NCBI GenBank assembly: GCA_030390025.1
Contig: CM059431.1
Coordinates: forward strand, 120,530,001 to 120,594,000
From: Squalus acanthias
Taxonomy: Eukaryota
Length of the DNA stretch: 64,000 nucleotides
Reading direction: 5' to 3'
Part shown: piece after piece, positions 1 through 64,000 of the stretch
Position numbering within the stretch: the first letter of the stretch is position 1
Layout of the letters: each line of letters begins with the position of its first letter
Made by a program: the position numbers and the translations under genes
The notes under the pieces: model-generated
What the model saw: the letters and a program-made list of their open reading frames with translations, nothing else
Told to the model about the DNA's origin: nothing
Database searches by the model: none

Positions 1-1473
1 GAGTGAACGTCTGGGGAATACGCCTGATCCGGGGTAGCCCTAAAGTGGCTAAGACTAGTAATTATCCCTTCAAATGTATGCCCAAGTCTACATTGGTATC
101 CTTTCTAGAGCTGAGTTCAATAAGAGTCTGCAAGCTGTTGTTCACAGCTAGAATGTTTTTGTTTGACTGGCGCATTAGCTGCTCCATGCAGGTGGCCATC
201 CTTTCCATGGAAGAGCACATCGTCACCACTTGATGGACCTGTGGGAGGGTAAAGACTTGAATTAGAACTCTTATGATAAGAATGTTTAACATTATCATTA
301 TGCACATCATGATATTTCACTGGGTGCTGACATCAGTCACCATGAGTGACTTTGTATGCCATGTGGCTGATTGATATTTAATTCTGCCACCAGGTTGCTA
401 GGAGGTCCCCCTCTCTCCATCTCCCACCGCCAGCAGCTCTGCCACTCCACTTAATTCCAGTGCCTCCTCCTCTGATGGCGTCAATGTAGTGTAAATTGGA
501 GGCCACCTCCAGTTTTCAGTCCCTCCCTGTTGTTCTGTGCTCTCTTCTCCGGCAAGGAGAGAAAAAAGAGAACTTTGAGTGAGAGTGGTGGAATGAGTAT
601 AAGGGATGGATGGGTTCCATCTGTAGAAGGTGACTATGAGGGAGTGGCATGACATTGCCAAATGGCCTCCTTCTGTGGCGTTACTTTCTATGATTGCATT
701 AGGCTTAGAGTGAGTGTCAGTGGTGGATAGTCATATGTGAGTAGGTGCATAGACAGTGAGGGATGGGTGCACCTGCAAGGTATGTTGGTTTGAGGAGTAT
801 TGTGCAGGAGTAGGAATTTGGGAAGATAGAGTGATGGAGTTGGGGTGACATGCACATCAGGATGTAGTTGAATGTGGCATTGTACTCACCTTTCTTGACC
901 TCATGAGGTCATTAAATCTCTTCCTGCATTGAATCCAGGAGCAGCTGACAACACCCCCACTGTTCACTTCTTGGGTGATCTCCAGCCATGCCCTCTTGGT
1001 TTCAGTGGCTGGTCTCTTCCTGCCGTCACCTGGGAAGAAGACCTCCTTCCTTGCTCTCATTCCCTGGAGCAGAATGTCCAGGGAGAATCTGAAAACCTGG
1101 GCGCAGTCTTCTGGCACTGAAACTGCATTGTTGTCTCTAAAGGATTATCCCTCACAGTCAAAGTCAAATTCTGGCTGTAACACCAACAGACACCTCTTAC
1201 AATGACCTCTAGACTACCCCCAACAACCTTCAACTCTCATCTGTCCACTGCCCCTTTAAATAGGTAAGCTGAAGTTGAGTCATCCGTGACATCACCAGAC
1301 CGGCTCCATTTAATTGGTCGGGAAACCCGCATGACTAAGTCAAGTGATTTCATTAAGTTAAACATGCAGTGCAGAGCGCGCTGATGGACTATTCGTGATG
1401 GCGACCCGCTACGAGGCACCACCCCCGCCCATCCCCCTAGCACCCCAACCCACTCAAAGGTAAAAATTCAGCC
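1..1473 (-). mobile_element. PIF/Harbinger transposon remnant (runs off window start) carrying a decayed Myb/SANT partner gene
   Basis: TIR-like end AAAATTCAGCC at 1463-1473; Myb/SANT-like coding segments inside. Confidence 0.65.
398..1117 (-). pseudogene. Harbinger-type Myb/SANT-like DNA-binding protein (NAIF1/MSANTD-like), two exons, decayed
   Basis: Exon 1 (1117-890) reads RFSLDILLQGMRARKEVFF..KRAWLEITQEVNS..SWIQCRKRFNDL and is followed by donor GTGAGT at 889. Exon 2 from 549 reads EKRAQNNREGLKTGGG/LTPSEEEALELSG, with a mutated acceptor (CG) and a frameshift. Confidence 0.7.
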
Positions 1474-2711
1474 ATGGCTTTTTCAATTTTATCAGCTTCT
1501 GATACCATGGCAATTTTGAAAGTCAAGGTTGCAGAGATTTCCCTTGCGCTCTCCATTGCTAAGAGCACAAATGCAAAAATTATATTGTTTGCTGTTATTC
1601 CCATATGGTCTGAAAATTTTGATGGGTGGAAAAGGGATGGGGATGTGATGTAATCTGATCATGTTTCAACATCCACCTTCACCCAAATTCAGCACTATTA
1701 GACCAAGAGAAAACATGTGGGGCACTTTTAATTCTAAGTTAAATTGCGTCACATACTATTTCTAAATCTGATAAAATTGTAGGACATTACGGAACTAATA
1801 TTAACCTGATATAGACCAGCTATCTGTGAAGGTTTAGAAAGTGGGAACCTGAGAACAGAGAAGCCAGAAACTTACAGAAAGTTCCCTTTTACTTTTCCAT
1901 TATACATGTAATGTTCATTCGTTTACAAACTATTTGATAAATACACTGTGCGTAATCTACATATAGACTGGGCAAACCAAATTTGCAGTATTAGTGTGGA
2001 GGACAAATTCATGGAATGTATGCAAGATAGTTTTCTAGATCAGTATGTTGAGGAACCAACTAGGGAACAGGCTATTTTAGATCTAGTATTGTGCAATGAG
2101 AAAGGGTTAATTAATAACCTTGTAGTAAAGGGGCCTTTAGGGAAGAGTAACCATAATATGATAGAATATTATATTGAGTTTGAAAGTGATTTAGTTAAAT
2201 CCGAAACTAGGGTCTTAAATCTAAACAAAGCAAACGGCATAGGTATGAGGGGCGAGTTGGCTGAGGTAGATTGGGAAACTACATTAAAGGTATGATGGTA
2301 GACAAGCAATGGCTAGCATTTAAAGAAATAATACATAATTTACAACAAATATACATTCCTTTAAGGCACAAAAGCCCCACAGGAAATGTGGTCCAACTGT
2401 TGCTGACAAGAGAAGTTAAAGATAGTATTAGATCAAAGGAAGAGGCTTATAATATGACCAAAAAGAATAGTAAGACTGAGGAATGGGAGGATTTTAGAAT
2501 TCAGCAAAAGAGGACCAAGAAACTGATAAAGAAAGGGAAAATAGAATATGAGAGTAAACTAGCTAGACACATAAAAACAGACTGTGAAAGCTTCTATAGG
2601 TATGTAAAAAGGAAAAGATTAGCGAAAGTAAATGTGGGTCCCTTACAGGCTGAGACAGGAGAAATTATAATGGGGAATAAGGAAATGGCCGAGAAATTAA
2701 ACAAATAGTTT

Positions 2712-5181
2712 GGCCGTGATTTTATCATCATTGTCGGGATGGTGGCAGTTTCCGGGTTCCAGTCATGATCTTGGCTGCAGCCGCTCTATCAAATAGATTT
2801 TCCCTTGATTGGCCTTGTTAAGCCCGCCCTGTGGGCTTCCCGGCCAATTAACAGGAGGGGGGTCTGATGATGTCATTTGATGATGCGTTATCAGCCAGTT
2901 TCCTTAAAGGGACCACGGCCACATTGAGTTTGACAGTTGTTCTGTCAGTGTTTGACAGCATTGAGGTGCTGCAAACACTGACAAGCACTGTACAAAGGTG
3001 GACGCTTGTACCCAGGCTCTCAAATGACTCCCTCCATATGCTAATGCAGGGAGTCACAGCACGTAGGGAGGTTCTCTTCCCTTCCAAGGGTGGAGGAGAC
3101 CTCCCCAGGACACCAACGCAGCCTGGTTGCACATTGCACAGGAGTGCAAAAGCAGGGATGTCATCAGGCATCCCTGGCTGCAGCAGCACCAACCTTTCAA
3201 TGATCTCAGTAGATCACAGAATGTTACTGCAAAGCCACACTCAAACTCACCCTGCTTTGCCACTCAACACATCCCCATCACTCAGCCTTCCATACCCTTT
3301 TCCTGCACATCCTTACTCACACCAACTTACCTTGCACCTCCACCCAACCCTCTCTATCTACCTCATAACAAAGACCGCCTACTTCCACCTCCGTAACATC
3401 GCCCGTCTCTGTCTTTGCCTCAGCTCATCCATGCCTTTGTTACCTCTAGACTTGACTATTCCAACGCACTCCTGGCTGGTCTCCCACATTCCACCCTACA
3501 TAAACTTGAGGTCATCCAAAACTCGGCTGCCCGTGTCCTAACATGAACCAAGACCCGTTCGCCCATCACCCCTGTATTCGCTGAACTACATTGGCTCCCG
3601 GTTAAGCAGTGCTTCGATTTCAAAATTCTCATCCTTATTTTCAAATCCCTCCATGGCTTCGGCCCTTCCTATCTCTGTAATCTCCTTCAGTCCCACAACC
3701 CCCCGAGATATCTGCACTCCTCTAATTCTGCCATCTTGAGCATCCCTGATTATAATCGCTAAACCTTTGGTGACCGTGCCTTCTGTTGCCTAGGCCCTAA
3801 GCCCTGGAATTCCCTGCCTAAACCGATCCGCCTCACTACCTCTCTTTCCTCCTTTAAGACACTTCTTAAAACCTACCACTTTGACCAAGCTTTTGGTCAT
3901 CTGCCCTAATTTATCCTTATGTGGATTGGTGTCAAATTTTTTGTCTTCAAAGACTCCTGTGCAGTGCCTTGGGACGTTTTATTATATTAAAGGCGCTATA
4001 TAAATACAAGTTGTTGTTGTTGTTATCACTTCCCCATCTCACTAGCCATCCCTCACACTCACCCTCATCCTAATGCAAGCATAACAACTAACAACACACA
4101 AGGGTAGGCACTTGAGAGGTTTAGCCAATGTCCATGTGAAGTTTCTGGTAATGTGTTGTCATACAGTGAAATCTATTTTTCCAACACTGCCCCTTATTGA
4201 ACAGATCTGAGCGCACCTTGAAACGTGTCTTACTGAGTTCCAGTGAATGTTGAGACAAAACTCCCCACCCCCCACCGATCCCCCCCCCCCGCCCCGCCCA
4301 CTGCTATAGTGATGAGTGCGCATGGAATGGCTTGGACATTAAAGGGATGCTTCACGCTGCTGGTGTGGGATGGTGTCAACCTGGCGCATCATGTGGCAGC
4401 CAGGGTTAACAGCGTCAAGTGAAGCAAATCTGGCCATGGTGATGCCGTCGCTGGACTCCCAGCCAGCAATGTTGTCAGGGGCTGATGCCCTGTGTCCTGT
4501 GCAGCATCAGGTGATGGCGGAGAAGGCTGGTGATGTTGTTGGTGATGATGGTGTGCCTGGTGATGCTGGTGTTGGGGCTGATCATGGAAGGATTCAGAGG
4601 ACCAAAGTATGATCTTTTCAAGGGCACTGATGTAGCTGCCATAGATGTCAGCTGCAGGTGAGATGACAGAAGCGATCTGTCAATGGTGAGAGAGGTTGTT
4701 CCAATGAGGTGGCACTGGACATACAGTTGGCTCTAAACACTTGCAAGCTAAAGAAATCTCTATATGTATTACAAATGCAGTAACCAACATTTGCTGCACT
4801 CTGAAACTGACCATCTGTAACATGGCATCCTTTACACCACTTCTGCAGCTGTCAGCTTATCAGAAACATCAGAGCAGACTCAACTCACGGCAGCTTGAGC
4901 TGGCGTGTTCCCCGAGCAGCAGGTAACCCATGGGGGAACAAGTAAAATGGGAAGGAAGCATCAAAATAGTATTAAATTGGCTCTTAACAAGCCATTTAAT
5001 TAGCTTAATTGTATCCCCCCTTGCTTGGTGTCGGGTCAGTTCTCCGCTGACAGACCCGACACCTGGGAGACTCACGTGGAGGCGGGTTGACAGCGGGTTT
5101 CCTAACCGTTGTCAATCTTTGCTATTTTGACAGCAGACCCGCCTCCAAACCCGCCCTATGAGCACTGGCAAATTTGTGGCC
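2712..5181 (+). mobile_element. Non-autonomous PIF/Harbinger element with Myb/SANT fragment (copy 1)
   Basis: TIRs GGCCGTGATTTT / AAATTTGTGGCC; 3-bp TSD TTT (2709-2711, 5182-5184); removing it rejoins the CR1 ORF. Myb-like PRLSNDSLHMLMQGVTARREVLFP..AWLHIAQE..FNDL at about 3000-3210. Confidence 0.85.
3362..4024 (+). mobile_element. L2-type LINE 3' fragment nested in Harbinger copy 1
   Basis: [25 protein letters not shown] C-terminus; tail AAAGGCGCTATATAAATACAAG(TTG)n; similar to 63010-63455. Confidence 0.8.
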
Positions 5182-6884
5182 TTTGTGTCTGTCTTCACGG
5201 AAGAAGACGCAAAAAACTTCCCGGAAATAGTTGAGAACCAAGGTTCTAGCGAGAATGAGGAACTGAAAGCAATTAGTATTAGTAAAAAAATAGTACTGGT
5301 AAAATTAATGGGACTGAAAGCCAATAAATCCTCTGGACCTGATGGCCTACATCCTCGGGTTTTGAAAGAGTTGGCTATAGAGATAGTGGATGCATTGGTT
5401 GTCATTTTCCAAAATTCCATAGATTCTAGAACGGTTCCCGCGGATTGGAAGGTAGCAAATGTAACCCCACTATTTAAGAAAGGAGGGAGAGAGAAAACGG
5501 GGAACTATAAACCAGTTAGACTGACATCAGTAGTAGGAAAAATGCTACAATCTATTATTAAGGAAGTGGTAACAGGGCACTTAGAAAATAATAATAGGAT
5601 TGGGAAAATCAACACGGATTTATGAAAGGGAAATCATGTTTGACAAATCTGTTAGAATTTTTTGTAGTTGTAACTAGCAGAATAGATCAGGGGGAACCAG
5701 TGGATGTGATGTATTTGGATTTTCAGAAGGCATTTGATAAGGTGCCACACAAGAGGTTATTAAACAAAATTAGGGCTCATGAGATTGGGGGTAATGTACT
5801 AGGATGGATTGAGGATTGGTTAATGGACAGAAAACGGAGAGTAGGAATGAATGGGTCATTTTCGGGTTGGCAGGCTGTAACTAGTGGACTGCCGCAAGGA
5901 TCAGTGCTTGGGCCTCAGCTATTCACAATCTACATCAATTATTTGAATGAGGGGACCAAATGTAATATATCCAAGTTTGCTGATGATACAAAGGTGGTTG
6001 GGAATGTAAGTTGTGAGGAGGATGCAAGGAGGCTTCAAGGGGATATAGACAGGCTAAGTGAGTGGGTAAGAACACGGCAAATAGAACATAATGGGGAGAA
6101 ATGTGAAGTAGGAAAAATAGAAAAGCAGAGTATTTTTTAAATGGTGAGAGATTGGGAAATGTTGGTGTTCAGAGGGACCTGAGTGTCCTTGTACATGAAA
6201 CACTGAAAGTTAACATGCAGGTATAGTAAGCAATTAGGAAAGCAAACGGTATGTTGGCCTTTATTACAAGAGGATTTGAGTATAAGAGTAACGACGTCTT
6301 ACTGCAATTATATAGGGCCCTGGTGAGACCACACCTGGAGTTTTGTGTACAGTTTTGGTCTCCTTACCTAAGGAAGAATATACTTGCTATAGAGGGAGTG
6401 CAACGAATGTTCACCAGACTGGTTCCTGGGATGGGGGGATTGTCCTATGAGGAGAGATTGAGTAGACTAGGCCTATATTCTCTAGAGTTTAGAAGAATGA
6501 GCGGTGATCTCTTTGAAACATATACAATTCTTACAGGGCTTGACAGGGTAGATGCAGGGAGGATGTTTCCCCTGGCTGGGAAGTCCAGAACCAGGTGTCA
6601 CAGTCTCAGTATAAGGGGTTGGCCATTTAGGACTGAGATGAGGAGAAATTTCTTCACTCAGAGGGTGGTGAATCATTGGAATTCTCTACCCCAGAGGGCT
6701 GTGGAGGCTCAGTCCTAGAGTATATTCAAGACAGAGATTGATAAACTTTTGAATATTAAGGGAATCAAGGGATATGGGGATAGTGCAGGAAAGTGGAGAT
6801 TAGGTAGAACATCAGCCATGATCTTATTGAATGGCGGAGCAGGCTCGAAGGGCCAAATGGCCTACTGCTGCTCCTAATTCTTAT

Positions 6885-9800
6885 AGAGTCATAGAGTTAT
6901 ACAGCACTGAAAGAGGCCCTTCGGCCCATCGTGTCTGCGCTGGCCATCAAGCCCTATCTATTCTAATCCCATTGGTCCGTAGCCTTGTATGCTATGGCAT
7001 TTCAAGTGCTCATCTAAATGCTTCTTGAATGTTGTGAGGGTTCCTGCATCTACCACCTTTTCAGGCAGTGAGTTCCAGATTCCAACCACCTTCTGGGTGA
7101 AAAAGATTTTCCTCAAATCCCCTCTAAACCTCCTGCCCCTTACCTTGAAACTATGCCACCTGGTTATTGACCCCTCTACTAAGGGGAAAAGTTCATTTCT
7201 ATCTACCCTATCTATGTCCCTCATAATTTTGTACACATCAATCAGGTCCCCCCTCAGCCTTCTCTGCTCTAAGGAAAACAACCCCAGCCTGCCCAGTCTC
7301 TCTTCATAGCTGAATCGCTCCAGACCAGGTAACATCCTGGTGAATCTCCTCTGCACCCTTTCAAATGCAATCACATCCTTCCTATAGTGTGGCGACCAGA
7401 ACTGCACACAATATTCCAGCTGTGGCCTAACTAGCATTTTGTACAGCTCCATCATAACCTCCCTGCTCTTATATTCTATGCCTCGGCTAATGAAGGCATG
7501 TATCCCATATGCCTTCTTAACCACCTTATCTACCTGTCCTGCTGCCTTCAGGGATCTATGTACATGCACATCAAGGTCCCTCTGATCCTCTGTCCTTTCT
7601 AGGTTCCTACCATTCATTGTGTATTCCCTTGCCTTGTTAGTCCTCCCAAAATGCATCACCTCACATTTTTCAGGGTTAAATTCCATTTGCCACTGTTCTG
7701 CCCATCTGACCAACCCGTCTATATCGTCCTGTAGCCTGAGGCTTCCCTCCTCACTATTTACCACTCCACCAATTTTCATGTCATCTGCGAACTTACTGAT
7801 CATACCTCCTACATTCATATCTAAATCATTAATGTACACTACAAACAGCAAAGGACCCAGCACCGATCCCTGCGGTACACCACTGGACACAGGCTTCCAG
7901 TCACAAAAACAACCTTCGACCATCACCGTCTGCCTCCTGTCACTAAGCCAATTTTGGATCCAATGTGCCAAATTGCCCTGGATCCCATGGGCTCTTACCT
8001 TCTTGACCAGTCTCCCATGCGGGACTTTGTCAAAAGCCTTACTGAAGTCCATGTAGACTACATCAACTGCACTACCCTCATCCACACACCTCGTCACCCC
8101 CTTGAAAAATGCAATCAAATTGGTCAGACATGATCTCCTCCTGACAAAGCCATGCTGACTATCCTTGATTAATCCTTGCCTCTCCAAGTGGAGACTAATT
8201 CTGTTCCTCAGAATTTTTTCCAATAATTTCCCTACCACTGATGTTAGGCTCACTGGCCTGTAATTCCCTGGTTTATCCCTACTACCCTTCTTGAATAATG
8301 GTACTACGTTGGCTGTCCTCCAGTCCTCTGGCACCTCCCCTGTGACCGGAGAGGTTCTGAAAATTTGTGTCAGAGCCCCTGGTAATCTCCTCCCTTGCCT
8401 CACACAGCAGCCTGGGATACATCTCGTCTGGGCCTGGGGATTTATCCACTTTTAAGCCCGCTAAAACCGTTAGTACCTCCTCCCTCTCAATACTAATTTG
8501 TTCAAGTAAATCACATTCCCCCTGCCTGATTTCTATGCCTACATCGTCCTTCTCCATAGTGAACACGGATGCAAAATATTCATTTAAAACCTCATCTACA
8601 TCTTCTGGCTCTACACACAGATTGCCACTTTGGTCCCTAATGGGCCCTACTCTTTCCATGGTTATCCTCTTGCCCTTAATATACTTATAAAACACCTTGG
8701 GATTTTCCTTTATTTTGCCCACCAGTGTTTTTTCATGCCCCCTCTTCGCTCTCCTAATTTCTTTTTAAGTACCCCCCTGCACTTTCTATACTCCTCTAGG
8801 GCTTCCACTGTCTTTAGTCCTTTGTATCGGCCAAAAGCCTACCTTTTTTTCCTAATCCATTCTTGTATATCCATTAACATCCAGGGTTCCCTGGACTTGT
8901 TGGTCCCACCCTTGACCTTTACAGGAACATGTTGGCGCTGTACTCTCTCTATTTCCTTTCTGAATGACTCCCACTGCTCTGATGTGGATTTTCCTACAAG
9001 TAGCCGATCCCAGTCCACTTTGGCCAGATCCTGCCTTATCGTACTAAAATCTGCCTTCCCCCAATTTAGAACTTTATTTCCGGTCCATCTTATTCCTTTT
9101 CCATGACTACATTAAATCTCACCGAATTATGGTCACTGTCACCAAAATGCTTTCCAACTGACACTTCTACCACTTGCCTGGCTACATTCCCTAGAATTCG
9201 GTCCAGTACCGCCCCCTCTCTTGTAGGACTTTCTACATGCTGGCTCAAAAAGCTCTCCTGGATGCACTTTAAGAATTCCACACCCTCTAAGCCTTTCACA
9301 CTCTGACTATCCCAATTAATATTGGGGAAGTTGAAATCCCCTACTATTATTATCCTATTATTTCTACACTTCTCTGAAATTTGCCGACATATCTATTCCT
9401 CTATCTCCCCCTGACTGTTTGGGGGCCTATAGTACACTCCCAGCAAAGTGCTTGCCCCACTTTTGTTTTTAAGTTCTACCCATATGGCCTCATTAGAGGA
9501 AGCTGCTAAGATATCATCCCTCTTTACTACAGTAATTGACTCCTTGATTAATATTGCGACACCCCCTCCTCTTTTAAACCACCCCCCCCCCCTCTGTTTC
9601 GCCTGAAGATTCTATACCCCGGAATATTGAGCTGCCAGTCCTGCCCCTCCCTCAACCATGACTCTGTGATAGCAACAATATCATTATCCCATGTGTTCAT
9701 CAACACCTTCAATTCATTTGCCTTACTCATAAGATTCCTTGCATTAAAATAAATGCAATCCAGCCTTGTCATACTCCCTTGTGCCGTTACATATTTGCTC

Positions 9801-10097
9801 TGCCTTCCAGACTGACTTGTTTTTTCCTCTATATTTGGCTGTGCATCACCCCCTACTATAGCTCCATTCCGTATCCCATCCCCCTGCCAAGTTAGTTTAA
9901 ACCCCCCCAACAGCACTAGCAAACCTCCCTGCAAGGATGTTGGTCCCGTTCCGGTTCAGGTGGAACCCATCCGACTTGTACAGGTACCACCTTCCCCAGA
10001 AACAGACCCAGTGATCCAGGAGACTAAAGCCCTCCCTCCTGCACCAACTCTTTAGCCATGCATTCATCTGCTCTATCCTCCTATTCCTATACTCACT
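6885..10097 (-). mobile_element. CR1 LINE (ORF1 end, APE and RT), inserted into the tail of the preceding CR1
   Basis: 481-aa open RT frame at 6958-8403; APE motifs CIYFNARNL, IVAITESWL and GDSDHN; the upstream CR1 tail resumes as ATGTTCTT at about 10098. Confidence 0.95.
6958..8403 (-). CDS. CR1 ORF2 reverse transcriptase domain (open frame; frameshifted upstream, not a full ORF2)
   Basis: NYRPVSLTSVVGK, YMDFSKAFDKVPH, PQGSVLGP, KFADD and [10 protein letters not shown] motifs. Confidence 0.85.
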   Translation of the reverse strand: MRQGRRLPGALTQIFRTSPVTGEVPEDWRTANVVPLFKKGSRDKPGNYRPVSLTSVVGKLLEKILRNRISLHLERQGLIKDSQHGFVRRRSCLTNLIAFFKGVTRCVDEGSAVDVVYMDFSKAFDKVPHGRLVKKVRAHGIQGNLAHWIQNWLSDRRQTVMVEGCFCDWKPVSSGVPQGSVLGPLLFVVYINDLDMNVGGMISKFADDMKIGGVVNSEEGSLRLQDDIDGLVRWAEQWQMEFNPEKCEVMHFGRTNKAREYTMNGRNLERTEDQRDLDVHVHRSLKAAGQVDKVVKKAYGIHAFISRGIEYKSREVMMELYKMLVRPQLEYCVQFWSPHYRKDVIAFERVQRRFTRMLPGLERFSYEERLGRLGLFSLEQRRLRGDLIDVYKIMRDIDRVDRNELFPLVEGSITRWHSFKVRGRRFRGDLRKIFFTQKVVGIWNSLPEKVVDAGTLTTFKKHLDEHLKCHSIQGYGPMGLE

Positions 10098-10567
10098 ATG
10101 TTCTTACATATGTTTCATGAGTCAATAAACAGAGATTCGCATAATATGACTGATTTAATCAGAAGTGAAATCTTTCTTCTTCCACTCTGGTGGTCCCTCC
10201 CTTCAGGCTAGAGCATGATCTTTTGATCTTTATCTTTCCTTTCAGTTGGTTCTTGCCTCCAACCAGTCTTTCTCTTCCTTTATCAGTTTTACTTTAGGCT
10301 CTTGACAGGTTTGTGCTGTTTATTTGCTTCTGGCTCATGTGGCTGTCTTTTAATTTTTCACAAGTATTGTCTTTTAGATATATCTTCCCTTTCTTCTTGC
10401 CCCCTTTTCTTCTCCTATCTCCATCAGCTGGTTCTTATGCTATTTCTGATTGTTGGTTCTTCCTCTGGTTATTCTTTCAACACTCCTATGTTTTCTACGT
10501 CTGTGTGCTGCTTTCTCCTCTTGGTTTTATGGTTGCCCAGCTTTTGTCCTTTCTCCTGCACTTCATA

Positions 10568-11588
10568 TAACACAGAACATAGAACAGTACAGCACAGTAC
10601 AGGCCCTTCAGCCCTCGATGTTGTGCCGAGCATTGTCCGAAACCAAGATCAAGCTATCCCACTCCCTATCATTCTGGTGTGCTCCATGTGCTTATCCAAT
10701 AACCGCTTGAAAGTTCCTAAAGTGTCCGACTCCACTATCACAGCAGGCAGTCCATTCCACACCCCAACCACTCTCTGAGTAAAGAATCTACCTCGGACAT
10801 CCCTTCTATATCTCCCCCCATGCACCTTATAGTTATGCCCCCTTGTAACAGCTACCTCCACCCGAGGAAATAGTCTCTGAACATCCACTCTATCTATCCC
10901 CCTCATCATCTTATAAACTTCTATTAAGTCGCCTCTCATCCTCCTCCGCTCTAAAGAGAAAAGCCCTAACTCCCTCAATCTTTCCTCATAAGACCTCCCC
11001 CCCAAACCAGGCAGCATCCTGGTAAATCTGCTTTGCACTCTTTCCAATGCTTCCACGTCCTTCCTATAGTGAGGTGACCAGAACTGCACACAATATTCCA
11101 AATGTGGTCTCACCAAGGTCCTGTACAGTTGTAGCATAACCTCACGGTTCTTAAACTCAAACCCCTTGTTAATAAACGCTAACACACTATAGGCCTTCTT
11201 TACTGCTCTATCCACTTGAGTGGCAACCTTCAGAGATCTGTGGATATGAACCCTCAGATCCCTCAGTTCCTCCACGTTCCTCAGAACCCTGCCGTTGACC
11301 CTGTAATCCTTATTCAAATTTGCCCTACCAAAATGAATCACCTCGCACTTATCAGGGTTAAATTCCATCTGCCATTTTTCGGCCCAGCTCTGCATCCTAT
11401 CAATGTCTCTTTGCAGCTTACAACAGCCCTCCACCTCATCCACTACTCCACCAATCTTGGTGTCATCAGCAAATTTACTGATCCACCCTTCAGTCCCCTC
11501 CTCCAAGTCATTGATAAAAATCACAAACAGCAGAGGACCCAGCACCGACCCCTGTGGCACACCGCTGGTAACTGGTCTCCAGTCCGAA
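10568..11588 (-). mobile_element. CR1 LINE 3' fragment (5'-truncated within RT)
   Basis: 303-aa open frame [40 protein letters not shown] tail. Confidence 0.93.
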
Positions 11589-12276
11589 AATATATTTCCT
11601 AATTTCCTGTTGTTCCTTTTCAGCTCAGTTGACTAATGGAGATTTATGTTACTCATTGGTCTCTGTCTACACTGTATTCTTATATTGCTTTCCCCATTAG
11701 TTCTCTAATGACAAGCTTCTTTTACTCGGGTTGCGGTTTTATCATCGGTGTCGGGATGATGGCGGGAGAGCTGGTTTCCTGGTCCCAGTCACGATCCTGG
11801 CTGCAGCCGCTCTGTGAAAGGGATTTTCCCTTGATTGGCCTTGTTCAGTCCACCCTGCGGGCTTCCCGGCCAATTAACAGGAAGCGGGTCTGATGACATC
11901 ATTTGATGACGCGTCATCAGCCGGTTTCCTTAAAGGGACCACGGCCACATTGAGTTTGACAGTTGTTCTGTCAGTGTTTGACAGCATTGAGGTGCTGCAA
12001 ACACTGACATGCACTGCACAAAGGTGGACACTTGCACTCAGGCTCTCAAATGACTCCCTCCATATGCTTATGGAGGGAGTCACAGCGCGCAAGGAGGTCC
12101 TCTTCCCTTCCAAGGGAGGAAGAGACCTCCCCAGGACACTAACGCAGCCTGGTTGCACATCGCATAGGACCAAGGTCTGACATTTTCAAGATGCGGAGAT
12201 GCCGGCGTTGGACTGGGGTGGACAAAAATGAGAATTCGCACAACACCAGGTAATAGTCCAACAGATTTATTTAAAA

Positions 12277-12314
12277 TGACAAGCTTTCGGAGCTGTCGCC
12301 CCTTCCTCAGGTAA
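12277..12314 (-). ncRNA. Minimal type I hammerhead ribozyme (Penelope-associated)
   Basis: TTAC-CTGAGGA-A-GGGGC-GACA-GCTCC-GAAA-GC-TT-GTCA: CUGANGA/GAAA core, 5-bp stem II, palindromic AAGCTT stem III; one stem I mismatch. Confidence 0.75.
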
Positions 12315-13294
12315 AGTTACAATGAGTGAATCTACAATATTTCACAGTATATAAACACAGAAACTACAGAGATACAATCTTTCAGGGAAGGTGTCTTTAC
12401 ATCAAAGACACACCAAGAGCACAGCCAAGACAATGAGACGTGTCACAGGGGGTCCAACGTGTCAAATCCTGCTGTCTGCAGTTGTTTTTTTTGTGGGTTT
12501 TTTTGTGTTTGTGTTTTTTGTGTTTTTTTTTAAAACTGGAAAGACAGACAATGATGTCGAGTCACGTTGTGTAGCGTGACATGAACCCGATATCCCTATT
12601 GAGGCCGTCCTCATGGGTGCTGAACTTGGCTATCAGTTTCTGCTTGATGATTTTGCGTTGTCGTGTGTCTCGAAGGCCGCCTTGGAGAACGCTAACCTGC
12701 AGATCCGAGGCTGAATGCCCTTGACTGCTGAAGTGTTCCCCGACTGGGAGGTGACAATCCTGCCTGGCGATTGTTGCGCGGTGTCCGTTCATACGTTGTA
12801 TGAATGGGCACCGCATATGAATGGGCACCGCGCAACAATCGCCAGGCAGGATTGTCACCTCCCAGTCGGGGAACACTTCAGCAGTCAAGGACATTCAGCC
12901 TCGGATCTGCAGGTTAGCGTTCTCCAAGGCGGCCTTCGAGACACACGACAACGCAAAATCATTGAGCAGAAACTGATAGCCAAGTTCAGCACCCATGAGG
13001 ATGGCCTCAATAGGGATATCGGGTTCATGTCACGCTACAGAACGTGACTCGACATCGTTGTCTGTCTGTCCAGTTTTTAAAAAGAAAACACATTAAAAAC
13101 CCCACAAAAAAACCACAAAAAAAAACAACTGCAGACAGCAGGATTTGACACGTTGGACCCCCTGTGACAATCTTATTGTCTTGGCTGTGCTCTTGGTGTG
13201 TCTTTGATGTAAGGACACCTTCCCTGAAATATTGTATCTCTGCAGTTTCTGTGTTTATATACTGTGAAATATTGTAGATTCACTCATTGTAACT

Positions 13295-13332
13295 TTACCT
13301 GAGGAAGGGGCGACAGCTCCGAAATCTTGTAA
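13295..13332 (+). ncRNA. Minimal type I hammerhead ribozyme (Penelope-associated; stem III palindrome mutated)
   Basis: TTAC-CTGAGGA-A-GGGGC-GACA-GCTCC-GAAA-TC-TT-GTAA; stem I TTAC/GTAA is intact. Confidence 0.7.
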
Positions 13333-13538
13333 TTTTAAATAAATCTGTTGCACTATAACCTGGTGTTGTGCGACTTCTCATTTTTGACTTTTTCAAGGGC
13401 ACTGATGTAGCTGCAATAGATGTCAGCTGCAGTTGAGATGACAGAAGCGATCTGTCAATGGTGAGAGAGGTTATTCCAATGTGATGGCAATGGACATACA
13501 GTTGGCTCTAAACCCTTGCAAGCTAAAGAAATCTCTAT

Positions 13539-14233
13539 GGGGTAAAAACCGGGTAGTGCCCCGAAAAGGTTAGCACCCCAGTGGCCGATTTTCCCAGGTA
13601 GCGCCCCAAGAGGGAGGAGGGGTGCCACTGGAAGTACCCCGTGGCCCCCTTGGGGCGCTGCGAGGCAATATCATGGCGCTATGTGCCGCGGTACTGCAGG
13701 CCTTCCTCCCCTTATTAAAGGGGAGGGCCCTGGCGCAGCGCGTCCCGGCGCCCAGCTGGGCCACCAAGGATCGGGAGTGCCGGCAAACGAGCCTCGATCC
13801 CCTCATGGAGAGCAGCCGGCACCCCACGGGGGGGGCTTCATGGGGACTGGGGACAGCAACGGGGGGCAGGTGCTGGCAGGCGGTCAGCAACAAAAATGGC
13901 CGCCCGCCACCTCCCCTTTAACTAGCGCCGCCCCGGCCACAGGTAGGCCCCCCTGACCCCCTCGGACATAGCGTCCGGTGGTAAGTCGGGGGCCCCACCC
14001 AATATTACAGCCGGGACGCGAGCGGGGCGTGAGCGGGGCACTGCGCACGGTGATGATGTCATCGCCGGCAGCGCAGCACCGCGTGGCGCTAACCGTTAGC
14101 GCTGCCGCTAACCTCCCGCTGAATTTCGCGGGAGGCGTTAGCGGCGCCGCGCCCAGTCGCTAGTTGATTTGCGCCCCCTTAGCGCCCTCTTATGTCGCTA
14201 ACGGGAGGCACAAATCAACCGAATTTAGCCCCC
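13539..14233. mobile_element. GC/CpG-rich Harbinger-type MITE
   Basis: TIRs GGGGTAAAAACCGG / CCGAATTTAGCCCCC; TSD TAT (13536-13538, 14234-14236); the empty site is visible in Harbinger copy 1 at about 4756-4770. Confidence 0.88.
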
Positions 14234-15153
14234 TATATGTATTACAAATACAGTAACCAACAGCTTCTGCGCTCTGAAACTGACCATCTGCAGCATGGCA
14301 TCCTTTACACCACTTCTGCTGCTGACAGCTTATCAGAAACATCAGAACAGACTCAAGTCACGCCAGGTTGAGCTGGCGTGTTCCCTGAGCAGCGGGTAAC
14401 CCATGGGGGAGAACATAAAATTGGAAGGAAGTCTCAAAATAGTTTTAAATTGGCTTTTAACAAGCCATTTAATTAGCTTAATTGTATCCCCCGCCGCTTG
14501 GTGTCAGGTCAGTTCTCCGCTGACAGACCCGACACCTGGAAGACTCACGTGGAGGCGGGTTGACAGTGGGTTTCCTACTCGCTGTCAATCTTTGCTACTT
14601 TGACAGCAGACCCGCCTCCAAACCCGACCTCTGAGCGCTGGCAAAACTCCGGCCTAGGTGTCTCCATCCTGCCCACCAATGCCAGGTCACAGTTGAATCT
14701 GATAATACCCTGTTCAAAGATTAAGCCCACCATTTCCTTTGTAGATGGTGTCTCCCATTCATAACATATTCACTTGCTTCTCTTTTACCCAACAGCTGCT
14801 CTATTTCTGTCTCAAAATAAAACCAGAACCTCAGCACTGTGTCTGAGAACTGGTTCAATGTTATTGATGCCCAAATTTGGGCACGCATAACTCTAAATCT
14901 GAAAAACTTTATCCTTTCAAAATTGCCAGTGCATGAGTCTGTCTGGAAAGCTGAGGGATCCAGATACATATATTTAAGGAGGGAAAGAACTGAACCATAC
15001 TCACCTCAAGACATTAGGTGCACATGCAGTCACCTCTGTATAACCAAGTCATCAAGCAAAAATAAGATACCCCTATACTGAACGGTTTGTGTGTGCCTTA
15101 TCTCACATTTGACCAGCTGACAGTACATTGTGTATGTTACTGGCTGGAGCTTT

Positions 15154-15631
15154 GGCCCCAATATTAACGGTGAGCTGGGGAGAGTGCGGGGGAGCACGTA
15201 ATCAGCCGAGGAACCCGGCAAGACCGGGGATGTGGAGGCCCTGCCAATCTTAACGGCGTGGCCTCATTAGAATATTGTTGAGAGGCCTCCCAACCGGCAA
15301 CTAGACAAAGGGACATCCTGGCCGCCGGGTAAGAGGGTGGGCCGTGATTGGGGGAAGGGAGGTCTTGCTGCGAAGGGGGTGGGGCCAGGCCACTGGTTGA
15401 AATTGCAGATCGGGTTCTGATGACATCAACGGACCCAATCTGCATATTTCAAACAGGACCCTGCTTCCTTCCTGTGGGTGTCCTGCCCGCCTGCTCAAAA
15501 AGAGGAGGTTAATATAGGGGCATGCTGGGAAGGAAGCGGGTGCCATGGGGGTAACTGACACCTGTTATTTTAACTGCAGCACCCCCCCCCTGCCCGTTTT
15601 CCGCCAAGTGGGGGAAGTTAAAATAGGGGCC
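15154..15631. mobile_element. Harbinger-type MITE
   Basis: TIRs GGCCCCAATATTAAC / GTTAAAATAGGGGCC; flanks TTT / ATT. Confidence 0.75.
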
Positions 15632-18420
15632 ATTAATTCTTCTGGCCAGGTGAGCATTTTTCAAAACACAGCCTGATACTGCATGGGGTTTACACTGAAT
15701 GTAGTGTTAACTTAAAGGTCTCATACCGCTTCCTTCACAGTCAGGTTAGGCCCAGCCTCCAGATTTACACCATAACTTTACCATCCGTCTGAAGCTTAAG
15801 CCACTTCACAGTGATGCTGAAGTTGTAGTTGAACTGGACCCTAACGTGGACAGGCCGAGCTGAACCCCAAGTAATCCAAATCAGATCAAATTCACAACTT
15901 AACTTGAAATGACACAATTTTGGCATGTTGCAGCACCACAACAGAGGGCAATATCGGCCTAGTTCCACAAACTACTGAGTTGTCAGTCTTAGTTACGATA
16001 AACTGGCACATGGGAGCTATGCAACCATGGGTGGCGGAGCGTATAACAGAAAAAGTAGCTGGTTCTAAAATGGAAGTCAGCTGTATCAGAAAGTGGATAG
16101 CTGCAGCAAGACAGCAGGAGTCATTAGCACAATACTAAGAAACTTCCTGCTTTGAGTTTGCAATCACATTTCTTTAAAAGTACCAGCGAGAAAAATAAAA
16201 GAACTTGATCGAAGAGAAGCTGGGGAAAATTAGAGAAGAAATTGTTAAAAGAAAAACACCTCTATTTATATTTAGATTGTATGACTCTAGGGGAGCCAGC
16301 AAAATGTAAAATGAGTATAGTGATCATCCAAAGATGGATCATTTAATGATCCTTTGAATTCCACTGAGTTCACCACACTAACAAACTCCATTTCCTTGAC
16401 ATACCTGGGGAGTTCCTGAGTGGTATAATAAGCAGCTGCATGCAACTCCCTTTCTGTCTTTGCCTTCAGTCCTGTGTAAAAGTAGTGTAGGGCAGGCACT
16501 TGAAAAAAAAATAGTGGGATGCTTAGCCTCAGAAAGAAAATATTTAATAGCAAAAAAAAAAATCGGAGGTGGCAAGGGTGGAAATTTAGACTTCCAGCTT
16601 GGGAATCTGAGTTCAAATTTAGCCTGGTTTGATGAGATGAAGAGCTTGTAATCTGCTGATTGCATGTATCCTACATAAAATTAATTTGAGCAACCTCAAT
16701 TCAGTAAGCAGGGGATCACAACACAATAACTACAGCGGCAAATGAAAGGATATCACATGGCTGCAGTAGGAGGTGCTGGGGTTGAATTACCACAGCACGG
16801 CTTCTCCTGCCTGCCAGAACCTTGGCAGAATAGCGGCAGTACCTTCAGAGAAATGGTACAAATGTGGTTCACTCTGTCTACCTGATGCTTCTGTGGCTCG
16901 TCCCTCCGCCAAAATTGCGGCTTGACTAGCGGGAGAACCCCCAGAGAAAATCTACCCATGAGGCCTTGAGGTTGGTGCTGTAACCCATTAACAGGGTAGA
17001 TTAGAGGGAGCGTTTATTTAACATCTCATGGTGCTATACCTAACCGGGGAATGCTAGATTCTGCTACTGGGTGCACAAAATGGAAAATTCCAATCCCCAG
17101 CACCAACATCCCTAGCTTTGATGAGCACAAAATCTGTAATAGGAAAAGAAAAACAACATTTAAAAAAAAGATGAAAAGCTTATCTGCTTATGGGAAGAGT
17201 ATGTTCTGTAGGAAAGAACCAACTAAACAAAAATGATCTGCAATAATACAAACAGTACAAAAATGACTGACAATTGTTTCTTGAGTTAAGCCATGTGGAT
17301 AATTATAAATGAAGGTATCAGAAAAACCTGTCTTCCATCTGGATTTTGATTAATTAAATTCCTTATGGTTAATGCACTTTATTGTGCTCTGAATAATTAT
17401 TAATATCACATAGCGTTGTTAATCATGATAATAGCAGTGCCAATTATTTTAGCAAAAACATGTTTGTTTTTGTTTAATATCAGGATACCTCCATCTATGA
17501 GATAGAGTAAACCCCAGGGAATTGGAGATGCTGAGTGATGGCTTCAAGGTGCTTTACAGGCAGGTAGGATAGAAGTGGCTACTTCAGCTTTCTACATAGG
17601 AAACAATCCTATCAGAAAGCATGCAGCTCATACCTCTCTCCTTCCGAAATCCCAGCTCTTTCCTGTCCCTGTTGTTTTGTCCTCTTCATCTCCAAGCTCT
17701 GTCCTGGAATTAATGTGCTTTGTTACTACTCATCAACACTAATGCACACATGTTGTTGCCATTACTGTGACAACAAAGTAGCCTAATAATTACTAATTTT
17801 AAAATACAACACTCAACTCTACAACAATCAACAATGGAATCAATCATTTTGTCCAACTCTGGTTTCTTTTATTATTCTTGAAATATTTCAGATTTGCTGC
17901 CCCTTTCTCCAACAGACATTAATGCTGAAGGGGAATTCTTTCTGCACGCTAAGATTGTCCTCAGGGGAGCTATCAGGTGCCTAGGTTAAAAACAGAACAC
18001 AAATCAAAACTGAAAGTTATTACAGATGGAAAAATGTTAACAACCATTAGGAAGGTTTCCTCTGTTATTTGTAGAGATATTGTAAAAGTGACCTTTAGAC
18101 ATGTGTTTGCCATTGTGCTGCAAATAGTGAACAGAGGAAATAATCCTCCATTTTGCATATAAACTCAATGGGTGTAGGGGGAGTGTTCAAGCTGCCAGAT
18201 GTATATAAATGTTAGGTAGCTGCTCAGTATTAATTCCACTCAGTTTACATTGAACAAGTTAATGCGCCTTTTCAAGGCCTCTGCTTTTATACTTAGGAAA
18301 ATTCATGCAATCCAATCAGATATTTGTTAATGCTGTACAAATTTAATGTGTGCACACACGCAAGTGAGCTCCTTGATTGAAGCAATTGAAGTAATGCAGT
18401 GCACCGGCAATGATAAACAC

Positions 18421-18960
18421 TTCTGGTCTCCTTACCTAAGGAAGGATATACTTGCCTTAGAGGTAGTGCAAAGAAGGTTCTCTGGACTGATTTCTGGGAT
18501 GGGGGATTGTCCTATGAAGAGATTGAGTAGACTAGGCCTATATTCCCTTGAGTTTAGAAGAATGAGAGGTGATCTCATTGAAACGTATAAAATTCTTACA
18601 GGGCTTGACAAGGTAGATGGTGGGAGGCTGTTTCCCCGGGCTGGGAAGTCTAGAACCAGGGGTCATAGTCTCAGAATAAGGGGTCGGCCATTTAGGACTG
18701 AGATGAGGAGAAATTTCTTCACTCAAAGGGTTGTGAATCTTTGGAATTCTCTACCCCAGAGGGCTGTGAATGCTCAGTTGTTGAGTATATTCTAGACAGG
18801 GATCGATAGATTTTTGGTTATTCAGCGAACCAAGGAATATGGGGATAGTGCGGGAAAGTGGAGTTGAGTTAGAAGATCGGCCATGAACTTATTGAATGAC
18901 AGAGCAGGCTCGAAGGGACAAATGGCCTACTCCTGCTCCTATTTCTTATGTTCTTATGTT
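18421..18960 (+). mobile_element. CR1 LINE 3' fragment
   Basis: [36 protein letters not shown]; tail CTTATGTTCTTATGTT. Confidence 0.92.
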
Positions 18961-20899
18961 GTAATAGGTTATTGAAATTTTTTTTGAGCCAATCCAAGTC
19001 AAAGTTGCTCTCCCTTCCAAAATGAACTATGGGATTGGGGTGCAGAAGGAAATCAGTCGGTACTATGTTTTATACACTGAAAAGAAAGGTAGAATCGAAA
19101 GAATTCATTATGGGATGATTTTGCGAGCTGGTTCTGCCATCTGAAAGAAATGCTTGCAATGGAATGCCTGTCTGGAAATCGTTGAAACATAGTCCATAAT
19201 TTTGTCCAATCATTTTAAAAATCTAAAATGAAACTTAACACAATAAAATGGGAAATGCAACAATCCTGCACTCCCAGTGAGGAGTCACGTTCATAGGGTG
19301 TGCAGATCTTAAATAGAACAACAACATAATAGTCACAATTCCCCAACCCATTCACTCTTTTAGTGCAACTCCCTGCTGGGAATTTAATGTAATAAAAATG
19401 GAAGAGAAAATGGGGAAAAAAGAGAATAAGAATGATGGGCCGATAACTATACGCCAAACAAGTGCCTTCTATGGTTTATCTTTAGATTGTTTTTGTATTG
19501 TTCACATGTTATATACATGTATAGATTTGACACAACCTCAGAATATACTCAAACGGCATTTCTGGTTAAGCTTTCTATCGCAAAACAACTGCTTAGCTTT
19601 AGAAGAGCTAGAGAGCTGATTTTCTCATCAGCTTTTTTGTCTGCTAGGTGGCAATTCTAGGCATGCTTAAAATAAACATTTCATATGTAAAACACAGCAT
19701 TATTTTACTTTTTCTGCTACCTTCTTCATTGTGTCTGCCTTTTCTAGACTACATTTTCTAATCCCTGCTGACAGTGTGATAACTTACCTGCCGCCAGGAC
19801 GTATCAGGTAATTGTGGGTGTACGGAAATGAATGGACACAAAATGTTTTTCTGCTAAGTACTGGCAACAGGTGAAGTACCTTGTCATGGGCGAGAACTCA
19901 GAAAATCTACCGTTCTTTCTCTATTTTTTTTTCTAGTCTCCTTTATTTATTTCCTTTGTCTTTCTCTTTTTTCTCTGTTTCTTTCTTTCCCTTCTTGCCT
20001 CCGTGTTATGTCTCTGCTCTACATTGTGTTTTTTCGCCTTTCCCTTGGTTCTTCTTTAGTGTTCTTTGTTTTATTGTTCTTCCTCTTTATTCACCCTCCT
20101 GACGCATTAGTTTTGTTTTTTCACTGCTGTTGCTTCAATTTTCTTCTCTTCACCATTCAGCCACCTCTTGCCTCCACAGTATTTTTATGATGCAGCAACC
20201 TCAGTAGTTCAGCTCTTTAATCAATATCCTGTTGGAGCTACAACTTCCTGAACAATGGGGTGATAGGGCATAGTTTAGGACCCATGAATCCTCTCACAAT
20301 GGGTTGTCGATCTTAGCTATGTTACTGTGAAAAGTTACTGACTTAAGATTATGCTCTTACCAAGAGGGAAGGAAGGAACTGGAAAGAAAGAGTTGTTCTA
20401 GGTTCTGTTGTACTCTTTCCAGGCACATTGTTACAGCCTGACATTGGCATAGGGCTGGAGAAGGTCAATCAGAATGTGTGGCAAAGTCAAGTGGGGAATA
20501 ATAATAAAATTGAGGGGCTTCATTCAGCCTGGACGGAGCACTGTACAGCTTTAATACAGTCTGGATTCACAGTGTTTAGGGGACATGCCACCAATCTCGC
20601 TGTTATTTTTAAGACTCATGTCATGTGTACTGCTAATTCTTCCCAATAGTGTCTGCTAAATATTGCACAAGTTATCTGAGATATGAAAGGAAGAGAGGAC
20701 TCAAGCTCACAGTGTAGATCTGATCTACAACTATTTCTACGCTCGACTGACATTTGCAATGAACAAGCAGTTCTCCACAACACCCACTCTGAGCTTCTGG
20801 GCTGAACATGCAGCTGAGTCAGGATTGGAAGAATTACCACCCATGAAACTACAAAACAATAAGAGACTGCAAAGGTAAATAATGTTTATGTTTCACTTT

Positions 20900-21445
20900 T
20901 TAAAATTCATTCTTGGGATGTGGGTGTTGCTGGCAAGGCCAGCATTTATTGCCCATCCCTAATAGCCCTTGAGAAGGTGGTGGTGAGCTGCTTTCTTGAA
21001 CCACTGCAGTCCGTGTGGTGAAGGTACTCGCAAAGTGCTGTTAGGGAGAGAGTTCCAGGATTTTGACCCAGCAACGATGAAGGAACGCCAATATAGTTCC
21101 AGTCAGAATGGTGGGTGACTTGGAGGGGAACTTCTGCCCTTGTCCTTCTAGTTGGTAGAGGTTGCGGGTTTGGGAGGTGTTGTCGAAGAATCCTTGGCAA
21201 GTTGCTGCAGTGCATCTTGTAGATGGTACACACTGCAGCCACGGTGCGCTGATGGTGGAGGGAGTGGATGTTTAAGGTGGTGGATGGGGTGCCAATCAAG
21301 CGGGCTGCTTTGTCCTGGATGGTGTTGAGCTTCTTGAGTGTTGTTCGAGCTGCACTCATCCAGGCAAGTGCAGAGTATTCCATCACACTCCTTACTTGTG
21401 CCTTGTAGATGGTGGAAAGGCTTTGGGGAGTCAGGAGGTGAGAGT
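20900..21445 (-). mobile_element. Non-LTR retrotransposon 3' fragment (same family as 52923-56770)
   Basis: YKAQVRSVMEYSALAWMSAA..LNIHSLHHQRTVAAVC; 3' end GCCAGCAACACCCACATCCC. Confidence 0.88.
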
Positions 21446-21599
21446 CCAGGCAAGTGGAGAGTATTCCATTACACTCCTGACTCCTTACTACTTTTGTATA
21501 AAGTAGTAAGTCACCAATATTAAGTTTCTGTGCTGTGGAAGCAAATGAGGCATTTGTATTAAAAATTACACCAATCTGCAGTGTTACATGAATGATACC

Positions 21600-22410
21600 A
21601 TTCATGTCTAAGTTGGTTAAAGCCCCAGTCCAAGATTTGTACACATAATCCGGGCTGACACTTCACTGCAGTACTGAGGGAGTGCTGCATTGTTGGTGAT
21701 GCTGTATTTTGGATGAGACATTAAACTGAGGCCCATTGTGCCTGTTCAGGTGGATGTAAAAGATCCCACAGCACTAATCAAAGAAAAGCAGGAGTGTTGT
21801 CCATGTCCTGGGTGTCAGACTTGGCTCAGTGGTAGCACCCTCACTTCTGAGTCAGAAATTTGAAGGTTCAAGTGCCACTCCAGAGACTTGAGCACAGAAT
21901 CTAGGCCGCCACCTCAGTGCAGTACTGTGGGAGTATTGCATTGTCATAGGTACTGTCTTTTGGATGAGATGTCAAACTGAGTGCCTATCTGCCCTCTAAT
22001 AGATCCCATCGCATTATTCGAAGAAGAGCAGGGGAGTTCTCCCGGTGTCAAAATATATCCCTCAAACAATATAATTCAAAACAGATTATCTGGTCATTAT
22101 CACATTTCTGTTTGTGGGATGTTGCTGTGCACAAATTGGCTGCTGCATTTCCTGCATTACAGCTGTACCTACACTTCAAACATCCTCCACTGGCTGTAAA
22201 GTGCTTTGAGACATCCAGAGATCATGAAAGGCGCTATATAAATGCAAGTTCTTTCTTTCTTTAATACTTATCCCTCAACCAACACCATCAAAGCAAATTA
22301 ACATGTAATTTATTTCACTGCTGTTTGTGGGGCCTTGCAACTTGGCTGCTGTGTTAGCCTACATAACAACAGTGACTGCACTTCAAAAGTAATGCTTTGG
22401 CTCGTAAATG
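21600..22410 (+). mobile_element. Deu-domain SINE (SacSINE1-like) split by a second copy of the same SINE
   Basis: GGCTGACACT..GCAGTACTGAGGGAGTGCTGCA body up to 21811; resumes at about 22263 (AATACTTATCCCTCAACC). Confidence 0.7.
21812..22262 (+). mobile_element. tRNA-derived Deu-domain SINE (SacSINE1-like), full length
   Basis: A box TGGCTCAGTGG, B box GGTTCAAGTGCC, Deu-like body, tail AAAGGCGCTATATAAATGCAAG(TTCT)n. Confidence 0.82.
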
Positions 22411-23095
22411 CTGAAATGTGGCATTACTTAAAATGTTGAGAGCCAAGGGGTGGAAATTCGTTGGCTCCTGGCTTCTGGTACGAAGGCTGCAACATGCAGC
22501 TGATCCGGGAGGTCCGAGACTGGCCTGAAATTGACCCGTGGGCCTCATCTAAATAATCTGGGCGAGGTGCCAGTGTCTGTCGCTCCTCCACACAGACAGT
22601 TTGACTTTTTGCTGGGTCATATTTCGGGCTTGCCGGCAGTGGCCCTGAAGTAAATGCCAGGGAGAGGAAGGAGAATGAGAGGGGTGCAGATCTCGGTCTG
22701 CAGCTGCCCGTGGGAGGGCTGTGGATCTGGGAGGGGCAATCATGCTCCTCCAGGCTCCACCAGAATGTTTTTAAAATTTTAAGCAACACTAACCTTTTGT
22801 TGGTGAATGACTCCTGACTCCTGCCCCACTCATTGCAGACGAATTTTGTTGAGCATACATAACGGACGTAATGCCTGTTTTAGGTGGCTGCCAGGGACAC
22901 CTGAAAAATGGCCCAGCTAAATTTCAGGTTGGATATTTTTCAGGTGTCCTTGGGTCGCAAAATTGGGAATTCTTGCATCCATTTTACACCAGTCCATTTT
23001 CCACTCCAATCAGATTGAACACTGCTTTATTAAGGAGCTACCTGAAGCCTTGCTTCACCATGCACTATACTACTCAGCAAGACCAAAGAACCATT

Positions 23096-23846
23096 GGGCC
23101 AGATCTTGCTGGGCAGGGCATCAGACCGTTAGACATTTTCTGCACCCTTCAGCTCAAAAACTTTTGGGCCGTAACTTGCTGCACCCTTCAGCTCAAAAAC
23201 TTTTGGGCCGTAACTTGCTGGAAGTGTGAGCTGATAATGCCACCGTGAGGGCAACGGGACATCTGGGGCTTTAGTTAACAGCGGGACCAACAATGTATCT
23301 CCTTAACCAATGAGATTTAAGGATTGAGAAAGAAACAAGAGGAACCATGGTGAAGGAGGGTCAATTAGAATCAAATCAGGTACAGAAAGAGAAATAAAGA
23401 GATGGAAAAAAAGATTGGATTAAGAGAGAGAAAAGAGACAGAAAGGAAAAGTAAGAAAAACATTTAAATTTGACATTTTAAAAATCTCCAGCAACAATTG
23501 ACTAATTTCAGGAATGAGATTGAAGTTTAAATTGTTTCCTCTTAGAGTCAGAGAGGTTGATTGGCATTGCATTAACAATTATCACATTGTTAAAAATATA
23601 CTTATGCTCTTAATTACCAGACTTAACTTTCTGCAGCGAGTTTAATGGACAATTATTGTGCAAAGGCAGCAAGTTTTTAAAAATAAGGAGGAAGCTAATG
23701 GCGAGATGCCGTTTGTGCGAAGTAAACAGCGGAGCGATGTAAATTGACCAGCAAGTTCTAGAGATTCGCAACTTACTGGCTGATTTGTACATTAATAATG
23801 GTATGCGTCATTAACATGTAGTTATTTTTCCAGCAAGATACAGCCC
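23096..23846. mobile_element. Harbinger-type MITE
   Basis: TIRs GGGCCAGATCTTGCTGG / CCAGCAAGATACAGCCC; flanks ATT / ATA. Confidence 0.75.
23140..23220. repeat. Perfect 39-bp tandem duplication
   Basis: CTGCACCCTTCAGCTCAAAAACTTTTGGGCCGTAACTTG x2. Confidence 0.95.
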
Positions 23847-24902
23847 ATAATTTTATTTTGGGCATTATTAAAATCACAGACCTGCCATTTATATCCCATT
23901 TTATTTTTTGATGCATACTGCAGGTGTTTTGTTTGTTTTATTGTTGGACAACTGTACTTTATTTTTGACATAATGCAAGAAAGACAGACAGAAAGAAACA
24001 TTAAAAGTGAATTAATGAGTTGTACAGTGCTGGTAGCATTCGTGTTCAATGTGTTTTGGTGCCGCAATTACTCCTTTTGTGTTGTGAACTCCTCTGTGCC
24101 CTACTCCAAATTGCTTATTTAATTGAGGGAGTAGTACTGCTGTATAATTGTATTACCAACTAGCATGCCACAGGGATACAGAATACTTGCTGCCTGTATC
24201 TGCAACTAATCTTTATGGGACTACAAGAGTGCCATGAGTCTCTGTTGCTATAGTCATTGATGGTTCAGTGCTGTTTGAGGTGGCATTCACTATAACTTCT
24301 GAAGGCACAGAACTGGCACTGATGAGAGGCAATCAGGTACCACTAGTGGAGGGCATCTCCTCACAATGCTCACTGATCTCTGTGAGCATAGAATGGTGGG
24401 TATCTATGAGGTTTTGGAATCCCTCTCTCATGATAACCTCAAAACCTCCAAAGGAGCAGCAGTGAAACTGAGGAATGTAGAAGCTTTAGAAAACAGCAAG
24501 AAGGACTGAAGAAGACTTCAGGATGACATAGACAGGTTAGCAGAATGAACAGATAGGTAGAGAATTTGAGAGGGGCAGACAAGACAAAGCTGAAGCCCCA
24601 AAAAAGGTAAGTGCCTTTCCTTTACAGGTAGTGGTCATCATTGTCGGGCCTGGAATCCTACTGACTGCTGCTTTCAGATAGTGGTCAGAAGGTCCCACAG
24701 CCAGCAGCCATTACTGCTGATGTAGGTCTCTCAGGCTTGTAGCAACAGTTAGATTTCTGCTCACGTTTCCAGGCACAAAGCCTTGCTAAGAGGTGGACCT
24801 GCACTGGGAGAGCATCTGTCCTAGGCTAATGACCTGAACATGGAATCTAGGTGGTCATCTCAGCAGAGTGCACTTTGGGGATGTGCCACCTGCCAAAGCA
24901 TG

Positions 24903-25511
24903 AGGGGTGGGGGTGTGGGTGGGGGTGAGGGTGGGGGTGAGGGTGGCGGGTGAGGGTGGGGGTGAGGGTGAGGGGTGGGGGTGAGGGTGAGGGTGGGGGT
25001 GAGGGTGGGGGGTGAGGGTGGGGGGGTGAGGGTGAGGGTGAGGGTGAGGGTGGGGGTGAGGGTGGGGATGAGGGTGGGGGTGAGGGTGGGGGTGAGGGTG
25101 AGGGTGGGGGGTGAGGGTGGGAGGGTGAGGGTAAGGGTGGGGGGTGAGGGTGGGGGTGAGGGTGGGGGTGAGGGTGGGGGTGAGGGTGGGGGGTGAGGGT
25201 GAGGGGTGGGGGTGAGGGTGGGGGGGTGAGGGTAAGGGTGGGGGTGAGGGTGGGGGTGAGGGTGGGGGTGAGGGTGAGGGTGGGGGGTGAGGGTGAGGGT
25301 GGAGGGTGAGGGTGGGGGTGAGGGTGGGGGGTGAGGGTGGGGGTGAGGGTGGGGGTGAGGGTGGGGGGTGAGGGTGAGGGGTGGGGGTGAGGGTGGGGGG
25401 TGAAGGTGGGGGTGAGGGTGGGGGTGAGGGTGGGGGGTGGGGGGGGAGGGTGGCGGGTGAGGGTGGGGGGTGGGGGGGGAGGGTGGCGGGTGAGGGTGGG
25501 GGGTGGGGGGG
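24903..25511 (+). repeat. G-rich tandem repeat, mixed (GGGTGA)/(GGGGGTGAGGGT) units
   Basis: About 600 nt of continuous G3-G7 runs separated by T or TGA. Confidence 0.95.
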
Positions 25512-28074
25512 AGATTGGGAAATTGGCCCTATGGGTTTCTTTTCCTTTATCTCAATGCAGGCGAAGGATTTGTGTTAATTTGCAATGTCCCAATAGATAA
25601 ATACGTTTAGTCCCCAACACAAGTTAGCCAATGTTGGGAAAGCAGTGTGTCACTAGGAAATTGATCCCCAGTCATGGCATCCTCCTGATCTTTGAACACA
25701 AGGAAACCCCGGCCTCACCATCCCATCACGATGTGAGGGAATCCCCTCCACCCACTGGCAGCCAGGGACCATTCCCATGGGTCTCTGGCTGTGGCCTCCT
25801 GTGGCCAAATTTCTGCTCCCTCCTGTCGGCCAAGTTGTGGATTTGGCCAGTTGTCAAACAGTAGTCCAGGAACTTTTACTTAAACGTCTCTGGCCTGGTC
25901 GGGTTAATCTCCCTCAACCGGGCTCGTGCGCACCCTTACCACCCGCCTCCCCCCCAACCCCCCAAAAAATTGAGGCCTATGTTTCACCAGGAAGGCAGTG
26001 ACAGACTTGGGTTGCATGGACAATCCGCATTCAACCTAGGGGGTCAAGCTCAGTACTGCCTGTTGCAGTAAAGATCACTGCAAGCCTGAACTATTTTGCC
26101 TTTGGTTCATTCAGGCGGCTAACGGGGGCATTAGTAACATCAGCCAGTCAGCAGTATAAAGCAGCTAACTGACTCGTTGTAGGCTATCAGAAAGTCAAGC
26201 CACTCCTTTGACTGCTGGAAGACATGTTAGCAAAGCGCTTGAGAATAGTTCTCCCACTTTGGCTAGTAAATGCTCAGTGCCCCTTTAAGCTACATGCGAT
26301 TTCCTGCTCTCAAAGGATGAACCCTACAGCACACCTACAGTATGGTAATTGGCTTAAACCAGGAACTCAGCAGGACTCAATGTTCCTGGTCTCAGAGAGG
26401 TGCTTTTTCCACCTCCTGCCAGTTTCAAGGACACAAAAATTGGTTCCACTGAGTCTGACTGTAAGGGAGCAGAATTAACATCAGTAGAGAAATGAGTCAG
26501 CATCACCTGTGCTTGTCAATTCAGCTCCCACACACTGTCAGGCTAAGTGACTCTTTCAAGGCAATAATGTCTCAATGATGTAATCATCAGCACTCACTGT
26601 TAAAAGTTACTATTAAAAGTATTTGTTAAATGGCAAAAATAGAAAGAACACAACAAAATGATGTCAACTGCAATTCTTTGTAAAGATTGATTAAAAAAAA
26701 GAGACTCCCTTTATCAGCATGTATCATGTACAATAAAACAATAGCACAATATGAATAAATCATTAAGTCGAGACAATTCTAGTCAACACTGCATACGGAA
26801 TAAAATTGATAAATCTTGAATAAAATCGTGAATGTTGGCAACTGCTAAATTGACCTTCAAGAATATCAGAATAGAAATTAATGCCATTTAATATTAATGT
26901 ACAACAGTAAGAAATTTCCTATGTTAATAGAGGCAGTAACGTATTTACTTTAAAGGGTAAATGCACCAATACTCAGGAAACCATGTTCAAAAGGGAATGT
27001 GCAGCACCAATTCTCTGACCTGTGTTTCCTTTGAGTGCAACTCCCAGTTAGATGCATGGGATCACTGGACTTACCCTTAAATTTCTTGACTGTGGTTTCA
27101 ATCAGCAAGTGGCAAGTCCAAACATTAGGAAATCTATGCCATTGCACTCAGCTTTACAGATGAGCTCAAAATAGAAGACAACTGAAACCAGTTTGTATCC
27201 AAACATGTTTTAGTTGGTATATAGTTATTAGTTGTTTTCCTGAATGAATAAAACATACAGAAGTATTGCCTAATAAATGCAACTAGCATTCAGAGGGTTA
27301 AAATGGATCCTTCATTAATATTCTGTCATTGTCAGATTATAGGTCAATTATGCACTCTCCTCTGAAAAATCCTGTTGAAAGGGTTCGCTCTCAAAAGTTC
27401 CACTTAAATGCCATGTTGGCTCCAGTCCAAATCCTGTGCTGAATTCTTTCACTGACATTGTACAAATGTGAACACAGAGCAAAAGTAATTAAAAAAGCTG
27501 CAGATGACTGGGCTGACTATGATTCGAAACCATCTCTGCTTTGAAATCTGCTTGAATGAACAGATAACAATAACAACTACAACAACTTGCACTTATAGAG
27601 TTCCTTTAATGTCGAAACAGATCCCAAGGTGCTTCACAGAGGCACAAAGGGGGAAAAAATGAAGGTAATTTGATTAATCTAGCATAACATTCCCTTGGGA
27701 TTTAATGTTGAATGAACTATATACTTGCTCCATATATAGAACTTGAGCAAATTGAAAATTTCTAATCAGCACTTGCATTTATCTGCTCAATTTAAATGAC
27801 ACAATACTGCAGCAATATGTTTTAGGTTAAAGATTCCTGTTTGTGTTCATTGCTGTGAGAGATCCCATTCCCTTGCAGTACATGACCATTCCTGACAGAA
27901 TATTCGGGTTAATTACTTATTCATGGTGTGTTCCCTTCCACACAGCAGGGTGGATCTGGAAGCTCGTGACACTGAGCAAGATATTTAAAACATATCTACA
28001 ACTACGTAAAGAGCTGCAGCAGCCATTTACATAGTTCCCACTTAACATAAACAGAAAGGACGCAGGTAAAAGTT

Positions 28075-28310
28075 TCACACTAATTTGGTCCAAACTTCAC
28101 AGTCATGTGCCCTTGAGTTCCTGCTGCATGCAATGAGGCAAAGGAGGGTTGTTCATGTTTGCAGTCAAGGGCATCCTCCCCAGAGAAGAGACACTCAAAA
28201 TGCCTGGAAGGAGTTAGCTCACAGGATGATTATTCTCTACAGATTCGGTAGGACATGGTTCCAAATGTAGAAAAAGATGGCAGACCTAAGGAAAGGTGCC
28301 AAGTTAATGC
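28075..28310 (+). pseudogene. Decayed Harbinger Myb/SANT-like exon
   Basis: ALEFLLHAMRQRR..TQNAWKELAH..RTWFQM*KKMADL resembles the Myb-like exons at 890-1117 and about 3000. Confidence 0.55.
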
Positions 28311-28339
28311 TACCAAGGGGTTTTCTATAGCAGCTATAT

Positions 28340-28505
28340 GAACTTACATACGAACATACGAATTAGGAGCAGGAGTAGGCCGCTCGGCCCTTCGAACCTG
28401 CTCCGCCATTCAATAAGATCATGGCTGATCCAATTACTCCACATTCCTGCCTACCCCCGATAACTTTTCACCCCCTTGCTTACCAAGAATCTATCTACCT
28501 CTGCT
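28340..28505 (-). mobile_element. CR1 3' UTR fragment
   Basis: GAACATACGAATTAGGAGCAGGAGTAGGCC; near-identical to 48410-48555. Confidence 0.8.
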
Positions 28506-29369
28506 ATCTGTCCCAAGTATACCTATCACAAACTGTGTCCTCAGAAGCTGTTACTTTTTTACTGATTTCCCCTCCAAAGCTGTTATAAAACCTTCTAGCC
28601 CTTTGCATGCTTAGCACACATTGCCATATAGTACCACGTCACACAGACATGCTGCATCTTACATGTGAAGCTTTTGTCACACTGAAGGCAGCATCAGAAC
28701 TTAAATCTTTCTGACACACCCTAACTGTAAAACTGAAAAACAAGATGGGGGGTTGCAAGTCTGCTACTACATTTTTGTTAAACTACAGAGGCCATTTTTC
28801 AACTTTGTGCAGTACGTGTCTGAATTTCCAATCTGCGCTGCTGGAAGACAAAATTGGAAATTGCCCCTCACTTTTTCATTTGTCACCCTCGCTGGAGGCA
28901 GACTTTGAAATTACAAGTTCTTTTCACCTTTGGTAGGTAGTGAGAGATTTGAGCGAAATGGGAAACATGAAGTCAAAGCTCAGGGCTAATACCATTCTGC
29001 CCTTGTGTTTAATCCCTCTACTTATTCATTGACACATAGGCATGCACTCAAGCAAAAATCATAACATCGTATATTGCAAGGAGAGCTCTGTATGAAGGTT
29101 TCTCTTGGTGTCAGTATTTTAAAGTATAAACCTCTTTGTGTTATTGTAGGATTGAAGAGCAGCCTGCCAGCACTGGCAGGAGCCCTAAGTAATGAGTGCC
29201 TTACAACATCCTGTGTCATTCTCACCAACACTGACAAGCACCAGCATAGTGACTCGTAGCTTGGAGAATGCAGATCACAGATCATGAGCCTGAAGAGGTA
29301 AGACCAGCTGAATCACAATGTACTAGCAAGGATGTGCAGGTATTGTTGACAGAGGAAGGGCAGGAAACT

Positions 29370-32300
29370 TTTTTTTACAATTATATTAGGATAAAGAGAG
29401 CAGTCAGGAGCAATGTTGACCCCTTAAAAACTGATATTGGTGATATTGTCAACAATAATAAGGAAATGGCAGACATGTTGAATAATTACTTTGTGTCAGT
29501 ATTTACAGTAGAGGAAGAGGGTAGCATGCCAGAAATCTCAAGGAATATAATATTGAATCAGGGACAGGGACTCAATAAAATAAACATAAGTAAAATAACA
29601 GTAATGAAGAAAATAATTACACTAAAGAGTGACTAATTCCCTGGGCCGGATGGTTTCCATCCCAGGGTTTTAAAGAAATTAGGTGAGCATATTGCAGATG
29701 CTCTAATTATAATCTTCCAAAGTTCTCTCGATTCAGGAACCGTTCCTTTAGATTGGAAAATCGCACATGTCACTTTGCTATTTAAGAATGGCGAGAGAGA
29801 GAAACCAGGGAATTCTAGACCAGTTAGCCTAACATCTGTTGTTGGGGAATTACTAGAGTCTATAATTAAGGATAGGGTGACTGAACACCTCAAAAATTTT
29901 CAGTTTATCAGAGAGAGCCAGTATGGATTTGTGAAAGGTAGGTCATGCCTGACAAACCTGATTCAATTTTTTGAGGAGGTGACTAAAGTAGTGGACAGGG
30001 GAATGTCTATGGATGTTATTTATATGGACTTCCAGAAGGCATTTGATAAAGTCCCTCATAACAGACTGTTAACTAAGGTAGAAGCCCATGGAATTGAGGG
30101 CAAATTATTGACCTGGTTAGGAAATTGGCTGAGCAGCAGGAGACAGGCCGTAGGGATAATGGGCAGGTACTCAAATTGGCAGGATGTGACTAGTGATGTC
30201 CCACAGGAATCTGTGTTGGGGCCTCAGCTATTCTCAGTATTTATTAAGGACTTAGATGATGGCATAGAAAGTCATATATCCAAATTTGCCAATGATACAA
30301 AGATAGGTGGCATTGTAGGCAGTGTAGATGGAAGCATAAAATTACAAAGGGATATTGATAGATTAAGTGAATGGGCAAAACTGTGGCAAATGGATTTCAG
30401 TGTAGGCAAAGTTGAGGTCACCCACTTTGGACCTAAAAAGGATATAACAGAGTACTTTCTAAATGGTGAAAATCTAAAAACAGTGGAGGTCCAAAGAGAC
30501 TTGGGGGTCCAGGTACAAAGATCATTAAAATGTCATGAACAGGTACAGAAAATAATCAAAAAGGCTAATGGAATGCTGGCCTTTATATCTAGAGGATTAG
30601 AATACAAGGGGGTAGAAGTTATGCTGCAGCTATACAAAGCCCTGGTTAGACCGCACCCGGATTACTGTGAACAGTTCTGGCACCGCACCTTAAGAAGGAT
30701 ATATTGGCCTTGGAGGGAGTGCCGCATAGGTTTACCAAAATGATACCCGAACACAAAGGGGTAAATTACGAGCAGAGATTACACAAATTAGGATTGTATT
30801 CCCTAGAATTTAGAAGGTTAAGGGGTGATCTGCTCGAAGTTTTCAAGATTCAATGATGGTGGAGCCCAGCACATGAGTGTAAAAGACAAGGCTGAAGCAT
30901 TTGCAACCATCTTCAGCCAGAAGTCCCAAGTGGATGATCGATGGCGACCTACTCCTGAGGTCCCCACCATCACAGAAGCCAGCCTTCAGCCAATTCGATT
31001 CACTCCATGTGATATCAAGAAATGGCTGAGCGCACAGGATACAGCACAGGCAATGGACCTCAACAACATCCTGGCTATCGTGCTGAAGACTTGTGCTCCA
31101 GAACTAGCTGTGCCTCTAGCCAAGCTATTCCAGTACAGCTACAATACTGGCATCTATCCGACAATGTGGATAACTGCTCAGGTATGTCCTGTCCACAAAA
31201 AGCAGGACAAATCCAATCTGGCCAATTACCAACCTCACTCCAGCCTTGGTCCAAACATGGACAAAGGAGCTGAATTCCAGAGGTGAGGTGAAAGTGACTG
31301 CCCTTGACATCAAGGCAGCAGTTGACTGAGTGTTGCATCCAGGAGCCCTAGTAAAACTGAAGTCAATGGGAATCATGGGGAAAACTCACCACTGGCTGGA
31401 GTCATACCTAGCTCAAAGGAAGATGGTTGTGATGGTTGAAGGTCAATCATCACAGCCCCAGGACATCGCTGCAGGAGTTCCTCAGGGCAGTGTCCTAGGC
31501 CCAACCATCTTCAACTGCTTCATGAATGACCTTCCCTCCAACATAAGGTCAGAAATGGGGATGTTTGCTGATGATTGCACAGTGTTCAGTGCCATTCACA
31601 ACTCCTCAGATAATGAAGCAGTCCATGTCCGCATGCAACAAGACCTGGACGACGTTCATGCTTGGGCTGATAGGTGACAGGTAACATTCGCGCCACAGAA
31701 GTGCCAGGCAATGGCTATCTCCAACAAGCGAGAGTCTAACCACCGCCCCTTGACATTCAACGGGATTACCATCGCTGAATCCCCCACCATCAACATCCTG
31801 GGGGTCACCATTGACCAGAAACTTAACTGGACCAGCCATGTAAATGCTGTGGCAACAAGAGCAGGTCAGAGGCTAGGTATTCTGTGGCGAGTGTTTCACC
31901 TCCTGACTCCTTAAAGCCTTTCCACCTTCTACAAGTCACAAGTAAGGAATGTGATGGAATACTCTCCACTTGCCTGGATGAGTGCAGCTCCAACAACACT
32001 CAAGAAGCTCGACACCATCCAGGACAAGCAAGCCCACTTGATTGGCAACCCCATCCACCACCTTAAACATTCACTCCCTCCACCACCGGTGTACCGTGGC
32101 TGCAGTGTGTACCATCTACAAGATGCACTGCAGCAACTCGCCAAAGCTTCGTCGGCAGTACCTCCCAAACCCGCGACCTCTTCCAGCTAGAAGGACAAGG
32201 GCAGCAGGTGCATGGGAACACCACCACCTCCAAGTTCCCCTCCAAGCCACACACCATCCTGACTTAGAAGTATATTGCCAATCCTTCATCGTCGCTTGGT

Positions 32301-32828
32301 CAAAATCCTGGAACTCCCTACCTAACAGCACTATGGGAGTATCTTCACCACACGGACTGCAGTGGCTTAAGATGGCGGCTCACCACCACCTTCTCAAGGG
32401 CAACTAGTGATGGGCAATAAATGCTGGCCTTGCCAGCGATGCCCACATCCCATAAACGAATGAAATAAAGTTATTAAGGGAACAGATAGGCTAGAGAGAA
32501 ACTATTTCTGCTGGTTGGGGCGTCTAGGACTGGGGTCATAGTCTAAAAATTAGAGCCAAATCTTCAGGAGTGAAATTAGGAAACACTTCGACACAAAAAG
32601 GGTGATAGAAGTTTGGAACTCTCTTCTGCAAATGGCAATTGATGCTAGATCAATTGTTAATTTTAAACTGAGATTGATAGATTTTTGTTAAACAAACGTA
32701 TTAGGGGATATGGGGCAAAGGCGGGTATATGAAGTTGGTCGCAGATCAGCCATGATCTCACTGAGTGGCTGTACAGGCTCATGGGGCTCAATGGCCTACT
32801 CCTGTTCCTATGTTCCTATGTTTCTATA
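29370..32828 (+). mobile_element. CR1 LINE ORF2 fragment interrupted by another LINE (30849-32468)
   Basis: 322-aa RT frame at 29775-30743 (FADD mutated to FAND). CR1 breaks at GTTTTCAAGAT (about 30848) and resumes at about 32469; tail CCTATGTTCCTATG. Confidence 0.92.
30849..32468 (+). mobile_element. Non-LTR retrotransposon, 5'-truncated (family of 52923-56770)
   Basis: ALDIKAA, PQGSVLGP and MFADD motifs; 3' end GCCCACATCCCATAAACGAATG. Confidence 0.9.
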
Positions 32829-32832
32829 ATAA

Positions 32833-33345
32833 CATTCTTCGGGATGTAGGTGTCGCTGGCAAGGCCAGCATTTCTTGCCCATTTTTACTTGTCATTGAGA
32901 AGTTGGTGGTGAGCCTCCTTGAACCGCTACAGTCAATCTGTAAAAGGTACTCCCACAAAGCTGTTATTTACCGAGTTTCAGGATTTTGGTCCAGCGACAA
33001 TGAAGGAATAGTGATATTTGTCCAAGTCAGAATGGTGTGTGACTTGGAGGGGAACTTGGGGATGTTACCTGCTGCCTTTAACCTTCTATGTGGTGGAGGT
33101 GTTGTTGAAGAAATCGTGGCGACTTGTTGCAGTGCATCCTGTGGATAGTATACACTGCAGCCACAGCACACCAGTGGTGGAGGGAGTGAATGCTTAAGAT
33201 GATGGATGGGACACTGATCAAGTGGACGGCTTTGTCCTGGATGGTGTCAAGCTTTTTTAGTGTTGTTGCAGCTGCAACCATTCAGGCAGGTGGAGGGCAT
33301 TCCATTCCTGATGTTTGGCTTCTAGATGGTGGAGTGAATTTGGGG
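32833..33345 (-). mobile_element. Non-LTR retrotransposon 3' fragment (same family)
   Basis: LKKLDTIQDKAVHLI..HSLHHW; same 3' terminus. Confidence 0.8.
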
Positions 33346-36300
33346 AGTCTGCCTCGGTGGCCATATGGATGCCATAATTTACTCCTTGTACTTTGGGAAC
33401 TCCATCAATGTGGCGAAATAGAGCAGTGGTGCTCTTTCCAGCTTTTATTCTAGGAGATTAAAGTGCTGGCCCTGCTCAGCAATGCATCAGTTACCTTCAA
33501 TACATCTGCGGCAAGCAAGTTGGCTGCAGATGATCTTTAAGCTAATGAAGACAGGAAAGCATAATCATTGAAGGATGAAGTGATCTTGAATTCCATTGGC
33601 CCTTTTATCTGTTGCAGCAGATGGAATAGCTCTAAAATTGCCTCTCTGTGGACCTGAGCCTGCAAAGTCAGTTCCCTCCATCGGCAGGTGGATCGAAACC
33701 TGCAGCAATGGTTGGCGGCATACTGTTACATACAGGCAGCCTGTTCTGGTGCTATCCGATCTTCCTGTATTATTTCTTTGAACTTCCTTCTCCTTCAGCA
33801 CGAAATCCTGTGATGGGATACACTGAAAGCAATTCCCACCAAATTGAGCTAACGGCCAAAATATTGCTCCATGGTCCTGCTAAAATCGCAAAAGAAAACA
33901 ATTGCAGTGCGATGAAGCTTGATAAGTTTAGGGACAAACACAGGCATCATTTTCCATTATGAGGGCCGGGCCTCATTAACATATGGTCTAGTGGGCTGTG
34001 GGCAGAAAATGAGTGCTCTGGGGCAGGCTACCACAATGACAGGCCCGGAGAAAGGTAGCTTCAGGAGGGAGGGGTGCAACAGCACGCCAGGTTGTTTTTG
34101 TAGTGCTTGGATGAGCACTACCGCTCCTCCAGGTCTCACAAAAATAAATAAAAACTGCCTTTTTGGCTCCTCTCTAGTTGGACTGCCGCTCCGCTCAGTT
34201 GAGTCCTAAAATGGCAGTTGAGGTCCTATGTAGGTCAGAGAACCATGATTTGCATGTTAAAAGGGCCTACTGCTTTACTCAGGCGGGCACTCTGGCTGTC
34301 CAGTTATAGGCCCTTGCGAAGATAGCATTGGCCATACCGTCAGCGGGAATAGGGCAAGAAGTCATAACCCACCATTCCGCTGTGTGGAATGTTTCCAAAT
34401 CTCCCCCAATGTTATGATAAGTTCTAAAATGCAACTGCAGGCTAAATGATTCGAGTCTGGGCAACTCAGATCTTGCACTTCGTAATTTTTCGTATTTTAG
34501 CTGGTGCAATCAAAATATGTGTATGCGCTGGTTTCAAGAATGGTATTTAATCACTTTTGAAAGAACATGCTATAAAGGAATGGAAAAATAGAAGGGAGGT
34601 TGAAATGCAAACAGAACTTAGCATTTCACAATAATGCCTGTTAAAAATCATATTTCATGTGTTTGAATGGTAAAATCTAATATTTAGCATTCACTGGCAA
34701 TCCTGTGCCCATGTTTGACTCTAAAATCGTAAGATTAACATTGGGGCCACTACCCCACCTTGCAGTGGCATAAGGATATTCAATAGTGCAGTCACTGATA
34801 ATGAATTTCCGCAGAGGTTCTCCTGCTTGCCCACCATAATTTCAGTGGAATAGCTGCAGGAGCCTCGAAAAATGGCATAAACGGTCTTTATGCCACTCTT
34901 CCGCTGACTTTATGCAGACGATCAGAAACTCATCTGCCAATTTGTCTGCCCTGTGAAAATTCACTCCCAATGTGATATCCATTCTTGACTGAAAACACCC
35001 CTTCATTTCTCACATGGATTAAGAAGGACAACAAATATGGCAACCAGATGAGGGAAGAATCAAAAGCAATTTAAAAGAATTCATCATTCTGCCTAATGAC
35101 ATCTGGAAGTCATTTCTACTCCTAGAGGTTTACATTGAAATGACAACTAAAATTATTTGCAGACTCAAAAAGGTGATCTGCAAGATTTTTCCACCTTGTA
35201 CCTAGCCCCTTGTCGATTAATTTTTCTCTTTCCCTGAGCTCCAGCCATAACTCGCTTCAACTAGAACAGCCCCTATTCCTTACAGCAGTACTAATAGCAC
35301 AGACACTTGGACACGATTGCAAAATTCATACTTGGAAAAAGCTTTTGTCTGCTTGCAACATCATAAAAATGTCTAGAACATTTTTTCTGATCATCATTTC
35401 TAGTGATAACTGTAAACTAATTATTTTAGAATGCTTTTATGAGTTGGCTATAGTGAACAAAGGAAATAATCCCACTCTGTTCAAAATGTCAAAACATAGT
35501 AGGGGTCATTTTCATCTTACTAGTGCCCTGATTTTCAGTGTGAATTAGGCAGCAATGGGACAATTCGTTGTTTTTTAAAGTTCATGCTGAAATCATGCCA
35601 TCATGCCTGATGCAGTCATTGAAGGGGTCTTGATATAGGCAGCCAGCATTCCTGCCCGAAACCGGCGGCAGCTTAATATCAATATGCGAATTGGCGTCCT
35701 GCGCTGTTTTAAGGACCGAAACACGAGTTGGGTTACCATCTGTGTTACTATCGATAGTTCTACAACAAGCCCGCAAACCATGGGCAGTACAATTCAAGAG
35801 GGTACCAGTGGGCAAGCTGCTTATTGGTAGTGTGAATGATGCTGGCAGCTTTCCTTGAAAATTAAAATGAGGCTTGACCACAAAAAATGTTATTGGGTGG
35901 AGACAGTGGTCACCTGCACCCCTCCCCCTCTTGCCTGCCCGATATACACACAATATAACAATTGTCTCCATAGTGACCTGAGCAAACCTCTCACTAAAAT
36001 GTCTGTCAGAAATTAACAGATGGCACATTCCTACAATATAACCTAATCTTTGACACTTCCTACCACAGGAATCCACAGCAATTTACAAATAATTGCACCA
36101 TATTCCACTGCCAGAAATGATGTGCTGGATTTATTTCGATGCTGATTGAGCCTGATCTTGCAGCAGGCTGGTTTTTGTTTGTACTTCTGTGAACAATGTG
36201 CTTAGCATTGTTCAGTTTTAAAAAGGTACGCCATCATTATATAAGTACCAAAAGCAGCACATTAATCCATCACCCGTGCAGAATAACAGTGGCCTGTACT

Positions 36301-37254
36301 GATATGTATATAAATAAAACAGATGCTAAAAGATAAAAGTTCGATTCATAATTCATCATTGGCTATGTAAAACAGAGTATAAAAGATGTATGAATAGATC
36401 AGTTTTGCAAATTCATGTTACCAGTGAGCGAGGCTTCCTGCCACTAGCATGCTTTTGCAAAATCAGCCCTTTAGAATATAGGGGCTGACATTCTTAATTT
36501 TGCCAATTTAATGAAAAAGTGATGGCAGTTCCATAGAAAGAATTAAGCGATTGAAGTCAATGTAAAGGAAATTTGGGCGGAGTGTATAATGTCCGATTTA
36601 ATGCAGCCCGTTTTGAGGTTGAATTTTATTCCCTACTTGTCCATGTTTACTGCTTTGAGAATGTCTATCCCTACTAAGATGAATGAAAGAAAATTGTTGA
36701 AAAGTAAGACAAAGCCAATTATTGTGTGTTAAGAGCCTTGTTATTGTCATCAATAAGGAACTTGTATAGTTTTCTCAGCACAGTTAAACTGTAAAGTGAG
36801 CATTTTACTTCAGATCAGGCCAGATGTTAGAGAGCTAAATAAGCTGAAGTATCACCACAGCAGTGACAGAAGTAAATTTTTGATCAGAGGAGCTGGCTGT
36901 AGTGGTAATTGTCACGTATATCATAGTGGAAGAGAAGGAAGAGGAGGAGAGGATGATTTGGGAGCATACAGTGAGTAGGAGGCACATGACTCATTGAGAG
37001 TACAAAAGCAGATAGTGGGAGTACCACAACATAGTCAGATACCTGCACGTGATAGGGGATTTGTGCATGAACAGGTACAGGCTCAGCACTGAATCTTGCT
37101 TGATGGGAATGAACTGGGTGCAGAGGTCAGCTCGACTAATTTTACAAGGCTCCGAATTTTTCGGTCAGTTATAGTGAGACACCATACCAGGATCAGAGTT
37201 TTGATTCATTTACCTCTGTAACCCCATATAATTCAAGTGGGACACACAGCCAAA

Positions 37255-37705
37255 CCTCCACCTTGAATTTGCCGCTTAGCAGTTTTTATCCTCTGTCCCC
37301 TTGTCCTATAGTCATGATTTAACTTGAAATAATGCTCAGGATTAAGCATTCTTATTTCACTTGGGGGATGGGAGAATTTCCTCGGAGCTTCTCCTGCTAC
37401 GTCGCCTTAACTTCATGGAAGTTACAGCGAAGGAGCGGAGTGGAGGAAGCTCCAAGAAAATACCCCCCACCCCTTAGTTTCTTATATACATCTGTAAGGT
37501 CCCCTCTCACTCGCTTCCTTTCAAAGCTGAAGACTACACGTTTTTCTAACGGTTCCTCATAACTCACTTCTCTGACACTACGGATCAAACTCATGGCTCT
37601 TCTCTGTACCACTTTCAGCACTTGTATATTTCACTTGCTCCTCGGTGACCAGAACTGAATGTAGTATTCAAGGTGCAGCCTGGCCAGAGAACTATACAGC
37701 TTCAT
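37255..37705 (-). mobile_element. Old CR1 RT C-terminal fragment
   Basis: VQRRAMSLI..SYEEPLEK..FSFERKRVRGDL; LEYYIQFWSP-type segment at about 37640-37680. Confidence 0.7.
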
Positions 37706-38208
37706 TATGATGGCCACAGATGTAAAGTCTACAGATTTGTCAGCATAACTCATCGTCCTTTTTGGTACATTATGAATAAGAAAACATACTTTCTTCTGTT
37801 ATCCATTTGGGCGCAATCACTGGGTAAGAACACACTGGCCCCGAAGATCTATGGGCCATGATCCTGGTGTAACCACCGGGATCGTACTTGTTGGTGGCAT
37901 CCAGTGTTGACCCCACCAAATTCTGAATTGACAGCAGAAAGGGACCTCATTTACACAGGGCTACAAGATGCCTGCACTATTATTACTTGCCATTTGAGAC
38001 TGCCAGTCATCGCTGCAAACTTTTGGGATGTCCATTTTCACACCTTCAGGCTAAAAATAAGCATGTCTCCTGCAGAGCCACTTTAGCTGAGAACACAAAA
38101 ATTGGATTGCTGTCCCTATAGTCACACTGTAGGGCAACCTGACAATAAATGTAAAAAAAAAATATCACAGAAGCAGCGTAAACATATGAGAAGGAATTTA
38201 AAAATCAA

Positions 38209-38958
38209 GAGGGAAAAATTGGGTTGCTTTGCGCCTCCCGATAGCGCCCCCGGGGAGCACTAATGGGGCACAAAGCCCCTAACGCCTGGGCGCGGTGCCT
38301 GCTAATGCCTCCTGCAAAATTCAGCAGGAGGTTAGCAGCAGCGGTAGCCGGTAGCACCCTGCGACACTGCGCCTCCGGTGATGACGCCATCGCCATGCGC
38401 AGCGCCCCGCTCGTGCCCCGGCCGCAAACTTGGCTTGCACCCCCTGACCTACCGCTGGACAGTATGTCCGACAGGGTCAGGGTGGTGTTTTTGCGGCCGC
38501 GGCGGCGCTAATTAAAAGGCAGGTGCCAGGCGGCCATTTTTTTTGCGCCATCTGCCAGCACCTGCCCCCTTCCGCTTCCGCATACGGGGTGCCAACCGTG
38601 ATCGGTCAGCCCATCACTCCTACTGAGTGTCGGGCTGTTTTCCCGGCACTCCGCTCCCCGGTGGTCCAGCAGGGCCCCGGTGCGCGCTGCATGAGGCATC
38701 CTCCCCTTTAATCAGGGGAGGGAGGCCTGTAATACCGCAGCACTACGTGCCGATGCGCATGGCACTGTTGAGCGTAGCGCCGGGATATTGAATGGTAGCG
38801 CCCCAGGAGGGAGGGGGAGCGCTTCCAGTAGCGCCCCGTCTGCTGCTTGGGCGCTACCACTCAATTTACGGCACAGGGGCGCTAACTTTTTTGGGGCGCT
38901 AAAAGTAGTGCCCCGATGAAGTTAGGGCCCCAAAGGGGACGCAACCAAATTTTTCCCC
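38209..38958. mobile_element. GC/CpG-rich Harbinger-type MITE (related to 13539 and 48763)
   Basis: TIRs GAGGGAAAAATTGGGTTGC / GCAACCAAATTTTTCCCC; TSD CAA; internal blocks shared with 48763-49141. Confidence 0.85.
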
Positions 38959-39022
38959 CAAGAGTTTTGCTGTTATTCACCTTTATACGAAATAAAACAA
39001 TTATCAAACTGATAAGCATACA

Positions 39023-40078
39023 GGGGGTTATTTTGGCCAAAGGGTGAAAACAGACGCTAAATGGGTATAGTGCTAATAAGACACACCTGTTTGAAAGTCT
39101 GGATTTAGCACACAATTTTGGTCCTACTTGCTGATTACCATAATTTGAACTTGCCTGGAGGTGCTAAAACAGACACCTGCAGGTTTAACACTCAAGTGCT
39201 GAATAGACACAATTTTCGTGGAGCAGTATATGTGGGTTCCTCACACCAACTCCCACTGAATGTGTGGAATGCGCTGGTTGGCACACAGCGGCATGTTGCA
39301 GGATGGCTCAGGGATCGAGGGAGAGGGTGTACTGGTTCTTTGATGCAACACTGGAGGTCCTGGTGGAGAAGGTCCTGAGGAGCAGGTACATCCTGTATCT
39401 TCAGGTGGGAAGGACGCCACCTCGCCCTCCTTGCCCTCCTGTCCCTCTCTTCTGCAGCAGCTGGTACTGCTCTGCCTGGCCTCAGGTCCTCCTCCCATTC
39501 CACATCCAGACTAAGGGGACCCCTGGCAAGATGCCCATGACCAAGCACTCCCGTTCTCCTGGTGACTCCTATAAGGTGACCAATAAGGTGGAGTAGCACA
39601 GCACTCACTCTTTTTAGGTGAGGTCCTCAGAGAATTTCCAGAATAAATCATGCTCGAATGTTGGCGAAGTCTTGACAAAGTGTCCCAGCAAGTCTCCCGA
39701 TGTGTTTTAGTGGTCCTCTTCACAGCTCCAGCAGCAATGAACATGAAATGGTAAGTATCCCTTTAAGTAGCGCTTGAAATCGACATCAACGCCCTGTTTA
39801 CTCCCAAACAGCTGATCACTGTTAGGAGAGGGCGTTAGTTGAAGCACCAGCCACCAAAATGCCATGCTGCCCCTTTAATAAGCGTTAGCAGGCATTTTAA
39901 GTAGCAATCAGCTGTTTAACGAGCCTCTGTACAGTCGTTCCTAGCATAGGCTTCAACTCCTTTACCAAGATGGCATCTTGCGCTAAGTGTGGGCTAAACC
40001 AGTGTTGCAGCTTAAGACCCCATCTTGGGCACCTTGGAGGCTCTTCAGCACCTAAAGTCTTCAGTAAAAATCATCCCC
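39023..40078. mobile_element. Harbinger internal-deletion derivative
   Basis: TIRs GGGGGTTATTTT / AAAATCATCCCC; TSD ACA (39020-39022, 40079-40081); Myb-like N-terminus RERVYWFFDATLEVLVEKV on the + strand. Confidence 0.7.
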
Positions 40079-40339
40079 ACAACGTCCTCTACATATCAAT
40101 TTATGAGGTAACCAAAACGTTGGATACCATTGCTGGACTAAGAAGGTTTCAGGAAATAGGTTTTGGCACATAGTCAGAACAAATTATTGTACAAAGCAAA
40201 TGACCTAAAATATACCTCTGATATAATTTTTCTTTGTATGTTCAAGAGCAAAAAGCGCACGATGCAAATAATTACATAATGCACACATTTCCTTTTACAT
40301 CTGGCAACTGTCATCTTAATATAGTTTATTTAATCGATG

Positions 40340-41680
40340 CTGCACGCAATGTCTTTAAAGCTGAATATTTCTTATGCTCAAAGGAACTTGTATTGGAAGC
40401 TCTAGCACACTGCCTACCTCATTATTACCCACTTTTTCAAAAAGCACCTCAACTCCTCCACTCTCTCCAACTATCGCTTTATCTGCAACCTCCCTTTCTC
40501 TCCAAAATCAGAGAAAGTGTTGTTCTTTTGCAGCTATTACTGTCACCTCTCCGACTGCTGTCTTTTTGATACCTTTTAACCTAACTTACATCTACCTACA
40601 GCACGAAGATTACCTAAGTCAAGTTACAAACCACATCCTGTGTGACTTTAACCGTGGCCCTCTGGGTTCCTTATCCTTCTCGATCTCTCCACTGTCAAAC
40701 TCTCTGACCTCTCCAATATCTCTCTTTTACAGTCATCTTCATTGAAATGTATTCTTGCAGTTCCAGTCCCACCTACTGCTATTAAGACACTACATTTACT
40801 TTAACAGTTTCTTATCCTATGTCCATATGGTCACCCCAGTACTCTATCCTTGGCCCACTCGTCTCTATCATTAAAAATCTGACCCTCAGCAACATCATTT
40901 GAAAGTATGGAGTCAGCTTTCATGTATACGCAGATGGCAGCTAACTTTACTTCATCAACTCCATTTTCAGTTCCCCCAGTGTTGCTACCTTCTCCAACTG
41001 CCTGTCGGACATTAAGCTCTGGATGAGTTGTAACTTCCTCCAGCTAATATCAGTAAAACTCAAACCCCTCTTTGGCTCCATGCTACTACCCTGGATTCCC
41101 TCAACCTCTTCAGCTGTTCTCCTAGCTTAACCCAGAAAAGTGAGGCCTTGATGTCCTGGTTAACCCTGACCTGAGATTCCTACACCATGTCCCGTCTGTC
41201 ACTGCTGTTTTCTACCTCTGAAATATTGCCCACCTCAGCCTTTAACAAGACTGTAATCTATCCCTTCATCACCACAAGGCTCGACTTATTGGATGCTCTC
41301 CTTGCTAGCCTCCTTGCCTCCACTCTCCATAAACTGCAAATTGCTCAGAATTCTATGAAGCGGGTCCTCTCTTGAACAAAATCCACAGCCTTATCACATC
41401 TGTTCTCGCCAAACTCGTTGGCTTCCTGCACTCCAACAGATCTACAATAGCATCTTGTACTCATGTAGAAATCCCTCCATGGCCTCACCATCCCACCTCT
41501 GTAATCGCCTCCAGTTGTATGTGCCTGCATTCACCCTCTGCTAGTCAAACACCAGTCTACTACTCATTCCTTATTCCCTCCACTCTACTATTGGCAACTG
41601 TTTTTCCAGCCACTATCACTCATCCTCTGAAAACTCCCTCCCAAAATCCCACTGCCTCCTCTAACAAAAATGTGCTTGCA
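40340..41680 (+). mobile_element. Old, heavily decayed L2-type LINE RT fragment
   Basis: Residual FHVYADG*L, LSDIKLWMSCNFLQL and FITTRLD motifs; C/T-rich + strand. Confidence 0.65.
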
Positions 41681-42244
41681 TAATTCCATCACTGCACTTA
41701 CTTGTAGGTCCTTGGCACTAGATTGACCTTTTTGATGCTGCCATTGAGACATTTACACCAGGAATTGCACACTTCACTATTTACAATGTTGATTTTTTTG
41801 TTGTTGAAATTTTCAAATATCAAGTGGCTTATTAGCTCCTCAAAAGCCTGAAAAGATCCTTGTTGCAGCAATGCTGTCATAAGCTGACATTTTCATTATC
41901 AGTGGAGAATTTGCATTTTTCAGTTTGTTAACATGGTTAAAAAGCATATTTTCTCCTTTTTTACTAAAATAGGAATAGTCAGCTGACCAACTGTCTGATT
42001 ATGTTTCATAATTTTATCTAATCGCAATCGGAAGGTTGGTCCAGAAACTAATATTGGTATTAACACTAGTAGCACAGCTAAGACTGTATGACTAGTAATA
42101 GCTCACACAGGGAGAAAAAAAACCCAAGGACAAACTATTATCCTTTGTGTCAGCTTAACCAGTCAATGAAGAAATTCTATTTCAGATTCAATGGAGTAGT
42201 ACTTGCTTAAAAGTAATGCTTAGTGCTATATAGTATGAGCAAGC

Positions 42245-42860
42245 TGGGAGTCAACATTGACCAGAAGCTTAACTGGACCAGCCATATCAATGCCATGGTT
42301 ACAGGAGCAGGGCAGGGGCTCGTTACTCTGTGATAAGTATCTCACCTCCTGACTCCTCAAAGCCTCCCCACCATCTACAAGGCTCAAATCAGAAGTGTGA
42401 TGGAATACCCACCACTCACCTGGGTGAGGCTACACAAAACTCCAGAAGCTTGAAACCAATCACAACAAAGCAGTTCAGTTGATTGGCATCTTTGCAACTG
42501 GATTCAATAGTCACTCCCTCCACCACTGGCACACTGTGGCTACAGAATGAGCTATCTATAGGATGCACTGCAGGAAATCTAAAGCTTCCTTCAGCAGCAC
42601 CTCTCAGCACTGTGACCTCCACCATTAAGAAAGACTCGAGCAACAAGATCATGGGAACACATCATCTATACATTCCCCTCCAAGTCACATACCATCCTGA
42701 CTTGGACATATATTGCCGTTCCTTATCATCACTGTGCAAAAAATCCTGGAATTTCTTGCCTAACACTATAATGGAGGCACCATCAGCACAAGCACTGCAG
42801 TGGTATCAAAAGCAGCCCACCATCACTTTCTCAAGACAATGAAAAAACGGGCAATAAATC
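42245..42860 (+). mobile_element. Non-LTR retrotransposon 3' fragment (family of 52923-56770), older copy
   Basis: GGAGTCAACATTGACCAGAAGCTTAACTGGACCAGCC; SLPTIYKAQIRSVMEY. Confidence 0.8.
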
Positions 42861-43384
42861 TTGAATCGACTAATACAACTATATTTATATTGCTATATTT
42901 ATCAGGTTTCTGCATTATTGCTGCCTCCACCAGCCTTACTGACAGTAGATCTTCCTGGATTAGTAGTGAGGGAATTTAGTCTAAGATTTAAGATGAGGGT
43001 TAGGTTTGGCCGAAGGAATAGGATTTGGGTGAGAACATAAGAACATAAGAAATAAGAGATGGAGTAGACCATTCGGCCCTTTGAGCCTGCTCCGCCATTC
43101 AATAAGATCATGGCTGATCTCCTACCTCAACTCCACCTTCCCGCGCCATCCCCATATCCCTTGATTCCCATAATATCCAAAAATCTATCGGTATCCGTCC
43201 TGAATATACTCAACGAATGAGCATCCACAGCCCTCTGGGGTAGAGAATTCCAAAGATTCACAACCCTTTGAATGAAGAAATTTCTCCGCATCTGTCCTAA
43301 ATGGCCGACCCCTTATTCTGAGACTGTGACCCTTAGTTCTAGACTCCCCAGCATCTATCCTGTCAAGCCCTGTAAGAATTTGAT

Positions 43385-44849
43385 GGCCTAGAAATTCGAT
43401 TAGGCCGGAAAATGGCCGTGCCACTGCAGGCCGAGGTTAACGGCTGCTCGCAAAGAGTGCAGGCAGCACTGGTATTGTGATGCTGCCTGCTGATTTACAT
43501 GAGCAGAGCGCAGAATCTCTTGTGCAATGCGTTCTTTCCAGTGGTAACCTCAGCAGGAGGCCAAAGGCTGCGTCTAAAGGATCTGTGCGGCATTCTCTGG
43601 CAATGTGCTGTTTTGGATTATTTGGTGACGGCTCATGGGTTTTGCTGAGTCAGGAGGTATCGAGTCCACTGATGGCCCTTGTAGGGTTGGAGCGTTGTCC
43701 GTTGTGGCACATTAGGAGGCATTTGTTTGTCCACGGCTCCCCTCTTACTTTCTCGAGCATTTGTCTGGGTCTTGTGTGGGGTCCACAAATGGGTACCAGA
43801 CTGTCTGGTACTCCCACCTTCGCTGGCTGCCATAGGTCCACAGATGTTTCACTCAGATGGTTGCTGTGTGGAGGTTTGTGCTCCACCATGGTGCTGGAGG
43901 GGGAGGGGAATGGGGATGCACCATCTTGCAGCGAGCAGTGACGGTGCTCTAGCCTGCAGATCACATAGAGATTCACTCCCTGGCGAGTGGCTCTTAAAGC
44001 ACAGGCTCAGATCAGGTGGGACTGTGACTGGGAACACCACAAAAAGAATGTGACATAAATGTTGTTAAACCATTGCATGAGAAATCAATTGAAATAATTT
44101 TTTTAAAAGGGGAACATAAACCTCTTGGTCAGGAGTTTACTGGCACCTTGGGACTTTTTACTATGTTAAAGGCGCTATATAAATACAAGTTGTTGTTGTG
44201 GTGGTGGTGTAAAATGTGCAGAAGAGCGTTCAATTACATTTTTTACAACAGCAGACTTTTGAAGAACTCTTGGTGAGAATATAGTGTTCAGCCTTTTAAA
44301 AACAGACTTCCAAACTTTATCAGTTCCTAAACTAGAAAACCCACTGCATAAAATTTAAGGACATGCAGCTTTGATTTTCTCCTGAGATTAATACAACTGT
44401 AGTACAGTATAGTTTATTTCAAAAGTATTTACCTCCTGTAATGCTTGACTGCCAGGTGGGAGATTTGATGCATCTCATTGGAAGCACTTTTCACTCCAAT
44501 TACATAGTCTGAGCTCTCCATAGTTACCAGTTATCCCAGCAGCTGTTTACTGTACGGGTTATAGATCAGCGCTGCTTTCTCCTGGCTCTATGCACTGTCA
44601 ACGGCTGCATGCATGGGTGTGCTTTGAAGAGGGCGGTAAGAGGAGTGGCGAGCTCCAAATGGATGAGCGTACATCAATTCAACGTTGCACGCCGATTGAT
44701 ATCACGCTCTTGGTAATTAAAACATTGCAGTGCGCGCAGACAACAGCAGCGCTGCTGACCTGCCCAATATGACTGCGTTCCACACCGGAAATGGGCAGAA
44801 GCGAGGTGGCCGCCATTTTTTCTGCAAAACAGCATCAAATTTCTAGGCC
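43385..44849. mobile_element. Non-autonomous Harbinger element
   Basis: TIRs GGCCTAGAAATTCGAT / ATCAAATTTCTAGGCC; flanks GAT / TAT; interrupts CR1 at LIETY^KIL. Confidence 0.88.
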
Positions 44850-46834
44850 TATATGTTTCAATGAGATCACCTCTCATTCTTCTAAATTCGAGGGAATATA
44901 GGAACATAGGAACAGGAGTAGGCCATTTAGCCCCTCGAGCCTGTCCTCCATTCAATGAGATCATGGCTGATCTGCAACCTCACTCCATATACCCTGCCTT
45001 TGGCCCATAACCCTTAATACCTTTGGTTAACAAAAATCTATCAATCTCAGATTTAAAATTAACAATTGATCTAGTATCAATTGCCATTTGCGGAAGAGAG
45101 TTCCAAATGTCTGCCACCCTTTGTGTGTAGAAGTATTTCCTAATTTCACTCCTGAAAGGTCTGGCTCTAATTTTTAGACTGTGCCCCCAGTCCTAGACTC
45201 ACCAACCAGTGGAAATAGTTTCCCCCTATCTACCCTATCTGTTCCCCTTAATATCTTGAAAACTTCGATCAGATCACCCCTTAACCTTCTAAATTCCAGG
45301 GAATACAACCCTAATTTGTGTAATCTCTCCTCATAATTTAACCCTTAGAGTCCAGGTATCATTCTGGTAAACCTACGCTGAACCTCCAGGGCCAATATAA
45401 GGTGTGGCTGCCCAGATCTGCTCACAGTACTCCAGGTGGAGTCTAACCAGGACTTTGTATAGCTGCAGCATACCCCTTTGTATTCTAGTCCCCTAGCTAT
45501 AAAGGCCAGCATCCCATTAGCCTTTTTGATTATTTTCTGTACCTGTGCGTGACATTTTAATGATCTATTTACCTGGACCCCCAAGTCTCTTTGGACCTCC
45601 ACTGTTTTTAGCTTTTCACCATTTAGAAATTACCCTGTTCTATCCTTTTTAGGTCCAAAGTGTATCACCTCACATTTTCCTACATTGAAATCCACTTGCC
45701 ACAGTTTTGCCCATTTGCTTAATCTATCAATATCTCTTTGTAATTTTATGCTTCCATCTACACTGCCTACAATGCCACCTATCTTTGTGTCATTGGCAAA
45801 TTTGAATATGTGGCTGTTTATCCCTCATCTAAGTCGTTAATAAATACTGTGAATAGTTGAGGCCCCAACACAGATCCTTGAGGGACACCACTAATCATAT
45901 CCTGCTAATTAGAGTACCTGCCCATTATCCCTATTTAATTAGGTTTGTCAGGCATGACCTACCTGACAAATGACAAATACATGCTAGTTCTCTCTGATCA
46001 GCTGAAAATCTTCGAGGTGTTCAGTCACCCGAGCCTTAATTATAGACTCTGGTAATTTCCTGACATCAGATGTTAGGCTAACTGGTCTATAATTCCTTGG
46101 TTTCCCACTCTCGCCATTCTTCAATAGCAGAGTGACGTGCGCAATTTTCCAATCTAAAGGAACGTTTCCTGAGTGGAAAGAACTTTGGAAGATTATAGTT
46201 AGGGCATCTGCAATGTTCTCACCTAGTTCCTTTAAAACCTGGCGATGGAAACCATCTGGTCCTGGGGATTTGTCACTCCTTAGTGCCATTATTTTCTTCA
46301 TTACTGTTATTTTGCTTACGTTAATTTTGTTGAGTCCCTGTCCCTGATTCAATAGGAGTTTCCTTGAGACTTCCGGCATGCTACCCTCTTCCTCTACTGT
46401 AAATACTGATGCAATGTAATTATTCAACATGTCCGCCATCTCCTTATTTTCATTGAAAATATCACCACTTTCAGTTTTTAAGGGATCAACATTGCTCCGA
46501 CCACCCGCTTTTTCTTGATATAATTGTAAAAATATTTTGTGTTGATTTTGTTATCCCTTGCAAGTTTCTTTTCATATTCCCTTTTTGTAGCTCTTACTAT
46601 CCGCTTTGTCACCCTTTGCTGATCTTTATATCTTTCCCATTCGCTAGGATCTATGCTATTTTTTGCAGTTTGTATGCTTTTTCTTTTAGTTTTATGTTGT
46701 CTCTTACCTCTTTAGTCATCCATGGCTGGTTTTTTTAGAGCTCTTGCCCCTTAGGGTTACAAATTGGTTCTGTATCACGTTAAATTCTTTTTTGAATACT
46801 TCCCACTGATGTTCTATTGTTTTACCCATTAACA

Positions 46835-47243
46835 TGGTGGCATAGTGGTTAGCACTGGTGCCTCACAGTGCCAGGGACCCGGGTTCGAATCTGACCTCGG
46901 GTGACTGTCTGTGTGGAGTTTGCACATTGTCTGCATGGGTTTCCTCCGGGTGCTCCGGTTTCCTCCCACAGTCCAAAAATGTGCGGGTTAGGTTGATTTG
47001 GCTATGATAAATTGACCCTTAATGTTAGGGGGGGATTAAATATGTGGGGTTATGGGGATAGGATGGGATATGTTAGGGGGAATTAAATACGTGGGGTTAC
47101 GGGGGTAGGGTGGGATATGTGTACTGTGGGGATTAAAGCAGGGACAGGGTACTGGATTTGGATGATCAGCCATGATCGTATTGAATGGCGGAGCAGGCTC
47201 GACGGGCCGAATGGCCTACTCCTGCTCCTAGATTCTATGTTTC
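46835..47243 (+). mobile_element. HE1-like V-SINE (tRNA head, V domain, CR1-derived tail)
   Basis: A box TGGCATAGTGG, B box GGTTCGAATC, V-domain GGGTTTCCTCCGGGTGCTCCGGTTTCCTCCCACA, CR1 3' tail; TSD TAACA. Confidence 0.88.
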
Positions 47244-47484
47244 TAACAGATTTGCCCAGTTTATGGTGGACAGTCTCTGTCTCATTTCATTGAAGTCAGC
47301 CTTACCTAAGTCTAGAATCTTAGTAGCTGTTTTGCGTTTCTTTCAAACAGTATTTTGAACTTGATCATGTTATGATCGCTATTAGATAAATGTTCACGGA
47401 CCATTAGGCAGTTAACTAAATCTGACTCATTCCTCATTAATAAATCTAATATGGCATGCCCCCTTGTTGGTTCTAGGACATATT

Positions 47485-48183
47485 GGGCTGGATTTTGATA
47501 CGGGGCGGGCTGGGGTCGTGTCATCCACTTTTCGTGTTATCCACCCGACTGCAATTGGATGTGGGAGATTGATGCAAGTTTCACCTAATTGGGCAATTGA
47601 GTTCCAGCATGTGGGAACCCATGAACCAATTAGTCTTTTCAGTCTGAAAGTCACCTTTGATGATGTAATCATTGCTGCTGCATTGAAGGTCTTCAAAGAC
47701 TGCCTGGCCTTTGCTGTGAGAGGACCTGGATGCAAAATGAGCAGCAGCAGTCCTAAGTCTGCTCCCAGATATTTTTACACCACCACTCCCAGATATGTCT
47801 CCTCTCCATCCATCCATATATATATCCATCCACATAGCCATCCATATATGCATCCCCATAGCCAGCCAGCCAGCCAGCCAAATGTGCTCCACGCCAGGTT
47901 TCACAATCGTGGTTCAGAACAGGCGTGCTTCACGTAGAACAAGGGTTAAAATCACAAAGGCCTTTCAAAATGGCATTATAGAGGCAATTTAGTGCTTGTT
48001 AAGGGCCTTAACAGCCTATCCCGCCTCTTAGAGGTGGGATGGAGTCGGACCAGCAGACACGATTTAATGAAAATTGCGTGGAGGCGGGATGGAGGCGGAC
48101 TTGTGCCCGCCCGCCAGTTTTCGCAATTTTAACCCCCCACACGCCTCCAAACCCGCCTCCACGGGTCAATGAAAATCCAGCCC
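47485..48183. mobile_element. Harbinger-type MITE
   Basis: Perfect 12-bp TIR GGGCTGGATTTT; TSD ATT (47482-47484, 48184-48186). Confidence 0.9.
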
Positions 48184-48399
48184 ATTGTTGCAGAAAACTA
48201 TCCCGGACACACTGAAGCAATTCACTAACTTTCTGACATGTGCTAGTCTGCTTATCCCAATTTATAGGAAAGTTAAAATCCCCCATTCAATAACTGGTCC
48301 CAGACTGGTTCAGGTAAAGTTCCTTCCTGTTCCAATACTGGTGCCAGTGTCCCATGAAATGGAACCCCTCTTTTCCGCACCACTCCTTCAGCCACATGT

Positions 48400-50680
48400 T
48401 ACATACATATGAACATACGAATTAGGAGAAGGAGTAGGCCACTCGGCCCCTCGAGCCTGCTCCGCCATTCAATAAGATCTGATTACTCCACATTCCCGCC
48501 TACCCCCGATAACCTTTCTTCCCCTTGCTTATCAAGAATCTATCTACCTCTGCCTTAAAAATATTCAAAGACTCTGCTTCCACTGCCCTCTGAGGAAGAG
48601 AGTTCCAAAGACTCACGACCCTCTGTGAGAAAAAGTTTCTCCTCATCTCTGTCTTAAATGGGCAACCCCTTATTTTTAAACAGTGACCCCTAGTTCTAGA
48701 TTCTCCCACAAGAGGAAACATCCTCTCCACATCCACCCTGTCCAGACCCCTCAGGAACTTATGGGGGAAAAATGTGGTTGCTTTGCGCCTCCCGTTAGCG
48801 CCCTCTTAGAGCGCTAACGGGGCGCAAAGCAACTAGCCCCCGGGCGCAGCGCCGGCAATGCCTCAGCGGGAGGTTAGCGGCGGCAGTAACCGTTAGCGCC
48901 CTGAGGTGCTGTGCCGCTGGCGATGACGTCATCGCCATGCGCAGCGCCCTGCTCGCACCCTGGCTGTGACCTTCGGGAGTGCCCCAAGACGGAGGCGGGG
49001 TGCTTCCAGTAGCACCCTGCTTCCCTCTTGGGGCGCTACCACTCAATTTCAGCTGTGGGTGCGCTAATTTTTTCGAGACGCTAAAAGTAGTGCCCCGGTG
49101 AAGTTAGCGCCCCAAAGGGGGCGCAAATCAATTTTTCCCCCTATATGTTTCAATCAAGTCACCTCTTACTCTTCTAAACTCCAGCGGATACAAGCCTAGC
49201 CTGTCCAACCTTTCCTCATAAGACAACCCGCCCATTCCAGGTATTAGTCTAGTAAACCTTCTCTGAACTGCTTCCAACGCATTTACATCCTTCTTTAAAT
49301 AAGGAGACCAATACTGTACACAGTACTCCAGATGTGGTCTCACCAATGCCCTGTATAACTGAAGCATAAGCTCCCTACTTTTGTATTCAATTCCCTTCGC
49401 AATAAATGATAACATTCTATTAGCTTTCCTAATTACTTTCTGTACCTGCATACTAACCTTTTGTGATTCATGCACTAGGACACCCAGATCCCTCTGCATC
49501 TCAGAGCTCTGCAATCTCTCACCATTTAGATAATATGCTTCTTTTTTATTCTTCCTGCCAAAATGGACAACTTCACATTTTCCCACATTATACTCCATTT
49601 GCCACTTACTTAACTTATCTATATCCCTTTGTAGCCTCCTTATGTCCTCTTCACAATTTACTTTCCTACCTATCTTTGTGTCATCAGCAAATTTAGCAAC
49701 CATACCTTCGGTCCCTTCATCCAAGTCATTTATATAAATTGTAAAAAGTTGAGGCCCCAGCACTGATCCCTGTGGCACACCACTCATTACATCTTGCCAA
49801 CCAGAAAATGACCCATTTATGCCCACTCTCTGTTTCCTGTTAGCTAGCCAATCTTCTATCCATGCCAATATGTTACCCCCTACACCATGAGCTTTTATTT
49901 TCCGCAATAACCTTTGATGTGGCACCTTATCAAATGCCTTCTGGAAATCTAAGTATAGTACATCCACTGGTTCCCCTTTATCTACAGCGCATGTTACTTC
50001 CTCAAAGAACTCCAATAAATTGGTTAAACATGATTTCCCTTTCATAAAATCATGTTGATTCTGCCTGATTACTTTGAACTTTTCTAAGTGCCCTGCTATA
50101 ACGTCTTTAATAATAGCTTCTAATATCTTCCCTGTGACAGATGTTAAGCTAACTGGCCTGTAGTTTCTTGCTTTCTGTCTCCCTCCCTTTTTGAATAAAG
50201 GAGTTACATTTTCTATTTTCCAATCTAATGGAACCTTCCCCGAATCTAGGGAATTTTGGAAAATTAAAACCAACACATCAACTATCTCACTAGCCACTTC
50301 TTTCAAGACCCTAGGATGAAGTCCATCAGGACCCGGGGACTTGTCAACCCGCAGCTCCAACAATTTGCTCAGTACCACTTCCCTGGTGATTATAATTTTC
50401 TTGCGTTCCTCCCTCCCTCCCATTTCCTGATTTACAGCTATTTCTGGGATGTTACTTGTATCCGCTATAGTGAAGACCGATGCAAAATACCTATTCAATT
50501 CAACTGCCATCTCGTTATTTTCCATTATTAATTCCCCAGACTCACTTTTTATAGGACCCACACTCACTTTGTTAACTTTTCTTTTTTAAATATCCATAAA
50601 AACTCTTACTATCTGTTTTTATATTTCTAGCTAGCTTTCTCTTGTACTCTAATTTTTCTCTCCTTATTCATCTTTTAGCC
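48400..50680 (-). mobile_element. CR1 LINE, 5'-truncated, nested in the 44903-52064 CR1
   Basis: 479-aa open RT frame at 49128-50567 (YLDFQKAFDKVPH, KFADD); GAACATACGAA tail. Confidence 0.93.
48763..49141. mobile_element. GC-rich Harbinger-type MITE
   Basis: TIR GGGGGAAAAAT at both ends; TSD TAT (48760-48762, 49142-49144). Confidence 0.9.
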
Positions 50681-51789
50681 ATTATTTTAATCTTTTAGTT
50701 CACCTCCCTAATCTGTTTATCCCTATGCCAATTTGCACATGGCTCAGGTAATAATTCAGAGATTATATCCATTGTAGTCCTGTTCTTTAATTTAGCTCCT
50801 AGTTCCTGGTACTCTCCAAACAGGAACTCTTGCCTACTCTTCTCTATGTTGTTGGTCCCAACATGGACCACAACAACTGGATCATCCCCCCTCTCTCTCC
50901 AGTATCTTTTCAAGCCAGTTCGAGATATCTCTCACCTGGCACTGGGTAGGCAACATACCATGTGGGACTCTCGATGCTGCTTATAAAGGATGCTATCTGT
51001 CCCCTACAACTACTACATAACGCTTCCCCTTCTCCTCAACCCCTCCTCCCCCCACCCCCAAACCACCTTTGCACAGCCTCCTGCTCCAAAGTGCCATGGC
51101 CCACATTCTGGCTGTCCTTCCGACAGTCTTTATCCTTATCCTCACAGGTAGCAAGTACATTGTACCTGTTGAATAGGATCAATTTCTGCGGATCCTCATT
51201 CTCTATCTCACTTGGGTTCCTCTTACGATGCACATTGGACACACCAACCCCGTTCTGAACCTGCACCTCTCTGCGAGATGTGACCAAGGTCTGGAGCAAA
51301 CTGTCCAGATACTGCTTTCCGTCCCTTATGTGTCGGAGTGTCTCCAACTCGCACTCCAGCTCAGTGACTCTGAGCCAGAGGGATTCGAGACAGAGACATC
51401 TACTGCAGATGTATTCGCTCGGGAGAGTCTTGCTGTCCACAAACTCCCACATACTGCAGTCCAGACACACAACCTGCTTTGCCATATCTTAGTCTTGATT
51501 ATTTGTATCTACTTTCTAGTTTGTTGTAAGTTTTTTTTTCTTTTTCTACACGCCATCTTGCACTAAGCACTAAAACACTGGAAAAAAATGTAAATGCCTC
51601 TTTATTAGACTACTATCTAAAATTACCAGAAATTAACTTAAGACTGTCACTGATCTGATCTGGAGGGAACAAAAAACACTCACCAGTTACTCACCAATCA
51701 GCTCCTTCCCTTGTTGATGTCACTTTAGGTGTTTTTTACTCTGACGTCACTCTTTCAATTTCTGCCTGTGTTTCAGTTGGTCTCAGCTC

Positions 51790-52064
51790 CCGTTGATTCT
51801 GGTCTTGGGCCTCCTGTGCCGCCACACTTTTTATCCCACTCCTCTCTCACTCAGCTTCTGCTGATTCTGATCTCGGGCCTACTCTGCCGCCACACTTTTT
51901 ATCCCAGTCCTCTCTCACTCAGCTTCTGCTGATTCTGATCTCGGGCCTCCTCTGTCGGCGTGCTTTTTATCTCACTCAGCTCCTGCTGCTTCTTCTGGTC
52001 TTGGGCCTCCTCTGCCGCTGCACTTTTTATCTCGCTCCGCTCTCGCACAGCTCCCGCTCCTTCT
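51790..52064 (-). repeat. About 4 tandem ~68-bp monomers forming the CR1 5' UTR
   Basis: GATTCTG recurs at 51795, 51863 and 51931, with further degenerate units; each unit has GATAAAAAG on the sense strand. Confidence 0.85.
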
Positions 52065-53514
52065 GGAATATGGGCCTAGTCTCCTCAATCTCTCCTCAAA
52101 GGACAATCCCCCCATCCCAGGAATCAGCCTGGTGAACCTTCCTTAGGTAAGGAGACCAAAACTGTACACAGTACTCCAGGTGTGGTCTCAGCAAGGCCCT
52201 ATATAATTAAATTGAGGATGAAATTGAGACTAAAGATTGAATTTGGAGTTAGGATTAGATTCGGGATTACATTTAAGGGTGATTTAAATTCAGAGTTAGC
52301 CATGATTTTAGGGTAAGGTTGAGTTTAGGTTTAGGATGAACTTATTTCATTGAAGGGGAGCATTTACTTTGACAAGAAAGACTGCACAAGATGAATTTAC
52401 TGGAAGGAAGGGCTCTATTACATCGATTGATATATTGTGTGAAGCCAGTCTTAATGTTGCCCTGTTGACTTCAGTATTGTTGCTCTAACTCACCACGGGC
52501 CTTTGTTACTTGGGAGTCGAAGGTTATGGGCAGCACCATCCACTGCATGGCATGGTCAAAAGGGACATAAGCAATGATGTGGGCGATGGGTACCTCTTAA
52601 CAAATTCCACTTTAACCATGGCCTGCAATGATTTTACGGCCTTTTCAATACTCTTGGATAACTATTGCATTTAAGTAACTCTAACTATACCTTAAGCATT
52701 GCTTATGACAAGAGTGTGCCTGAAAGGCCACAGATCTCCATCTTGCTATCCATTTTAAATAGTTCATTACAATTAACTGAACATTCCTTTTATATCTATT
52801 GATTTCTTTTTGAACGTCGCTTGTTTTTCATTAAATGACTGTTGAAGCGATCATTTGCGAACTGCCTCAGTACAGTTACTGATGCTGATAGTGTAATAAA
52901 GTTGAATTCACGCACACAAGAATGGTATCACAGTGCTAATGTTACTGGGCTAGTAATACAGAGGCCTGGACTAATGATCCAGTGAGTTCAAATCCCACCA
53001 TGGCAGCTGGGGAATTTAAATTTAGTTAATTAAATATATCTGGAATAAAAAGCTAGAACCATGAAACTATCGGATTGTCGTAAAAACCCATCTGGTTCAC
53101 TAATGTCCTTTAGGGAAGGAAATCTACCGTCCTTACCTGATCTGGTCTATATGTGAGTCCAGACCCACAGCAATGTGGTTGATCTTAACTGCCCTCTGAA
53201 ATGGCCGAGCAAGCCACTCAGTTGTACCAAACCGCTACAAAACAAAACAATAATAAGAATAAAACCGGACGGACCACTCGGCACCGGCTACGGACATGAG
53301 AACAGCACACCCAGCCCAGTCGAACCTGCAAAGTCCTCCTCTGGGGACTTGAGCCAAATGTCCCACAGACTACTCAAGCAACAATAGTCATACTCACAGA
53401 ATCATGTCTTTCAGCCAATGTCTCAAACTCCCTGGTATGTCCAGGGGTGGCGGCACAGTGGTATACAGTCAGGGAGTCCTCAACATTGACTCCGCACCCC
53501 ATGAAGTCTCATGG

Positions 53515-53990
53515 ATGTCAACTGTGGCTCAGTTGGTAGCACTCTTGCTTCTGAGTCAGAAGGTTGTGGGTTTAAGCCACACTCCAGGGACTTGAGCACA
53601 TAAAGCTAGGCTGACACTCCAGTGCAGTGCTGAGGGAGTGCTGCACTGTTAGAGGTGCCGTCTTTCGGATGAGATGTTAAACCGAGGCCCCGTCTGCTCT
53701 CTCAGGTGGACGTAAAACTCCCATGGCACTATTTCGACGAAGAGCAGGGGGAGTTATCCCCGGTGTCCTGGCCAATATTTATCCCTCAACCAACAAAACA
53801 AAAACAGATTATCTGGTCGTTATCACATTGCTGTTTGTGGGACCTTGCTGTGCGCAAATTGGCTGCCGCATTTCCCACATTACAATAGTGACTCCGCTTC
53901 AAAAAGTAATTCAATGATTGTAAAGCGCTTTGAGACGTCCGGTGGTCGTGAAAGGCGCTATATAAATGCATGTCTTTCTTTCTTTCTTTC
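53515..53990 (+). mobile_element. tRNA-derived Deu-domain SINE (SacSINE1-like), full length, nested in the LINE
   Basis: A box TGGCTCAGTTGG; Deu core GAGGTGCCGTCTTTCGGATGAGA; (TTTC)n tail. Confidence 0.88.
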
Positions 53991-55317
53991 TATGACTTCA
54001 GGTCAAGCATGGGTAAGGAAACCTCCTGCTGATTACCACCTACCACCCTCCGTCAGTACTTCTCCATTTTGAACACCACTTGGAAGAAGCACTGAGAGGA
54101 GCAATGGCACAGAATGTACTCTGGGTGGGGGACTTCAATGTCCAATCACCAGGAGTGGCTCGGTAGCACCACTGCCGAGTCCTGAAGGACATAGCTGCCA
54201 GTCTGGCCCTGAGACAGGTGGTGAGAGAACCAACATGAGGGAACAAACTACTTGACCTCGTCCTCACCAGTTGCAGATGCATCTGTCCATGACAGTATTG
54301 GTAACAGTGACCACCGCACAGCCTTCTGGAGATGAAGTCCCGTCTTCACACATCGTGTTGTGTGGCACTACCACCGTGCTAAATGGGATAGGTTCAGAAC
54401 AGATCTATCAGCTCAAAACTGGGCATCCATGAGGTGCTGTGGGCCTTCAGCAGCAGCAGAACTGTATTCCACCACAATCTGTAACCTCATGGCCCAGTAT
54501 ATCTCTCACTCTACCATTACCATGAAGTCAGAGGACCAACCAAAGGTTCAGTAAGGAGTGTAGAAGAGCATGCCAGGAGCAGCACCAGACATACCTAAAA
54601 ATGAGGCCCCAACCTGGGGAAGCTGCAACACAGGACGACATGCATGCTAAAAAGCAGTAGCAGCATGCTGTAGACAGGGCAAAGTGATCTCACAATCAAT
54701 GGATCAGGTCAAAGCTCTGAAGTACTGCCATATCCAGTTGTGAATGGTGGTGGACCATTAAACAACTAACGGTAGGAGGAGGCTCCAAGAATATCCCCAT
54801 CCTCACTGATGGTGGAGCCCAGCACGTGAATGCAAAAGACAAGGCTGAAGCGTTTGCAACCATCTTCAGCCAGAAGTGCCGAGTGGATAATCCACATTGG
54901 CCTCCTCCTGAGGTCCCCACCATCACAGAAACCAGTCTTCAGCCAATTCGATTCACTCCACGTGATATCAAGAAACGGCTGAGCTTGCTGGATACAGCAA
55001 AGGCTATGGGCCCTGACAACATCCTGGCTGTCGGCTGAAGACTTGTGCTCCAGAACTAGCTGTGCTTCTAGCCAAGCTGTTCCAGTACAGCTACAACACT
55101 GGCATCTATCCGACAATGTGGAAAACTGCCCAGGTATGTCCTGTCCACAAAAAACAGGACAAATCCAATCCAGCCAATTACCGCCCCATCAATCTATTCT
55201 CAATCATCAGCAAAGTGATGAAAGGTGTCATCGACAGTGCTACCAAGCGATACTTACTCACCAATAACCTGAGAAGTCGCACAACACCAGGTTATAGTCC
55301 AACAGTTTTATTTGAAA

Positions 55318-55355
55318 TCACAAGCTTTCGGAGCTGCTGCTCCTTCGTCAGGTGA
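55318..55355 (-). ncRNA. Minimal type I hammerhead ribozyme, intact (inverted twin)
   Basis: Exact reverse complement of 55358-55395. Confidence 0.85.
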
Positions 55356-55357
55356 CT

Positions 55358-55395
55358 TCACCTGACGAAGGAGCAGCAGCTCCGAAAGCTTGTGA
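55358..55395 (+). ncRNA. Minimal type I hammerhead ribozyme, intact
   Basis: TCAC-CTGACGA-A-GGAGC-AGCA-GCTCC-GAAA-GC-TT-GTGA: stem I TCAC/GTGA, stem II GGAGC/GCTCC, palindromic AAGCTT. Confidence 0.85.
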
Positions 55396-57347
55396 TTTCA
55401 AATAAAACTGTTGGACTATAACCTGGTGTTGTGCGACTTCTCACTTTTGTCCACCCCAGTCCAACACCGGCATCTCCGCATCATGACCAATAACCTGCTC
55501 ACTGATGCCCAGTTTGGGTTCTGCCAAGACCACTCAGCTCCCGACCTCATCACAGCCTTGGTTCAAACATGGACAAAGGAGCTGAATTCCAGAGGTGAAG
55601 TGAAAGTGACTGCCCTTGATATCAAGGCAGCATTTGATCGCGTGTGGCATCAAGGAGCCCTAGTAAAACTGAAGTCAATGGGAATCGGGGGGAAACTCTC
55701 CACTGGCTGGAGTCATACCTAGCACAAAGGAAGAAGGTTGTGGTGGTTGGAGGTCAATCATCACAGCCCCAGGACATCACTGCAAGAGTTCCTCAGGGCA
55801 GTGTCCTGGGCCTAACCATCTTCAGCTGCTTCATCAATGACCTTCCCTCCAACATAAGGTCAGAAATGGGGATGTTCACTGATGACTGCACAGTGTTCAG
55901 TGCCATTCACAACTCCTCAGATCATGAAGTAGTCCATGCCCACATGCAACAAGACCTGGACGACGTTCAGGCTTGGGCTGATAAGTGGCAGGTAACATTC
56001 ACGCCACACAAGTGCCAGTCAATGACCATCTCTAACAAGCGAGAGTCTAACCACCACCCCTTGACATTCAATGGCATTACCATCGCCAAATCCACCACCA
56101 TCAACATCCTGGGGGGTCACCATTAACCAGAAACTTAACTGGACCAGCCACATAAATACTGTGGCAACAAGAGCAGGTCAGAGGCTAGGTATTCTACGAT
56201 GAGTGTCTCACCTCCTGACTCCCCAAAGCCTTTCCACCATCTACAAGGCACAAGTAAGGAGTGTGATGCAATACTCTCCACTTGCCTGGATGAGTGCAGC
56301 TCCAACAACACTCAAAAAGCTCGACACCATCCAGGACAAAGCAGCCTGCTTGATTGGCACTCCATCTGCCACCTTAAACATTCCCTCCCTCCACCACCAT
56401 GGCTGCAGTGTGTACCATCTACAAGATGCACTGCAGCAACTCGCCAAGGCTTCTTCGGCAGCACCTCCCAAACCTGCGACCTCTTCCACCTAGAAGGACA
56501 AGGGCAGCAGGCGCATGGGAACACCACCACCTCCAACTTCCCCTCCAAGTCACACACCATCCTGACTTGGAAGTATACCGCCGTTCCTTTATCTTTGCTG
56601 GGTCAAAATCCTGGAACTCCTTCCCTAACAGCACTGTGGGAGTACCTTCACTACAGGGACTGCAGCGGTTAAAGAAGGTGACTCACCACCTTCTCAAGGG
56701 CAATTAGGTATGGGCAATAAATGTTGACCTTGCCAGTGATGCCCACATCCCATGAACGAATAAAAAAAAAGTGAACAATGAGATCCAATCCATTTGGCTA
56801 ATATCTATGAGTAGATAGAGTATTATCAGTTTTGCCATTTAATTATTATCAGATCAAATACTGTATGAGGCGTTAGTGGTATCTTGAGTGGTATTCATTT
56901 TAATTCGTACTTTTGAGAAAAGTTTAATGCAATCAGTGGCTATTTCTGTGCACTGAAAATATCTAATTAGCCAATTATTATGGGGTAGAACCAATTAGCT
57001 GACATAACTTTAAATATTCTGAGTTTTCAAAATTCTGACATCACGTCTGCAATGAGTCACTGTTAGACCAAGCTTTATTAATGCTAACAGACTTAAGCAG
57101 AATGCGGATGGCATGCTAATGAGGCCTGGGCCTCAAAATGGCTCAGGCACCACGTTGGCACAAACTGGTGGCTGTGGCAGTCGCTCCATCAACTTAGCAC
57201 CTATTTTGTGCCCTACTTGCAACTTTCTGCAACTCCAGCAGCTTTATTAACTTCTTTCAAGGTTCGAAGGTAACGGAGTGTTGTTGCATGTGCAAAACGC
57301 CTTCATTGTTATTTACAGGCTTTTGCTCACAACACTTGCTCACAGTC

Positions 57348-58480
57348 ATGGGGGCTGTACTGGCAGTTCTGCCCTCGCTCGACTACCTTCGGGAGAGGGA
57401 GCGGAGGCAGCGAAGAAGAGGAGAAGATGCGCGCAGAGGGAGGAGGAGGGCTAGGATGACTCTCAACAGGAGGCCTTACCCACCTAGGGTCTTCCGAAAG
57501 CAGATCTGTGTTATCCACTTAAGTGAGGAGCAGTGTATTAGGAGGCTCTGCATCACCAGGGAGGTGGTCACAAAACTCTGCCACTTCCTGCAACCAGACC
57601 TGCAGCCTGAGAGCAGGGCAAACATGGCTCTTCCAGTGGCAGTCAAGTTCACCGTGGCCCTCAATTTCTTCACCAGTGGATCCTTCCAGTCTGCAGCAGG
57701 AGACATAGCTAACATCTCACAGTTCGCTGTCCATCGCTGCATCCGGGAGGTCACTGAGGCTCTCTACACCAGGAGAAGGGACTACGTTGTCGTCTCTCTG
57801 AACAGAGAGAAGCAGGACGAGCGCTCAGATAGCGGGCCTCCCCTTAGTGTCAGGTGCCATTGACTGCACCCACATGGCTCTGCAGGTGCTGTATAACAAT
57901 CCTGGGATCTTCCGTAACCACAAAGGCTACCACTCACTTAATGTGCAGTTGGTGTGTGACCACGCACAGCGAATCCTCAATGTCAATACCTGCTATGCTG
58001 GCAGCAGCCAGGATACCGTCATCCTGCGTCAGACCGGTGTGCCAGCACTCTTCCTCCCACCACAGCAAACTCGAGGGTGACTGCTCGGAGACAAGTGCTA
58101 TCCACTCTGCACCTGGCTCATGACTCCCCTCTGCAACCCCAACACTCGTGCCCAGCCCTCATATAATGAGAGCCATGCTGCCACCAGGAACATCATAGAG
58201 CAAACCATCGGGCTACTGAAGCAACGGTTCCGTTGCCTTGATCGCATGGGAGGGGCCCTCCAGTACACGCCGGAGCTGCGTTCTTCACTACTTGGCCATC
58301 TTGAGGGCACACCCCTTGCCAGCAGGGATTGTGGAACCACCTCAGGAGGAGGACGAGGGAGAGGAGGAGAAGGAGGAGGAGGAGGAACAAGAGGAAGAGG
58401 AGGGAGGTAGGATGCAGGCAGCCAATTCCCCTTCTGGACGTGCTGTCCGTGAATGCCTCATCAGACTCCGATTCCAATTA
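57348..58480 (+). pseudogene. PIF/Harbinger DDE transposase (HARBI1-like), frameshifted, with an internal stop
   Basis: [60 protein letters not shown] and [18 protein letters not shown]. Confidence 0.92.
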
Positions 58481-58655
58481 ATGAAATCCCAGATCCCTGT
58501 TGCTCACCACAACCCTATCATACCATCCCTCTGTCATGGAATATCAGTGTCCTCCTGGGCACAAAGCTGAAATGAGAGACACCACAAAAGATTCCAAACA
58601 AAATAAATAAATTTATGAAAAATCAATTCACACATATTTACATTAACAATATGAA

Positions 58656-59229
58656 CTAATCACCATTGTGCAATCCCTTAGTGCCTGTCGTTCGGGTGCC
58701 CTTTCCTGTCCTCGTGCTCCTACAAAGTGCTCCCCCAGTGGCTACAGCACGGCTGGCGGAAGGCTGCTGAGATTCCATGGGGGAGACTTTAGATGGTCTT
58801 GCAGGACAACCTCGAAGAGCTCTGACCCCAGAAGGCCCGGCTGCAGACTGCACCACCTCGGCATGGGCGGCAGCAGTCTGGGCTGGCTGGCTGACAGACG
58901 GCGGCAAGGCAATGGCAGAGTGGCAGTGATGGGAACAGGAATGTTGTCATCTTGAGAGAGGAGAGCACAGTCCTGCTCCACTGACTCACTGCCACTCCCC
59001 CGGGGCGGCGCCTCAGCATTCCTAGCAATCTGTTGGAGCACAGATTGCTGGGCTGCTGTGACCCCCTGGAAGCTCCGGTCGACAGTGGTAAATGCAGCCA
59101 CGATGGCAGCAGTCTGAACTTGGGTGGCAGCAAGCTGAGACTGCATGACAGCGGCTTGAGCATCGGTGGTATCAAGCTGAGACTGATGAGAGCAGTCTGT
59201 GCTTCCATTGTATCACTAAGACGGTGCAC
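58656..59229 (-). pseudogene. C-terminal exon of the convergent Harbinger partner gene (A/Q/S/P-rich)
   Basis: Open low-complexity frames converge on the transposase; AT-rich spacer with AATAAA at about 58600; cut at about 59230 by a SINE tail. Confidence 0.55.
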
Positions 59230-60968
59230 AAATTAGCTGCTGTGTTTGCCTACATAACAGCAATGACAACACTTCAAAAGTAATTAATTGTGGCCTGCTT
59301 TGGCAAGCCCTTAGGACAGGAAAGGTGCTATCTGAATTCATAGCCAAATTCATGAAACCCCTCACTTTTTATTACTAGGTTTACCATTTTGGGTGTGGCA
59401 ATATCAGTTAACAATTTATTTCTGGCTTACTCACAAATTTAGGGTTCTGATATATTAGAAATGTAGATCTTCATTCAAAGTCCTTCACTGAGGATGTTAA
59501 ATTCTGGGAAATGTCAAGATTTATTTATTACATTTGTGGCATATTTTCAGAAGAGGCAGAAAGAAATGTTCCCATTATTAATTATAATAGATCAATTATT
59601 ATTTAAAATATTGCCAGTACAATATTCCAAGTTGCAAATTAGTTACAATGGCTTTCGGTTCACAATTAATGTGATATTTCCCCCCCGCCTTCTGTAATCA
59701 GAGTGATCAGTCAGAGAGTATGAATTTTTGAAATGTATAAAGTGAATGAAAACATCACGGTTAATCAAGCGATTTAGCTTCACAGCAGGAGATGAAAGAG
59801 TAGCTTATAACACAATTTTAGTGCATTAACTATAACGTGTGAAGCTGGGAAATTCATTATTGTGCAAAAAATATATTTAGAAACTGCTTTGTCGTAACTT
59901 TTATTCCACACAGAATAGATAAGCTGTTGTAAAAGGGGACTCATGTCCACTGGTTTCGATTAAAACACAGGATTTTTTAGCAAAAAAGGATATGTTGTAA
60001 CGAATAAGTTTGAGACATTAATATTTAAACTAAGTTATTTAATACTTTTTGTCAAGTTTAGATTTCTATGTGCAGTGTATTCATACCTTCATACCGCTCT
60101 TCACATAGAAAAGTGAGATGACTGCACAGAGGACTTCTCTGCAGAAGTGTTTTATGTTGATCCATATAAGCTGACAGGCAATGACAATAGTGAGTTGCTG
60201 CCCCTTGACTATATATTTCCATCTCTCTCTCTCTCTCTCTATGTTCTCACCCTACCAAAAGATGCTTCTTTTACTGGTCTGCAGAAAATTGTCAAAAATG
60301 ACCTTCTGGAGACATCCACATTTAGATGTCAGTCATGGGTGAAAATGAAAGCTACATCCATCTCATGAGGATTTTACACTTTACTCCTGGAGACACCTGA
60401 GTTGTCCCGTTGTATTTTCATGCTTTTAAATCTCTTTCTTTGAAATAATTGTCACAATAGTCTCACCTTCTGACAGATGATTTTTCTTCCCTATGGGGAG
60501 AACAGAAAAAGGCCATGCTAAAACTTAGAAAATTGCAATGTGACAAAAATATCAAATGTCTGGGGTTCTTGGACCCTCTGTAGTATATATTAAGCAAGTT
60601 AACCTTACTTAAAAGTCCTTGAAGTGCTGAGGAATCTGATGTTCATGTTCATGACACTTCACAAACAAAACAATCTGTTTATACTGGGAGAAGAATTCTC
60701 TCCTGTTTCCCAAAGTTATTTGAGTGATACTTTAAGTTTGGTGCAATATCTCCTTCGCTATAACACCAAGTGCACTAAAAAACAACCAAATATAATTTTT
60801 TAAATCTTCTTTTTATTTCTATATTATGCTTCTTCAACAATGAAGTTGTTTCACTGGAGGAGGTGCTAGTTTTTTTATATCAACATTGAATGCTAGTCTC
60901 TTTCCTCATTCTAGGGTTTACAAACAATAATTAACCAATGGCATGGTTAGTTTTCATAGAAAGATAAT

Positions 60969-63828
60969 GGGGCAGAATTTTATCTCAGTTTAAGTCTAGA
61001 AACAGGGTGAGTGCGGGATCAAAACTGCATAAGAAACAGAACTGTTCTATTTTCATTGCGCAACTGCCTTTGCTATTGGGCTGCGACTCAGCACTCCCAC
61101 CGATTTTCAAGAGAGCAGATTGCAGGAGATTGTGATCTGACTGAAGCACCTGTTTTCCCAGGCTGTCCAAACCGGAGGAGATGGTGGAGCCTGCATAGCC
61201 CCAGTATGAGCCTCCCTGAGAAGATGCTACTACTGCAGCCACGAGTTCCTGCAAGACGGGCCCCAGCTGCGGCAAAACATGGGGAGAAACATGGGCGACT
61301 GCAATGTGTCAATGCCTTTCACCAGAATCTCACACAAGTTGGTAATGGGCTCCTCCACATTCTCTGACGTGATGTGGAAGCACCCTGGCACTCCAATCCA
61401 TTCAGCAATTGCTGGTGCAGAGACAGCATTTTTCGTTTAAAGGCTGGGCTCCTAATGTCTGCAGATCTGTCTTCAGCGACAGAGCTACGACATGAGTTTG
61501 CCCTTCAGTGAGCTGTGTCCCGGACTGTCCTTTCCATCTGCTCCTATGCATTTGTGCAGATGCCTCTAACTCATTATTCACGGTGTGCTGATTTCTGTGC
61601 TCGTGCTTGGAGGGGTGAAAGTGAGTGAAGAAGTATGTTTTGTGCTATGTTAAAATGTTTTTTAAACTATATGGGGATAATTTTAACCCGCCCCGCCTCC
61701 AGAATGGGCAGGACAGTGTTGGGGGGAAAGGGCTAAATTGTAAAAATGGGAAACCTGACCCCCCAACTCGCCGCAAACACACCTACTTCCGGTTTAACCC
61801 AGGCGACTTTGGGAGTCGGGCGAGCAACCTGCTCTTGAGAGGTGGGCCAGCAATTATAATATTTAAATGAGGCTCCGTGCCTCAGATTTTATCAGCAATT
61901 TGGATTTAATGGCTGCGGGCTGGGTTTCCCGGGGCTCGGGAAACCCGCGAGCTAAAGGGAGACGAGAACTGCCAGATCCAGCAGGTAAATGCTTTTCCAG
62001 CACTGCTTGTGGGCCAGGAGGAGCAGACTGAATCCCCCCGCTGGCACCCAAGCAAACCTGCCACGATCTGCCTTCCCCCGCGCTCGGCCGACCCGCCCGT
62101 GATCTCCGGAATCCCCCCCCATCCGCAAAATCTTCCCCCCGCCATCCGATCTCACTCCCACGCAATCTCCAGACACCCCCGCCATCTCTCCCTGCCTTCA
62201 TCCTCTCCGCCATGCTCTGAGCACTGACCCTCGATCTTCTTGATTGCCGAGGACCATCCCCAGTGGTTCCCCAGCTGCTGCCTTCAATCTGGCTGGTTGC
62301 CGGGTGGGAAACAAAGTATTTTTAATAAGGTAACACCCCCGTGTTCCCCAGCATTTCTGGGTTTCACAGTCGCAGACAGGCGCCCACACACCCTCCCCAC
62401 CACCCTGTAAGTATCAAGGCCTATTAGCCAGCTTAGTGTAGCATGCAGGATGAGAGGAAGAAGCAGCAAGTGTGGCCAAGAGGGGGAAGTAGTTGTGAGC
62501 GTCATGCAGGGCTGTGAATGGAAGTCTTACCTTGGCACTCCTGGTCAGATAATTACAATTTTCCTTGCACTACAGTCAGGCCTTTAGAATATTGATTTTG
62601 GTATAAACAGACTCTGCTACCTCTCTCCATTCCTGCCGAATATTGTCTCTCAGCACCCATCAGTCATTGAAGGGGAGGAGGACCTTCATCCTCCTACTCA
62701 CTTGGTCAATGAGCACCTCCTCCTGCATCTGTGAATTAATGGGTCCCGATCAAAGTCATCCAACCTGCATTCACCACAAACTCCATTCCCTAGCCACCAA
62801 CTCCATCCCTCTACGTGTCTGTGACTGAACCAGACTGTTCGCAACCGTGGCATCCTAATTGACTCTGAGCTGAGCTTCCAACCCCATTTTCTTTTCTCCA
62901 CCATTGATAGCAGTGCCTTCAGCTGCCTAGGCCCTAAGCTCTGTAATTCCCTCCCTAAAGCTCTCCGCCTTGCTACCTCTCTCTCCTCCTTAAAGAAGCT
63001 CCCGAAAACTAACCTACATTGGCTCCCGGATAAGCAGTGCCTCAATTTCAAAATTCTCATCCTTGTTTTCAAATCCCTCCATGGCCTCGCCTCTTCCTAT
63101 CTCTGTAATCTCCTTCAGCCCCGCAACCTCACAAAATATCTGTGCTCCTCTAATTCTGCCCTCTTGAGGATCCCTGATTATAATCACTCAACCTTTGGTG
63201 GCCGTGCCTTCTGTTGTCTAAGCCCTAAGCTCTGGAATTTCCTGCCTAAACCTGTCCGCCTCGCTACCTCTCTTTCCTCCTTTAAGACGCTCCTTAAAGC
63301 CTACCTCTTTGACCGAGCTTTTGGTCACTTGCCCTAATTTATCCTTATGTGGATCGGTGTCAAAAAAATGTTTTTGTCTTAAAATACTCCTGTGCAGCGC
63401 CTTGAGATGTTTTACTACGTTAAAGGCGCTATATAAATTGTTGTTGTTGTTGTTTAATGTTGTAAGGTTTTGGTCACATGTCCTACTATCTCCTTATGTG
63501 GCTCGACATCATATTTTGTCTCATTATTTTCCCTGGGACGTTTTACTACATTAAGGGTGTGATTTAATTGCAAGATGTTGTTCTTGCTGTTGTTCCACTA
63601 TGTCACTGTCCACTCTCCTTTAAGGTGCTGCAGGCTGAACTTAAATAACGGCCACCCCACCAAATTTCCTGCCCTCCCAATTGGCAAGCTGCCTATAGGG
63701 TGCGCGGTTTGCATGTCGCCGATTTAATTTGAATTAAGCCTGACCCCAGAAATGGCACAGGTCCCATGCCTTCAGGCAGCTGGAGCCCACCACACACCCA
63801 ATGAACGTGGATTATGAAAATCACCTCC
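60969..63828. mobile_element. Probable old Harbinger element containing a GC-rich MITE (about 61673-62421) and L2 fragments
   Basis: Degenerate TIRs GGGGCAGAATTTT / AAAATCACCTCC with AAT on both flanks. Confidence 0.4.
62690..63595 (+). mobile_element. Cluster of L2-type LINE 3' fragments with (TTG)n tails
   Basis: 63010-63455 closely matches 3585-4024; further partial 3' ends at 62905-63010 and 63460-63595. Confidence 0.8.
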
Positions 63829-64000
63829 AATGATTGGTGCTTCAAGCTTAAAATAAATATCGTAAATAAAGCTGTGGTTTTGGTTTTAAAATGTTCTACC
63901 CATGCTGCACAACAAAAAATATTATGCTGATAATATTCTGATAAACGTTTTCGGGGTATTTGTTGTTGAGTGACATAAATACAACTTTAAATAAAAATAG

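What the first reader, a model, noticed from the sequence alone, without database searches (positions are those of the whole stretch)
55260..55497. Perfect palindromic mini-Penelope consisting of two back-to-back hammerhead ribozymes
Seen: a ~215-nt insert with a perfect 12-bp TSD, two exact 86-bp inverted arms and a 2-nt loop. Each arm begins at stem I of an intact hammerhead motif (CUGACGA..GAAA-GC-UU, palindromic stem III), and there is no coding sequence. Known: Penelope-like elements carry minimal type I hammerheads thought to cleave as dimers, and often insert as inverted truncated copies with a short one-sided tail. Inference: the fold-back point coincides with the ribozyme 5' boundary. 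This may be a recurrent non-autonomous ribozyme-only unit, or an RT stall/template switch at the ribozyme. A transcript from either strand would contain one ribozyme plus its full antisense, giving a self-silencing hairpin and potential dsRNA source. Zero arm mismatches suggest a recent insertion.
Basis: partly seen in the sequence, partly recalled or inferred. Interest (0 to 1): 0.72.

Follow-up and report, generated by a model that had tools for sequence, protein, structure and literature searches.

The report
Fold-back stub of shark Penelope retroelement
This 214-base hairpin is the extreme end of a Penelope-like jumping gene copied twice, head to head, during one insertion into an old repeat; the layout is a known by-product of these elements, and the only open point is whether the small ribozyme motif makes this turning point a favourite one.

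Summary
The anatomy is real: 12-bp TSD, 86-nt perfect arms with a 2-nt loop, a 42-nt one-sided tail, and a minimal type I hammerhead motif on each strand, inserted in a decayed LINE RT gene. It is the 3' end of a shark Penelope-like element with a Neptune-type linker. A second copy in the window (12178-13397) has the same outer ends and still encodes the endonuclease C-terminus, but turns 479 nt further upstream. The head-to-head, tailed, TSD-flanked layout is described for these elements. In both copies the tailed arm is the longer at a 2-3-nt-loop junction, which fits first-strand cDNA snapping back on itself. The two hammerheads are on opposite strands, never share a transcript, and are disfavoured by about 60 kcal/mol against the hairpin. 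A recurrent ribozyme-only unit is not supported. One detail survives: the turn lies in the 5' strand of stem I, which is a 4-bp micro-palindrome in both copies, so it may be a hotspot. This is untested because no genome was held. The scan noted such stubs before, in this genome and others. New member of a known kind; interest 0.2.

The parts
55260..55271 (+). Left copy of 12-bp target site duplication (host LINE RT codons T-N-N-L)
   Evidence: host frame ends ...YLLTNNL here and restarts TNNLLTDAQFGF at 55486
55270..55355 (-). Tail-less arm: inverted copy of the element's 3' end; first 2 nt shared with the TSD
55311..55361 (-). Hammerhead motif on the minus strand: core starts 55351, predicted cut after 55322; stem I is 9 bp because it borrows the junction
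55352..55361 (+). Fold-back junction GTGA-CT-TCAC = 5' strand of extended stem I; 4-bp micro-palindrome with 2-nt loop; the sister copy has GTAA-CT-TTAC at the same place
55352..55402 (+). Minimal type I hammerhead motif: stem I 55353-61 with 55392-400, core CUGACGA 55362-68, bulged A 55369, stem II 55370-83, GAAA 55384-87, palindromic AGCU stem III, predicted cut after U55391
55358..55443 (+). Tailed arm (element sense strand; inferred first-strand cDNA is its complement)
55444..55485 (+). 42-nt one-sided tail ending in ATG; shared with the sister copy
55486..55497 (+). Right copy of the TSD
54800..56600 (+). Host: decayed APE-RT LINE (CR1/L2-like, clade label recalled), about 90% identical to a sibling at 30850-32296; bounds are those of the aligned part
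12178..13397 (.). Sister insertion of the same family: about 1.2-kb head-to-head palindrome, 13-bp TSD with 1 mismatch, tail on the left arm only, arms about 575 nt and 94% identical, fold-back at 12799 inside the GIY-YIG coding sequence

Best explanation
A dead-end, severely 5'-truncated insertion of a shark Penelope-like element (Neptune-type linker). Inferred steps: the element's endonuclease cut the host LINE with a 12-nt stagger; reverse transcription began at the end of the tail and copied 128-134 nt of uncleaved RNA through the hammerhead; it stopped in the 5' strand of stem I; the cDNA 3' end (..GTGAAGTCAC) snapped back on itself and was extended along its own strand for 84-86 nt, to the tail boundary; it was then joined to the other target end through a 2-nt overlap and repaired. 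The result is a perfect head-to-head palindrome with a one-sided tail. Any transcript across it makes the antisense arm first and folds into an 84-bp duplex, so the hammerhead should be inactive and the stub is at most a passive dsRNA source. Shown from sequence: family identity, anatomy, host interruption, junction geometry. Inferred: order of synthesis, self-priming, inactivity.
For: Same two outer ends in 2 of 2 family copies in the window: tail-less arm stops at 55441-43 against the equivalent of 55447-49; tail ends at 55485 against the equivalent of 55481-82. This matches the two RT start sites flanking the tail reported for the Anolis element (PMC11167929). Fold-back points differ by 479 nt. 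In 2 of 2 copies the tailed arm runs further at the junction and its last 2-4 nt pair with bases 2-3 nt back, which independent truncation of two cDNAs would not predict. Self-priming at palindromic inverted junctions was proposed in PMC3846280. Hammerhead cleavage is not needed for insertion in vitro and uncut RNA is the main template, which fits cDNA running past the cut site here. Hairpin -164.2/-172.4 kcal/mol against -103.6/-112.8 with stems I and II forced. Host RT homologues align in two pieces that overlap at the TSD codons.
Against: Only 2 copies were examined, and no genome-wide tabulation was possible. The junction falls on one of only 8 of 593 positions of the sister arm that allow a >=4-bp snap-back, which may be more than an arbitrary truncation. 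The snap-back hairpin is weak (-0.3 kcal/mol). The in vitro data come from a Poseidon-clade element, not this clade. The locus was not checked against reads.
Confidence: 0.72

Rival explanations
1. Same by-product, but stem I is a true hotspot: RT pauses on leaving the hammerhead helix, and the self-complementary 5' strand of stem I primes fold-back, so fixed-length stubs of about 215 nt arise again and again from full-length RNA. This refines the best explanation and can hold alongside it.
For: The micro-palindrome is kept in both copies through matched changes (GTGA-CT-TCAC and GTAA-CT-TTAC), and 12320 is 1 of 8 of 593 positions with a >=4-bp snap-back. One contig of run X2 leaves the element at 12317, inside the same strand, and resumes at 12227, the tail boundary: 1 of the 7 joints listed (orientation not given).
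Against: The sister copy read through this site and turned at a 2-bp site, of which there are 109 of 593. The covariation is not significant (38 of 500 shuffles reach it; two independent lineages). No strand-change joint was listed at this site, but none was listed anywhere, so that is no test. This locus was picked because it looked neat.
Confidence: 0.3
2. Two cDNAs were made, one from each target end and each RT start site (the enzyme extends both strands in vitro), and were joined through the GTGA/TCAC microhomology.
For: PAc cleaves and extends both strands, from two start sites that flank the tail. This explains directly why the short arm stops at the tail boundary.
Against: It does not explain why both arms end within 2-3 nt of each other in 2 of 2 copies with arm lengths of 86 and about 575 nt.
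Confidence: 0.15
3. A self-propagating non-autonomous palindromic ribozyme element, mobilised as a unit by the Penelope protein.
For: Clean TSD, intact motif and perfect arms. pLTR sequences can be mobilised in trans in rotifers, and tandem retrozymes derive from PLE ends.
Against: No second copy of the unit in 64 kb. Its RNA would bury both the hammerhead and the inner start site in a duplex. It ends at the tail, whereas PAc needs RNA out to +172 with its main start at +111-118 (cross-clade analogy). Retrozymes are head-to-tail, not head-to-head.
Confidence: 0.05
4. The perfect symmetry is secondary: an older or longer inverted insertion was shortened by central deletion or homogenised by hairpin repair or gene conversion, or the assembly mirrored it.
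For: Long palindromes are deletion-prone (general knowledge). The sister copy shows a later 16-17-nt duplication at its junction. The locus was not checked with reads.
Against: TSD is 12 of 12 and the tail is intact. The loop bases CT match the parent's stem I strand, as a primary fold-back predicts. The sister copy's arms are not homogenised (22 of 535 differences).
Confidence: 0.08

Closest known systems
Head-to-head inverted insertions of endonuclease-bearing Penelope-like elements (Adineta vaga Pen families, PMC3846280, passages read; general scheme in PMC8557442, passages read)
   Same: Inverted 5'-truncated copy joined at the 5' end, 30-40-bp tail on one end only, short TSD (8-10 bp there, 12-13 here), palindrome at the junction read as self-priming.
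   Different: Far shorter: no ORF and only 128-134 nt of the element. The junction lies inside hammerhead stem I, which the passages read do not mention.
Minimal hammerheads of metazoan PLEs (Cervera and de la Pena 2014, PMC4209133, parts 1-2 of 4 read)
   Same: Type I core, 4-bp stem I, unpaired base before stem II, G10.1-C11.1 pair, palindromic stem III remnant. The paper already notes pairs of motifs on opposite strands about 100-700 bp apart in Schistosoma.
   Different: Here the two cores start 11 nt apart, closer than that range. Stem II is 5 bp. Sharks are not named in the parts read.
Poseidon element of Anolis (PAc; PMC11167929, parts 1-2 of 4 read)
   Same: Two outer ends 30-45 nt apart that match two RT start sites; the hammerhead is copied uncut.
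   Different: Different clade: relatives of this family carry a CX4CxxC linker, absent from Penelope/Poseidon. The paper does not explain inverted junctions in the parts read.
Non-LTR retrozymes (bioRxiv 10.64898/2026.07.22.740005, part 1 of 5 and passages read)
   Same: Non-coding, PLE-derived, type I hammerhead; reported in one chondrichthyan.
   Different: Retrozymes are tandem direct repeats with two motifs on one strand; this is a single inverted pair.

Membership tests
Penelope-like element (EN+), derived fragment | Homology to the end of an element encoding RT plus C-terminal GIY-YIG endonuclease | tested here: met
   134 nt at 89.6% to the sister copy, whose arms encode residues 567-642 of the 643-aa shark RT-EN protein P0001 at 87%. 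The stub itself codes for nothing.
Penelope-like element (EN+), derived fragment | Inverted 5'-truncated copy with a one-sided 30-40-bp tail | tested here: met
   Tail 42-44 nt here and 32-35 nt in the sister copy; definition from PMC8557442.
Penelope-like element (EN+), derived fragment | Short TSD | tested here: met
   12 of 12; the host reading frame repeats TNNL on both sides.
Neptune/Nematis-type PLE | CX2-5CxxC linker between RT and EN | tested here: met
   Seen in relatives P0001 (CHSNLCKTC) and P0015; not in the window, whose copies are truncated downstream of it. Definition.
Neptune clade | RT phylogeny | not tested
   No tree was built; Neptune versus Nematis is not resolved here.
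Minimal type I hammerhead of PLEs | Core CUGANGA..GAAA..UH, stems I and II, palindromic stem III remnant | tested here: met
   Descriptor hits on both arms; a relaxed scan found 4 hits in the window, all 4 in family arms; 47 of 48 cells paired.
Minimal type I hammerhead of PLEs | Match to a curated Rfam hammerhead model | tested here: not met
   no hammerhead at gathering score; HH10 17 of 75 bits.
Minimal type I hammerhead of PLEs | Self-cleavage as a dimer | not testable with these tools
   Needs an assay; folding predicts the full palindrome is locked.
Non-LTR retrozyme | At least two consecutive direct units each with a hammerhead on one strand | tested here: not met
   One motif per strand, inverted; definition.
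Non-autonomous mobile family (MITE- or SINE-like) | Many copies with identical ends and junction | tested here: inconclusive
   1 copy in 64 kb; genome not held; contigs uninformative on fold-backs.

The most novel reading that the evidence does not exclude
The 5' strand of hammerhead stem I in this shark family is a conserved self-complementary sequence that acts as a built-in stop-and-snap-back site for the element's reverse transcriptase. The ribozyme would then shape insertion products without cleaving, and the family would repeatedly lay down fixed-length hairpins of about 215 nt: ready dsRNA substrates that could feed silencing or A-to-I editing of the element itself.
Probability: 0.25. 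Interest if true: 0.45.

Novelty: new member of a known kind. Interest (0 to 1): 0.2.

Why it matters
How Penelope-like elements make their inverted, tailed insertions is still unsolved (stated in PMC8557442, passages read). A fresh, mismatch-free, very short copy shows all three joints base by base, and with the sister copy it favours cDNA self-priming. It is also a compact substrate design for the existing in vitro system. If stem I proved a hotspot, it would give the PLE hammerhead a role other than cleavage. As it stands it is one tidy fossil of a known pattern.

Tried and rejected
Genome-wide tabulation of fold-back points: not possible, no whole genome is held. Pattern scans for more copies: 0 in viral contigs, 0 in both metagenome scans, 1 match in a bacterial MAG (L001; not examined, taken as chance). 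Sequencing runs: no RNA holder listed, so nothing on expression; best share of words 0.51. Laying 4 of the 24 runs on the sister arm: X2 gave 7587 contig pieces (the family is abundant there), X22 9 reads, X23 and X24 none. No strand-change joint was listed at any position, so fold-back positions were not measured. Summed depth in the coding bins (0.2-2.0 million) was of the same order as in the tail and hammerhead bins (1.3-3.9 million), but the tool warns that this is no copy number, so it is not used as evidence. Rfam microRNA hits on the hairpin are all far below gathering score and rejected. nhmmer found no further family copies in the window beyond the 4 arms. Paper searches found no description of this shark family or of fold-back at hammerhead stem I: penelope+hammerhead+inverted+palindrom (3 papers), penelope+palindromic+shark+inverted (3), 3 of penelope/palindromic/non-autonomous/neptune (20), penelope+fold-back+retrotransposon+hairpin (2), 3 of penelope/UCON/Eulor/palindrom (11), penelope+neptune+shark+retrotransposon (0); most were seen as listings only, subscription journals and Repbase/Dfam are not covered, and no supplements were read. 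Lunse et al. on dimer cleavage is not held; it was seen only through a review's passages (PMC6765202). A link to palindromic ancient vertebrate repeats (recalled lead) was not supported by the passages of PMC5753468.

Full report
Observation. The sequence is as described. A 12-bp direct repeat (55260-55271, 55486-55497) encloses 214 nt; arms 55270-55355 and 55358-55443 are 86 of 86 complementary around CT, and a 42-nt tail follows the right arm. Two arm bases overlap the left TSD. The host is a decayed LINE RT gene (RVT_1, E 9.6e-16): its frame ends ...YLLTNNL at the left TSD and restarts TNNLLTDAQFGF at the right one, and homologues align in two pieces that overlap there, so the TSD is a real duplication of host sequence. 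A hammerhead descriptor hit both arms and one arm of a sister copy, against 1 hit in 30 simulated windows; a relaxed scan gave 4 hits, all in family arms. Rfam models do not reach threshold.

Identity. The window holds one more copy of the family, at 12178-13397: a 1.2-kb head-to-head palindrome, arms 543 of 575 identical, 13-bp TSD with one mismatch, tail on one arm. It is 89.6% identical to the stub over 134 nt. Its arms encode the last 74-76 residues of a GIY-YIG endonuclease; the best relatives are shark proteins (P0001, 88%, 643 aa, with RT). P0001 and P0015 carry a CX4CxxC linker before the endonuclease, the mark of Neptune/Nematis elements (definition in PMC8557442). The window is therefore from a shark (inference) and the stub is the 3' end of such an element. 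In run X2, 7587 contig pieces lay on the sister arm, so the family is abundant there.

Outer ends. Both copies have a tailed end and a tail-less end at nearly the same places (within about 6 nt and 4 nt), with a 2-nt overlap with the target at the tail-less end. In the Anolis element the tail is the stretch between two RT start sites, both target strands are cut and extended, and hammerhead cleavage is not needed (PMC11167929). Inverted 5'-truncated copies with a one-sided 30-40-bp tail are the standard layout (PMC8557442; PMC3846280), and opposite-strand hammerhead pairs about 100-700 bp apart were noted in 2014 (PMC4209133).

Inner junction. The stub turns at GTGA-CT-TCAC (55352-55361). The sister copy reads GTAA-CT-TTAC at the same place, so the plus-strand, tailed arm includes the loop bases and the turn is inside the 5' strand of an extended stem I: 4 bp, a 2x2 loop, 3 bp. 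Two stem I pairs change on both sides between the copies, but with two lineages this is not significant (38 of 500 shuffles). The sister copy turns at 12799, 479 nt upstream, at CATAC-GTT-GT; contigs show the parent continuing differently after 12799, so again the tailed arm is the longer and its last 2 nt pair 3 nt back. A 16-17-nt duplication follows there. Two of two junctions with 2-3-nt loops fit a first-strand cDNA that folds back on itself better than two independently truncated cDNAs (inference). PMC3846280 proposed self-priming on an antisense template for such junctions; the cDNA is such a strand (my reading).

Is the ribozyme boundary special? For: only 8 of 593 positions on the sister's cDNA strand allow a >=4-bp snap-back, and the stem I strand is one; one contig in X2 leaves the element at 12317 and resumes at the tail boundary, 1 of 7 joints listed, orientation not given. 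Against: the sister copy passed the site and turned at a 2-bp site (109 of 593 positions); the hairpin is weak (-0.3 kcal/mol); the locus was selected for neatness from an abundant family. Unchecked notes of this scan report other lengths: 1.8-kb arms in this genome, and 225- and 295-base stubs in other genomes. I could not tabulate junctions, and one search listed no strand-change joints at all, so it is no test.

Function. The two motifs lie on opposite strands and read outward from the centre, so no transcript holds both, and the dimer that these minimal ribozymes need (PMC4209133; review PMC6765202) cannot form in cis. On either strand the antisense arm is made first; the hairpin is about 60 kcal/mol more stable than a fold with stems I and II forced. 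The stub ends at the tail, whereas the Anolis protein needs RNA to +172 with its main start at +111-118, so by cross-clade analogy it lacks the binding site for another jump. If transcribed it would be a good dsRNA substrate; Penelope repeats are heavily edited in lizard and palindromic repeats in frog (PMC5625713, passages). No expression data were obtained, and no host gene was identified in the window's long ORFs (not a gene search).

Age. 0 of 84 arm mismatches bounds arm divergence below 3.5% (95%), against 22 of 535 in the sister copy outside its A-rich tract. It is probably younger than the sister, unless the arms were homogenised.

Verdict. A real, clean, very short example of a known Penelope-like insertion product; new member of a known kind. 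The self-propagating unit is unlikely (0.05). A fold-back hotspot in stem I remains open (about 0.25-0.3) and is easy to test with the assembly. Interest 0.2.

Noticed in passing
window 55260-55271 against 55418-55425: The TSD shares an exact 8-mer (ATAACCTG) with the element's own arm; 347 of 20000 random 12-mers from the window do as well. It may reflect an endonuclease preference for pLTR-like targets, or chance.
   Followed up: partly
window 12800-12832: A 16-17-nt tandem duplication at the sister copy's junction; both units share two changes that the other arm lacks, so it probably arose after insertion.
   Followed up: partly
window 55483-55485: The tail ends in ATG, possibly the start codon of the element's ORF; no parent sequence was on hand to test it (one search found no match to family protein N-termini).
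   Followed up: partly
window 30850-32296: A sibling of the host LINE lacks the roughly 130 host bases that span the stub's insertion site, so it cannot serve as an empty site.
   Followed up: partly
window 32374-32918: 78-nt inverted pair (85%) around a 389-nt LINE fragment; looks like two opposed LINE 3' ends.
   Followed up: no
window 22889-22955: Imperfect 31-bp hairpin with a sub-threshold mir-87 score (36 of 49 bits); possibly a small DNA-transposon remnant.
   Followed up: no
window 13587-13672, 38787-38865, 49018-49125: Three short inverted-repeat elements that share a TAGCGCCCC motif; likely one MITE-like family.
   Followed up: no
window 57198-59212: Two ORFs on opposite strands next to the host LINE that resemble Harbinger transposase and partner genes (resemblance recalled; Pfam gave no hit above cut-off).
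   Followed up: no
proteins P0003, P0010, P0019, P0020, P0023 and others: Several shark gene models in public sets include translated pieces of this element; P0020 (septin 5a isoform) also includes the hammerhead and tail region.
   Followed up: no
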